From positions 1 to 8,430 of IMG/VR virus record IMGVR_UViG_2778260991_000010: a DNA stretch of 8,430 nucleotides; one strand, 5' to 3'. The notes beneath the pieces were generated by a model, which ran no database searches, was not told the origin of the DNA, and worked only from the letters and a program-made list of their open reading frames with translations. Origin of the DNA: a virus. Its lineage: Duplodnaviria > Heunggongvirae > Uroviricota > Caudoviricetes. Position numbers and translations under genes: made by a program. This document shows positions 1 through 8,430 of the stretch, one piece after another; within the stretch, counting starts at the first letter, position 1; each line of letters starts with the position of its first letter.

Positions 1-915
1 AAATCCGTTTTCACGTTCCCACTGCTCACGTGCTGCCCGAATTTCCTGAACTGCCCGTGATGCGGTGCCACCTGGCGCTGCTGCATGTCTCACCCCCTTG
101 CTGACTGGTTTAACCTGCGCCCTGACGTGATTTACGTGACGGGCGAATTTCTGCTCCCACTGAACCTGGCTAAACACTTTGCCATCATCACTCCAGTAAT
201 CCCGGAATGCGGCAAGTTCAGCAGGTGTAAATTCTGGTTCCGGCAAAGCCATCCCCCACAACGCAGCCCGTCGTCGAAAATCCTGTGACGGATGCCAGTC
301 ATCGGTCATCGGAAATTTTCCAATGGGCTCGCTCAGGCCATCCAGGAATACAGGGGGCGCAGCCTGTAACGACAAAACTTCCTGCTCACTGGTCGGAGCA
401 CTCTCGCGTGCGTTATGTGTGGGGTTTAGATCTTTGGGTTCCTTTGGGTTCCGTGATCCGTTTTTGGGTGTCTTTGATGGAAAATTTGGGTGTCTTTGGT
501 TATTTTCCATGCAGCAAAGAGTTCCGTTTTTGGGGCTGTTTTGTGCTGAAACATAACCGTTTTCGGTACTGTTTTTATTAACAGTACCAATTTCACCCAC
601 CTTTAAAGACTCCCGTTTTTGGGTGTATTCAGGCTCGGCAACACTTTCTTCTACACCGATAAGTCGGTACACCACAATTTGCTTTGTTCTGCCTTTTCTC
701 TCACCGGTATCAACAATTAACCCAATCTCCATCAGGTGTCGTAAGCTGTCCTGCACAGTCTTTTTGTTCAGTTCCGTTACTTCTGCCAGTGCAGATACAG
801 ACGGGTATGCACACAAATCGGCACCGCACATATCAGCAAGCCAGGTCAATACTGACTTACTGGATGAACTGCCGGTTTTCACCTTTTTAGCCCATCGTAG
901 TGCATCGATACTCAT
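1..915 (-). CDS. Phage replication initiation protein, 5' part only (N-terminal winged-helix-like domain, iteron-encoded linker, DnaT-like C-terminal region); C-terminus lies beyond the window start
   Basis: Minus-strand frame is open for all 305 codons from the ATG at 913-915 to the window edge; with no stop in the window it is absent from the ORF track. Hand translation begins MSIDALRWAKKVKTGSSSSKSVLTWLADMCGADLCAYPSVSALAEV...GRTKQIVVYRLIG, then a low-complexity linker, then ...FRDYWSDDGKVFSQVQWEQKFARHVNHVRAQ. Start codon is uncertain because the frame stays open upstream of 915. Plus-strand ORFs listed here (85..288, 285..581, 623..1087) look like antisense shadows. Confidence 0.6.
   Translation of the reverse strand, partial: MSIDALRWAKKVKTGSSSSKSVLTWLADMCGADLCAYPSVSALAEVTELNKKTVQDSLRHLMEIGLIVDTGERKGRTKQIVVYRLIGVEESVAEPEYTQKRESLKVGEIGTVNKNSTENGYVSAQNSPKNGTLCCMENNQRHPNFPSKTPKNGSRNPKEPKDLNPTHNARESAPTSEQEVLSLQAAPPVFLDGLSEPIGKFPMTDDWHPSQDFRRRAALWGMALPEPEFTPAELAAFRDYWSDDGKVFSQVQWEQKFARHVNHVRAQVKPVSKGVRHAAAPGGTASRAVQEIRAAREQWERENGF
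431..630. repeat. Iteron array plus AT-rich inverted repeat; putative replication origin inside the replication gene
   Basis: Tandem TTTGGGTTCC at 433-442 and 443-452. CCGTTTTTGGGTGT at 458-471 and 613-626, with variants at 524-537 (CCGTTTTTGGGGCT) and 557-570 (CCGTTTTCGGTACT), and TTTGGGTGTCTTTG at 463-476 and 485-498. Perfect 9-bp inverted repeat GGTACTGTT (565-573) / AACAGTACC (580-588) around the spacer TTTATT. Same layout as the lambda origin inside gene O. Confidence 0.55.
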
Positions 916-1438
916 ACGAACCCCTGGCAGACATTTGTTTATCTGCAAAGTAATATTGGTATTGCTGACGATACGCGTGCTTGAAAGCAATAGCTTTTTC
1001 TATAAGCTCGTCAGTCTCACGTTCCACAACAGCTGGATCCGCAAAAAGCAGCCCGGACTCCACCACATCGCCATATTCTTTGTTTAACCCGGCGATCATG
1101 TACGTAATGCTTTTTCCGTCAGTAATTTCACAATACAACCTGAAATCGCTGATCCGGATAGCCTCCATAATTGCCGGAATCAGCGCCGTGAATTTTTCCC
1201 GCTTATCCCTGGTGTCGATAGCTTTCCAGCGTTCGAATATCTTCACCCGGTTAACGCCCAGCACCCGTTGATCAACCGCTCCATCATCAAACGTGACGCG
1301 TTGAACATCGATGTTCGGGCGTTCTTTCAGTGCCCAGAATGCTTCCGTGATTAATATCGTCGCCTGCTCCTGTGTCATTCCTGGTCGGCATACCCAGGTA
1401 TCCAGAGCCTCACAAACCTGTTCAGGGGTGATTTTCAT
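887..1438 (-). CDS. YdaT-like prophage protein (183 aa), downstream of the cro-like gene
   Basis: ORF-track entry with ATG at 1436-1438. Its start overlaps the last codons of the upstream cro-like gene by 17 nt, and its stop (887-889) overlaps the replication gene start. The segment KIFERWKAIDTRDKREKFTALIPAIMEAI resembles what I recall of Rac YdaT, and the position matches the ydaS-ydaT-replication layout. Family assignment is from memory, not a search. Confidence 0.5.
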   Translation of the reverse strand: MKITPEQVCEALDTWVCRPGMTQEQATILITEAFWALKERPNIDVQRVTFDDGAVDQRVLGVNRVKIFERWKAIDTRDKREKFTALIPAIMEAIRISDFRLYCEITDGKSITYMIAGLNKEYGDVVESGLLFADPAVVERETDELIEKAIAFKHAYRQQYQYYFADKQMSARGSYEYRCTTMG

Positions 1439-1649
1439 TGTTCAACCGCCCCGCCCGCTTTGCCTTACGATATTCGTCATAAACTTTGGGGTCGTACTGA
1501 AGTTCCCCGCCGGATGCCTCTTGCAGGCGCATCGCGCGACCTTCAGGAACCAGTTCCCCCCATTGAGAAACAGCAGATGGATCAACACCAGCAGCTTTCG
1601 CTACTTTGGCTTTCGTCCCATAAAAATTAATTGCGTCTGATTTAAACAT
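1422..1649 (-). CDS. dicC: Cro-like helix-turn-helix regulator, DicC/YdaS family
   Basis: The ORF-track entry 1422..1661 begins at a TTG. The likely true start is the ATG at 1647-1649 (MFKSDAINFYGTKAKVAKAAGV...), directly preceded on the minus strand by GGAGGGGG. About 75 aa, divergent from the repressor gene; the C-terminal half matches my recollection of DicC. Confidence 0.75.
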   Translation of the reverse strand: MFKSDAINFYGTKAKVAKAAGVDPSAVSQWGELVPEGRAMRLQEASGGELQYDPKVYDEYRKAKRAGRLNNENHP

Positions 1650-1663
1650 CACCCCCTCCAAAG

Positions 1664-1677
1664 TTGAGTTTTCTCAA
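1664..1677. promoter_or_regulatory. Operator-like palindrome TTGAGTTTTCTCAA in the divergent dicC/dicA control region
   Basis: TGAG-N4-CTCA inverted repeat between the start codons of the divergent regulators (1649 and 1728). The same 13-mer recurs at 2197-2209. Confidence 0.45.
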
Positions 1678-1727
1678 TAGTAATCACTCAAGGAATCTCA
1701 AGTCAAGGGTTATTAAGATATCTAAAT

Positions 1728-2135
1728 ATGAACGATAAAACTTTAGGTCAACGAATTAGAGAAAGACGCAAACAGGTTGGTTTAAGTCAAAACGATTTAA
1801 GCAAAGCCGCTGGCGTATCTGGCTCATCAATTTCACTATGGGAAAGCGACCATACAGCCCCGCGCGGGCAAAATTTGCATCGCCTGGCTGAGGTATTGCA
1901 ATGTTCACCAACTTGGATACTGTTTGGTGACGAGGATAAAACACCAGATCCACCAGTTGCACTCAACAGCGCCTTAGACTTATCGGAAGATGAGTTGGAG
2001 ATGTTGCGATTGTATCGCGCACTTCCAAAATCAGAGCAGCAAGCACAAATCAGCGAACTCCGTGCCCGCGTTGAGAATTTTAATCGCCTATTCACCGAGC
2101 TACTAGAAGCTCGCAAACGTAACAAACATCAGTAA
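1728..2135 (+). CDS. dicA: XRE-family helix-turn-helix immunity repressor, DicA-like
   Basis: 135-aa ORF. N-terminal HTH (QRIRERRKQVGLSQNDLSKAAGVSGSSISLWE) and the motif LQCSPTWILFGDEDK followed by a C-terminal helix, matching what I recall of E. coli DicA (also 135 aa). Divergent from the cro-like gene. Confidence 0.85.
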   Translation: MNDKTLGQRIRERRKQVGLSQNDLSKAAGVSGSSISLWESDHTAPRGQNLHRLAEVLQCSPTWILFGDEDKTPDPPVALNSALDLSEDELEMLRLYRALPKSEQQAQISELRARVENFNRLFTELLEARKRNKHQ

Positions 2136-2196
2136 CCCCCTTCACAAATTTTAAAGCCTTACATTTCAATGTATTGGCTTTATTTTGCATTAAATA

Positions 2197-2248
2197 TTGA
2201 GTTTTCTCATTAAAAACACTTGACCAGCTTTCATGAGAAAACTAAATT
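2197..2248 (+). promoter_or_regulatory. Putative dicB-operon promoter (TTGACC-N17-TAAATT) flanked and overlapped by two operator copies
   Basis: -35 TTGACC at 2220-2225, 17-bp spacer, -10 TAAATT at 2243-2248. Operator copy TTGAGTTTTCTCA at 2197-2209, and an inverted degenerate copy TGAGAAAACTA at 2234-2244 overlapping the spacer and -10. Consistent with repressor control of the dicB operon. Confidence 0.45.
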
Positions 2249-2324
2249 ACCACCCATCAAGACACCGCACGGTGTTCTCAGCAAACAGTTCCGCTACCCG
2301 GCGTTAAGGGGAAATGAGGTCAAC

Positions 2325-2480
2325 ATGGATACTATCGATCTTGGTAACAACGAATCTCTGGTATACGGCGTGTTTCCCAACCAGGACGGCACGTTCACCG
2401 CGATGACGTATACCAAAAGCAAAACGTTTAAAACCGAATCTGGCGCGCGTCGCTGGCTGGAAAGAAACTCAGGTGAGTGA
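2325..2480 (+). CDS. ydfA: YdfA-like small protein (51 aa)
   Basis: Internal ATG at 2325 preceded by GAGGT (2316-2320). Product MDTIDLGNNESLVYGVFPNQDGTFTAMTYTKSKTFKTESGARRWLERNSGE. First gene after the repressor, as in the Qin dicB operon. The longer ORF-track entry from 2220 starts at a TTG inside the promoter region. Confidence 0.6.
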   Translation: MDTIDLGNNESLVYGVFPNQDGTFTAMTYTKSKTFKTESGARRWLERNSGE

Positions 2481-2481
2481 T

Positions 2482-2610
2482 ATGGATTTCGACACAATCA
2501 TGGAAAAGGCTTACTAAGAATACTTCGAAGGCCTTGCCGAAGGCGAAGAAGCTCTCAGCTTCAGCGAATTTAAACAGGCGCTTTCCAGTTCGGCAAAATC
2601 TAACGACTGA
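2482..2610 (+). pseudogene. ydfB: ydfB-like ORF (42 codons) interrupted by an in-frame TAA at codon 12 (2515-2517)
   Basis: ATG at 2482, two nt after the ydfA stop. Reads MDFDTIMEKAY, then TAA, then the same frame continues EYFEGLAEGEEALSFSEFKQALSSSAKSND to TGA at 2608-2610. Total length and spacing to neighbours fit the 42-codon ydfB position. Confidence 0.45.
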
Positions 2611-2639
2611 TAAGCGAAACAGCACCGCGAGGAATCAGT

Positions 2640-2858
2640 ATGCAGAAACGAGAACCCGTCATCATCGCGCCAGACTATACCGATGATGAACTTTATGAGT
2701 GGATGCGCCAGAAAATTAATGCAGCGCAGGATCTGAAATGGGTCAATGAAGCCAGGGCTAAGCAGGCTGAAAATCTGTCCGCTCTGGAGCAGGATATCAC
2801 CAATCTGGAAAAAGCAGCGGCATTAAGCATTGCCAGAATGATTACATACCCGCGTTAA
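2640..2858 (+). CDS. ydfC: YdfC-like small protein (72 aa)
   Basis: 72-aa ORF with AGGA 7 nt upstream of the ATG. Size and position (third ORF of the operon, 30 nt after ydfB) match ydfC. Confidence 0.6.
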   Translation: MQKREPVIIAPDYTDDELYEWMRQKINAAQDLKWVNEARAKQAENLSALEQDITNLEKAAALSIARMITYPR

Positions 2859-2880
2859 TAGCTAACCAACTAGGCTAATA

Positions 2881-3288
2881 ATGGAATTTAAAGATTTACC
2901 AAAAGAAATCCAGACAATTGCTGCAACGACTCTCGGTGATAGTCTGGTGAAAATTGACCCGGCATACACCAAAAAAGAAACCATCGATAATATGGTTCGT
3001 AATGTGCGCAATGCTTTTTCTGGGCTATATAGTTCTGATAATCAAAAGCAGGAAAGCGATGTTAATGAACGGGTAATTTCTGTTTGCGTGAATGGCCACG
3101 CTCTTTCATCAATCAAAACAGAAACAGCGACAGTCTTCGATTGCCTTTGCATTGTACAGAGCCTTGTTGATACCCTGTTTCGTTCAGTGAATTTAGAAAA
3201 TGATGCAAATCTGCGAGGGCGCACAATAGCACATCCATATGCACATACTTTAGGCTCTGTGGATATCAAAGATCCCACAAATCTTTAA
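2881..3288 (+). CDS. Hypothetical protein (135 aa) in the AT-rich insert, co-oriented with the dicB operon
   Basis: ATG-to-TAA ORF of 135 codons in DNA of about 38-40% GC, where stop codons are frequent and long ORFs are unlikely by chance. Protein-like composition. Only a weak ribosome-binding site (AGG). Starts 22 nt after the ydfC stop. No family recognised. Confidence 0.5.
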   Translation: MEFKDLPKEIQTIAATTLGDSLVKIDPAYTKKETIDNMVRNVRNAFSGLYSSDNQKQESDVNERVISVCVNGHALSSIKTETATVFDCLCIVQSLVDTLFRSVNLENDANLRGRTIAHPYAHTLGSVDIKDPTNL

Positions 3289-3499
3289 TGAAATAGTTAA
3301 TGCGAATTGTACTTGCTCTTTCAGTTTCTTTCAGAATACGCGTTGAAACTGCTGGCGGTAATTTGGTATTCCATTTATTAAAATCATGCCCGGGAAAGTA
3401 CTCTTCGAAAATACTTTTAACTGCAGACTCGCCTATTGAAATGCTGCTTACCATGCGATTTTGATAAAGGCATTTAGCAATAAGAGTTGATTTTAACAT
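3266..3499 (-). CDS. Hypothetical protein (77 aa) in the AT-rich insert, antisense to the dicB operon
   Basis: ATG at 3497-3499 (minus) preceded by AGGAGG with a 4-nt spacer (reverse complement of 3501-3510). 77 codons, stop at 3266-3268. The 3' end overlaps the 3' end of the 135-aa ORF by 23 bp. No family recognised. Confidence 0.5.
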   Translation of the reverse strand: MLKSTLIAKCLYQNRMVSSISIGESAVKSIFEEYFPGHDFNKWNTKLPPAVSTRILKETERASTIRINYFIKDLWDL

Positions 3500-3503
3500 T
3501 CAC

Positions 3504-3829
3504 CCTCCTGAGGGTTGGTAATTAAGGAGTTATCCACGGGTGAGGTGGAGTGCGTGCGCCGGACACGGGTGAACATCCGGCACTGACAGTTTACTGAAAG
3601 GATATATCCCTGAAAAGTCAGGGCATAACACGAAAGTGCACGGCGAAGTCCTTCTCCCTTAGAGCCGTCGTTAAATTTAATTCGACCGTGCGCTTCCGGT
3701 TGTGGCAATCCGCGAAATGGCGCGGCGGTAAGTATGGCGGGGTTATTCTTTCCCCGTTGAGGACACCGGGTTGTCAGGTTGACCATACGCTTAAGTGACA
3801 ACCCCGCTGCAACGCCCTCTGTTATCAAT
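3504..3829 (+). other. GC-rich, hairpin-dense untranslated spacer upstream of DicF
   Basis: About 55-58% GC with no credible ORF. Stem-loops: GCCGGA/TCCGGC (3558-3581), CCCTGA-AAAG-TCAGGG (3608-3623), CCGCG/CGCGG (around 3700-3716), CGGGG/CCCCG (around 3738-3756), and a 9-bp stem GGGTTGTCA/TGACAACCC (3768-3776 / 3796-3804). Direct repeat CACGGGTGA at 3536-3544 and 3564-3572. Confidence 0.4.
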
Positions 3830-3882
3830 ATTCTGGTGACATTTGGCGGTATCAGTTTTACTCCGTGACTGCTCTGCCGCCC
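3830..3882 (+). ncRNA. dicF: DicF small regulatory RNA (about 53 nt)
   Basis: Sequence AUUCUGGUGACAUUUGGCGGUAUCAGUUUUACUCCGUGACUGCUCUGCCGCCC closely matches the DicF sequence as I recall it (two possible differences near the 5' end). It sits 186 nt upstream of the dicB start and ends in a stem plus T-run. Confidence 0.7.
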
Positions 3883-3888
3883 TTTTTT
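3845..3888 (+). terminator. Intrinsic terminator forming the DicF 3' end
   Basis: GGCGG (3845-3849) pairs with CCGCC (3877-3881), followed by TTTTTT at 3883-3888. Confidence 0.5.
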
Positions 3889-4067
3889 AAAAGTGAATTT
3901 TGTGATGCGGTGAATGCGGCTCAGCGCACGCGGAACAGTTAAATCGGTAAAGCGGTCATTTGCTGAGTAACGGGAATGCTCTGTATCCGGCGTTAATTGT
4001 TAACTGGTTAACGTCACCTGGAGGCACCAGGCACTGCATCACAAAATTCATTGTTGAGGACGCGATA

Positions 4068-4256
4068 ATGGAAAAGTTATCATACAATGCCAGTACGTCT
4101 GAACTTCGTTTCGAAATTGGCGTTATCACTGGAGACAAAACATTTATTGAAGACGCCATTAAGCAGAGAAAACTCGAGCAGGACCTGTTAAATGAAGTAT
4201 GCATTCCTTCAATGCTGGCTCGTCTGGACCTGCTGCAAAAAGGATATAAACAATGA
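4068..4256 (+). CDS. dicB: DicB-like cell-division inhibitor (62 aa)
   Basis: ATG at 4068 preceded by GAGGA. The 62-aa product contains FEIGV, EDAI and SMLARL motifs as in DicB as I recall it. Stop overlaps the ydfD start (ATGA). Confidence 0.75.
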   Translation: MEKLSYNASTSELRFEIGVITGDKTFIEDAIKQRKLEQDLLNEVCIPSMLARLDLLQKGYKQ

Positions 4257-4444
4257 AAACAACATTTGCACTCGTTCTGACAGTTTATCTTGTTTCCGGC
4301 GAATCTCTTGAGATGGTGACTGGCTTATACGGTTCAATGAAAGAATGCATGGCTGCAGCAGCAGAACAAAAAATTCCCGGTAACTGTTATCCGGTAGATA
4401 AAGCTACTCACACTAATAATAACGAAATACCGGCGGGACTTTAA
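4253..4444 (+). CDS. ydfD: YdfD-like small protein (63 aa) with hydrophobic N-terminal segment
   Basis: 63-aa ORF translationally coupled to dicB. N-terminus TTFALVLTVYLV is hydrophobic. Size and position match ydfD. Confidence 0.6.
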   Translation: MKTTFALVLTVYLVSGESLEMVTGLYGSMKECMAAAAEQKIPGNCYPVDKATHTNNNEIPAGL

Positions 4445-4537
4445 AACAGCACCGAAATAAACATCCGGTTTCATTTTTATATGCCAGCAATGGCAGGGAT
4501 TTGTTCACCCTTAAATCTGTAATGAGGTTAAAACAAA

Positions 4538-7009
4538 ATGAATAAAGTCTTTATTTGTGCAGCTATTCCAGACGAACGGGCAATAAAGGAAGAAGGTGCA
4601 GTCGCTGTGGCCACTGCCATTGAAGCCGGTGACGAGCGCCGCGCCCGAGCCAAATTTACCTGGCAATTCCTGGAGCAATATCCGGCTGCTCAGGACTGCG
4701 CTTATAAATTTCTTGTCTGTGAGGATAAACCCGGCATGCCCCGCCCTGCCATTGACTCCTGGGATACCGAATATATGCAGGAAAACCGCTGGGATGAGGA
4801 ATGCGCTTCCTTTGCTCCGGTCGAACCAGAATCCGATCCGATGAACGTCAATTTTGACAAGCTGTCCCCTGAAGTACAGAACGCGGTCCTGGTTAAGTTC
4901 GGTACATGTGAAAACATCACCGTTGATATGGTGATTAGCGCGCAGGAATTGTTGCAGGAAGACATAGCAACATTCGACGGACATATCGTTGAAGCGTTGA
5001 TGAAAATGCCAGAAGTTAACGCCATGTATCCGGAGCTTAAGCTGCATACCATCGGGTGGGTTAAGCATAAATGTAAGCCTGGTGCCAAATGGCCCGAAAT
5101 TCAGGCAGAGATGCGCATCTGGAAAAAACGTCGCGAAGGTGAACGCAAGGAAACCGGGAAATACACGTCTGTTGTTGATCTCGCCCGCGCCAGAGCCAAT
5201 CAACAGAACACTGAAAATTCAACAGGAAAAATCAACCCGGTCATTGCTGCCACTCATCGCGAATACAAGCAGACATGGAAAACACTGGATGACGAACTGG
5301 CCTACGCTCTCTGGCCTGGTGACATTGATGCCGGAAACATTGACGGCAGCATCCATCGCTGGGCAAAAAATGAAGTTATCGACAACGACCGCGAAGACTG
5401 GAAGCGTATCTCGGCATCAATGCGCAAACAGCCTGATGCCCTTCGCTACGACTGCCAGACTATTTTTGGCCTTGTCCGTGAACGTCCGATCGACATTCAC
5501 AAAGACCCTGTAGCACTGAACAAATACATTACTGAATACCTGACTACAAAGGGCGTGTTTGAAGATGAAGGAAGAAATCAGAGCGCAACTGATACTCTCT
5601 CGTCGCCAGTACCAGAAACTGATGCAGTGGAAACGGCAATTCCGGACAACGAAAAAACCGAATGCAAAGTGGAAGTCGAACCATCTGTAGAGCGTGAGGG
5701 GCCGTTCTACTTCCTCTTCACCGACAAGGATGGCGAAAAATACGGTCGCGCAAACAAACTTTCTGGTCTGAATAAGGCGCTGACTGCAGGGGCTACTGAA
5801 ATCACGAAAGAAGAATATTTTGCCCGCAAAAACGGTACATACTCAGGTTCACAACAAAATACTGGTGCATCTGACACGACCGCACAACCAGAGCCGGTAA
5901 AAGTTACCGCTGACGAAGTAAACAAAATTATGCAGGCAGCCAATATCAGCCAGCCTGACGCCGATAAGTTGCTTGCTGCCTCTCGCGGAGAATTTGTTGC
6001 AGGGATTAGCGACCCGAATGATCCGAAATGGGTGAAGGGGATTGAAACCCGCGACTCTGTAAACCAGAACCAGCAAGAATCGGAACAGAACGACCAGAAA
6101 ACGGAACAAAACAGCCCAAATGCGTTACAAAACGAGCCAGAAACGAAACAGGTTGAACCAGTAGCGCAACAGGAGCCGGAAAAAGCCTGCACCGCCTGCG
6201 GTCAGACCGGCGGCAGTAGCTGCCCTGATTGTGGTGCGGTGATGGGTGACGCAACATACCAGGAAATATTCGATGAAGAGCATCAGCCTGAAGTTCAGGA
6301 AAATGATCCGGAGGAAATGGAAGGCACTGCGCATCAGCACAAGGAGAACACTGGCGGCAATCAGCATCATGCCAGCGATAGTGAAACTGGCGAGGCATCA
6401 GATCCCTTAATTAAGGCGAACGGTCATCATAATCTCACATCCACCAGCAGAGCGGAGATTCATCTGATGATCGACCTTGAAACCATGGGAAAAAATCCCG
6501 ATGCCCCGATTATCTCAATAGGCGCAATATTTTTCGATCCACAAACCGGAGATATGGGACCGGAATTTAGCAAGACCATCGATCTGGATACTGCTGGCGG
6601 AGTCATTGATCGTGACGTCATTAAATGGTGGCTTAAGCAATCACGCGAAGCGCAATCTGCCATTATGACCGATGAAATCCCGTTAGATGATGCACTGTTA
6701 CAATTGCGGGAATTTATCGACGAAAACTCCGGTGAATTTTTTGTTCAGGTCTGGGGAAATGGAGCCAACTTCGACAACACGATTTTGCGCCGTTCATACG
6801 AACGGCAGGGGATCCCCTGCCCGTGGCGTTACTACAACGATCGCGATGTACGCACAATCGTTGAGCTGGGGAAAGCCATAGACTTCGATGCCAGAACGGC
6901 TATTCCATTCGAAGGTGAGCGCCATAATGCACTTGATGACGCCCGTTACCAGGCAAAATACGTTTCAGCAATCTGGCAAAAACTGATCCCGAATCAGGCT
7001 GATTTTTAA
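4538..7009 (+). CDS. Large prophage exonuclease (823 aa): N-terminal exodeoxyribonuclease VIII-like region, acidic Q/E/N-rich linker with a CxxC-x7-CxxC zinc ribbon, C-terminal DEDDh 3'-5' exonuclease domain
   Basis: ATG at 4538 preceded by GAGGT. C-terminal motifs IDLETMG, WGNGANFDNTIL and HNALDDARYQAKY are typical of DnaQ-like DEDDh exonucleases. Zinc ribbon CTACGQTGGSSCPDC is encoded at 6188-6232. Sits where recE/ydfE-like genes lie in Rac/Qin-type prophages. Internal minus-strand ORFs (4511..5203 and others) are antisense shadows. Confidence 0.7.
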   Translation: MNKVFICAAIPDERAIKEEGAVAVATAIEAGDERRARAKFTWQFLEQYPAAQDCAYKFLVCEDKPGMPRPAIDSWDTEYMQENRWDEECASFAPVEPESDPMNVNFDKLSPEVQNAVLVKFGTCENITVDMVISAQELLQEDIATFDGHIVEALMKMPEVNAMYPELKLHTIGWVKHKCKPGAKWPEIQAEMRIWKKRREGERKETGKYTSVVDLARARANQQNTENSTGKINPVIAATHREYKQTWKTLDDELAYALWPGDIDAGNIDGSIHRWAKNEVIDNDREDWKRISASMRKQPDALRYDCQTIFGLVRERPIDIHKDPVALNKYITEYLTTKGVFEDEGRNQSATDTLSSPVPETDAVETAIPDNEKTECKVEVEPSVEREGPFYFLFTDKDGEKYGRANKLSGLNKALTAGATEITKEEYFARKNGTYSGSQQNTGASDTTAQPEPVKVTADEVNKIMQAANISQPDADKLLAASRGEFVAGISDPNDPKWVKGIETRDSVNQNQQESEQNDQKTEQNSPNALQNEPETKQVEPVAQQEPEKACTACGQTGGSSCPDCGAVMGDATYQEIFDEEHQPEVQENDPEEMEGTAHQHKENTGGNQHHASDSETGEASDPLIKANGHHNLTSTSRAEIHLMIDLETMGKNPDAPIISIGAIFFDPQTGDMGPEFSKTIDLDTAGGVIDRDVIKWWLKQSREAQSAIMTDEIPLDDALLQLREFIDENSGEFFVQVWGNGANFDNTILRRSYERQGIPCPWRYYNDRDVRTIVELGKAIDFDARTAIPFEGERHNALDDARYQAKYVSAIWQKLIPNQADF

Positions 7010-7020
7010 TGTTCAACCCC

Positions 7021-7053
7021 GGTCGTCGCCCACCAGCTATAGTGGCGGCGACC
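7021..7053 (+). other. Stem-loop (10-bp stem including one G-U) between the exonuclease gene and xis
   Basis: GGTCGTCGCC (7021-7030) pairs with GGCGGCGACC (7044-7053) across a 13-nt loop. No downstream T-run, so not a canonical intrinsic terminator. Confidence 0.35.
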
Positions 7054-7073
7054 ATGATTAGCGAACGACGCTC

Positions 7074-7322
7074 ATGGCAAGACTTATTCTGCTCACTGAG
7101 TGGGCAAAAGAGGAATTCAGCGATCCGGTCCCTACTCCGGGCACGTTAAGTAAATACGCTAAAGCCGGAATGATATTTCCTCTCCCCAAAAAAGTTGGAA
7201 GACACTGGCGAGTGGATCCGCGAGCTCGCTTTGTCGGAATGGTAAACAAGCCGGAGGTGATCGCCACAGATCACCCTGCTTTGAAGAGGATACTGGAAGA
7301 TGGCGCGCCCGCGAAAATATAA
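7074..7322 (+). CDS. xis: Excisionase (lambda Xis-like)
   Basis: 82-aa ORF immediately upstream of int, overlapping it by 23 nt, as with lambda xis-int. Small basic DNA-binding-like protein (EWAKEEF...FPLPKKVGRHWRV). Weak ribosome-binding site, so the start is uncertain. Confidence 0.65.
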   Translation: MARLILLTEWAKEEFSDPVPTPGTLSKYAKAGMIFPLPKKVGRHWRVDPRARFVGMVNKPEVIATDHPALKRILEDGAPAKI

Positions 7323-8430
7323 AACCAATGTTCCGGGATTATCTCCGTATTTTGACAAAAGAAATAACAAAGTTTACTGGCGTTACAGGCATCCCATAAC
7401 AGGCAAAAATCACGGTCTCGGCAGTATTGACCAGAAACTGGCAGAAACTATTGCAGCAGAAGCGAACAGCCGTCTTGCCAGGCAGCAAATGGAACAAATG
7501 CTCAGTCTGCAGGAGAAAATTATTAATGATACCGGCGGTTCATCAACCGTTTCCATTTTTCTGAATAATTACAGAAAAATTCAACAGGAAAGATATGAAA
7601 ACGGAGAAATCAAACTCAACACGCTGAAACAGAAAGCGGCCCCTCTCAGGGTTTTTGATGAACGTTTTGGCACCAGACCGTTAGATGCCATAACCGTAAA
7701 GGATGTGGTATCGGTGCTGGAAGAGTACAAGTCCAGAGGACATAACAGAATGGGACAAATTTTCAGGAAGGTACTGATCGATGTTTTCCGGGAAGCTCAG
7801 CAAACGGGCGATGTCCCGCCAGGCTTTAACCCTGCAGAATCGGCAAAAAAACCACAGGTGCGGATATCAAGACAGCGACTAACTTTTGATGAGTGGACGA
7901 TGATTTATAACGCAGCGGAAAAGGATGGTTACTTTTTACAGCGCGGTATGCTGCTGGCACTGATGACAGGCCAGCGCCTTTCAGATATTTGCAAAATGCA
8001 ATTTTCGGATATCCGGGATGGTTATCTTCATGTCGAACAGCAAAAAACAGGAACCCGGATTGCCATCCCTCTGGCTCTGCGTTGCGATAAATTAAATCTC
8101 ACCCTGGATGATGTGGTGTCATCCTGTCGCGATTGCGTTCTTAGTCCGTGGCTATTGCACCATCATCACGCGAAAGGGACAGCTAAGCGCGGCGGGATGG
8201 TTAAGCCAGCAACGTTAACCGTTGCATTTAAAAAAGCGCGGGATTCTGTGGATTACAACTGGCGTGCTAATGGCACCCCACCCTCTTTCCATGAGCAGAG
8301 ATCTTTATCAGAGCGATTGTTCAGAGAGCAGGGAATTGATACCCAAATTTTGCTGGGTCATTCGAATCAAAAAATGACCGATATTTACAACGATGCACGC
8401 GGCAAGGAGTGGAAAAAACTGGTCATTTGA
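7300..8430 (+). CDS. int: Tyrosine-type site-specific integrase, lambda Int family
   Basis: 376-aa ORF with GAGGA upstream. Clear similarity to lambda Int from memory: YVEQQKTGTRIAIP, PPSFHEQRSLSERL, and the C-terminal LLGHSNQKMTDIYNDARGKEW carrying the catalytic His and Tyr. Stop codon is at the window end. Confidence 0.9.
   Translation: MARPRKYKTNVPGLSPYFDKRNNKVYWRYRHPITGKNHGLGSIDQKLAETIAAEANSRLARQQMEQMLSLQEKIINDTGGSSTVSIFLNNYRKIQQERYENGEIKLNTLKQKAAPLRVFDERFGTRPLDAITVKDVVSVLEEYKSRGHNRMGQIFRKVLIDVFREAQQTGDVPPGFNPAESAKKPQVRISRQRLTFDEWTMIYNAAEKDGYFLQRGMLLALMTGQRLSDICKMQFSDIRDGYLHVEQQKTGTRIAIPLALRCDKLNLTLDDVVSSCRDCVLSPWLLHHHHAKGTAKRGGMVKPATLTVAFKKARDSVDYNWRANGTPPSFHEQRSLSERLFREQGIDTQILLGHSNQKMTDIYNDARGKEWKKLVI

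Follow-up and report, generated by a model that had tools for sequence, protein, structure and literature searches.

The window analysed here is a stretch of 8,430 bp of phage DNA. The gene order at the locus is cI-like on one side and cro-like, cII-like, initiator and P-like on the other, with the initiator gene at the O position. This gene continues beyond the left end of the window; its full-length orthologue in PPompW encodes a protein of 346 aa and is followed by a gene, at a locus outside the window, which matches both Phage_lambda_P (E 1e-15) and the PHROG 'P-like helicase loader'. A downstream loader is thus indicated by the PPompW gene order, and early rightward transcription by a promoter-like site (1706-1677), which would drive the cro-like, ydaT/cII-like and initiator genes through the repeat array described below. 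The principal features of the locus are as follows.

1..915, minus strand: replication-initiator gene, codons 1-305 of about 346, running off the left window end
631..915, minus strand: N-terminal winged-helix domain, aa 1-95; AlphaFold pLDDT 86-96 (aa 1-90), helices followed by a beta-hairpin wing
115..315, minus strand: DnaT-like ssDNA-binding domain, aa 201-267; Pfam PF17948, 64.9 bits, E 5.6e-18
1677..1706, minus strand: sigma-70-like promoter upstream of the cro-like gene; TTGACT, 18 nt, TACTAT; 9/12, consensus match only

With the full-length PPompW orthologue as query, the initiator matches PHROG phrog_1032 'replication initiation protein' (E 9e-91). The family is annotated in databases only as 'DnaT-like ssDNA-binding domain-containing protein', 'primosomal protein', 'primosomal protein I' or 'helix-turn-helix protein'. 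The N-terminal domain gives weak Foldseek matches to winged helices of the MarR/ArsR/TFE type, includes residues that are invariant in 15 homologues (K52, T53, D69, G71, R73, G75 and T77) and is presumed to be the iteron-binding module. HTH_36 scores 21.2 bits in the window protein, under the 25-bit cut-off, and 30.5 bits in the EPP-1 homologue; PF13730 is carried by most database homologues. Residues 91-194 have AlphaFold pLDDT values <50 and are therefore predicted to form a disordered linker. The C-terminal DnaT-like ssDNA-binding domain is recognised not only by PF17948 but also by sequence similarity to PDB DnaT chains (E 1.7e-19) and by Foldseek matches to 4ou6/6aeq (target-normalised TM 0.85-0.92, 54-57% identity).

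As regards the lambda O family, there is no Phage_rep_O match at E <= 0.01 and no BLASTP alignment to lambda O, and hhalign against lambda O returns a probability of 17%, for the helix-turn-helix only. Weaker PHROG 'O-like' matches (E 4e-12 to 1e-7), and a published HHpred analysis in which the N-terminus of O was assigned to HTH_36 (PMC5509034), suggest that the initiator may be remotely homologous to lambda O.

The repeat array in the initiator linker

An earlier note on this DNA had placed an iteron-type array at 431-630, within the linker-encoding part of the replication gene, and had compared it to the lambda origin inside gene O. The repeats lie where it put them: the array occupies 432-630 and the matrix matches given below cover 450-630. 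The gene family, the O position and the predicted disordered linker are all consistent with such an arrangement. The array is carried by the coding (minus) strand of the initiator gene (915..1), wholly within the reading frame, and corresponds to codons 96-162, with the four strong and two decayed units in codons 96-158, after the winged helix (aa 1-90) and before the DnaT domain (aa 201-267).

The repeat search identified a 19-nt unit in four copies (458-476, 524-542, 557-575 and 613-631) and a 15-nt unit in three (433-447, 463-477 and 485-499). The core, CCGTTTTTGGG, is exact at 458, 524 and 613, and a copy with two mismatches is found at 557. The consensus of the unit is AA-N5-CC(A/G)AAAACGG-N5-TT, about 24-26 bp, and in each unit dyad-symmetric outer positions flank an asymmetric A-tract centre. 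The components of the array, listed in the coding direction, and the inverted repeat that it includes are the following.

605..630, minus strand: iteron 1, GAATACACCCAAAAACGGGAGTCTTT; 32.3 bits; read EYTQKRESL, core in frame 2
579..604, minus strand: decayed/variant unit 2, AAAGGTGGGTGAAATTGGTACTGTTA, core GTGAAATTGG; -1.1 bits
549..574, minus strand: iteron 3, AAACAGTACCGAAAACGGTTATGTTT; 27.9 bits; read NSTENG, core in frame 1
516..541, minus strand: iteron 4, AAACAGCCCCAAAAACGGAACTCTTT; 29.0 bits; read NSPKNG, core in frame 1
472..497, minus strand: decayed unit 5, AAAGACACCCAAATTTTCCATCAAAG; -18.0 bits; left arm and half of the core retained
450..475, minus strand: iteron 6, AAAGACACCCAAAAACGGATCACGGA; 23.3 bits; read KTPKNG, core in frame 1
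432..451, no strand assigned: 10-bp tandem tail, two copies of CTTTGGGTTC (GAACCCAAAG on the coding strand); partial left-arm motif ending the array
565-573/580-588, no strand assigned: perfect 9-bp inverted repeat, GGTACTGTT/AACAGTACC, spacer TTTATT

The initiator gene therefore contains direct repeats in the form of four units of 23-32 bits and two decayed ones. The earlier note had regarded the iteron count as uncertain, and the array is indeed irregular and partly degenerate; the 10-bp tandem tail, however, is not to be counted, having no iteron-level matrix score. Tandem Repeats Finder describes this tail as 2.1 copies of CTTTGGGTTC at 432-452 with 100% matches.

Counts of short patterns (TTTGGGTGT, and CCGTTTTTGGG with mismatches) over the whole window were not significant, 15-20 of 200 shuffles reaching the observed value, and were therefore replaced by a weight matrix of 26 nt, for which 53 sites in other genera, and none in the window, served as training set. 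The matrix matches 605-630, 549-574, 516-541 and 450-475, all on the minus strand, with 23.3-32.3 bits. Over both strands of 401-660 there are five matches >8 bits, against a mean of 0.01 and a maximum of 1 in 500 shuffles of that segment, and the remaining 8,170 bp include none on either strand. Iteron 3 also scores 10.1 bits on the plus strand (549-574) because of the dyad symmetry of the unit. This symmetry is apparent in the 70 distinct sites compared, in which AA(-7,-6)/TT(+15,+16) and CC/GG are complementary in 73-100%; arm complementarity is 0.50 versus 0.21-0.32 in shifted controls, the inner arm positions being only weakly symmetric. Spacings are 22-44 bp here and 17-68 bp in homologous arrays (mostly 18-33 bp), with no consistent helical phase. 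A terminator-like match at 520-537 on the plus strand is iteron 4 seen on the non-coding strand.

The perfect 9-bp inverted repeat with an AT spacer that the earlier note described is present, but it cannot be retained as a separate hairpin or DUE element, since it arises where two units adjoin, from the right arm of decayed unit 2 and the left arm of unit 3, and is broken by A331G (A>G) in most of 81 close E. coli relatives. No AT-rich unwinding tract was found: the most AT-rich 40 bp, 547-586, lie within the array and have 70% AT, compared to 80% in lambda, and 70% is reached by 3.6% of all 40-nt segments in the 8,430 bp. The same 547-586 is the least stable stretch, and beyond the last unit the DNA shows no marked AT-richness. 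Neither DnaA boxes nor IHF consensus sites occur in 1-1000.

Conservation of the motif and its association with the N-terminal domain

The proposal in the earlier note depended on the repeats being present in homologues, and they are: the CC(A/G)AAAACGG core is found two to seven times, at the same place, in the homologous genes of 18 further loci from Gamma- and Betaproteobacteria and their phages. These include Enterobacter, Kluyvera, Scandinavium, Plesiomonas, Edwardsiella, Serratia, Yersinia and Reinekea, Edwardsiella phage EPP-1, a Logan-assembly contig (with a protein named for Ralstonia), a Salmonella prophage, a metagenome contig, and phages phiV10, Vibrio H20, Acinetobacter AP22 and Burkholderia Bcep176. 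No other site >8 bits occurs in the seven 3-6 kb loci scanned (the Logan-assembly, Salmonella and metagenome contigs, phiV10, H20, AP22 and Bcep176). The genome scan for homologues used a 5-sequence alignment; a scan of viral contigs with the N-domain returned near-identical E. coli copies only, which are informative for polymorphism only. A conserved AAAGATCTAAACCCC comes after the array in several genera.

Individual units can be followed across these loci. Nearly all enterobacterial homologues have iteron 1 at coding position 294, and the core of iteron 6, CCCAAAAACGG, is invariant in 8/8 aligned genera. In Edwardsiella, Plesiomonas and Serratia, unit 2 aligns with a full iteron and unit 5 with a CCCAATTTTGG variant; a GAAATTGG variant, comparable to unit 2, also occurs in two other loci, L106 and L108. 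Among the 81 close relatives, the 10-nt core of iteron 1 is invariant, its right-arm coding position 305 varying in 7/81, and the whole of iteron 6 is invariant. Core position C357 of iteron 3 is T in most of them, and iteron 4 carries the core change G391A in 15/81. The four strong cores taken together show no depletion of variable positions (5/40 nt vs 39/240 nt in the linker of these 81 relatives), and only units 1 and 6 look strictly constrained in such an alignment of close relatives.

The motif is kept in proteins with a DnaT domain and a short P-like partner (PPompW), with Phg_2220_C and lambda P (EPP-1), with a lambda-O-like C-terminal end and lambda P (Salmonella), with a DnaB-type helicase partner (L106 and AP22) and with an IstB/DnaC-type loader (L108). 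It is absent from Rac YdaU, which has the same DnaT half and a different N-domain. Judged across these five C-terminal or helicase-partner types, the motif is linked to the N-terminal domain and not to the C-terminus or the partner. The swapping of the N-domain together with the iterons against at least five partner types documents modular exchange of origin specificity among phages.

Comparison with known replication systems

In lambda, whose ori lies in gene O, and in the six-iteron Stx origins of 933W/P27, the array is likewise situated inside the initiator gene, in the order winged helix, array and partner-binding part (PMC7466680). Lambda has four good units, as here, and the units of both, TCCCTC-AAAAC-GAGGGA in lambda and ACACCC-AAAAAC-GGGTGT here, are dyad-symmetric with an A-tract centre. 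The lambda iterons (ATCCCTCAAAACGAGGGA) come just after the O winged helix and, as here, are read in different frames. Both also share the gene order cro, cII-like, initiator and P-like loader, and early rightward transcription would therefore pass through the array. The two differ in the iteron sequence, in the C-terminal domain (DnaT-like here, Phg_2220_C in lambda), in unit spacing (22-44 bp here, about 20-24 bp in lambda) and in the 40-bp tract of 80% AT, which is located just after iteron 4 in lambda and is lacking after the array here. The resemblance to the lambda origin drawn by the earlier note thus extends to the in-gene placement of the iterons but not to the AT-rich tract (70% vs 80% per 40 bp). 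A phage origin composed of iterons inside the initiator gene is a principle known since lambda, and the array therefore belongs to an established kind of system.

Rac (ydaU-ydaV-ydaW; oriJ) is a prophage of the same type with the same dicA/dicC/ydaT-like regulatory neighbourhood, for which an active origin, oriJ, has been reported (PMC3945230). Over the C-terminal DnaT-like half, Rac YdaU and the initiator here share 84% identity at the protein and 86% at the DNA level, whereas the N-terminal domain of YdaU is unrelated and without these iterons; the specificity module (N-domain and origin) would therefore have been swapped. A mosaic joint with Rac ydaU is observed at the array end, about 431-435. 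DopC combines an HTH_36 N-terminus with a DnaT-like C-terminus, a two-domain architecture that the initiator here probably shares, and likewise has a lambda-P-like partner (PMC5509034). Brezellec et al. (2017) described it as the product of a domesticated lambda-O-like gene and reported neither iteron-like sequences in dopC nor an origin at the locus (PMC5509034), in contrast to the conserved iterons here.

Plasmid iteron origins (pPS10 RepA, F RepE, R6K pi and P1 RepA) also consist of direct repeats, variable in number and spacing, bound by a winged-helix initiator encoded adjacent to them. Their iterons are outside the rep reading frame, whereas the array here is inside the frame, their initiators have two winged-helix domains, and they usually include DnaA boxes and an AT-rich region, neither of which was found here (no DnaA box in 1-1000). 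The array is thus not of the plasmid type.

A candidate replication origin and competing explanations

Beyond what is established here (the array itself, the fact that it is conserved as DNA, the association with the N-domain and the domain architecture of the protein), we propose that 450-630, with a decayed flank to 432, is probably the replication origin of a Rac-like/PPompW-type lambdoid E. coli prophage and that the units are iterons for its own initiator. The mechanism (binding, unwinding and helicase loading) is one that we infer by analogy with lambda O and ori-lambda. A transcript from the early rightward promoter would cross the cro-like, ydaT/cII-like and initiator genes; initiator dimers would bind the four good units via the N-terminal winged helix; and the bound, A-tract-bent DNA could form an O-some-like complex and destabilise nearby DNA, of which 547-586 is the least stable. 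The DnaT-like ssDNA-binding C-domain and the downstream short lambda-P-like protein, encoded outside the window, would then recruit host DnaB. A literature search, in which older subscription-journal papers fell outside the scope, found no binding or replication experiment for this initiator/iteron family, and nothing specific on the iteron family, the position of oriJ, phi80 gene 15 or the epsilon15/phiV10 origin.

It might be argued that the repeats are a by-product of a low-complexity linker peptide (PKNG/TENG), or recent slippage duplications, and that the DNA is functionless. The predicted disorder of the linker, the conservation of the NSTENG and PKNG peptide motifs across 15 homologues and the plainly tandem 24-bp array of Vibrio phage H20 all speak for this view, to which we nevertheless give very little credence. 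The same 10-nt core is read in three frames to give different peptides, PKNG/TENG in frame 1, TQKR in frame 2 and GPKTG in frame 0, and the homologous last unit switches from frame 1 in E. coli and Kluyvera to frame 2 in Edwardsiella, Plesiomonas and Serratia while its DNA is invariant. Codon choice is fixed at linker sites picked by peptide alone, [KE]NG being encoded with AAC and A/GAA in 40/40 and QKR with CAAAAACGG in 14/15, although these are related sequences and the counts are not independent. Finally, 2,000 synonymous recodings of the linker gave a mean of 0.83 matches and a top-four sum of 37 +/- 13 bits (max 84), and none reached the observed signal of 4 matches and 112.5 bits. Because of the reading in three frames, and because synonymous recodings never reproduce the signal, what is conserved is the DNA and not the peptide. 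The three-frame reading of the site marks the peptide repeats of the linker as a side effect of DNA constraints.

Two other explanations accept that the DNA is a target. The units could be real initiator-binding sites which act in control (autoregulation, a transcriptional roadblock, titration/handcuffing or exclusion of related phages), the true origin being elsewhere in the prophage. Neither an AT-rich unwinding tract nor a DnaA box lies beside the array, and changes in the cores of units 3 and 4 are tolerated among close relatives, both in favour of such a role. Plasmid iterons participate in both initiation and copy control, and this dual role points the same way. Vibrio chrII provides an example of iterons involved in both (PMC3401445). 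We consider a purely regulatory array improbable, however: the one analogue that has been studied well, the same arrangement inside gene O, is the origin (PMC7466680, PMC6022878), no other conserved repeated signal of non-coding type occurs in any 3-6 kb replication module scanned, and in some loci there is little intergenic room for another origin. It is highly unlikely, in our opinion, that the array is instead the target of a non-initiator, whether a host factor, another phage protein or a recombination 'linker' for module exchange at a mosaic joint, even if the Rac ydaU joint falls at the array end and the conserved AAAGATCTAAACCCC after the array can be cited in its support. Phages with no regulators or partners otherwise in common have the motif together with the HTH_36-type N-domain, the motif is gone where the N-domain has been replaced (Rac YdaU), and the dyad-symmetric 24-bp units suit a dimeric winged-helix protein.

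With the array as the probable origin, an initiator family that has been annotated generically gains a concrete predicted origin and a site model. A more speculative proposal, which we regard as possible but doubtful, is that the CC(A/G)AAAACGG unit and the lambda unit TCCCTCAAAACGAGGGA derive from one ancestral initiator-origin pair, and that HTH_36 winged helices with in-gene iterons constitute a single ancient superfamily in phages of Gamma- and Betaproteobacteria, with a site nearly constant through all three linker frames. If true, this would provide a sequence-only rule for locating the origins of hundreds of phages and of the prophages of about one sixth of E. coli genomes, and would make the family a clean case in nature of a DNA-binding site that imposes the protein sequence of the coding region in which it lies. 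Of 5,426 complete E. coli genomes, 908 carry the segment 400-915 of the window (N-domain and array), in prophages many of which may be defective, and phages with the motif come from at least six other genera, listed as Edwardsiella, Escherichia, Vibrio, Acinetobacter, Burkholderia and a Salmonella prophage.

Prophage context and domains of the initiator

The window comes from a Rac-like lambdoid prophage of E. coli and covers its early/immunity region, with the following genes.

7300-8430, plus strand: integrase
7074-7322, plus strand: excisionase
4538-7009, plus strand: 823-aa ORF with a C-terminal Rv2179c-like 3'-5' exonuclease domain (E 7e-66)
1728-2135, plus strand: cI/DicA-like repressor
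1422-1661, minus strand: Cro/DicC-like gene
887-1438, minus strand: YdaT-family (YdaT_toxin) protein of 183 aa in the cII position, matching PHROG 'CII-like transcriptional activator'
915 to beyond the left end, minus strand: replication-initiator gene

The N-terminal and central part of the 823-aa ORF is long, acidic and of low complexity, and the stop of the ydaT-like gene overlaps the initiator start by 29 nt. Among phage records, the PPompW prophages of Shiga-toxin-producing E. coli come closest (97% identity over window 1-1563); their initiator orthologue has 346 codons and is annotated 'phage replication protein'.

The initiator product matches the PHROG 'replication initiation protein' (E 9e-91). 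AlphaFold predicts with confidence a winged helix at aa 1-90, where there is a weak HTH_36 match, and a DnaT-like ssDNA-binding domain (aa 201-267), which is 54-57% identical to an ssDNA-binding domain solved with dT10; pLDDT is below 50 for aa 91-194. Across 15 homologues, invariance is concentrated in the wing (D69, G71, R73, G75, T77) and at the point where the presumed recognition helix begins (K52, T53), a pattern which appears to parallel the near-invariance of the DNA core described below. By the tests run, the initiator falls outside the lambda O sequence family. PHROG 'O-like' matches, and a paper that used HHpred to place the lambda O N-terminus in HTH_36 (PMC5509034), are compatible with a remote homology between the two proteins.

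A repeat array in the initiator linker

The repeats described in an earlier note, and its perfect 9-bp inverted repeat, were recovered at 431-630 together with a 10-bp tandem, and the array does lie in the low-complexity linker (codons 96-162, within the predicted disordered stretch). Raw pattern counts over the whole window were not significant and a 26-nt weight matrix was therefore trained on 53 distinct sites taken from homologues of the gene in other genera, the window being excluded (coding-strand consensus AAACACACCCAAAAACGGGACTGTTA).

605-630, minus strand: unit 1, 32.3 bits, read as YTQKRE
579-604: unit 2, decayed
549-574, minus strand: unit 3, 27.9 bits
516-541, minus strand: unit 4, 29.0 bits
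472-497: unit 5, decayed
450-475, minus strand: unit 6, 23.3 bits
432-451: tail, part of a left arm only

The iteron count, which had been left uncertain, is therefore four good units, each a matrix match, plus two relics. Unit starts are spaced 26, 30, 33, 44 and 22 nt on the coding strand. No further match above 8 bits occurs elsewhere in the 8,430 bp on either strand, and shuffled versions of 401-660 contain a mean of 0.01 matches.

Across 70 distinct sites, AA at -7/-6, CC(A/G)AAAACGG at 0-9 and TT at +15/+16 are near-invariant. The outer pairs of the unit are dyad-symmetric and the A-tract centre is asymmetric, the same architecture as that of the lambda iteron, ATCCCTCAAAACGAGGGA. In gene O, likewise, the lambda iterons follow directly on the winged helix (codon 117), and several reading frames are used (PMC7466680). 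The inverted repeat (565-573/580-588) is present but is not a conserved element in its own right: alignment identifies it as the place where the right arm of decayed unit 2 meets the left arm of unit 3, and in most of the 81 close E. coli relatives compared, an A>G substitution at coding position 331 disrupts it.

Conservation of the array and its modular association

The earlier note would have been contradicted by an absence of the repeats from close homologues; they are present in the homologous genes. In Edwardsiella phage EPP-1 (67% DNA identity over N-terminal domain and linker), the corresponding part of the gene contains CCCGTTTTTGGGTGTCTTT five to six times, mostly at 33-bp intervals. 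Eleven chromosomal homologues (Scandinavium, two Enterobacter, Kluyvera, Plesiomonas, three Edwardsiella loci, Serratia, Yersinia and Reinekea), with N-terminal domains 45-78% identical, have 3-6 linker copies of CC(A/G)AAAACGG. Three more distant relatives (27-36% protein identity), namely a Logan-assembly contig encoding a protein named for Ralstonia, a Salmonella prophage and a metagenome contig, have 3-7 copies each, and no other site scores in the 4-6 kb scanned at these loci. Isolated phages also carry copies: phiV10 6, Vibrio phage H20 7, Acinetobacter phage AP22 2 and Burkholderia phage Bcep176 3. Unit spacing is not conserved across the family, since the arrays of H20 (L110 1517-1672) and phiV10 (L109 1356-1510) are tight, with a period of 18-24 bp. 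In H20, three units are identical and a fourth has two differences; they encode a repeated NRPENGTL. Of 5,426 complete E. coli genomes, 908 contain the segment 400-915 of the window (N-terminal domain and array), whose sole annotation is 'DnaT-like ssDNA-binding domain-containing protein'.

It is the DNA, and not the peptide, that is conserved. Depending on the frame, the 10-nt core encodes (T/P)KNG or TENG (frame 1), TQKR (frame 2) or GPKTG (frame 0), and two frames are used within the window (unit 1 as above; TENG or PKNG for units 3, 4 and 6). An eight-genus alignment shows the last unit to be invariant as DNA; E. coli, Kluyvera, Scandinavium and Yersinia read it in frame 1, and Edwardsiella, Plesiomonas and Serratia read it in frame 2. 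When linker sites are chosen by peptide alone, AAC and A/GAA are found in 40/40 [KE]NG sites and CAAAAACGG in 14/15 QKR sites, all related rather than independent sequences. Among 2,000 synonymous recodings of the window linker, matches above 15 bits average 0.83 (observed, 4) and the four best sites sum to 37 +/- 13 bits and to 84 at most (observed, 112.5 bits). In the 81 close relatives the unit 1 and unit 6 cores never vary; C357T affects the unit 3 core in the majority and G391A the unit 4 core in 15, the window having the consensus-like allele at both. On this timescale, it looks as if either only two or three units are constrained or many copies belong to decaying prophages.

It is the N-terminal domain that the motif accompanies: among homologues, this domain and the array are joined to five different arrangements.

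PPompW: DnaT domain and a short lambda-P-like protein
EPP-1: Phg_2220_C and full-length lambda P
Salmonella prophage: lambda-O-like C-terminus and lambda P
L106 (a distant homologue locus) and AP22: DnaB-type helicase
L108 (another distant locus): IstB/DnaC-type loader

Rac YdaU has the DnaT half in common, but it has a different N-terminal domain and no motif. Over this half (window 1-435), DNA identity is 86-87% both to ydaU of Rac-SA53 and to a phage record that carries the label Actinobacillus; window 436-915 has no Rac counterpart. The mosaic joint lies inside the initiator gene at a conserved AAAGATCTAAACCCCACACAT (KDLNPTH), directly after the array. The Salmonella prophage initiator (L107 2501-3226) ends in KPKLDLNNTDWIYGVEL, nearly identical to the C-terminal end of lambda O, and a lambda P gene follows; it is a natural hybrid of the present origin-specificity module and the lambda O/P interface. 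In PPompW, the gene after the initiator, just past the left end of the window (L002 2022-2444), encodes only 140 aa, covering 61-161 of the 162-position lambda-P profile, with the N-terminal part of P absent. The 482-position phrog_15931 spans the C-terminal half of the initiator and this P-like protein, as if fused.

A candidate prophage origin

The array quite probably represents initiator-binding iterons forming the prophage origin. The proposal of a lambda-like origin inside the initiator gene is supported as an interpretation, with corrections to the unit count and the inverted repeat and for the missing AT-rich tract. In 1-1000 there is neither a DnaA box nor an IHF consensus. A lambda-like AT-rich tract is absent: the richest 40 bp (547-586) lie within the array and are 70% AT, a level met by 3.6% of all 40-nt stretches in the window, whereas lambda has 80% AT directly after iteron 4. 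In vitro, two lambda iterons and the AT-rich region are enough for unwinding (PMC7466680).

The mechanism we propose is drawn by analogy with lambda, the parts list being what the data themselves provide. Early rightward transcription from a promoter-like site (1706-1677) would pass through the array; initiator dimers would occupy the good units via the winged helix, and the A-tract-containing, protein-bound DNA would form an O-some-like complex and open nearby DNA. The DnaT-like domain may hold the single strands, given its identity to the dT10-bound domain, and with the P-like protein would deliver DnaB.

Iterons inside an initiator gene are already known in principle from lambda. No description of a CC(A/G)AAAACGG iteron family was found in the literature searched, in which older subscription-journal papers are sparsely covered. 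DopC, a domesticated protein of the same HTH_36 and DnaT architecture, was reported without iterons (PMC5509034), which fits iterons being a feature of the origin and not a requirement of the protein.

Two GATC (Dam) sites lie on either side of the 10-bp tandem tail, at 429-432 and at 455-458, the latter inside the last iteron. Most of the eight aligned genera keep both, which could bear on methylation or SeqA control or be a coding coincidence.

Follow-up and report, generated by a model that had tools for sequence, protein, structure and literature searches.

Accessory loci are characterised by genes that lie antisense to lytic ones (PMC7067206). In the Tha/Ith system of Staphylococcus aureus prophages, a small inhibitor gene, transcribed antisense from a constitutive promoter, overlaps a defence gene (Rostol et al. 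2024, PMC11087260), and transcriptional interference results in mutually exclusive states (PMC11087260). Phage P22 escapes its own SieB by means of the antidote Esc and an antisense RNA (PMC12197685, PMC7067206), and in BstA/aba a self-immunity function adjoins the prophage repressor (PMC8585504). We analysed a pair of small convergent genes, ORF135 and ORF77, which form a cassette in a tailed-phage genome (IMG/VR record IMGVR_UViG_2778260991_000010, positions 1 to 8,430; this whole stretch of 8,430 nucleotides is referred to as the window).

The cassette resembles Tha/Ith in that a small antisense gene overlaps, here by 23 bp, a gene of a prophage operon controlled by the life cycle. The antisense gene of Tha/Ith has its own promoter, whereas on the ORF77 side there are consensus-level promoter candidates only; in the staphylococcal system one product inhibits the other and the accessory function is tied to the lysogeny/lysis switch, which may be proposed here by analogy. 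The polarity is inverted. In S. aureus the lysogenic cI operon, with the defence gene tha, is the main one, and the antisense gene codes for the inhibitor; at our locus the repressed lytic early-left operon takes this place, and the antisense gene would code for a putative lysogeny-state product. The two systems have unrelated proteins (no HEPN domain; neither of ours has homology to Tha or Ith), the host here is Gram-negative, and the cassette is known from its sequence alone.

A positional parallel exists in the Rac prophage of K-12, where the order is racR <- ydaG <- ydaF (DUF1391), convergent with sieB, followed by the sRNA kilS and then kilR. The sieB gene, an exclusion gene expressed in the lysogen, opposes the early-left operon, is convergent with the small DUF1391 gene and overlaps its 3' end; it precedes an sRNA and a division inhibitor, and ORF77 likewise lies between ydfABC/ORF135 and DicF/dicB. 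However, ORF77 is a soluble protein of 77 aa and not a membrane protein (hydropathy, AF2), with no SieB homology in Pfam or NCBIfam. The P22 antidote is, moreover, an in-frame product of sieB itself, whereas ORF135 is a convergent gene. The genes for BstA and Rex share the strand of the repressor and code for large proteins, and aba is a DNA element; in sequence, nothing in the cassette resembles any of them.

With morons, the cassette shares a location between genes that are adjacent in relatives (the K-12 junction and 2,708 empty junctions), a distinctly low GC content, an orientation against lytic genes and presence/absence polymorphism. It differs from them in that one of its genes belongs to the host operon and in the multi-allelic nature of the site; of a flanking promoter/terminator pair, weak promoter candidates were seen. 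The constant N-domain and swappable C-domain of the forward gene, followed by a variant-specific small gene, recall polymorphic toxin/immunity loci, but this small gene is convergent rather than co-directional and no secretion-associated or recognised toxin domain is present, which leaves a resemblance only.

A multi-allelic slot between ydfC and dicF

The region is a dicBF-type early-left operon of Qin-like prophages, with the gene order dicA-ydfA-ydfB-ydfC-dicF-dicB-ydfD, as annotated in K-12 as well as in a 99.9% identical genome; ydfC is the last conserved operon gene ahead of the slot (Table 1). In this window ydfB has an internal stop. The early-left promoter is probably under repressor control, by DicA, as judged from the repetition of the operator and from the literature on K-12 dicBF (PMC5069750). 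The operators and this promoter lie upstream of ydfA, in agreement with the placement of a compact convergent two-gene module within the dicB operon in an earlier note on this DNA. In Klebsiella (L010), ACAG-N7-CTGT operators are found at two places, in oR and around a 10/12 promoter situated between cI and the partner gene; Hafnia (L017) has an oR/oL inverted-repeat pair. With its gene inside the repressor-controlled early operon, ORF135 is expected only once repression has been lifted, on induction or infection.

Table 1. Positions of the features of the operon and the cassette in the window
Feature	Position	Strand	Basis or remark
Operator half-site TTGAGTTTTCTCA, repeated	1664-1676		between dicC-like and dicA-like genes
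Early-left (dicBp/pL-type) promoter, TTGACC (2220-2225)-17-TAAATT (2243-2248)	2196..2248	+	operator repeats, sequence
Operator half-sites, inverted pair	2196-2214 and 2229-2247		flank the early-left promoter
ydfC (phrog_1744)	2640..2858	+	RefSeq of 99.9% identical genome; PHROG 1e-39
Cassette (634 bp)	2877..3510	.	alignment with K-12 Qin, junctions versus other cassettes, GC
Left junction of cassette			...GGCTAA / TAATGGAA
Right junction of cassette			...CCTCCTGA / GGGTTGGTAATTAAGGAG
ORF135 (phrog_1363)	2881..3288	+	ORF list, PHROG profiles
ORF135 N-domain, E. coli/Salmonella 'slot' type (MEFKDLPKEIQ...)	aa 1-55, nt 2881-3045	+	
ORF135 conserved partner domain (phrog_23433)	aa ~60-135, nt ~3058-3285	+	
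Convergent 3' overlap (23 bp)	3266..3288	.	+ ends ...IKDPTNL (stop), - ends ...FIKDLWDL (stop)
ORF77 (phrog_10348)	3266..3499	-	ORF list, PHROG profile, AF2 model
ORF77 Shine-Dalgarno AGGAGG	3504..3509	-	4 nt before ATG; last cassette element before right junction
Candidate ORF77 promoter TTTTCA-17-TAAACT	~3581-3609	-	weak, 8/12; ends 88 nt upstream
Conserved GC-rich leader, slot to DicF	3511..3830	+	common to K-12
DicF sRNA	3831..3882	+	Rfam RF00039, 77 bits vs gathering score 48, E 3.8e-16
dicB (cell-division inhibitor)	4068..4256	+	RefSeq annotation mapped from L001, ORF list
ydfD-like DUF1482 gene	4253-4444	+	follows dicB

Pairwise alignment revealed that the 634 bp of the cassette are missing from K-12 Qin; the insertion is clean, with flanks ~95% identical, and fits precisely between ydfC on the left and the conserved DicF leader on the right. 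The distance from ydfC to dicF is 972 bp here versus 340 bp in K-12, and the K-12 gap contains no annotated feature, as the earlier note had stated. The cassette has a GC content of 38.6% against 0.47-0.53 in the flanks. The drop noted after ydfC is confirmed by the values for 2859-3510 (0.388) and ydfA-ydfC (0.476; whole window, 0.472), but the return to 55-58% near position 3505 was overestimated, the measured level being ~0.52-0.53 (0.528 for the spacer 3511-3830). Essentially, 2859-3510 is the segment of 652 bp with the lowest GC in the window (rank 24 among 7779 sliding windows, ~3 SD under the mean), and the minimum itself is at 2855.

Among 5,426 genomes, the E. coli slot is empty in ~2,708, harbours this cassette in ~650 (~12% of complete E. 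coli genomes) and one of three other cassettes in ~1,000; half of E. coli genomes have an empty slot and keep dicF and dicB. The interval is not equally present in K-12 Qin and its relatives. Carriers of the cassette include the ompW-site prophage PPompW of O157:H7, as in strain BMH-17-0027, and, additionally, the isolated phage Evi. The ydfC-dicF site is a multi-allelic slot with at least five states. The insertion of cargo claimed earlier stands relative to K-12, with sharp boundaries and presence/absence polymorphism, but not as a simple one-off event. Almost every slot cassette brings some convergent gene, and these genes belong to unrelated families: those of the other alleles code for unrelated proteins of 66-80 aa, and in every alternative cassette a strong Shine-Dalgarno sequence for the convergent gene is found at the same position. 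The L184 cassette has a forward gene and no convergent gene, and in a related prophage a genuine HigB/HTH toxin-antitoxin pair is inserted nearby. Altogether, this AT-rich DNA is a genuine two-gene cassette, and a mobile one.

The two proteins and their pairing

The lengths, strands and overlap of the two convergent ORFs (135 aa on the plus and 77 aa on the minus strand, 23 bp) agree with those reported before, and each is the sole open frame of its segment. Their description as 'orphan' does not hold. Both are present as hypothetical proteins in RefSeq (WP_096836091.1 and WP_096836093.1, in the 99.9% identical genome), have homologues across Enterobacterales and gave full-length PHROG profile matches to phrog_1363, phrog_23433 and phrog_10348 (E 6e-46, 6.5e-10 and 2.6e-46, respectively), all three annotated as families of unknown function. 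Searches with both proteins gave no family at E <= 1 in PADLOC-DB v2.0.0 and no match in Pfam, NCBIfam or PDB sequence profiles; 88 distant ORF77 relatives likewise had no match in Pfam. The sole match of the BFVD fold search was a member of the query's own family, and in neither protein did profile or fold searches reveal membership of a toxin or antitoxin family or a DNA-binding fold of antitoxin type. A literature search on ydfC/dicF turned up no description of ORF135 or ORF77; in Fig. 9 of PMC5069750 non-conserved genes appear simply in white.

ORF135 is an acidic (pI 5.3), soluble, two-domain protein with a pN/pS of 0.48 overall, 0.40 in the C-domain and an elevated 0.75 in the N-domain. 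The slot N-domain was found joined to at least five different C-domains. In other genera the partners of ORF77 comprise 77-191 aa and are homologous to aa 60-135 of ORF135; over all genera, E. coli included, the N-terminal fusions of the partner vary from none to a YdfC-like domain (fused to the partner domain in Yersinia), a ClpX zinc finger or the E. coli N-domain. At every non-E. coli locus inspected, the partner gene was the first after a cI-like repressor. A role of the partner as an N-like antiterminator was rejected, since the protein lacks an arginine-rich motif and since the downstream element and DicF persist in half of E. coli genomes, which have no cassette of any kind.

ORF77 is basic (pI 9.2), with an invariant N-terminus (MLKSTLIAKCL) and a pN/pS of 0.36-0.37. 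The AF2 model predicts a compact, soluble protein of five helices (pLDDT 96.4), and with a maximum 19-aa hydropathy of 0.59 it has no hydrophobic span. The length of 77 aa is kept at 52-71% identity in Klebsiella, Dickeya, Serratia, Yersinia, Xenorhabdus, Morganella, Proteus and others; the full HMMER scan placed 163 clusters at 50% identity in the family, and a profile scan of genome contigs with a narrower ORF77 alignment recovered four loci only. Domain fusions were looked for in long relatives of ORF77 and nothing informative was found. A label of dGTPase in one source is stray, as the protein has 77 aa and no HD domain. The complementary charges of the window pair (pI 9.2 versus 5.3) are not a general trait, because across the families net charge is close to neutral, averaging +0.03 in ORF77 and -1.8 in the partner domain. 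Both ORF135 and ORF77 are under purifying selection.

The ORF77 promoter, if any, must lie within 3511..3830 on the minus strand. In the window nothing upstream of the E. coli form of ORF77 reaches 9/12 of the sigma-70 consensus, the weak candidate (8/12) sits in sequence common to K-12, and no operator was found near ORF77 in the window sequence. Outside E. coli, a conserved promoter-like site (TTCACC/TTTTCA-16..18-TGgTATCTT) ends ~31 nt before the ATG; it is only an 8/12 match to the consensus, with an extended -10, and the conserved element around it could have another role, e.g., in an RNA of the operon strand. The first ~90 nt of the DicF leader of the window align with an element after ORF77 in other genera. 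A hairpin sequestering the Shine-Dalgarno sequence, or a riboswitch-like element, in the ORF77 leader was discarded, as single-sequence MFE z-scores (~0 to -1.9) were not significant and RNAalifold on a MAFFT alignment of the leader detected no conserved structure. The Shine-Dalgarno sequence was seen to pair repeatedly with an upstream arm, the sequences differing.

The two genes are convergent in all 173 fetched loci that contain both, many of which are redundant (~74 distinct module sequences). The overlap measures 23 bp in 160 of them, 26 bp in nine and 51 bp in three, and in one ORF77 is frameshifted. Across genera, with partners 35-45% identical, the pairing, orientation and overlap are retained. 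Diverged partners accompany diverged ORF77s: mirror-tree comparison of ORF77 and the partner gave r = 0.57, a value reached in 0 of 2000 Mantel permutations, although correlated divergence and co-inheritance are expected from tight linkage alone. The conserved, ancestral core is ORF77 together with the C-terminal ~75 aa of ORF135, and it recurs across Enterobacterales prophages. In three distinct modules (L022, L102 and L152) ORF77 is degraded and the partner intact, and the partner domain also occurs without ORF77 (L159-162, L165, L168). No prophage ORF77 was found lacking a partner-domain gene; ORF77 without a partner was seen only outside prophages (L021), and a Psychrosphaera genome has a lone homologue. 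The three cases of asymmetric decay hint weakly at a direction of dependence. Between ORF135 and ORF77 there is no room for a terminator, and since their convergent 3' ends overlap, transcription of either gene necessarily continues antisense into its neighbour. Any transcription of ORF77 would also oppose dicB and the ydfD-like gene, which lie downstream in the operon.

Proposed mechanism and competing explanations

The best reading, which we hold tentatively and at somewhat less than even confidence, is that of a lysogen-expressed factor (ORF77) and an induction-expressed partner (ORF135), i.e., a 'noncontiguous operon' cassette in Qin-like lambdoid prophages. ORF77 would be transcribed from its own promoter in the lysogen, while the early operon is silent. 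Once the strong early promoter is active, ORF77 would be shut off by convergent transcription and by antisense RNA, and its leftover protein would be bound and neutralised by the ORF135 partner domain, which is produced soon after derepression, outside E. coli as the first protein of the operon. ORF77 may thereby act as a lysogeny-state effector, most plausibly of exclusion or abortive type, against incoming phages or lytic functions, with ORF135 as its cognate early 'antidote' that would let the prophage's own induction proceed; the allelic diversity of the slot might be a trace of phage-phage conflict. That ORF77 is an independent gene is suggested by its own strong Shine-Dalgarno sequence and by the promoter-like site outside E. 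coli. The selection on both genes, their conserved linkage, the operon placement of ORF135, the same place and orientation of sieB in K-12 Rac and the precedents of Tha/Ith, P22 sieB/esc/sas and BstA/aba support the lysogeny-effector reading; it is weakened by the lack of matches to defence, toxin, antitoxin or anti-defence families and of a convincing sigma-70 promoter before the E. coli ORF77, and its abortive-infection variant by the very small size of both proteins for such an effector. We consider it doubtful that these loci form a so far unrecognised 'convergent pair' class of cassettes, in which a lysogen effector of new fold, for exclusion or abortive defence, and an early antidote are switched by collision. 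Such a class would occupy the ydfC-dicF slot and, in other Enterobacterales prophages, the corresponding place at the head of the pL operon, and would be a Gram-negative, polarity-inverted counterpart of Tha/Ith.

We give limited credence to the view that two unrelated accessory genes merely share one small recombination cassette, with no coupling and an overlap that reflects compaction. Lambdoid mosaicism does shuffle small blocks between conserved flanks, other cassettes occupy the slot, the partner domain is also seen with other convergent genes, the Psychrosphaera homologue stands alone and linkage by itself accounts for correlated divergence; yet pairing and overlap have survived 35-45% partner identity and changing N-terminal fusions, and no prophage ORF77 was found without a partner-domain gene. 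Anti-restriction and anti-defence genes, lambda Ral among them, typically come early in the first lytic transcript. ORF135 has this position, it is modular (one N-domain with at least five C-domains), its N-domain has the elevated pN/pS of 0.75, and the allelic diversity of the slot suggests an arms race, all of which would suit a lytic host-takeover or counter-defence module with ORF135 as the early effector and the small convergent gene as its modulator or timer. We regard this as unlikely, as a gene meant for co-expression with the operon would hardly be placed on the opposite strand, where transcriptional collision is unavoidable, and PADLOC, Pfam and PHROG searches showed no likeness to known anti-defence proteins.

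It is quite improbable that transcription itself is the product, i.e., that an antisense promoter or RNA insulates the toxic DicF and dicB from leaky early read-through and the ORF is secondary. The toxicity of dicF and dicB when expressed (PMC5069750), the known mutual interference of convergent promoters (PMC11087260) and the unrelated convergent genes in almost every cassette favour it. Against it are the conserved ORF77 protein (constant 77 aa, pN/pS 0.36-0.37, invariant N-terminal helix, confident fold), the dicF and dicB genes that half of E. coli genomes hold with an empty slot, and the L184 forward gene without a convergent one. Very improbable is an addiction module of the classical type II toxin-antitoxin kind that keeps the prophage stable: the two proteins are small, tightly linked, opposite in charge in the window pair and asymmetric in decay, and the HigB/HTH pair is found near the slot in the related prophage, but the genes converge and do not share a transcript, one of them is under lytic-repressor control, and neither a toxin/antitoxin family match nor a DNA-binding fold was found. 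Finally, the origin of one or both ORFs as chance open frames in AT-rich DNA is effectively refuted. Neither belongs to a named family and GC-rich stop-free frames are fewer in AT-rich DNA, but they are the sole open frames, are under purifying selection and have cross-genus homologues, and the ORF77 model has a pLDDT of 96. The earlier note had weighed a lack of conservation and of coding signal, and neither is the case.

Implications for Qin-like prophages

The cassette is common and resides within the operon of the DicF sRNA and DicB; an influence of both on host physiology is documented. DicB in addition alters phage susceptibility. If the proposed switch between a lysogen-expressed ORF77 and an induction-expressed ORF135 is true, two new protein folds would join the repertoire of prophage defence and self-immunity, and the 'noncontiguous operon' logic, so far demonstrated in S. 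aureus phages, would extend to enterobacterial lambdoid phages. The slot would then represent a compact hotspot with at least five alleles, which could be mined for small convergent genes. Should the function prove mundane, the slot still accounts for the recurrent length polymorphism of the dicBF leader, which is relevant to studies of DicF processing in pathogenic strains.

The inserted cassette

As judged from its ORF list and the annotation of a near-identical genome, the window spans the immunity and early-left genes of a Qin-like lambdoid prophage; it is 99.9% identical to E. coli O8:H28 BMH-17-0027. Minus-strand ydaT-like and cro-like genes are followed by a dicA-like repressor, ydfA, ydfB, ydfC and two hypothetical genes, ORF135 (135 aa, operon strand) and ORF77 (77 aa, opposite strand), and then by dicB, a DUF1482 (ydfD-like) gene, an 823-aa exonuclease, xis and int. 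ORF135 and ORF77 overlap by 23 bp; sizes, strands and overlap are exactly those of the earlier note. The GC drop it described was borne out: 2859-3510 (0.388, versus 0.476 in ydfA-ydfC and 0.528 in the spacer) is the lowest-GC 652-bp stretch in the 8.4-kb window, ~3 SD under the mean. Alignment with K-12 Qin revealed a clean 634-bp insertion with flanks ~95% identical; the earlier note had both located the segment and read it as inserted cargo correctly. The 340-bp ydfC-dicF interval of K-12 indeed carries no annotated gene. No target-site duplication was visible at the junctions, either in the K-12 alignment or in comparison among cassettes; therefore, exchange by recombination between conserved flanks appears more likely than transposition.

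Both ORFs are real genes. The label 'orphan', previously attached to them, does not hold, as both have RefSeq entries (hypothetical proteins), conserved homologues and PHROG families annotated as of unknown function (ORF135, phrog_1363, 6e-46; ORF77, phrog_10348, 3e-46). Each is the sole open frame in its own segment, with pN/pS among E. coli variants of 0.48 (ORF135) and 0.37 (ORF77). Homologues of ORF77, constantly 77 aa long and 52-71% identical, occur in Klebsiella/Raoultella, Dickeya, Salmonella, Xenorhabdus, Morganella, Yersinia, Serratia, Proteus and Photorhabdus, and an exhaustive HMMER scan gave 163 clusters at 50% identity, with few members outside 74-80 aa. The AlphaFold2 model of the basic, soluble ORF77 (pI 9.2) comprises five helices and is very confident (pLDDT 96.4); that of the acidic ORF135 (pI 5.3; pLDDT 76) has two domains, a helical hairpin (residues 8-51) and a β-hairpin with two helices (65-111).

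No named match to either protein was found in Pfam, NCBIfam or PADLOC, nor any match among PDB sequence profiles, and the BFVD fold search yielded only the query family. Only 12 deposited phage records contain either gene, and neither is described in the dicBF literature. All source names for the cassette proteins are 'hypothetical' bar one, 'dGTP triphosphohydrolase', given by one public source to the O157 variant of ORF77; this is likely an annotation error, because neither domain nor fold evidence backs it.

Features in the window and in comparison loci (L numbers)
Feature	Sequence	Coordinates	Strand	Details
Cassette	window	2877-3510
ORF135	window	2881-3288	+
ORF77	window	3266-3499	-
DicF	window	3831-3882		Rfam, 77 bits
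ydfB pseudogene	window	2482-2610		internal stop, as in 99.9% identical RefSeq genome; K-12 ydfB intact, 42 aa
18-nt direct repeat	window	2939-2956; 3828-3845		in ORF135; at DicF 5' end; 83% identity
Complementary segments	window	2242-2262; 3506-3526		early promoter -10/leader; ORF77 SD and right junction; 81% over 21 nt
Conserved element	window	3511-3600
DicF-like RNA	L010, Klebsiella/Raoultella prophage	3874-3922	-	after module; RF00039, 29.9 bits, below gathering score of 48
tRNA-model match	L017, Hafnia	3644-3724	+	prophage early region, just downstream of module; 45.6 bits
tRNA-model match	L009, Yersinia	3497-3624	-	prophage early region, just downstream of module; 38.5 bits; 128 nt, unusual length
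YdfC-like fusion	L009, Yersinia	4212-4787		191 aa; phrog_1744 + phrog_23433
Zinc-finger fusion	L012, Citrobacter	3001-3420		139 aa; PF06689, 6e-9
ORF77-family gene	L021, Psychrosphaera sp. MAG	2989-3228		43% identity
Partner-domain cassette	L165, IMG/VR	2953-3582		phrog_21318 domain follows or is fused to partner domain
Partner-domain cassette	L168, IMG/VR	2980-3513		phrog_21318 domain follows or is fused to partner domain
HigB toxin/HTH antitoxin	L182, related E. coli prophage	821-1488	reverse	between dicA-like repressor and ydfC
Rha/ASH-family gene	L183	3843-4697		antirepressor-like; between slot cassette and dicB
Rac early region	L185, K-12, NC_000913	1415500-1421500

The convergent unit and its slot

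In every distant ORF77 locus inspected, an opposite-strand gene terminates within the ORF77 3' end. These partners, of 77-86 aa, show homology to the last ~75 aa of ORF135 and share the motif VNG..T.AVAADY...LE.EAN.SG.TI.H..F..GS (phrog_23433, here the partner domain). The conserved core is ORF77 plus this domain. Its N-terminal additions vary. Some loci have none; E. coli and Salmonella carry the MEFKDLPKEIQ... domain, Citrobacter a C4 zinc finger of the ClpX type, and Yersinia a YdfC-like domain, a fusion that ties YdfC to the module functionally. The Citrobacter locus has an ORF77-like gene on the reverse strand, missed by the gene caller.

Among 182 sources (genomes and IMG/VR), 173 carried both genes, convergent in 173 of 173, although these loci are largely redundant (~74 distinct module sequences, 32 distinct protein pairs). 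Of the 173 loci, 160 have a 23-bp overlap; 9 overlap by 26 bp and 3 by 51 bp, and in the remaining one ORF77 is frameshifted. Across the 32 pairs, ORF77 and partner divergences are correlated (r = 0.57; Mantel 0/2000), as would be expected for a co-inherited unit. Three modules combine a degraded ORF77 with an intact partner, and the partner domain also exists without ORF77; ORF77 without a partner was never found in prophages. The family is not strictly phage-bound, because the Psychrosphaera copy stands alone, with no partner-domain gene, in a non-prophage context, its neighbours being a chemoreceptor-like gene and a glycoside hydrolase. L165 and L168, with a convergent 66-aa zinc-ribbon ORF (CxxC...CxxC) in place of ORF77, are another cassette type using the same partner domain.

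The window cassette is one allele of a hotspot, the ydfC-dicF slot. An N-terminal region of ~55 aa is common to all slot forward genes and every convergent gene has a strong SD; convergent genes of the other alleles are unrelated to ORF77 (HMM). In O157 copies of the cassette, all differences from the window fall in the first 95 bp, a pattern that points to recombination within the shared N-domain. The Rha/ASH-family gene accompanies the 179-aa/80-aa allele, often found in O157:H7 and O103. The HigB/HTH pair represents a further accessory insertion, likewise antisense, in this operon.

Alleles of the slot in 5,426 complete E. coli genomes
Forward gene	Convergent gene	Genomes
none (empty K-12 junction)		2,708
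ORF135 (window cassette)	ORF77	646-677, including O157:H7/O55:H7 ompW-site prophages; also in isolated phage Evi
208 aa (phrog_2151)	69 aa, abutting	~600
179 aa	80 aa, zinc-ribbon-like, 20-bp overlap	387
201 aa (partner domain + extension)	66 aa (phrog_2605), 23-bp overlap	8
124 aa	none	

Promoters, operators and small RNAs

Between the cro-like and dicA-like genes is the operator half-site TTGAGTTTTCTCA; upstream of ydfA an inverted pair of it flanks a TTGACC-17-TAAATT promoter, which places ORF135 within the repressor-controlled early operon. No operator was found near ORF77 in the window. In the Klebsiella locus L010, ACAG-N7-CTGT operators occur in oR and round a 10/12 promoter between the cI-like and partner genes, and the Hafnia locus L017 follows the same oR/oL logic; in loci outside E. 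coli, the pL-type operon begins with the partner.

ORF77 has a strong SD (AGGAGG, 4 nt ahead of the ATG). Upstream of it in most non-E. coli loci, a candidate promoter at a conserved position (TTCACC/TTTTCA-16..18-TGgTATC(T/C)T) ends ~31 nt from the ATG; it matches only 8/12 consensus positions, and the conserved element around it might be kept for other reasons. In the E. coli form no convincing promoter was found, the sole candidate (TTTTCA-17-TAAACT, ending 88 nt upstream) being also present in K-12; this is the weakest link of the expression model.

A conserved element, ...TTCTTGG-N12-CCAAGAA-TACCACC-N-GCCTG-N-GTGGTG-AAAAGA-CAGGC-ACACAAC, occupies the ~75 nt upstream of the ORF77 ATG in L006-L176, between that start and the DicF-like RNA; the start of the E. 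coli spacer aligns with it (GCCGGA..TCCGGC with GCCTG..CAGGC). The element includes the putative promoter motif TGgTATCTT and could form several interleaved pairings, with no significant structure by RNAalifold or MFE z-scores, and may be a promoter, an operon-strand RNA or a recombination site. The complementary segments in the window could reflect long-range pairing in the operon transcript, or chance; the ORF135/DicF repeat (ATAGTCTGGTGAAAATTG vs ATATTCTGGTGACATTTG) is probably chance.

The Klebsiella/Raoultella DicF-like RNA has a GGCGG...CCGCC terminator hairpin with a U-run, and similar TGGCGG...CCGCCA hairpins with T-runs lie downstream of ORF77, on the operon strand, in L013, L015, L164 and L091 (Citrobacter, Erwinia, others). 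The order partner, ORF77, DicF-like RNA is therefore not confined to E. coli, and the Rfam threshold probably misses part of the DicF family.

A candidate antisense switch

In K-12 Rac the order is racR <- ydaG <- ydaF(DUF1391), the last convergent with sieB (4-bp 3' overlap), then kilS sRNA and kilR; in the window it is dicA -> ydfA(DUF1391)..ydfC -> ORF135, convergent with ORF77, then DicF and dicB. The two correspond gene for gene: DUF1391 gene (ydaF/ydfA), convergent antisense gene (sieB/ORF77 slot), sRNA (kilS/DicF) and division inhibitor (kilR/dicB). Thus, ORF77 stands where Rac has sieB, an exclusion gene that the prophage expresses and from which its phage escapes by Esc and sas antisense RNA (PMC12197685, PMC7067206); in the S. 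aureus prophage pair Tha/Ith, an antisense gene with a constitutive promoter gives mutually exclusive states by transcriptional interference (PMC11087260); BstA/aba joins defence and cognate self-immunity beside the repressor (PMC8585504). In its anatomy the cassette matches a known design.

The best-supported model, advanced tentatively, makes the pair a switch like sieB or Tha/Ith, a noncontiguous operon with inverted polarity. By analogy, ORF77 would be produced while the early operon is silent. Upon derepression, transcription from the strong early promoter would collide with that of ORF77 and yield the partner-domain protein, which would neutralise ORF77, presumably by physical interaction. 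The modules with a degraded ORF77 and an intact partner, the partner domains without ORF77 and the lack of partnerless ORF77 in prophages weakly suggest this direction. The main rival, that unrelated accessory genes were merely co-packaged, seems to us unlikely. Across the 32 pairs, ORF77 and partner divergences are correlated (r = 0.57; Mantel 0/2000), as would be expected for a co-inherited unit.

Databases already list the sequences as hypothetical proteins, and there are precedents for the general design. The ORF77 and ORF135 protein families and folds, however, are uncharacterised, and the hypothesis is directly testable. The cassette is real and fairly common, and the module is widespread in pathogenic E. 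coli.

What the first reader, a model, noticed from the sequence alone, without database searches (positions are those of the whole stretch)
3266..3499. 77-aa ORF transcribed against the dicB/dicF operon, with a consensus ribosome-binding site
This ORF runs opposite to everything else between the repressor and the integrase, and has the strongest ribosome-binding site in the window (AGGAGG). In lambdoid prophages, genes oriented against the early operon with their own signals are classically expressed in the lysogen (superinfection exclusion or lysogenic conversion). Its transcription would converge on, and be antisense to, the operon transcript that carries DicF and DicB, so it could also affect expression of those cell-division inhibitors. 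The start codon sits beside a short inverted repeat (ACCCTC/GAGGGT, 3502-3515) that could occlude the ribosome-binding site in the mRNA.
Basis: partly seen in the sequence, partly recalled or inferred. Interest (0 to 1): 0.65.

Follow-up and report, generated by a model that had tools for sequence, protein, structure and literature searches.

The report
Small counter-oriented prophage gene, sieB slot
The 77-codon reading frame is a real, conserved prophage gene of unknown function that sits tail-to-tail with a partner gene in the place where phage lambda keeps its superinfection-exclusion gene sieB, so it is probably a lysogen-side accessory gene and not a dedicated regulator of DicF/DicB.

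Summary
A 77-aa ATG ORF lies at 3266-3499 (-), the window's only AGGAGG sits 4 nt upstream, and the ACCCTC/GAGGGT repeat is at 3502-3515.

It is a genuine gene (PHROG 10348, annotated as a hypothetical protein). Same-length homologues occur across Enterobacterales, dN/dS is about 0.1-0.4, and the AlphaFold model scores pLDDT 96. It has no Pfam, PADLOC or PDB relative.

The gene always overlaps, tail-to-tail by 23 nt, a conserved partner domain: the C-terminal half of the 135-aa ORF at 2881-3288 (+). Together the two genes form a precise 634-bp, low-GC indel that K-12 Qin lacks.

In other genera the partner is the first early-left gene after the repressor. There the 77-aa gene follows a roughly 45-nt element that also precedes sieB in lambda and P22-like phages. 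That element carries an extended -10 motif in 31 of 31 variants.

The link to DicF/DicB is specific to E. coli. In this window the element is degenerate and no good promoter is visible. The ribosome-binding-site hairpin is no more stable than chance.

The best reading is a sieB-slot accessory gene paired with an early partner. Its biochemical function is unknown.

The parts
3266..3499 (-). Gene B: 77-aa protein of the PHROG 10348 family (the finding)
   Evidence: ORF. PHROG match E = 2.6e-46, covering 77 of 77 positions. Homologues. dN/dS. AlphaFold2 pLDDT 96.4, five helices. Annotated in RefSeq as a hypothetical protein, WP_096836093.1 / WP_000920491.1.
3504..3509 (-). Shine-Dalgarno sequence AGGAGG, 4 nt upstream of the ATG
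   Evidence: The same SD and repeat block precedes the unrelated alternative gene B' in L093, at 8-nt spacing.
3502..3515 (.). Inverted repeat ACCCTC-CT-GAGGGT over the SD. It straddles the right edge of the indel relative to K-12.
   Evidence: The hairpin is predicted but is no more stable than chance.
2881..3288 (+). Gene A: the 135-aa partner in the operon orientation. It has an N-terminal ~55-aa module (2881-~3045) and the conserved 'A-core' domain (~3058-3288).
   Evidence: (phrog_1363). The A-core is homologous to the 75-86-aa convergent partners in other genera. AlphaFold2 model pLDDT 68.
3266..3288 (.). 23-nt tail-to-tail overlap of A and B. It contains the palindromic arms AAAGAT/ATCTTT.
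   Evidence: The overlap is exactly 23 nt in nearly every locus with an intact B, with 26 nt and 51 nt in divergent pairs. The alternative A'/B' allele also overlaps by 23 nt.
2879..3512 (.). 634-bp cassette (A + B + B's SD) that is precisely absent from K-12 Qin. GC is lower than in the flanks.
   Evidence: In K-12 the flanks are contiguous: window 2601-2878 equals L092 2285-2562, and window 3513-4299 equals L092 2563-3341. GC is 0.37-0.41 against 0.44-0.53.
3526..3583 (-). Degenerate copy of the sieB-type upstream element (GTGCCGG..TCCGGC, CCAC..GTGG, TGGATAACT) in B's 5' flank
   Evidence: Alignments. It lacks the TGnTAnnnT motif present in 31 of 31 non-E. coli variants.
3588..3616 (-). Weak candidate sigma-70 promoter for B: TTTTCA (3616-3611), 17-nt spacer, TAAACT (3593-3588). 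Consensus match only.
   Evidence: The sequence is also conserved in K-12, which lacks B, so this conservation cannot be credited to B.
3513..3830 (+). Leader of DicF (equivalent to the K-12 ydfC-dicF spacer). On the other strand it is B's whole upstream region.
3831..3882 (+). DicF sRNA. The operon transcript reaches it only after crossing B in antisense.
   Evidence: Rfam RF00039, 77 bits, E = 3.8e-16
2818..2835 (-). Terminator-like site on B's strand inside ydfC. If it is used, B's mRNA would be antisense to all of A.
   Evidence: pattern match only; the count is not above chance

Best explanation
**Shown**
- B (3266-3499, -) is a genuine gene for a small, soluble, five-helix protein. It belongs to an uncharacterised family found on mobile elements.
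- In lambdoid prophages of Enterobacterales it forms a fixed convergent pair with the A-core gene. Their 3' ends overlap by 23 nt.
- The pair is a low-GC cassette inserted in the early-left (dicB) operon.
- In non-E. coli relatives A is the first gene transcribed from the repressor-controlled leftward promoter. B lies tail-to-tail with it, exactly as sieB lies against N in lambda. B there follows the same ~45-nt cis element that precedes sieB in lambda and P22-like phages. In the B-associated copies that element carries an extended -10 motif (TGnTAnnnT) about 40 nt before the ATG.
- The same element drives other unrelated counter-oriented genes, so this position is a variable-cargo slot.

**Inferred**
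- B is made from its own promoter while the early operon is repressed, that is, in the lysogen.
- When the operon is derepressed, RNA polymerase reads through A and then through B in antisense. This produces A protein and shuts B down by transcriptional collision or by duplex RNA, as with sieB and its sas RNA.
- A acts as B's early-expressed partner, either as an antagonist or as a repressor of B's promoter.
- B's job is most likely in phage-phage or phage-host conflict (exclusion or defence type).
- Any effect on DicF/DicB in E. coli is a side-effect of where the cassette sits.
For: - **Coding and family:**
- **Obligatory pairing:** every enterobacterial locus with an intact B has the convergent A-core partner. 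This holds for B at 35% identity in Citrobacter and for a ClpX-zinc-finger/A-core fusion in Yersinia. Among 5426 complete E. coli genomes, B is in 650, A-core in 656 and the alternative partner B' in 8.
- **Cassette:** precise indel relative to K-12 and low GC.
- **A is first after the repressor:** A follows the repressor's terminator and a promoter/operator region, with a conserved leader.
- **Lambda and P22-like parallel:** lambda N (35037-35438, -) abuts sieB (34482-35036, +; PF14163, E = 1e-29). The same layout is seen in a P22-like phage.
- **Shared upstream element:** the lambda element (L185:594-632) matches B's upstream element nearly base for base. It is at least 95% conserved in 122 phage records, including P22-like ones.
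- **Promoter motif:** TGnTAnnnT lies at -39 to -43 in 31 of 31 distinct non-E. coli variants.
- **Variable cargo:** the same element stands upstream of an ECs_2282-type zinc protein in E. coli, a 147-aa PHROG 5286 protein and a 49-aa ORF.
- **DNA-level signal:** the element shows no RNA-folding signal on either strand, which favours a DNA-level signal.
- **Operon structure:** the dicBF operon is one DicA-repressed transcript starting upstream of ydfA and is processed to DicF (PMC10448788).
- **Precedent:** sieB/sas/Esc is described in PMC12197685.
Against: - There is no expression data of any kind.
- In this window the upstream element is degenerate (TGGATAACT). No extended -10 lies within 330 nt and no strong promoter was found. 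B may therefore be poorly expressed in E. coli, or expressed in another way.
- In lambda and P22 the element itself lacks the TAT of the -10 (GGTGGTTCTC), so its role as a promoter is not established.
- B shares neither sequence nor fold with SieB and has no membrane segment.
- No known defence family matches A or B.
- Distant B homologues on plasmids and other elements are co-oriented with their neighbours and have no A partner.
Confidence: 0.5

Rival explanations
1. A and B form a toxin-antitoxin-like pair. One is a growth-inhibiting early protein and the other its antidote. For example, B made in the lysogen could neutralise leaky A, or A could neutralise B.
For: Two small proteins are strictly linked. 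A-core's weak fold hits are to ribbon-helix-helix antitoxins and regulators: MazE4, ParD, NikR and TraM. The A monomer is modelled poorly, as expected for an obligate complex. The slot carries swappable alleles, B versus B'.
Confidence: 0.15
2. B's main role is cis-regulatory. Its convergent transcription and antisense RNA throttle read-through of the dicB operon into dicF and dicB, and the protein is secondary.
For: The geometry fits. The operon transcript must cross B in antisense to reach DicF at 3831. B's 5' flank is the DicF leader. RNase III and RNase E already shape this transcript (PMC10448788).
Against: The protein sequence is under purifying selection while synonymous sites vary freely, including in the invariant N-terminus. 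The module is found in genera with no DicF within about 4-6 kb, and in phage Evi with Kil in place of DicB. K-12 regulates dicBF without it. No promoter is evident here.
Confidence: 0.1
3. B is not lysogen-specific. It is an early or constitutive accessory protein, such as an anti-defence or host-takeover factor, that simply happens to be counter-oriented. A is unrelated in function.
For: Distant family members sit co-directionally among small genes on plasmids and other mobile elements, with no partner. The family spans beta- and gammaproteobacteria. The fold is new, so there is no functional constraint from homology.
Against: It does not explain the strict A-B pairing and the conserved overlap across saturating divergence. 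It also does not explain the shared sieB-type upstream element.
Confidence: 0.15
4. The ORF is a chance reading frame or a decaying pseudogene.
For: Other ORFs of similar length in the window are spurious. No promoter was found.
Against: Homologues of conserved length and frame at 35-71% identity, dN/dS well below 1, pLDDT 96, and 163 family clusters.
Confidence: 0.01

Closest known systems
sieB / Esc / sas superinfection-exclusion module of phages P22 and lambda
   Same: - **Position:** both are counter-oriented genes embedded in the early-left operon, tail-to-tail with the first early-left gene.
- **Upstream element:** in relatives of this locus the ~45-nt element upstream of B is nearly identical to the one upstream of sieB.
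- **Precedent for regulation:** the known system is expressed from the prophage and is modulated by an RNA antisense to it that the incoming or induced phage makes (PMC12197685; the remaining detail is from my own knowledge of Ranade & Poteete 1993).
   Different: - B has no similarity to SieB (no PF14163 hit). It is 77 aa and soluble, whereas lambda SieB is about 184-190 aa and hydrophobic.
- B has no internal Esc-like start. Instead it has a separate, overlapping partner gene, A.
- In this E. coli window the upstream element is degenerate.
- No exclusion phenotype is known.
Morons (independently acquired accessory cassettes in lambdoid phages)
   Same: It is a discrete block lying between genes that are adjacent in a relative (K-12 Qin), with lower GC than its flanks. 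In relatives it has its own promoter-like element.
   Different: It holds two convergent overlapping genes rather than one gene flanked by its own promoter and terminator. No terminator is evident. In this window the cassette boundary falls 13 nt upstream of B's ATG, so no promoter travels with it.
PHROG 10348 / RefSeq hypothetical protein WP_000920491.1 (and the wider ~75-aa family)
   Same: Full-length member: E = 2.6e-46, 77 of 77 positions. It carries the family motif M-x-K-S-T-x-I-A-x-C-L ... F-P ... W-N ... F-I-x-D-L.
   Different: Nothing. It is this family, which has no described function, no Pfam model and no solved structure.
Convergent 3'-overlapping toxin/antisense pairs of prophages, such as type I txpA/RatA and bsrG/SR4 (from my own knowledge)
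   Same: Convergent transcription with overlapping 3' ends inside a prophage, which would create duplex RNA.
   Different: Here both partners are conserved proteins. B is not a short hydrophobic peptide, and no toxicity is known.
dicBF operon of Qin (DicA-repressed ydfABC-dicF-dicB-ydfD transcript)
   Same: The window is a Qin-type early-left operon with DicF, DicB and YdfD. The operon architecture is as in PMC10448788.
   Different: K-12 Qin has no A or B. Here 634 bp are inserted between ydfC and the DicF leader.

Membership tests
PHROG 10348 / 75-aa helical mobile-element protein family | Full-length profile match | tested here: met
   phrog_10348 E = 2.6e-46, residues 1-77 of a 77-position profile. 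A profile search finds 163 clusters, nearly all 74-80 aa.
PHROG 10348 / 75-aa helical mobile-element protein family | Conserved motif, including invariant W43 and near-invariant C10, L11, F31 and I71 | tested here: met
   Alignments A1 and A5
SieB superinfection-exclusion protein | Sequence membership in Pfam PF14163 | tested here: not met
   No Pfam hit for B at E <= 1. Lambda SieB scores 1e-29 in the same test.
SieB superinfection-exclusion protein | Inner-membrane protein of roughly 190 aa (from my own knowledge) | tested here: not met
   B is 77 aa and is modelled as a compact five-helix globule at pLDDT 96. It has no hydrophobic stretch long enough to span a membrane (read directly from the sequence).
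sieB-type slot (works like) | Counter-oriented and tail-to-tail with the first gene of the repressor-controlled leftward operon | tested here: met
   Met in non-E. coli relatives compared with lambda and a P22-like phage. In this window A is the fourth or fifth gene of the operon, after ydfABC.
sieB-type slot (works like) | Preceded by the conserved GTGCCTG..CCAC..CAGGC..GGTGG element | tested here: inconclusive
   The element is canonical upstream of B in 31 of 31 non-E. coli variants. In this window only a degenerate copy is present, at 3526-3583.
sieB-type slot (works like) | Expressed from the prophage; excludes superinfecting phage; escaped through antisense RNA | not testable with these tools
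   This needs transcript mapping and phage plating.
Type II toxin-antitoxin system | Co-directional two-gene operon with a recognisable toxin or antitoxin domain | tested here: not met
   The genes are convergent. There are no Pfam, NCBIfam or PADLOC matches for either protein.
Known anti-phage defence systems (PADLOC-DB 2.0) | Profile match to a catalogued defence protein | tested here: not met
   No family matches A or B at E <= 1. The library dates from 2023.
Moron | A discrete insertion between genes that are adjacent in a related phage, with atypical base composition | tested here: met
Moron | Own promoter and terminator inside the inserted block | tested here: not met
   The block ends 13 nt upstream of B's ATG. 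No promoter or terminator lies within 2879-3512 apart from chance-level matches.
Lambda N-type antiterminator (considered for partner A, because of its position) | Arginine-rich N-terminal motif in a largely disordered ~100-aa protein (from my own knowledge) | tested here: not met
   A-core begins MSKSGRLVEVRVNG... and has no arginine-rich motif. It is modelled as beta-hairpin plus helices.

The most novel reading that the evidence does not exclude
A and B together are a previously unrecognised two-protein prophage module, one of several alternative cargoes of the sieB slot. B is a new-fold effector made in the lysogen that blocks superinfecting phages or guards the host. A is the first product of the derepressed early operon and switches B off, by binding it or by repressing its palindrome-bearing promoter, while converging transcription silences B's mRNA. 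Because the E. coli version sits directly upstream of dicF in O157:H7 and other EHEC prophages, B's transcription would also set how much DicF and DicB leak from the prophage.
Probability: 0.25. Interest if true: 0.7.

Novelty: new variant of a known kind. Interest (0 to 1): 0.5.

Why it matters
- **Spread and clinical relevance.** The gene is carried by about 12% of complete E. coli genomes, including O157:H7, O111, O145 and O121 pathotypes. It lies next to dicF, an sRNA implicated in EHEC virulence and cell division.
- **A variable-cargo slot.** The sieB position of lambdoid phages appears to accept different cargo genes behind one conserved cis element. That gives a concrete way to mine prophages for new lysogen-expressed exclusion or defence genes.
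- **A testable pair.** The work identifies a conserved two-gene module with a new, confidently modelled fold.
- **A testable circuit.** The convergent, overlapping layout is a simple case of mutual exclusion between lysogenic and early-lytic expression.
- **If nothing comes of it.** The finding is still one more conserved hypothetical prophage gene, now correctly placed in its context.

Tried and rejected
**Searches that found nothing**
- Pfam, NCBIfam and PADLOC gave no match for B, A, B' or 73 family members.
- PDB sequence searches with profiles gave nothing below E = 0.07.
- Foldseek against BFVD found only an uncharacterised family member.
- Rfam found no family in 16 non-E. coli loci, so the module is independent of DicF.
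- Literature searches for the protein accession and for dicF/ydfC antisense transcription found nothing on this gene.

**Ideas rejected**
- Ribosome-binding-site-occluding hairpin: it is present, but z = -0.17. The analogous repeat in other genera would lie partly upstream of the predicted transcription start.
- RNA structure in the conserved upstream element: there is no folding signal on either strand and little consistent covariation.
- The 111-aa minus-strand ORF 3493-3828 ending just inside B: the frame stays open for 55-168 codons in E. coli variants and is fully open in K-12. However, it has no family hit and its amino-acid changes are non-conservative, so it is judged non-coding.
- Lipoprotein or signal peptide for B: Cys10 lies too close to the N-terminus, and the region is modelled as a packed helix.
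- A as an N-like antiterminator: rejected on sequence.

**Tool problems**
- The afdb50 library was unavailable.
It was redone with database proteins.

**Leads kept only as leads**
- P0218, a 1037-aa hit to the B profile, looks like low-complexity noise.
- A-core's resemblance to ribbon-helix-helix proteins is kept as a lead only.

Full report
**Locus.** The window is the early-left arm of a Qin-like lambdoid prophage of E. coli. It is 100% identical to strain BMH-17-0027. The gene order is:
- dicC-like cro (1422-1661, -)
- dicA-like repressor (1728-2135, +)
- ydfA, ydfB and ydfC (about 2325-2858, +)
- a 135-aa ORF that I call A (2881-3288, +)
- the 77-aa ORF of the finding, B (3266-3499, -)
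- DicF (3831-3882, +; Rfam 77 bits)
- dicB, ydfD, an 823-aa exonuclease, xis and int

**Observation.**
- The ATG ORF lies at 3266-3499 on the minus strand.
- AGGAGG is at 3504-3509, 4 nt before the ATG. It is the only copy in the window, but chance expects about 2.5.
- The repeat ACCCTC/GAGGGT is at 3502-3515. It folds over the Shine-Dalgarno sequence, but no better than shuffled sequence (z = -0.17).
- ORF length alone proves nothing, because equally long spurious ORFs lie beside it.

**Is it a gene? Yes.**
- It matches PHROG 10348 over its full length (E = 2.6e-46).
- It has 77-78-aa homologues at 52-71% identity in at least eight other enterobacterial genera, with an invariant N-terminus.
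- Between moderately diverged pairs dN/dS is 0.1-0.4. Between genera, synonymous sites are saturated while 55-65% of residues are kept.
- Synonymous codons vary even within the invariant N-terminal helix, so the constraint acts on the protein.
- AlphaFold2 gives a compact five-helix model at pLDDT 96.4.
- A full HMMER scan with the family profile finds 163 clusters at the 50% identity level, nearly all 74-80 aa. They include beta- and gammaproteobacterial members.
- The frame is disrupted in only two of about 100 loci, L091 and L011.

**The partner gene.**
- B's last 23 nt overlap the last 23 nt of A on the other strand.
- In Dickeya and Serratia prophages B has a 77-79-aa convergent neighbour with exactly the same 23-nt overlap. 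That neighbour is homologous to the C-terminal roughly 75 residues of A, the 'A-core'.
- Across the roughly 90 loci held at that point, every enterobacterial locus with an intact B has the partner. The overlap is 23 nt in nearly all of them and 26 nt in one.
- The pairing persists in a Citrobacter-type locus where B is only about 35% identical (51-nt overlap). It also persists where A-core is fused to a ClpX-type zinc finger (26-nt overlap).
- Among 5426 complete E. coli genomes, B occurs in 650 and A-core in 656.
- The difference is accounted for by 8 genomes with an alternative allele. In that allele A carries a 70-aa C-terminal extension, and B is replaced by an unrelated 63-aa gene, B' (PHROG 2605). 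B' is again convergent, again overlaps by 23 nt, and has the same SD/repeat block upstream.

**Relation to K-12 and to DicF.**
- K-12 Qin lacks both genes.
- Window 2601-2878 matches K-12 up to the end of ydfC, and window 3513-4299 continues at the very next K-12 base.
- A, B and B's Shine-Dalgarno sequence therefore form a precise 634-bp indel (2879-3512). Its GC content is 0.37-0.41, against 0.44-0.53 in the flanks.
- As a result, B's whole upstream region (3513-3830) is the ydfC-dicF spacer, which K-12 conserves without B.
- The dicBF operon is a single DicA-repressed transcript that starts upstream of ydfA and is processed by RNase E and RNase III to give DicF (PMC10448788). In this prophage that transcript must cross B in antisense.
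- The association is nevertheless specific to E. coli. Sixteen non-E. coli loci have no DicF or any other Rfam RNA, and phage Evi carries the pair next to kil.

**Position and cis element.**
- In the non-E. coli prophages A lies about 190 bp after the cI-type repressor gene. It sits behind that gene's terminator and a promoter/operator-like stretch, with a conserved leader. A is therefore the first early-left gene, and B lies tail-to-tail with it.
- Lambda has the same layout. N (35037-35438, -) abuts sieB (34482-35036, +; PF14163), and a P22-like phage has gene 24 tail-to-tail with sieB.
- Upstream of B, 31 distinct non-E. coli sequences share an element: GTGCCTG, N8, CCAC, NT, CAGGC, N3, GGTGG, TATCYT. 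All 31 carry TGnTAnnnT at -39 to -43 from the ATG, which is an extended -10 motif.
- The same element stands upstream of other counter-oriented genes: an ECs_2282-type zinc protein in E. coli relatives of this prophage, a 147-aa PHROG 5286 protein, and a 49-aa ORF in Serratia where B is absent.
- It is also nearly identical to the sequence upstream of lambda sieB. That sequence is at least 95% conserved in 122 lambda-like and P22-like phage records.
- It shows no RNA-folding signal on either strand, which favours a DNA-level promoter or operator.
- Caveats: the lambda and P22 copies read GGTGGTTCTC, without the TAT. This window has only a degenerate copy (3526-3583, TGGATAACT). No extended -10 lies within 330 nt. 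The only other candidate is a weak match, TTTTCA-17-TAAACT at 3616-3588.

**Interpretation.**
- B is a cargo gene of the sieB slot, tied to an early partner, A.
- By analogy with sieB/sas/Esc (PMC12197685), and from the geometry, I infer three things. B is made while the operon is repressed. Derepression yields both A and antisense transcription across B. A then counteracts B or represses its promoter.
- The protein's activity is unknown. Conflict with other phages is the most likely arena, given what else occupies the slot.
- The main rivals are a toxin-antitoxin-like pair, a purely cis-regulatory role on DicF/DicB, and a non-lysogenic accessory function. Each is less well supported, and the reasons are given with each rival.
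- For this E. coli window in particular, whether B is expressed at all is open.

**Verdict.** The gene is already annotated as a hypothetical protein. The new points are the conserved convergent pair, the sieB-slot homology through a shared cis element, and the alternative cargoes. Interest is moderate.

Noticed in passing
L185:594-632 (lambda 34393-34431); L002:2378-2420 (-); L181:4407-4430 (-) and 3480-3503 (-); L182:3835-3859 (-); upstream of B in L100-L137: A ~45-nt element (GTGCCTG..CCAC..CAGGC..GGTGG) precedes sieB in lambda and P22-like phages. In other prophages it precedes at least five unrelated counter-oriented genes. It is at least 95% conserved in 122 phage records. Its role (promoter, operator, or part of the sas/tL1 neighbourhood) is not known to me.
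   Followed up: partly
L093:4084-4275 (-) with L093:3501-4106 (+): This is an alternative allele of the slot, found in 8 E. coli genomes. An unrelated 63-aa gene (PHROG 2605) replaces B, and A gains a 70-aa C-terminal extension. The breakpoints fall at B's stop codon and just upstream of its start codon. The new pair again overlaps by 23 nt.
   Followed up: partly
window 3513-3830: This GC-rich stretch is homologous to the K-12 ydfC-dicF spacer and is nearly identical to K-12 over 3690-3830. One minus-strand frame stays open for 55-168 codons in E. coli variants and is open along the whole K-12 spacer. It has no family hit and its amino-acid changes are non-conservative. It is probably constrained as the DicF precursor rather than as coding sequence.
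   Followed up: partly
window 3896-4045 (+): A sub-threshold Rfam match to STnc100 lies between dicF and dicB (31.6 bits against a gathering score of 47; E = 6e-4).
   Followed up: no
window 2881-3045 (+); proteins P0077, P0078, P0084: The N-terminal ~55 residues of A (MEFKDLPKEIQ...AFSGLY) recur in E. coli and Salmonella proteins whose C-terminal domains are unrelated to A-core. It is either a shared N-terminal module or a mosaic recombination joint.
   Followed up: no
L184:3001-3471 (+); proteins P0125, P0171-P0173: In Yersinia and Citrobacter prophages the A-core domain is fused to an N-terminal ClpX-type C4 zinc finger (PF06689).
   Followed up: no
L180:2905-3000, L182:2900-3000, L006:6452-6550 (-), L004:6452-6550 (-): A conserved ~95-nt leader (CATCAACAGCGAACAGGCAGGACGCCCACGAAG...) lies upstream of A in prophages whose repressor and operator regions differ. 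It is not a recognisable nut site.
   Followed up: no
L096-L098:4001-4228; L095:4001-4237; L099:264-494; L010:3989-4228: Distant B-family members (about 35-45% identity) lie without an A partner and co-directionally with their neighbours. They occur on plasmid-like contigs (Rep3, ParA, Tn3), in an array of small genes, next to phage capsid genes, and in a Psychrosphaera chromosome.
   Followed up: partly
window ~2482-2610 (+): In the identical RefSeq record ydfB is flagged as a pseudogene with an internal stop.
   Followed up: no
window 4538-7009 (+): An intact 823-aa exonuclease (Exonuc_VIII plus an Rv2179c-like domain in relatives) occupies the position where K-12 has the ydfE pseudogene interrupted by IS2.
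   Followed up: no
L091:4001-4244; L011:4001-4227: B is frameshifted in one E. coli-type viral contig and in Photorhabdus temperata, while the partner A stays intact.
   Followed up: no

What the first reader, a model, noticed from the sequence alone, without database searches (positions are those of the whole stretch)
2881..3288. 135-aa orphan ORF riding on the dicB operon transcript
A long clean ORF in AT-rich DNA is unlikely by chance, and it starts 22 nt after ydfC, so it would be co-transcribed when the repressor is relieved, that is, early after induction. That timing is typical of host-takeover or anti-defence genes. It has only a weak ribosome-binding site and no motif I recognise, though there are scattered Cys/His residues (VCVNGH, DCLCIV). 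Its 3' end is covered by the antisense 77-aa ORF, coupling the two.
Basis: partly seen in the sequence, partly recalled or inferred. Interest (0 to 1): 0.6.

Follow-up and report, generated by a model that had tools for sequence, protein, structure and literature searches.

The report
Conserved convergent prophage early gene pair
The 135-codon reading frame is a real, conserved prophage gene, not an orphan. It is one half of a two-gene module whose tail-to-tail overlapping partner on the other strand accompanies it across many enterobacterial prophages, so the two products probably act on each other, though what they do is untested.

Summary
The ORF exists as described: 2881-3288, 135 aa, 22 nt after ydfC, with a 23-nt 3' overlap with the antisense 77-aa ORF at 3266-3499. 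It is not an orphan. It matches phrog_1363, is annotated "hypothetical protein", and occurs in 646 of 5,426 complete E. coli genomes, including O157:H7.

Together with ORF77 it forms a 635-bp, low-GC cassette that K-12 Qin lacks.

ORF135 has two domains: an N-terminal helical hairpin and a C-terminal "A domain". Stand-alone A-domain genes of 77-80 aa occur in Serratia, Dickeya, Klebsiella, Proteus and other prophages. In the two loci examined they are the first gene after OL/PL. They almost always converge on an ORF77 homologue ("B") with overlapping 3' ends: 80 of 84 B-anchored and 75 of 80 A-anchored loci.

Both families are under purifying selection. Neither matches any known family or fold.

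Other Qin-like prophages carry different sense-domain/antisense-gene pairs at the same site, and at least two of these are also cognate pairs.

Best reading (about 0.4): B is a lysogen-phase product and the A domain is its early-expressed antagonist.

Function is untested.

The parts
2879..3513 (.). Two-gene cassette inserted between ydfC and the dicF leader. It is absent from K-12 Qin and from phage Tritos.
   Evidence: Alignment with K-12 and Tritos: homology stops after GCTAA (about 2878) and resumes at GGTTGGTAATTAAGG (about 3514). GC is 38.9% against 47.2% for the window. At least 80% of it is present in 646 of 5,426 complete E. coli genomes.
2881..3288 (+). ORF135, the finding: an early-operon gene encoding a two-domain protein.
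   Evidence: WP_096836091.1, hypothetical protein; phrog_1363 at E 6.4e-46 over its full length; dN/dS 0.43 within E. coli.
2881..3045 (+). N-terminal module (aa 1-55, MEFKDLP...AFSGLY), a predicted helical hairpin. In other Qin-like prophages it is fused to other C-terminal domains.
   Evidence: AF2 helices 8-23 and 32-50, with residues 52-60 at pLDDT below 50. The same module occurs in phrog_9419, 2151, 6937 and 33007 and in P0042-P0052. Its recombination history differs from that of the A domain.
3067..3285 (+). A domain (aa 63-135): the conserved partner domain of the ORF77 family. Family motif: VNG..(x)..T.TAVAADY...LE.EAN.SG(K/R)T..H...G.
   Evidence: 35-40% identity to the stand-alone Serratia and Dickeya partner proteins aligned; 24-45% across the wider set. 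71 representatives in the 50%-cluster library. dN/dS is 0.28 across genera and 0.30 between E. coli alleles.
3266..3288 (.). 23-nt 3' overlap of the two coding regions.
   Evidence: The same 23-nt overlap occurs in 79 of 84 B-anchored loci; more distant subfamilies overlap by 26, 33, 51 or 53 nt.
3266..3499 (-). ORF77 (B): a 77-aa all-helical protein, the partner of the A domain.
   Evidence: phrog_10348 at E 2.6e-46. Homologues of the same length at 52-71% identity in Klebsiella, Dickeya, Xenorhabdus, Salmonella, Morganella, Yersinia and Serratia. AF2 pLDDT 96.4. dN/dS 0.14 across genera.
3504..3509 (-). Shine-Dalgarno AGGAGG for ORF77, 4 nt before its ATG, at the right edge of the cassette.
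   Evidence: The alternative 63-aa antisense gene (L010) has the same AGGAGGGTGA at this edge; the 69- and 80-aa genes (L101, L102) begin at the corresponding boundary behind a different strong SD, GGAGGATAAA.
3588..3616 (-). Only candidate promoter for ORF77 in this window (TTTTCA-17-TAAACT, 8 of 12 matches). It is weak and unverified.
   Evidence: It lies in the conserved dicF leader, which K-12 also has. The extended -10 promoter conserved upstream of B in other genera is degenerate here.
2640..2858 (+). ydfC, the upstream operon gene. YdfC-like segments are sometimes fused to the A domain.
   Evidence: fusions P0034 and P0149.
2220..2248 (+). Promoter-like site between dicA and ydfA, where dicBp is expected.
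   Evidence: TTGACC-17-TAAATT. K-12 dicBp lies upstream of ydfA (PMC10448788).
3831..3882 (+). DicF sRNA. It lies downstream on the same transcript, so the operon RNA must read antisense through ORF77.
   Evidence: Rfam RF00039, 77 bits, E 3.8e-16.

Best explanation
ORF135 is the early, repressor-controlled half of a two-protein module. Its partner ORF77 (B) is made from its own antisense transcription unit while the prophage is repressed. B acts as an inhibitor of lytic development, in the manner of an exclusion or immunity factor.

When the DicA-type repressor is relieved, the dicBp (PL-like) transcript does two things. First, it is translated into ORF135, whose C-terminal A domain binds and neutralises B. 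Second, because it must run on to dicF and dicB, it reads antisense through the whole of ORF77. That shuts B down by transcriptional collision and by forming an RNA duplex.

The N-terminal module of ORF135 is a separate, exchangeable part.

Shown: gene reality, domain structure, operon position, strict convergent pairing, purifying selection, and cognate pairing of the alternative cassettes.

Inferred: when each gene is expressed, the physical A-B interaction, which partner antagonises which, and what B does.
For: 1. Pairing. In 80 of 84 loci found through B, an A-domain ORF converges on B, with a 23-nt overlap in 79 and 26 nt in one. In 75 of 80 loci found through A, B is present with a 3' overlap of 23-53 nt. 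The two sets share some contigs. This holds although flanking genes and repressor types differ.
2. Opposite control. In L007 and L137 the order is: cI terminator, then operator repeats shared with OR plus a promoter-like site, then A. In K-12 the dicBF operon is one transcript from dicBp (PMC10448788). Upstream of B in 28 non-E. coli loci, TGnTA...T (an extended -10) is invariant; its end lies about 30 nt before the ATG in most of them. L137 has a terminator-like hairpin just after the B stop codon.
3. Asymmetry. A occurs without an intact B: the 201-aa variant, the B frameshifts in L013-15 and L100, and L106 and L176. No intact B was seen with A missing or disrupted. The one B-like locus with no A-model hit, L019, has a possibly A-like convergent ORF.
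4. Both proteins are under purifying selection: 0.28 and 0.14 across genera, and an A-domain ratio of 0.30 between E. coli alleles.
5. The same site holds other cognate pairs. The 63-aa antisense gene always faces a "..EVM.SELE..NIKPT.." C-domain. The 69-aa gene abuts a phrog_2151 C-domain in 65 of 66 loci. The 201-aa protein stacks the A domain and the second partner domain with only the second small gene present. That is harmless if these domains are antidotes.
6. The cassette has a lower GC than its flanks, as expected for an acquired module.
Against: - No expression, interaction or phenotype data exist.
- In this E. coli cassette the conserved B promoter is degenerate, and only a weak 8-of-12 promoter-like site remains. 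B may therefore be poorly expressed here.
- Within E. coli, B is too uniform to show selection.
- Physical overlap itself hinders separation of the two genes, so some of the co-occurrence is automatic.
- The AF2 model of ORF135 is only moderate (pLDDT 75, pTM 0.35).
- A complex prediction could not be run.
Confidence: 0.4

Rival explanations
1. Reverse direction. The A domain is the active early effector, a host-directed takeover or toxic protein like Kil or DicB. B is a constitutively made buffer or immunity protein that protects the lysogen from leaky expression of A, or from A made by superinfecting relatives. On induction, A outruns B.
For: The pairing and opposite-control evidence is the same. 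The architecture recalls polymorphic effector-immunity loci: a constant N-terminal module, a variable C-terminal domain and a cognate small neighbouring gene. The neighbouring operon genes dicB and dicF are themselves toxic early functions (PMC5069750, PMC10448788).
Against: A persists intact and under purifying selection where B is frameshifted or replaced. The 201-aa protein would then carry two effector domains with only one immunity gene. If B were merely useless without A, some loci with intact B and disrupted A should be seen; none was.
Confidence: 0.2
2. No functional coupling. ORF135 is an independent early accessory gene (host takeover or anti-defence). ORF77 is an unrelated moron. 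They travel together only because their coding regions overlap.
For: The overlap makes separation by recombination costly. Both are small accessory genes in a mosaic region. No direct evidence of interaction exists.
Against: The pairing survives divergence to about 25-45% (A) and 52-71% (B) identity, changes of overlap length (23 to 53 nt), and relocation from first PL gene to fourth operon gene. At least two other antisense small genes at the same hotspot also have their own cognate sense domains.
Confidence: 0.15
3. The module acts mainly at the nucleic-acid level. Convergent transcription and 3' RNA duplexes tune leakiness and timing of the early-left (dicBF) operon. Alternatively, one of the proteins is a small DNA- or RNA-binding regulator of that operon, in the manner of small prophage induction modules.
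For: The 3' overlap is always present. A conserved roughly 75-nt element with two interlocking dyads lies upstream of B, and its dyad is kept even in K-12. RNase III processing is already part of dicBF biology. The predicted beta-hairpin plus two helices in A could be a nucleic-acid-binding shape. Small-protein induction modules exist in other phages (PMC10432266).
Against: Both proteins are under clear purifying selection, so the RNAs alone are not the function. No HTH or other DNA-binding family or fold was detected. Nearly identical A and B sit beside different repressor types, which argues against repressor-specific action. The known TF-smORF modules are divergent and contain an HTH factor.
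Confidence: 0.15
4. In this particular prophage the pair is an inactive remnant: inherited intact but no longer expressed or used.
For: ydfB is a pseudogene here. The ancestral B promoter is degenerate in all E. coli cassettes. ORF135 has a weak RBS. B frameshift alleles circulate.
Against: ORF135 is intact in 68 of 68 E. coli-type loci examined, and its frame has the lowest dN/dS. Between E. coli alleles the A domain has dS 0.505 and dN 0.150. The cassette is in a plaque-forming phage record, Evi. The window keeps integrase, xis, exonuclease and replication genes.
Confidence: 0.1

Closest known systems
Prophage exclusion functions that need a self-antidote: P22 SieB/Esc, BstA with its aba element, lambda RexAB (from my own knowledge, not tested here)
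   Same: They are encoded next to the immunity region and expressed from the repressed prophage. The phage carries its own means of escaping them on induction. The A-B position directly after cI/OL-PL and the opposite control of the two genes fit this logic.
   Different: There is no sequence or fold similarity. The antidote here would be a separate early protein encoded convergently with overlapping 3' ends. No exclusion phenotype is known.
Type I toxin-antitoxin loci with convergent, 3'-overlapping transcripts, such as prophage txpA/RatA and bsrG/SR4 of B. subtilis (own knowledge)
   Same: Both are convergent units whose 3' ends overlap, so the two RNAs can pair. Both lie in a prophage.
   Different: Both partners here are conserved proteins under purifying selection. 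B is a soluble 77-aa helical protein, not a short hydrophobic peptide. The antisense partner is an mRNA of an operon.
Polymorphic effector-immunity loci (CDI, Rhs and colicin-type logic; own knowledge)
   Same: A constant N-terminal module is fused to alternative C-terminal domains, and at least three of these have their own cognate small neighbouring gene. Cassettes are exchanged at fixed boundaries.
   Different: There is no secretion or delivery domain and no recognisable toxin domain. The small gene is on the opposite strand. The locus sits in an early phage operon. The evidence leans towards the sense domain being the antidote rather than the effector.
TF-smORF prophage induction modules (Silpe et al. 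2023, PMC10432266)
   Same: Both are small-protein modules of unknown sequence family in variable prophage loci (between repA and telN, or near par genes, in the linear plasmid-like phages studied), and each is specific to its own partner.
   Different: Those modules are divergent pairs with an HTH transcription factor and an antirepressor specific for one cI. Here the pair is convergent, no HTH was found, and the same A and B sit beside different repressors.
dicBF operon accessory genes ydfA, ydfB and ydfC of Qin (PMC5069750, PMC10448788)
   Same: Same operon, same strand, small proteins of unknown function. YdfC-like segments occur fused to the A domain.
   Different: ORF135 and ORF77 are absent from K-12 Qin, so none of the K-12 work covers them.

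Membership tests
PHROG phrog_1363 (phage protein family, function unknown) | Full-length match to the family profile | tested here: met
   E 6.4e-46, residues 1-130 on profile positions 1-138 of 139.
PHROG phrog_10348 (for the partner ORF77) | Full-length match to the family profile | tested here: met
   E 2.6e-46, 77 of 77 positions.
A-B convergent module (defined here) | A-domain motif VNG..T.TAVAADY..LE.EAN.SG(K/R)T..H..G at the C-terminus of the sense protein | tested here: met
   ORF135 residues 63-135 align over the whole domain. The window deviates at several nearly invariant positions: ATVFDC, DANLRG.
A-B convergent module (defined here) | A B-family gene on the opposite strand with overlapping 3' ends | tested here: met
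   23-nt overlap in the window, the same as in 79 of 84 B-anchored loci.
A-B convergent module (defined here) | Physical or functional interaction of the two products | not testable with these tools
Type II toxin-antitoxin system | Two adjacent co-directional, co-transcribed genes | tested here: not met
   The genes are convergent.
Type II toxin-antitoxin system | Homology to a known toxin or antitoxin family | tested here: not met
   No Pfam, NCBIfam or PADLOC hit for either protein.
Type I toxin-antitoxin system | Convergent or overlapping antisense transcription | tested here: met
   The 3' overlap is conserved. The transcripts themselves were not observed.
Type I toxin-antitoxin system | A small hydrophobic toxin peptide and a non-coding RNA antitoxin | tested here: not met
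   B is a 77-aa soluble five-helix protein. A is coding, with dN/dS 0.28.
Known anti-phage defence systems (PADLOC-DB 2.0) | Match to any component model | tested here: not met
   No families at E up to 0.1 for ORF135, ORF77 or YdfC.
   C69, H73, C88 and C90 are replaced in homologues (VNGA, AADYL). None is among the invariant or nearly invariant columns. Some relatives carry a separate ClpX-type zinc finger in front of the A domain.
Moron (autonomous transcription unit inside a prophage operon), for ORF77 | Own promoter and terminator; composition different from the flanks | tested here: inconclusive
   GC is 38.9% against 47.2%. An extended -10 is invariant in 28 non-E. coli loci, and L137 has a terminator-like site. 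In the window only a weak 8-of-12 promoter-like site and no terminator were found.
TF-smORF induction module (PMC10432266) | A divergent HTH transcription factor plus a small antirepressor specific for the phage's own cI | tested here: not met
   The orientation is convergent and no HTH was found. The same A and B lie next to different repressor types.
Polymorphic effector-immunity locus | Constant N-terminal region, variable C-terminal domain, cognate adjacent small gene | tested here: met
   Cognate pairing was tested for the 77-, 63- and 69-aa genes, not for the 80-aa gene.
Polymorphic effector-immunity locus | Delivery or secretion domain and a toxic C-terminal domain | tested here: not met
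   No such domain in Pfam. Toxicity was not testable.

The most novel reading that the evidence does not exclude
The early-left operons of lambdoid prophages carry a polymorphic class of cognate, convergent gene pairs. Each pair has a small protein made by the resident prophage that blocks lytic growth of related phages. Each also has an early-expressed antidote domain that lets the phage escape its own copy, and, when several antidote domains are stacked as in the 201-aa protein, overcome the blocks of other lysogens. ORF135/ORF77 would be the most widespread pair, present in about 12% of complete E. coli genomes including O157:H7.
Probability: 0.3. Interest if true: 0.8.

Novelty: new variant of a known kind. 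Interest (0 to 1): 0.6.

Why it matters
The ORF is ordinary in one sense: databases already list it as a hypothetical protein. What I could not find described in the libraries or papers searched is that it belongs to a strictly paired, tail-to-tail overlapping two-gene module. In the two examined phage types, that module occupies the very first position after the early-left promoter, and it sits inside the toxic dicBF operon of a large share of pathogenic E. coli.

If the two products antagonise each other, this would be a compact new way for prophages to hold a function in the lysogen and cancel it at induction. It would also identify a hotspot where such pairs are exchanged.

The question is directly testable with two small genes and an inducible phage (Evi).

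Tried and rejected
- **My first idea, rejected.** I thought the 135-aa form was a C-terminally truncated 201-aa protein. The C-terminal tail IKDPTNL is homologous to the tails of the stand-alone partners in Serratia and Dickeya, so the 201-aa form is the derived one.
- **Antirepressor role for ORF77.** Considered and set aside, because the same B lies next to different repressors.
- **LexA box upstream of ORF77.** None seen by eye.
- **Lipoprotein signal in B (IAKC).** Rejected: the lipobox does not fit and the N-terminus is too short.
- **Rfam on related loci.** Nothing found at the module.
- **Model phages.** tblastn of B against 50,697 phage records found only the E. coli PPompW and Evi phages, so no well-studied phage carries it.
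- **Literature searches.** No paper found on these genes.

Full report
**1. The observation.** The window is the immunity and early-left region of a Qin-like lambdoid prophage. In order it contains:
- a YdaT-like gene and a Cro/DicC-like gene on the - strand;
- a DicA-like HTH repressor at 1728-2135;
- ydfA, ydfB (internal stop) and ydfC (2640-2858);
- DicF (3831-3882, Rfam 77 bits), dicB, a DUF1482/ydfD-like gene, an 823-aa exonuclease, xis and int.

The reported ORF is there: ATG at 2881 to TAA ending at 3288, 135 aa, 22 nt after the ydfC stop. Only AGG at -9 to -7 serves as a ribosome-binding site. The antisense 77-aa ORF at 3266-3499 overlaps it by 23 nt and has AGGAGG 4 nt before its ATG.

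An ORF this long arose in 8 of 2,000 shuffles of the local 1 kb. More to the point, the frame is intact in 68 related E. coli-type loci. Its dN/dS of 0.43 is the lowest of the six frames, the others being 0.50-0.96.

**2. Not an orphan, and not part of K-12 Qin.** ORF135 matches phrog_1363 over its whole length (E 6e-46), and ORF77 matches phrog_10348 (E 3e-46). Both families have unknown function. RefSeq annotates both as hypothetical proteins, WP_096836091.1 and WP_096836093.1. The exact ORF135 sequence is on 313 contigs and the exact ORF77 sequence on 853, always named "hypothetical".

Alignment with K-12 Qin and with phage Tritos shows that 2879-3513 is a 635-bp insertion between ydfC and the conserved dicF leader. 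The insertion contains exactly the two ORFs. Its GC content is 38.9% against 47.2% for the window.

At least 80% of the cassette is present in 646 of 5,426 complete E. coli genomes, including O157:H7, O55:H7 and O111:H8. It is also in phage Evi and the PPompW prophages.

**3. Anatomy of ORF135.** Homologues show two independent parts.
- Residues 1-55 (MEFKDLP...AFSGLY) recur at the start of proteins with unrelated C-terminal halves and in several PHROGs.
- Residues 63-135, which I call the A domain, are homologous to stand-alone proteins of 77-80 aa in Serratia, Dickeya, Klebsiella, Citrobacter, Hafnia, Raoultella and others. Identity to ORF135 is 24-45%.
- The family motif is VNG..T.TAVAADY..LE.EAN.SG(K/R)T..H..G.

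A full HMMER scan of 1.84 billion cluster representatives found only 71 relatives. Some carry other N-terminal additions: a ClpX-type zinc finger, a YdfC-like segment, or an FKVP.EA motif.

AlphaFold2 gives a helical hairpin (8-23, 32-50), a disordered linker (52-60), and a beta-hairpin followed by two helices for the A domain. The mean pLDDT is 75.

The two halves have different recombination histories. Window versus L013: dS 0.06 in the N module and 0.50 in the A domain. Window versus L016: the reverse.

**4. The partner.** ORF77 (B) has same-length homologues at 52-71% identity across Enterobacterales. It has a very confident five-helix model (pLDDT 96.4).

The key result is that A and B occur together, convergent, with overlapping 3' ends.
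- Of 84 loci retrieved through B, 80 carry an A-domain ORF converging on it. The overlap is 23 nt in 79 and 26 nt in one.
- The other four are a contig end, two disrupted B genes, and a distant Psychrosphaera homologue whose convergent neighbour looks weakly A-like.
- Of 80 loci retrieved through a distant A subfamily, 75 carry B with an overlap of 23, 26, 33, 51 or 53 nt. The two sets share some contigs.

The flanking genes and repressor types vary, so the pair moves as a unit.

Across genera, dN/dS is 0.28 for A and 0.14 for B, with synonymous sites near saturation.

The pairing is asymmetric. A is found without an intact B: B is frameshifted in L013-15 and L100, replaced in the 201-aa variant, and absent in L106 and L176. 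I saw no intact B whose partner was missing or broken.

**5. Position and control.** In two different immunity types (L007 from Serratia, and L137) the order is the same:
- the cI gene;
- an intrinsic-terminator-like hairpin;
- two operator-like repeats that also occur between cI and cro, overlapping a promoter-like site;
- the A gene.

A is therefore the first gene of the early-left operon there. In four further diverse loci the A-B pair lies downstream of the repressor gene on the same strand, directly or after one short ORF.

In the window, A is the fourth gene of the dicBp operon. For K-12, published work shows one polycistronic ydfABC-dicF(-dicB-ydfD) transcript from dicBp, repressed by DicA, with no evidence for an internal promoter (PMC10448788; PMC5069750). 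Because dicF and dicB lie beyond ORF77, that transcript must read antisense through all of ORF77.

Upstream of B, 28 non-E. coli loci share a roughly 75-nt element. In it, TGnTA...T is invariant, which is what an extended -10 promoter requires. It ends about 30 nt before the ATG in most of these loci. L137 also has a terminator-like hairpin just after the B stop codon.

In the E. coli cassette this -10 is degenerate (GTGGAGAACT, or GTGGATAACT in the window). The only candidate left is a weak TTTTCA-17-TAAACT at 3616-3588 on the - strand. It lies inside the dicF leader, which K-12 also has. How well ORF77 is transcribed in this window is therefore open.

**6. A hotspot of cognate pairs.** Other Qin-like prophages carry different combinations at the same site, between the same boundaries:

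| Sense protein | Antisense gene | 3' relation | Locus |
|---|---|---|---|
| 201 aa (N module + A domain + a further domain) | 63 aa | 23-nt overlap | L010 |
| 208-216 aa (N module + phrog_2151 domain) | 69 aa | abutting | L101 |
| 179 aa | 80 aa | 20-nt overlap | L102 |
| 133 aa | apparently frameshifted antisense gene (read by eye) | - | L103 |

None of these parts has a known function.

At least two of these other pairs are also cognate.
- In all 38 loci the 63-aa gene faces a "..EVM.SELE..NIKPT.." domain, carried either by the 201-aa protein or by an unrelated 126-aa protein.
- The 69-aa gene abuts the phrog_2151 domain in 65 of 66 loci.

**7. Mechanism.** These facts fit an antagonistic pair under opposite control. 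B is made from its own unit in the repressed prophage. A is made first on derepression, while the same transcript silences B in antisense.

I favour "A neutralises B; B blocks lytic development" (confidence about 0.4) for three reasons:
- A can exist alone but B apparently cannot.
- The A domain stays under purifying selection where B is lost (dN/dS 0.30).
- The 201-aa protein stacks two partner domains with only one small gene. That is harmless, and even useful, for antidotes but awkward for effectors.

The reverse direction (about 0.2), no coupling (about 0.15), a mainly nucleic-acid-level or regulatory role (about 0.15) and an inactive remnant in this prophage (about 0.1) remain open. Everything about expression timing, binding and phenotype is inference.

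**8. Comparison with known systems.**
- The module works like prophage exclusion functions that need a self-antidote (SieB/Esc, BstA/aba, RexAB). In layout it resembles 3'-overlapping type I toxin-antitoxin loci and polymorphic effector-immunity loci. I make these comparisons from my own knowledge.
- It fails the defining features of type I and type II toxin-antitoxin systems, of the PADLOC defence families, and of TF-smORF modules.
- No solved or predicted structure resembles either protein.
- I found no paper on these genes, and no well-studied phage carries them.

**9. Verdict.** The conserved convergent A-B module and the hotspot of cognate pairs appear undescribed in what I could search, and they are readily testable. 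Interest 0.6.

Noticed in passing
window 2482-2610: ydfB carries an internal stop: TAC TAA GAA where, from my recollection of the K-12 YdfB sequence, K-12 has TAC GAA GAA. It is therefore a pseudogene in this otherwise intact-looking operon. RefSeq flags the same in a 99.8% identical genome.
   Followed up: partly
L005-L008, L085-L099, L146-L181: about 75 nt upstream of the ORF77 homologues (for example L007 4925-5000): A strongly conserved non-coding element, GCCTG..TTCACCAC.TCAGGC..GGTGGTATCTT. It has two interlocking dyads (GCCTG/CAGGC and CCAC/GTGG) and an invariant TGnTA...T. One compensatory variant (GCCGGG/CCCGGC) occurs in Serratia. It could be a promoter with an operator, or an RNA pseudoknot on either strand. 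The CTCCAC...GTGGAG dyad persists in the E. coli dicF leader, even in K-12.
   Followed up: partly
L010-L012 4001-4775; L101 2013-2849; L102 3001-3763; L103 3001-3690: The site between ydfC and the dicF leader is an exchange hotspot. At least five alternative sense/antisense cassettes lie within the same conserved flanks, and at least two of the alternatives are cognate pairs in their own right.
   Followed up: yes
L011 2694-3172; L103 1681-2152; L101 821-1488: Related Qin-like prophages carry toxin-antitoxin pairs (PaaA2/ParE, HigB/HTH) inserted between the repressor gene and ydfA or ydfC. This is a second variable site in the same operon leader.
   Followed up: no
L102 4343-5197, with RNAs at 4394-4582: One relative has a Phage_ASH/pRha antirepressor-like gene overlapped by isrK and C4 antisense RNA matches (Rfam 66 and 80 bits). 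It is inserted between the cassette and dicB.
   Followed up: no
window 4538-7009: An 823-aa early protein whose last 180 residues are an Rv2179c-like 3'-5' exoribonuclease domain (E 7e-66). The long acidic, low-complexity N-terminal part corresponds to the YdfE_N and YdfE_C families in relatives. In K-12 this gene is the ydfE pseudogene cut by IS2.
   Followed up: no
L006 4548-4781: In one Serratia-type locus a second 77-aa gene lies directly upstream of the ORF77 homologue in the same orientation. It did not match the B-family model, so it may be a very divergent duplicate or a different small gene.
   Followed up: no
window 3514-3830: The roughly 320-nt GC-rich (52.7%) leader before DicF is highly conserved with K-12, and the cassette's right edge falls exactly at its start. 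Published RNase III processing of the DicF precursor takes place in this leader.
   Followed up: no

Follow-up and report, generated by a model that had tools for sequence, protein, structure and literature searches.

DicF is among the oldest known bacterial small RNAs. Escherichia coli K-12 makes two DicF species, of 190 and 53 nt, as reported by Faubladier (1990) and confirmed by Ragunathan et al. (2023) (PMC10448788). RNase III generates the 5' end of the longer species, and RNase E generates that of the shorter one (PMC10448788). The 190-nt species accumulates on inactivation of RNase E and in stationary phase (PMC10448788). In K-12, a 1,146-nt transcript ending at the DicF terminator is prominent, read-through species are seen only with RNase E inactivated, and there is no evidence for an internal promoter in the operon (PMC10448788). 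Gels have shown the 190-nt form since 1990, and it has been regarded as a mere intermediate. In K-12 Qin, ydfC is followed by an untranslated stretch of 340 nt, and then by dicF.

The stretch of DNA analysed here, called the window (8,430 nt, IMG/VR record IMGVR_UViG_2778260991_000010), is a Qin-like prophage. The 635-nt query 3266–3900, which holds the spacer under study (3504–3829) and the DicF stretch, shows a 100% match over its length to a lambdoid prophage of E. coli O8:H28 BMH-17-0027, and it is matched in about 80% of complete E. coli genomes. The DicF sRNA was identified on the plus strand at 3831–3882 using the Rfam model RF00039 (77 bits against a gathering score of 48, E = 3.8e-16). 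The homology to K-12 begins at about 3513. According to the pairwise alignment, 3513–3829 is about 93% identical to the K-12 ydfC–dicF intergenic region, and 3513–3900 is near-invariant except for a variable patch at 3644–3680. These results indicate that the spacer is orthologous to the K-12 leader. In the window, two extra genes are located between ydfC and the leader (Table 1). They are an insertion relative to K-12, which is without the 77-aa gene. Neither gene has a Pfam match, and PHROGs gives only families of unknown function.

The spacer was regarded in the preliminary description as GC-rich and as devoid of a credible ORF, and both features are observed. The G+C fraction is about 0.52, compared with 0.37–0.45 in the flanks. 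The plus strand has more G than C; an excess of G over C in untranslated RNA disfavours Rho loading. No CDS is annotated in the spacer in RefSeq. A 111-aa ORF spans the spacer on the minus strand, and this ORF and a 36-aa ORF of the plus strand were both rejected as genes, since the frame is not conserved among the homologues. The segment that contains helix P3 (Table 1) is 24–30 nt long and is found in all three length classes modulo 3 between nucleotide-invariant blocks. Therefore, this region is not coding. A cmscan of 3200–4100 against Rfam 15 at E <= 10 returned nothing apart from DicF, a sub-threshold match to STnc100 on the 3' side and one match attributable to chance. Nothing in Rfam 15 covers 3504–3829, and thus the spacer was not assigned to a riboswitch or cis-regulatory leader family. 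A tRNA-like fold is ruled out by the negative results of ARAGORN, which finds no tRNA or tmRNA in the window, and of Rfam, which gives no tRNA or C4 match in the spacer.

At least five short perfect stem-loops had been claimed, and the stems were found at about the expected places. The tight hairpin CCCTGA-AAAG-TCAGGG is present at 3608–3623; one relative has CTCTGA/TCAGAG, changed on both sides, and K-12 retains only 4 bp. The hairpin at 3533–3549 has 6 bp in K-12 (CTCCAC/GTGGAG), and many relatives have other sequence instead of this part of the leader. The GCCGGA/TCCGGC stem is invariant, and among the relatives its loop is CACGGGTGA(A/G)CA or CACGGATAAGAA. The 9-mer CACGGGTGA is located at 3535–3543, where it spans a hairpin arm and the loop, and again at 3564–3572. 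Thus, the duplication and the placement of one copy in a loop were described correctly, but the distance was not: the copies are 29 nt apart from start to start, with 20 nt between them, and not 28 bp. Of the dinucleotide shuffles, 13% also contain an exact 9-mer repeat. The repeat was rejected as a functional motif because of this frequency, and because it is not conserved across lineages: in many relatives, the second loop reads CACGGATAAGAA. There are three perfect hairpins with stems of 6 bp or more, compared with 1.1 ± 1.05 per shuffle, and 10% of the shuffles reach three. The folding energy of 3500–3895 is modestly low (z = -2.2 for the plus strand and -1.8 for the minus strand). The hairpins and the repeat are real, but the simple counts are not above chance. 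The strong evidence for structure is the covariation obtained from the comparison with other sequences, which is described below.

The spacer might mainly serve the minus strand, by providing the antisense 77-aa gene with a promoter and a 5' leader. The Shine-Dalgarno sequence of this gene (AGGAGG) abuts the spacer, and other prophages also have a minus-strand gene beginning at the same boundary. When the minus strand was searched for a -35/-10 pair, the weak promoter-like site from 3616 to 3588 was the sole 8-of-12 site, and it is the sole candidate for the 77-aa gene. A stricter scan, however, detected no promoter on the minus strand. The same spacer is present in K-12 and many relatives, which do not have the antisense gene, and the AGGAGG belongs to the inserted gene cassette and not to the DicF leader. 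Furthermore, the many G-U pairs of the conserved helices would become A-C mismatches in a minus-strand RNA. We consider a mainly minus-strand role most improbable. The earlier suggestion that the spacer additionally holds a promoter or leader of this gene stands only in so far as the Shine-Dalgarno sequence touches the spacer and the single 8-of-12 site exists; the empty stricter scan speaks against it.

Table 1. Features of the window, listed by position
Feature	Positions	Strand	Remarks
dicC-like gene	1422–1661	-	Gene order of window
dicA-like gene	1728–2135		Gene order of window
ydfA, then ydfB (pseudogene), then ydfC	ydfC 2640–2858		Gene order of window
135-aa gene	2881–3288		Between ydfC and the antisense gene
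Antisense 77-aa gene	3266–3499		ATG 3499–3497; adjoins the spacer
Stem ACCCTC/GAGGGT	3502–3515		
Shine-Dalgarno AGGAGG of the antisense 77-aa gene	3504–3509	-	Read from sequence
5-bp hairpin TCCAC/GTGGA, loop GGGTGAG	3533–3549	+	Holds the first 9-mer copy
6-bp hairpin GCCGGA/TCCGGC, 12-nt loop	3558–3581	+	Second 9-mer copy in loop
Weak promoter-like site TTTTCA, 17 nt, TAAACT	3588–3616	-	8/12, own scan
6-bp hairpin CCCTGA-AAAG-TCAGGG	3608–3623	+	
Long imperfect hairpin, predicted RNase III substrate	3624–3704	+	Fold energy, relatives
Approximate 5' end of 190-nt DicF (predicted RNase III cut)	3692–3696	+	On the 3' arm of the long hairpin
Module B, conserved multi-helix domain with pseudoknot	3699–3813	+	Covariation, two alignments
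P1	3699–3705/3807–3813	+	7-bp closing stem
P2	3710–3714/3721–3725	+	CCGCG/CGCGG, 3710–3725
P2a	3726–3729/3765–3768	+	
Pseudoknot GUAUGG/CCAUAC	3732–3737/3783–3788	+	CCAUAC in the P4 loop; loop-to-junction
P3	3738–3742/3752–3756	+	Hypervariable; pyrimidine-rich YCCUY loop
P4	3769–3776/3796–3803	+	Previously described as a 9-bp stem
P4b	3777–3779/3789–3791	+	
A/U-rich linker GCCCUCUGUUAUCAAUA	3814–3830	+	Single-stranded, carries the RNase E site
DicF sRNA and intrinsic terminator	3831–3888	+	Stem GGCGG.../...CCGCC, then six U
dicB	4068–4256		3' of DicF
ydfD-like gene, full-length exonuclease, xis, int			In this order after dicB

The most significant single element of the spacer by folding is the long imperfect hairpin 3624–3704 (MFE -31.5 kcal/mol, z = -3.0, 0 of 200 shuffles), which was missing from the earlier list of stems. 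Its basal duplex has about 22 bp, CAUAAC.CG.AAAGUGCACGGCGA against UCG.ACCGUGCGCUU.CGGUUGUG, interrupted by a single bulge and a single 1x1 loop. The apex of the hairpin is hypervariable. The duplex has the extent of an RNase III substrate (about two turns, or some 20 bp, largely uninterrupted). In the relatives, the changes in the arms are mostly C/U opposite G. From these features we infer that the RNase III target is the long imperfect hairpin and not the short perfect stems. The RNase III end was placed at about 3694, at a distance of 190 nt from the DicF terminator, with the help of the sequence of Fig. S1, which runs from the apex of the long hairpin through DicF (PMC10448788). This position is five nucleotides before 3699. 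The RNase E cut that gives the 5' end of the 53-nt DicF would be located at 3830/3831, as mapped here by the homology to K-12 and by the start of the DicF model at 3831. The spacer had been interpreted mainly as the processing substrate of DicF. This interpretation is correct in outline, and it was previously established in the K-12 homologue (PMC10448788), but the perfect stems named in its support are not the predicted RNase III target.

The last six nucleotides of the long hairpin, GUUGUG (3699–3704), are also the 5' strand of helix P1, which closes the domain that follows. In cdtI and in a Rac-like phage, long hairpins of different sequence also sequester GUUGUG (z = -3.55 and -3.83).

The domain, here called module B, was modelled using a MAFFT alignment of 34 distinct sequences, RNAalifold and inspection. 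In this alignment, 93.6% of the cells are paired and 13 pairs are changed on both sides. The shuffles give 5.2 ± 1.5 such pairs, none of the 500 reaching 13, and the slid controls give 0–5. A larger alignment of 76 distinct sequences, which was fitted to the module B model and hence leans towards it, has 96.1% of the cells paired and also 13 pairs changed on both sides (shuffles 4.8 ± 1.4, 0 of 500 reaching 13; slid controls 0–5). Covariation had been proposed as the check on the stems, and compensatory pairs are present in module B, 13 against about 5 in the shuffles. The 9-bp stem reported at 3768–3804 has perfectly complementary arms (3768–3776 and 3796–3804). This stem, the CCGCG/CGCGG stem and the GGGG/CCCC stem (3739–3755, falling within P3) are all helices of module B, and they stay joined to DicF after the RNase III cut.

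The compensatory changes are found in several helices. In Izhakiella, four consecutive pairs of P4 are changed, from UUGU/ACAA to UAAC/GUUA. In phages P1 and P7, a U-A pair of P4 is replaced by C-G. The same replacement is observed in the pseudoknot of phage P1 and in P2a of phage P7. In at least six lineages, P3 has been rebuilt and differs in both sequence and length. The support for the pseudoknot is thinner, with one compensatory event and wobble changes. Many positions of module B are occupied by G-U pairs, and therefore the fold exists on the plus strand only. The 190-nt RNA folded alone recovers P1, P2, P2a, P3 and P4, and module B by itself has an unexceptional single-sequence energy (z = -1.5). 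The segments GGCGCGGCGGUAAGUAUGGC and CAGGUUGACCAU.CGC are invariant from the Qin-type prophages to phage P1. Two other pairings were rejected. The long-range helix 3737–3744/3800–3807 competes with P3 and P4, and it has 77.5% of the cells paired and one compensatory pair. Base pairing between the dicB ribosome-binding site and either the YCCUY loop of P3 or GUUGAGGAC is not maintained from one lineage to another. No Rfam 15 family matches module B at E <= 10, and our literature search found no description of the fold. HnrS (PMC13502914) was checked and is unrelated to module B.

According to the BLAST searches against phage genomes, the spacer is a mosaic, and its parts occur separately. The part 3512–3704 is found alone in phiSTEC1589-Stx1c and PhiR5_2, and the part 3699–3821 is found alone in cdtI, Ayreon, 2H10, Stx2c phages, Salmonella F1055 and an Actinobacillus phage. 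The core 3710–3806 is present in phages P1 and P7. In a pattern scan using one genome per species, module B was detected in Enterobacterales only (Escherichia, Shigella, Citrobacter, Trabulsiella, Erwinia, Izhakiella and Serratia symbiotica). In phages P1 and P7, module B lies between the C1-controlled ban promoter and the tRNAs and ban. It begins about 20–35 nt downstream of the start of this promoter, with no RNase III hairpin on its 5' side and a strong terminator on its 3' side. In cdtI, Ayreon and Stx2c phages, it is located about 290 nt after PL in the early-left leader, and these phages are without an N gene. Minus-strand "hypothetical proteins" are annotated over module B in several phage records.

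In every lineage examined, module B is followed by a linker of 11–33 nt and then by a terminator-like stem and a U tract; the terminator scan called 14 of the 20 representatives, and the other six were read by eye, five having a long loop and one (Shigella L138) looking decayed. The linker differs between lineages in both length and sequence. The terminator is of the DicF type (GGCGG/CCGCC) in most lineages, and it is an unrelated hairpin in phages P1 and P7. Natural short forms were also found, in which the interior of module B is reduced to five nucleotides (GUUGUG-AAUAA-CAAC or GUUGUG-GAUAA-CAAC). The short-form loci retain the RNase III-type hairpin, the linker and a DicF-like sRNA. Thus, module B is not required to make such sRNAs. 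In phage 75/02 Stx, only a 3' remnant of module B is left.

Module B shows stronger conservation than the sRNA on its 3' side, phages P1 and P7 keep it together with an unrelated 3' hairpin, and it is widespread in P1-like phage-plasmids, which make up most of the 511 plasmid records matched. These features would be expected if module B were released by RNase E as a trans-acting RNA of about 137 nt (3694–3830), for example a protein sponge or decoy, with DicF as a mere neighbour. However, a terminator hairpin always accompanies module B on its 3' side, a search for reports of an RNA of about 137 nt found none, and nothing identifies a target. Such a trans-acting role is quite improbable in our judgement.

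We consider it rather probable that the spacer serves, within the dicB-operon transcript, as the untranslated leader of the DicF precursor, and that module B is a domain for the stability and maturation of this precursor. The processing events are those established in the literature, and the conserved fold is obtained by the present analysis; to these we would add a refolding step and a stabilising role. In the proposed mechanism, RNase III would cut the long hairpin and form the 5' end of the 190-nt DicF, and module B would make up the 5' two-thirds of this species. GUUGUG would at first be sequestered at the base of the long hairpin, and the cut would free it to pair with CUGCAAC (3807–3813) and close helix P1. 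The new 5' end would then sit against a stable folded domain, and a long-lived 190-nt reservoir would result. The A/U-rich linker would be the only exposed stretch, and an RNase E cut there would free the 53-nt DicF. In this way, module B may set the stability and the maturation rate of DicF-type sRNAs, perhaps with Hfq.

The predicted folds agree with the refolding step. GUUGUG lies in the long hairpin when the uncut leader 3500–3895 is folded, and it lies in P1 when the cut 190-nt RNA is folded. The same overlap is present in cdtI, and on all these grounds we propose that RNase III cleavage lets the domain close. The proposal fits the stability of the 190-nt species and its rise in the rne-ts strain (PMC10448788). 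Phages P1 and P7 have no upstream RNase III hairpin, and thus the refolding step cannot be general. Two further observations stand against a stabiliser. The short forms retain a DicF-like sRNA without module B, and the loops and junctions are more conserved than a mere stabiliser or spacer would need. The invariance of GGCGCGGCGGUAAGUAUGGC and CAGGUUGACCAU.CGC points to recognition by a specific partner.

A specific partner could be a small molecule or protein sensed by module B in the manner of an aptamer, its state deciding between the sRNA output and the expression of the downstream genes. The outcome would be set at the downstream terminator or at the RNase E site. The architecture is typical of aptamers, with P1 engaged in an alternative pairing, invariant junctions and loops, a pseudoknot and a freely varying P3, and a terminator is always located 3' of module B. 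On the other hand, no known riboswitch or leader family is matched at E <= 10, no conserved antiterminator pairing with the terminator was found, and there is no candidate for a ligand or partner. In addition, the linker (about 11–33 nt) and the terminator sequence vary by lineage, the terminator of phage P1 being unrelated. We consider a sensor of this kind unlikely.

The partner could also be RNA polymerase. Module B would then be a cis-acting processive antiterminator like the put RNA of HK022, binding the polymerase that made it, and this polymerase would pass the DicF-type and later terminators into dicB or kil, the recombination genes and xis/int. The location is that of a put RNA. Module B is always in an early operon, with a promoter upstream and 5' of the first strong intrinsic terminator, and without N (phages P1 and P7, cdtI and Ayreon, Stx2c phages and Qin-type prophages). 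The strong conservation of the loops and junctions fits an invariant host machine as the binder. No N-like gene was found within 4 kb in any of the 101 module B copies having at least 2.5 kb of upstream sequence, as searched with queries that included the N proteins of lambda, P22 and phi21, the 101 copies being redundant by phylogeny. Conversely, the N-bearing phiSTEC1589-Stx1c, PhiR5_2 and 75/02 Stx have lost or truncated module B. This anti-correlation is suggestive, but it is imperfect because a Rac-like phage without detectable N has the short form, together with a strong terminator.

The comparison with the put RNAs themselves is less favourable. The put RNAs of HK022 and HK639 are likewise structured RNAs (70–126 nt) in the early operons of N-less lambdoid phages, 5' of terminators, but no similarity in sequence or structure is detectable, and the closed multi-helix junction with a pseudoknot is a topology different from that of put, which has two tandem stem-loops with conserved bulges. 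The covariance model of module B, which scores 149 bits on the window, gives no match at HK022 putL, HK022 putR or the annotated putL-like RNA of HK639, and membership in the put family was rejected. In K-12, the domain is intact, yet the transcript ending at the DicF terminator is prominent, so that the terminator after module B works in vivo (PMC10448788). This transcript would be indirect evidence against a put-type read-through of the terminator by module B, and a put-like mechanism is further weakened by the N-less Rac-like short form. We judge such an antiterminator to be rather unlikely.

In a more general form, module B may be a new class of phage regulatory RNA, aptamer-like or polymerase-binding, which is placed before the first early terminator and is common to the N-less Qin-, cdtI- and P1-like phages. 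It would decide between stopping, which gives the DicF-type sRNA, and reading on into the genes for the cell-division inhibitor, recombination and excision. We hold this possibility tentatively. The location of module B bears on how the N-less lambdoid phages and phage P1 pass the strong terminator that heads their early operons, and the natural variants without module B provide a ready-made deletion design.

Returning to the reading of the spacer as the DicF-precursor leader, its long hairpin can be compared with those of lambda. The lambda N-leader and sib contain long imperfect early-left hairpins that are cut by RNase III, and the cut changes the fate of the downstream RNA. The long hairpin of the present leader has no sequence relation to them, and here an sRNA precursor would be released, whereas N translation or int stability is affected in lambda.

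The region 3' of Pban that is labelled "dicF-like region" in phage P1 (AF234172, 68791–68892) is a true homologue of module B, 76–81% identical over 3710–3806, with compensatory changes in P4, P2a and the pseudoknot. The GenBank label implies a DicF sRNA, whereas the actual likeness is to the domain upstream of DicF. The P1 copy is located close to the 5' end of a primary transcript, and the hairpin 3' of it has no relation to DicF. The annotation is thus misleading. The Rfam family DicF (RF00039) is adjacent and co-transcribed, but its model covers only the 52-nt mature sRNA, and module B marks a gap in Rfam.

The closest system is the K-12 Qin dicBF precursor, which has the same locus, RNase III hairpin, domain and RNase E junction. 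In the DicF literature, the 137 nt upstream of DicF are treated as an unstructured precursor extension, and the conserved pseudoknotted fold, its modularity and its occurrence outside Qin were not found described in the literature searched. What is new here is a conserved, modular, pseudoknotted RNA domain inside a known processing leader. About 115 nt of the 190-nt form of DicF are this domain, which moves as a module between unrelated phages.

A match to the Rfam family STnc100 was detected in the dicF-dicB leader of the window, and its score of 31.6 bits is sub-threshold (gathering score 47). Sub-threshold matches were also found in comparison loci (see the table), including phage P1, where the match lies upstream of tciA. 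Thus, not only module B, the conserved pseudoknotted RNA domain 5' of DicF, but also an STnc100-like second leader is common to the P1 ban-operon leader and the Qin-type dicBF operon. The 'dicF-like region' annotated in GenBank (P1 AF234172 68791-68892, L003 2553-2654) overlaps module B in its 3' half, together with the terminator after it. This region resembles the domain upstream of DicF, not the 53-nt sRNA.

Coordinates of the features in the window and the comparison loci
Feature	Location	Strand	Remark
STnc100-type match	window 3896-4045	+	Rfam
STnc100-type match	L003 (phage P1) 3842-3961		Rfam
STnc100-type match	L007 1766-1950		Rfam
STnc100-type match	L151 2250-2457		Rfam
135-aa gene	within window 2881-3499	+	phrog_1363, family of unknown function
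77-aa gene	within window 2881-3499	-	phrog_10348, family of unknown function
exonuclease gene	window 4538-7009		823 aa
xis	window 7074-7322
int	window 7300-8430
short form	L151 2190-2204
short form	L156 2789-2803
short form	L157 2733-2747

In the three short-form loci, a 5-nt loop is located in place of the entire module B interior (GTTGTG-AATAA-CAAC or GTTGTG-GATAA-CAAC). The change is a clean indel with its edges at helix P1 of the module. Helix P3 tolerates large insertions, as shown by one copy, that of L020, a P7-like viral contig, which has an insertion of ~25 nt there, including a run of eleven G. The stretch GTTGAGGAC is found twice in the window, at 3756-3764 in a module B junction and at 4053-4061, where the ribosome-binding site of dicB is located. 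The copy in the junction shows no conservation across other lineages, and therefore the double occurrence is probably due to chance.

Downstream of module B, the terminator stem holds a ~50-nt loop in the Erwinia, Izhakiella, Trabulsiella, Serratia symbiotica and Salmonella F1055 copies (L147, L149, L145, L136 and L006). The loop carries AGGAG and an ATG starting a small ORF, and the Erwinia peptide begins MFYRGTAFFTQQTRASPGDGLITQ. A similar peptide stretch is also present in a cdtI/Stx2c-type ORF. In phage cdtI (L004), a C4 antisense RNA with a score of 68 bits and an IsrK-like RNA with a score of 60 bits are located at 40-127 and 152-228 (-), on the opposite side of the immunity region.

The 135-aa and 77-aa genes are convergent with a 23-nt overlap, and in comparison with K-12 the pair is an insertion. 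Different cassettes occupy the identical point in other prophages, each with a minus-strand gene whose start adjoins the leader of DicF. This site seems to be a hot spot for insertions. In K-12 Qin, only the ydfE pseudogene, interrupted by IS2, is present, whereas the exonuclease gene of the window prophage is full length and is followed by xis and int. The window prophage arm is far more intact than that of Qin.

Follow-up and report, generated by a model that had tools for sequence, protein, structure and literature searches.

What does the last gene before the excisionase and integrase genes of this lambdoid prophage do, given that its product resembles RecE over part of its length and ends in a nuclease domain of a different kind? 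The window, a stretch of 8,430 nucleotides of a Caudoviricetes genome (IMG/VR record IMGVR_UViG_2778260991_000010, positions 1 to 8,430), carries the gene together with its operon neighborhood (Table 1). The open reading frame had been described as intact from its letters, and database comparison agreed: it matched the RefSeq CDS WP_096127533.1 ("exonuclease") at 100% DNA identity, and PHROG 2082 covered its 823-aa product end to end (823/823). The overall dN/dS against 51 unique intact homologs was 0.24, and values by region ranged from 0.18 to 0.43, indicating purifying selection throughout; these figures come from a locus survey, also used for counts, in which the shared middle region served as seed and only relatives 86–93% identical were returned. 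RefSeq identity, the end-to-end PHROG match, and purifying selection in all regions thus establish the ORF as a genuine gene and not an accident of the sequence. Since the protein is already cataloged in databases, it is an annotated protein without an assigned role and not a new kind of system. A fusion of a RecE-like scaffold with a DEDDh domain was not described in the literature searched (ydfE; Rv2179c and phage; RecE, DEDDh, and prophage).

Table 1. Features of the exonuclease gene, its product, and its neighbors in the window
Feature	Residues	Positions	Strand	Basis
DicF sRNA, upstream of exonuclease gene		3831-3882	+	Rfam DicF, 77 bits
dicB, upstream of exonuclease gene		4068-4256	+	Pfam DicB, E=2e-37
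ydfD-like DUF1482 gene, upstream of exonuclease gene		4253-4444	+	Pfam DUF1482, E=7e-19
Shine-Dalgarno GAGG, 10 nt 5' of the ATG		4524-4527	+	Read from sequence
Complete CDS, 823 aa plus stop, ATG start	1-823	4538-7009	+	ORF list; RefSeq match
YdfE-type N-module (alpha/beta sub-domain, then helical sub-domain)	1-205	4538-5152	+
Helical domain, five helices	245-340	5270-5557	+	AlphaFold2 pLDDT about 86-91
Region homologous to non-catalytic middle of Rac RecE	262-626	5321-6415	+	BLASTP, NCBIfam
Beta-hairpin/helix mini-domain, GPFY...GRANK...EI..EEY.ARKNG	385-435	5690-5842	+	Conservation, pLDDT about 81-89
Acidic Q/E/N-rich low-complexity linker	501-640	6038-6457	+	Composition
Four-cysteine knuckle CTACGQTGGSSCPDC, putative zinc ribbon	551-565	6188-6232	+	Motif search
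DEDDh 3'-5' exonuclease domain, Rv2179c/DexA family	642-813	6461-6976	+	PF16473
Excisionase, downstream of exonuclease gene		7074-7322	+	Pfam Exc, E=4e-7
Integrase, downstream of exonuclease gene		7300-8430	+	Annotated so at near-identical STEC383 locus

The 823-aa protein is an intact homolog of the K-12 pseudogene ydfE (b1577), the orthologous gene of the same operon in Qin (dicB-ydfD-ydfE-...-intQ). ydfE had been described as a fragment interrupted by an insertion sequence, and its annotation is just that: the gene is overlapped by IS2E, which cuts it after codon 256 and leaves it without the RecE-like middle and without the DEDDh domain. Residues 1–256 of K-12 YdfE were 91% identical to the 823-aa protein. 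The pseudogene status of the K-12 copy, the highly mosaic character of the family, and the split copies in some phage records (vB_EcoM-606R7, for example, has two adjacent "exodeoxyribonuclease VIII" CDSs) would suit a relic without function, left to decay after an accidental fusion in the course of prophage mosaicism. We consider such a relic very improbable, however, given dN/dS of 0.18–0.43 in all regions, five intact catalytic residues, near-full-length copies in 3533 of 5426 complete E. coli genomes, and presence of the gene in the phage records mEp460, Tritos, HannyBb, and PhiR42_1.

The nuclease domain occupies the C-terminal 22% of the protein. It matched PF16473 (Rv2179c-like 3'-5' exoribonuclease) at E=7e-66 and 221.6 bits, against a gathering cutoff of 27, with profile positions 2–177 of 177 covered. 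Motif I (MIDLETMG at aa 644; D646 and E648), motif II (GANFDN at aa 742; D746), and motif III (HNALDD at aa 796; H796 and D801) were all present, and the five residues were invariant in an alignment with T4 DexA and 11 standalone homologs. The preliminary description had read DnaQ-like motifs (DxE, NFD, and H-x4-D) at the C-terminus in place of the PD-(D/E)xK fold of Rac RecE, and it was right on both counts. The motif residues lie where it placed them, PF12684 (PD-(D/E)xK, DUF3799) had no match in the protein by Pfam, the BLASTP alignment with RecE stops at RecE residue 591, and the RecE nuclease domain used as a tblastn query gave no match in the window. The dN/dS of the domain was 0.21. This domain is very probably a two-metal-ion DEDDh exonuclease, with both its activity and its 3'-5' polarity being predicted.

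T4 DexA belongs to the same DEDDh sub-family (phrog_255, which matched the domain at E=2e-78) and shares all five catalytic residues. It was also the closest solved structure by sequence (8KEL; phmmer E=6e-7), with 25% identity in the alignment that included the standalone homologs; 8KEL and 8KEN were the sole phmmer matches among solved structures, and up to E=10 no chain of Rv2179c appeared. DexA is a standalone protein of 227 aa from a virulent phage and has extra loops, whereas the domain studied here is fused; the DexA oligomerization residue S87 aligned with Pro, and D90 aligned with Asp. DexA degrades DNA from the 3' end (3'-5' exonuclease) and is documented to act at double-strand breaks in intron homing, its other documented role being the scavenging of host DNA (PMC12153337). 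We infer that the substrate of the 823-aa protein is DNA, not RNA. A DEDDh fold alone does not tell an RNA from a DNA substrate.

The protein might instead serve RNA or bulk nucleic acid turnover, as a 3'-5' exoribonuclease or as a DexA-like scavenging DNase that feeds replication, with no role in recombination. The DEDDh fold by itself fits RNA or DNA, PF16473 is named after the M. tuberculosis 3'-5' exoribonuclease Rv2179c, many RefSeq copies are called "3'-5' exoribonuclease", and DexA also scavenges host DNA (PMC12153337). The presence of an RNase, Rv2179c, in the Pfam family and this naming of NCBI copies likewise count against a DNA-recombination reading. Against turnover, DexA, a DNase, is closer by sequence than any RNase of solved structure (phmmer, up to E=10), and a conserved scaffold of 640 residues, shared with recombination proteins and under purifying selection, is more than a simple scavenger would require. 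We also know of no need of a temperate lambdoid phage for scavenging of the host genome, and on balance we regard a turnover function as quite unlikely.

The N-terminal region had been called RecE-like, a label that stood for aa 262–626 and failed for the first ~205 residues. BLASTP aligned aa 262–626 with RecE 278–591 (38% identity, E=6e-58), the similarity being very high from aa ~470 on, and DNA positions 5962–6411 were 75% identical to K-12 recE. NCBIfam PRK09709 matched aa 238–626 at model positions 261–603 of 877; the score of 262.6 bits, versus an equivalog cutoff of 1269, is far below exonuclease VIII membership. The similarity to RecE ends ~15 residues short of the crystallized RecE nuclease domain. 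The part of RecE that resembles the 823-aa protein is the region without known function (PMC11611040), and "RecE-like" therefore tells nothing about activity. The first ~205 residues form a YdfE module. PF06630, the N-terminal Exonuc_VIII domain of RecE, had no match in the 823-aa protein in a Pfam search at E<=1, with K-12 RecE itself scoring E=6e-98, and a profile-profile comparison led us to reject any remote relationship of the YdfE N-module to the RecE N-domain (hhalign probability, 1.5%). The Pfam domains YdfE_N (PF27430) and YdfE_C (PF27432), which take their name from K-12 ydfE, were both precomputed in homologs 91–95% identical to the 823-aa protein, and their placement here is taken from these close homologs and from the identity to K-12 YdfE 1–256.

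Structural relatives of the scaffold were sought, and no informative one was found. Its mini-domain was marked by residues invariant among 70 scaffold relatives (G388, P389, F390, Y391, R404, A405, N406, K407, G418, E421, and I422) and is an extra element relative to K-12 RecE, in which the corresponding stretch was gapped in the BLASTP alignment. The long acidic Q/E/N-rich linker previously noted ahead of the nuclease domain was evident from composition, with a net charge of -22, 40% D/E/Q/N, and 11% hydrophobic residues over aa 501–640. The least constrained region of the protein was aa 441–635 (dN/dS 0.43). RecE carries CNACGQTGGDNCPDC aligned to the four-cysteine knuckle within the linker. 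Zinc-ribbon Pfam matches to the knuckle were weak only, and its cysteine pattern suggests that it may bind a metal.

Rac RecE (exonuclease VIII, K-12 b1350) is encoded at the equivalent position, by the final large gene of the early-left operon ahead of xis/int. The two proteins share the homologous middle, including the CxxC...CxxC knuckle and the acidic linker (E=6e-58), and both put a nuclease domain C-terminal to a long scaffold. They differ at both ends. RecE has an N-terminal PF06630 domain, whereas the 823-aa protein has the unrelated YdfE N-module, and the RecE nuclease is of the PD-(D/E)xK 5'-3' type (PF12684; 606–866), in contrast to the DEDDh 3'-5' type found here. In addition, recE is followed by recT, whereas the 823-aa gene is without an annealase. 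More diverse relatives were recovered by seeding with P0123 and P0138. A further group of relatives consists of scaffold-annealase fusions (PHROG 2489, with P0150 of Enterobacter hormaechei as an example). These fusions have the same YdfE_N/YdfE_C N-module and the same GPFY...RANK mini-domain, are 35–47% identical over aa 1–450, and occupy the same operon position, between a kil-type gene and xis/int. Relatives of this kind end in a Rad52-like annealase domain, yet databases label them exonuclease VIII as well, P0150 being named "exodeoxyribonuclease VIII" by NCBI. Three C-terminal cassettes are swapped on a common scaffold: a PD-(D/E)xK nuclease, a Rad52/Sak-like annealase, and a DEDDh nuclease.

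The gene order DicF-dicB-ydfD-like upstream of the exonuclease gene is the same as in K-12 Qin. No gene lies between the exonuclease gene and xis/int, and the near-identical STEC383 locus continues with excisionase, integrase, and then ompW. From dicB to xis, sites resembling promoters or terminators were not in excess, which is consistent with co-transcription of the gene with the upstream early-left (dicB-type) genes. No annealase gene was found from the immunity region to int in the window, and three variants of RecT, lambda Bet, and a Rad52-like domain, used as tblastn queries, gave no match in the window; the adjacent recT-like annealase reported as missing is thus indeed absent, xis and int being the only genes downstream. 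The nuclease type on the scaffold is tied to annealase presence. A RecT-family annealase gene lay directly downstream in 38 of 39 loci of the PD-(D/E)xK (5'-3') type versus 0 of 122 loci of the DEDDh (3'-5') type, these loci being closely related E. coli prophages picked by similarity whose counts are not independent. A lambda Gam tblastn match in mEp460 (37 aa, E=0.002) was weak and was judged spurious.

Our best explanation, to which we assign a probability of about one half, is that the 823-aa protein is a functional lytic-phase 3'-end-processing nuclease, built of three parts, of a Qin/PPompW-type lambdoid prophage. Its gene closes the early-left (dicB) operon ahead of xis-int, the slot in which Rac carries recE-recT and lambda carries exo-bet, and, judging from the K-12 dicB operon, the protein would be made upon prophage derepression. 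The non-catalytic scaffold (YdfE N-module plus RecE-like middle) may be a platform on which phages swap C-terminal effector cassettes, to which the ~140-residue acidic linker with its Cys4 knuckle would tether a DEDDh domain predicted to take nucleotides off free 3' ends. The protein would process DNA 3' ends in lytic development, as an alternative module for end processing that has the opposite polarity and does without a dedicated annealase. One example would be the trimming of 3' tails at breaks, which T4 DexA carries out in intron homing; strand pairing would then fall to the host. The end-processing or recombination role itself is argued by analogy, and we put it at slightly below even odds. 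With a scaffold that has no informative structural relative and a shared RecE region of no known function, the recombination context is guilt by association. Moreover, a 3'-5' exonuclease would destroy, and not generate, the 3' tails used by annealases and RecA, which makes it far from evident that the protein promotes recombination.

The best explanation also has to be set against EcD (HAK9828821.1), the only E. coli DexA-family member with reported biochemistry and phenotype and, as the only tested E. coli homolog, an anti-T4 defense nuclease, which counts against it (PMC12153337). EcD is a DEDDh exonuclease with a core shorter than that of DexA; it was inactive on unmodified dsDNA, degraded T4 DNA, and protected cells from T4 (PMC12153337). 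Enzymes of this kind were termed HREX, for HmC-recognizing exonucleases, by Kang et al. (2025; PMC12153337), according to whom K-12 is without DexA homologs, which fits a ydfE truncated ahead of the DEDDh domain. The 823-aa protein could likewise be an HREX-type defense or superinfection-exclusion nuclease that spares host DNA and degrades incoming modified-cytosine phage DNA, its scaffold serving localization or regulation. In its favor, the nearest solved and characterized relative is T4 DexA, the gene resides on a prophage and is extremely widespread among E. coli, and the activity of EcD gives a precedent. The neighboring dicB points the same way, as its expression reportedly affects infection by some phages. 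Nevertheless, we find a defense function unlikely. EcD is standalone and starts at motif I (primer: MIDTET), not fused (it was likened to the 823-aa domain by published description and primer only), and the proposed 5hmC readers of DexA are not conserved: W152 aligned with Tyr in WRYYND, and D169 aligned with Ala in a gapped, poorly aligned stretch (LGKAI-DFD). The gene also sits in a repressor-controlled early-left operon beside xis-int, not in a moron-like position, and the cassettes exchanged with it on the scaffold are recombination modules. The sole PADLOC match was to a generic cas-associated DEDDh model (E=3e-5), which we did not accept as a sign of a defense system. If the domain acts like EcD, most E. 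coli would carry a prophage nuclease against modified-DNA phages that was lost in K-12 by IS2.

Returning to end processing, a broader version holds that effectors of phage recombination dock in general on the RecE/YdfE scaffold and that the DEDDh version of this scaffold is an unrecognized, annealase-independent end-processing system with polarity opposite to that of RecET/Red. We regard this version as speculative and rather doubtful. If true, roughly two in three E. coli genomes would contain the system, which could represent a new phage DNA repair or recombination route via host RecA or an antagonism of 3'-tail-dependent host or competitor recombination, and the cassette swaps would open the unexplained N-terminal region of RecE, ~600 residues long, to experiment. 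The nuclease/annealase pattern provides a testable framework for a question that is minor but of long standing, the role of the large non-catalytic part of RecE, and the cassette pattern could give new recombineering parts. The 823-aa gene is among the commonest E. coli prophage genes, yet it is inconsistently named in databases, where proteins of this type appear as "exonuclease", "3'-5' exoribonuclease", or "exodeoxyribonuclease VIII".

The 823-aa ORF starts with ATG, has a GAGG Shine-Dalgarno sequence 10 nt 5' of it, and is 100% identical in DNA to RefSeq CDS WP_096127533.1 ('exonuclease') of E. coli STEC383 and several further strains. Of 5426 complete E. coli genomes, 4779 contain DNA related to this gene, and 3533 have a place where at least 80% of it is covered; catalogued lambdoid phage records carrying it include mEp460, Tritos, HannyBb, PhiR42_1, and the PPompW prophages. 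The C-terminal domain was assigned to the DEDDh nucleases (PF16473 Rv2179c-like, E = 7e-66; phrog_255, E = 2e-78), and the solved structure closest to it in sequence is that of T4 exonuclease A, DexA (8KEL/8KEN; E = 6e-7). The catalytic motifs listed in the preliminary description were correct: MIDLETMG (D646, E648), GANFDN (D746), and HNALDD (H796, D801). Because the catalytic pentad is intact, the family assignment is strong, and the gene is under purifying selection, the protein is predicted, with a probability of about 0.85, to be an active two-metal 3'-5' exonuclease; that it is a dead relic is highly improbable. It is a genuine Rv2179c/DexA-family DEDDh protein.

The middle region is homologous to residues 278-591 of RecE, exonuclease VIII of the Rac prophage (BLASTP E = 6e-58), and positions 261-603 of NCBIfam PRK09709 match residues 238-626. 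It includes a confident helical domain and ends in an acidic low-complexity linker (net charge -22, 40% D/E/Q/N), which is interrupted by a CxxC-x7-CxxC knuckle common to RecE. The similarity stops ~15 residues short of the crystallised RecE nuclease domain; the RecE nuclease comprises residues 564-866, and the N-terminal part of RecE is 'of unknown function' (review PMC11611040). Conservation within the scaffold (the N-module plus the RecE-like middle) is highest in a small beta-hairpin/helix unit with the invariant pattern GPFY...GRANK...EI..EEY.ARKNG, which is kept in all YdfE-scaffold proteins regardless of C-terminal cassette and is absent from K-12 RecE. In close homologues, the N-module corresponds to YdfE_N and YdfE_C, two Pfam families of recent date, and the AlphaFold2 model (70-sequence alignment) shows an alpha/beta unit and then a helical unit there with high confidence (pLDDT about 85-94). 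A Pfam scan of the N-module gave no match to PF06630, the N-terminal domain that RecE itself carries, and homology between the two was rejected by profile-profile comparison (probability 1.5%). Since the window protein has neither the N-domain nor the nuclease domain of exonuclease VIII, falls short of the family cutoff, and has no RecT partner, it is not a member of that family as defined by NCBI and Pfam; the only feature that it has in common with RecE is the latter's unexplained middle region.

When 1.84 billion representative proteins were searched exhaustively, 11,562 relatives were returned: numerous 180-200-aa DEDDh proteins that stand alone (45-50% identical to residues 642-816), large proteins with only the N-terminal part in common, and large proteins with only the middle and C-terminal parts in common. 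By Pfam scans, all combinations of N-module and nuclease exist. A RecE-type N-domain precedes PD-(D/E)xK in RecE itself and DEDDh in P0123, P0126, P0133, and P0136, whereas the YdfE-type N-module precedes DEDDh in the window protein and PD-(D/E)xK in P0138 and locus L089. Median DEDDh identity is ~96% between loci with unrelated N-termini, which indicates recent shuffling. The two N-module types can also be combined within one protein, as P0122 (901 aa) carries a RecE N-domain fragment (PF06630 positions 140-184), YdfE-type sequence from about window residue 55, and then DEDDh. P0129 (702 aa; phrog_26058) has a fourth C-terminal cassette of about 250 aa on the YdfE scaffold; it had no Pfam match, its PHROG has no known function, and by sequence it is neither nuclease nor Rad52-like.

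Nuclease type was compared with annealase content in 166 loci from IMG/VR, which were retrieved with three queries (the shared middle region, P0123, and P0138) and classified by tblastn. An annealase gene accompanied the PD-(D/E)xK cassette in 38 of 39 loci, the exception having just 2 bp of flank, and the DEDDh cassette in 0 of 122; the loci, which were picked by similarity, are E. coli prophages closely related to one another, and the counts thus describe a consistent pattern rather than independent events. The annealase was K-12-type RecT in 33 loci and divergent RecT in five, for two of which Pfam gave confirmation (E = 3e-43 and 9e-30). The DEDDh loci (YdfE N-module in 73, RecE N-domain in 44, and no N-terminus match in five) gave no tblastn match to RecT, lambda Bet, or Rad52-like genes, and the sequence downstream reached 1 kb or more in 116 of the 122. 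Neither an annealase nor lambda Exo was detected in the whole mEp460 genome, which encodes RusA.

We infer that the window protein would process DNA ends in the recombination slot of the prophage. This role is favoured by the gene position, which matches that of recE-recT and exo-bet, by the partners among the exchangeable cassettes (a Rad52-like annealase and, accompanied by RecT, a recombination nuclease), and by DexA, the closest characterised relative, which is an exonuclease acting on DNA and takes part at double-strand breaks in intron homing (PMC12153337). What speaks against it is that the 3' tails used by annealases and RecA would be removed by a 3'-5' exonuclease, and that the scaffold has no known function. 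The main alternative is a defence nuclease attacking modified phage DNA like EcD, a standalone E. coli DexA homologue reported to spare unmodified DNA, degrade T4 DNA, and protect cells (Kang et al. 2025, PMC12153337). This appears unlikely: the two residues proposed in that study for 5hmC recognition are not kept (W152 is Tyr; D169, in a gapped stretch, is Ala), the PADLOC match is to generic DEDDh only, and the gene sits within a repressor-controlled operon adjoining xis-int. A role on RNA or in scavenging, slightly less likely again, is raised by the name exoribonuclease, which NCBI gives to many copies with reference to Rv2179c.

Databases already list the architecture (RefSeq names; PHROG 2082, which matches the window protein end to end; Pfam YdfE_N/YdfE_C plus Rv2179c-like), yet a literature search found no paper on the fusion or its function; the protein is therefore an uncharacterised combination of known kinds, not a new kind of system, and nothing about its gene is categorically surprising. 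What this analysis adds is the picture of cassettes being exchanged and the strict linkage of nuclease type to annealase, and this ubiquitous gene gives a way into what the N-terminal region of RecE does.

The window represents the arm of a Qin-like lambdoid prophage that runs from immunity region to integrase, and at the near-identical locus in STEC383 the prophage is integrated beside ompW. The near-identity (99.5%) covers only window positions 3553-8430, with mosaic sequence upstream of 3553. Gene order agrees with K-12 Qin. The preliminary description had rightly given ydfE there as interrupted: it is a pseudogene overlapped by IS2E, whose residues 1-256 share 91% identity with the window protein and are followed by IS-derived sequence.

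Features of the window in gene order, with the regions of the exonuclease
Feature	Position (nt)	Strand	Residues	Remark
YdaT-like ORF	887-1438	-		183 aa
DicC/Cro-like	1422-1661			
DicA-like repressor				
ydfA				DUF1391
ydfB				
ydfC				
Unassigned ORF	2881-3288	+		135 aa
Convergent ORF	3266-3499	-		77 aa
DicF sRNA	3831-3882			canonical; Rfam 77 bits
Segment similar to K-12 Rac	3877-4052			
dicB				
ydfD-like				DUF1482
Exonuclease	4538-7009	+		823 aa
N-module			1-205	
Helical domain			245-340	
RecE-like middle			262-626	
Beta-hairpin/helix unit	5690-5842		385-435	
Acidic linker			501-640	
DEDDh domain			642-813	
xis				
int				

In phage vB_EcoM-606R7 (L006 4670-7113), the exonuclease is a split or frameshifted copy, as it is annotated as two adjoining 'exodeoxyribonuclease VIII' CDSs (4670-5590 and 5746-7113). 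Close similarity to the window gene is confined to its second half (45% coverage), a further sign that the gene is mosaic or decaying in some lineages.

The 183-aa ORF overlaps the start of the DicC/Cro-like gene by 17 nt; its sole Pfam match is a modest one to YdaT_toxin (E = 2e-5, residues 61-130), and it may be a divergent cII-position/YdaT-family protein. The two ORFs between ydfC and DicF (low GC, about 0.38-0.42) had no Pfam match, and their segment, which may be a moron or mosaic insert, differs from the STEC383 prophage, where a pseudogene is annotated in the equivalent position. Just 3' of DicF, the segment ~77% identical to the upstream region of K-12 Rac kilS/kilR suggests a putative regulatory segment common to the upstream regions of the division-inhibitor genes dicB and kilR.
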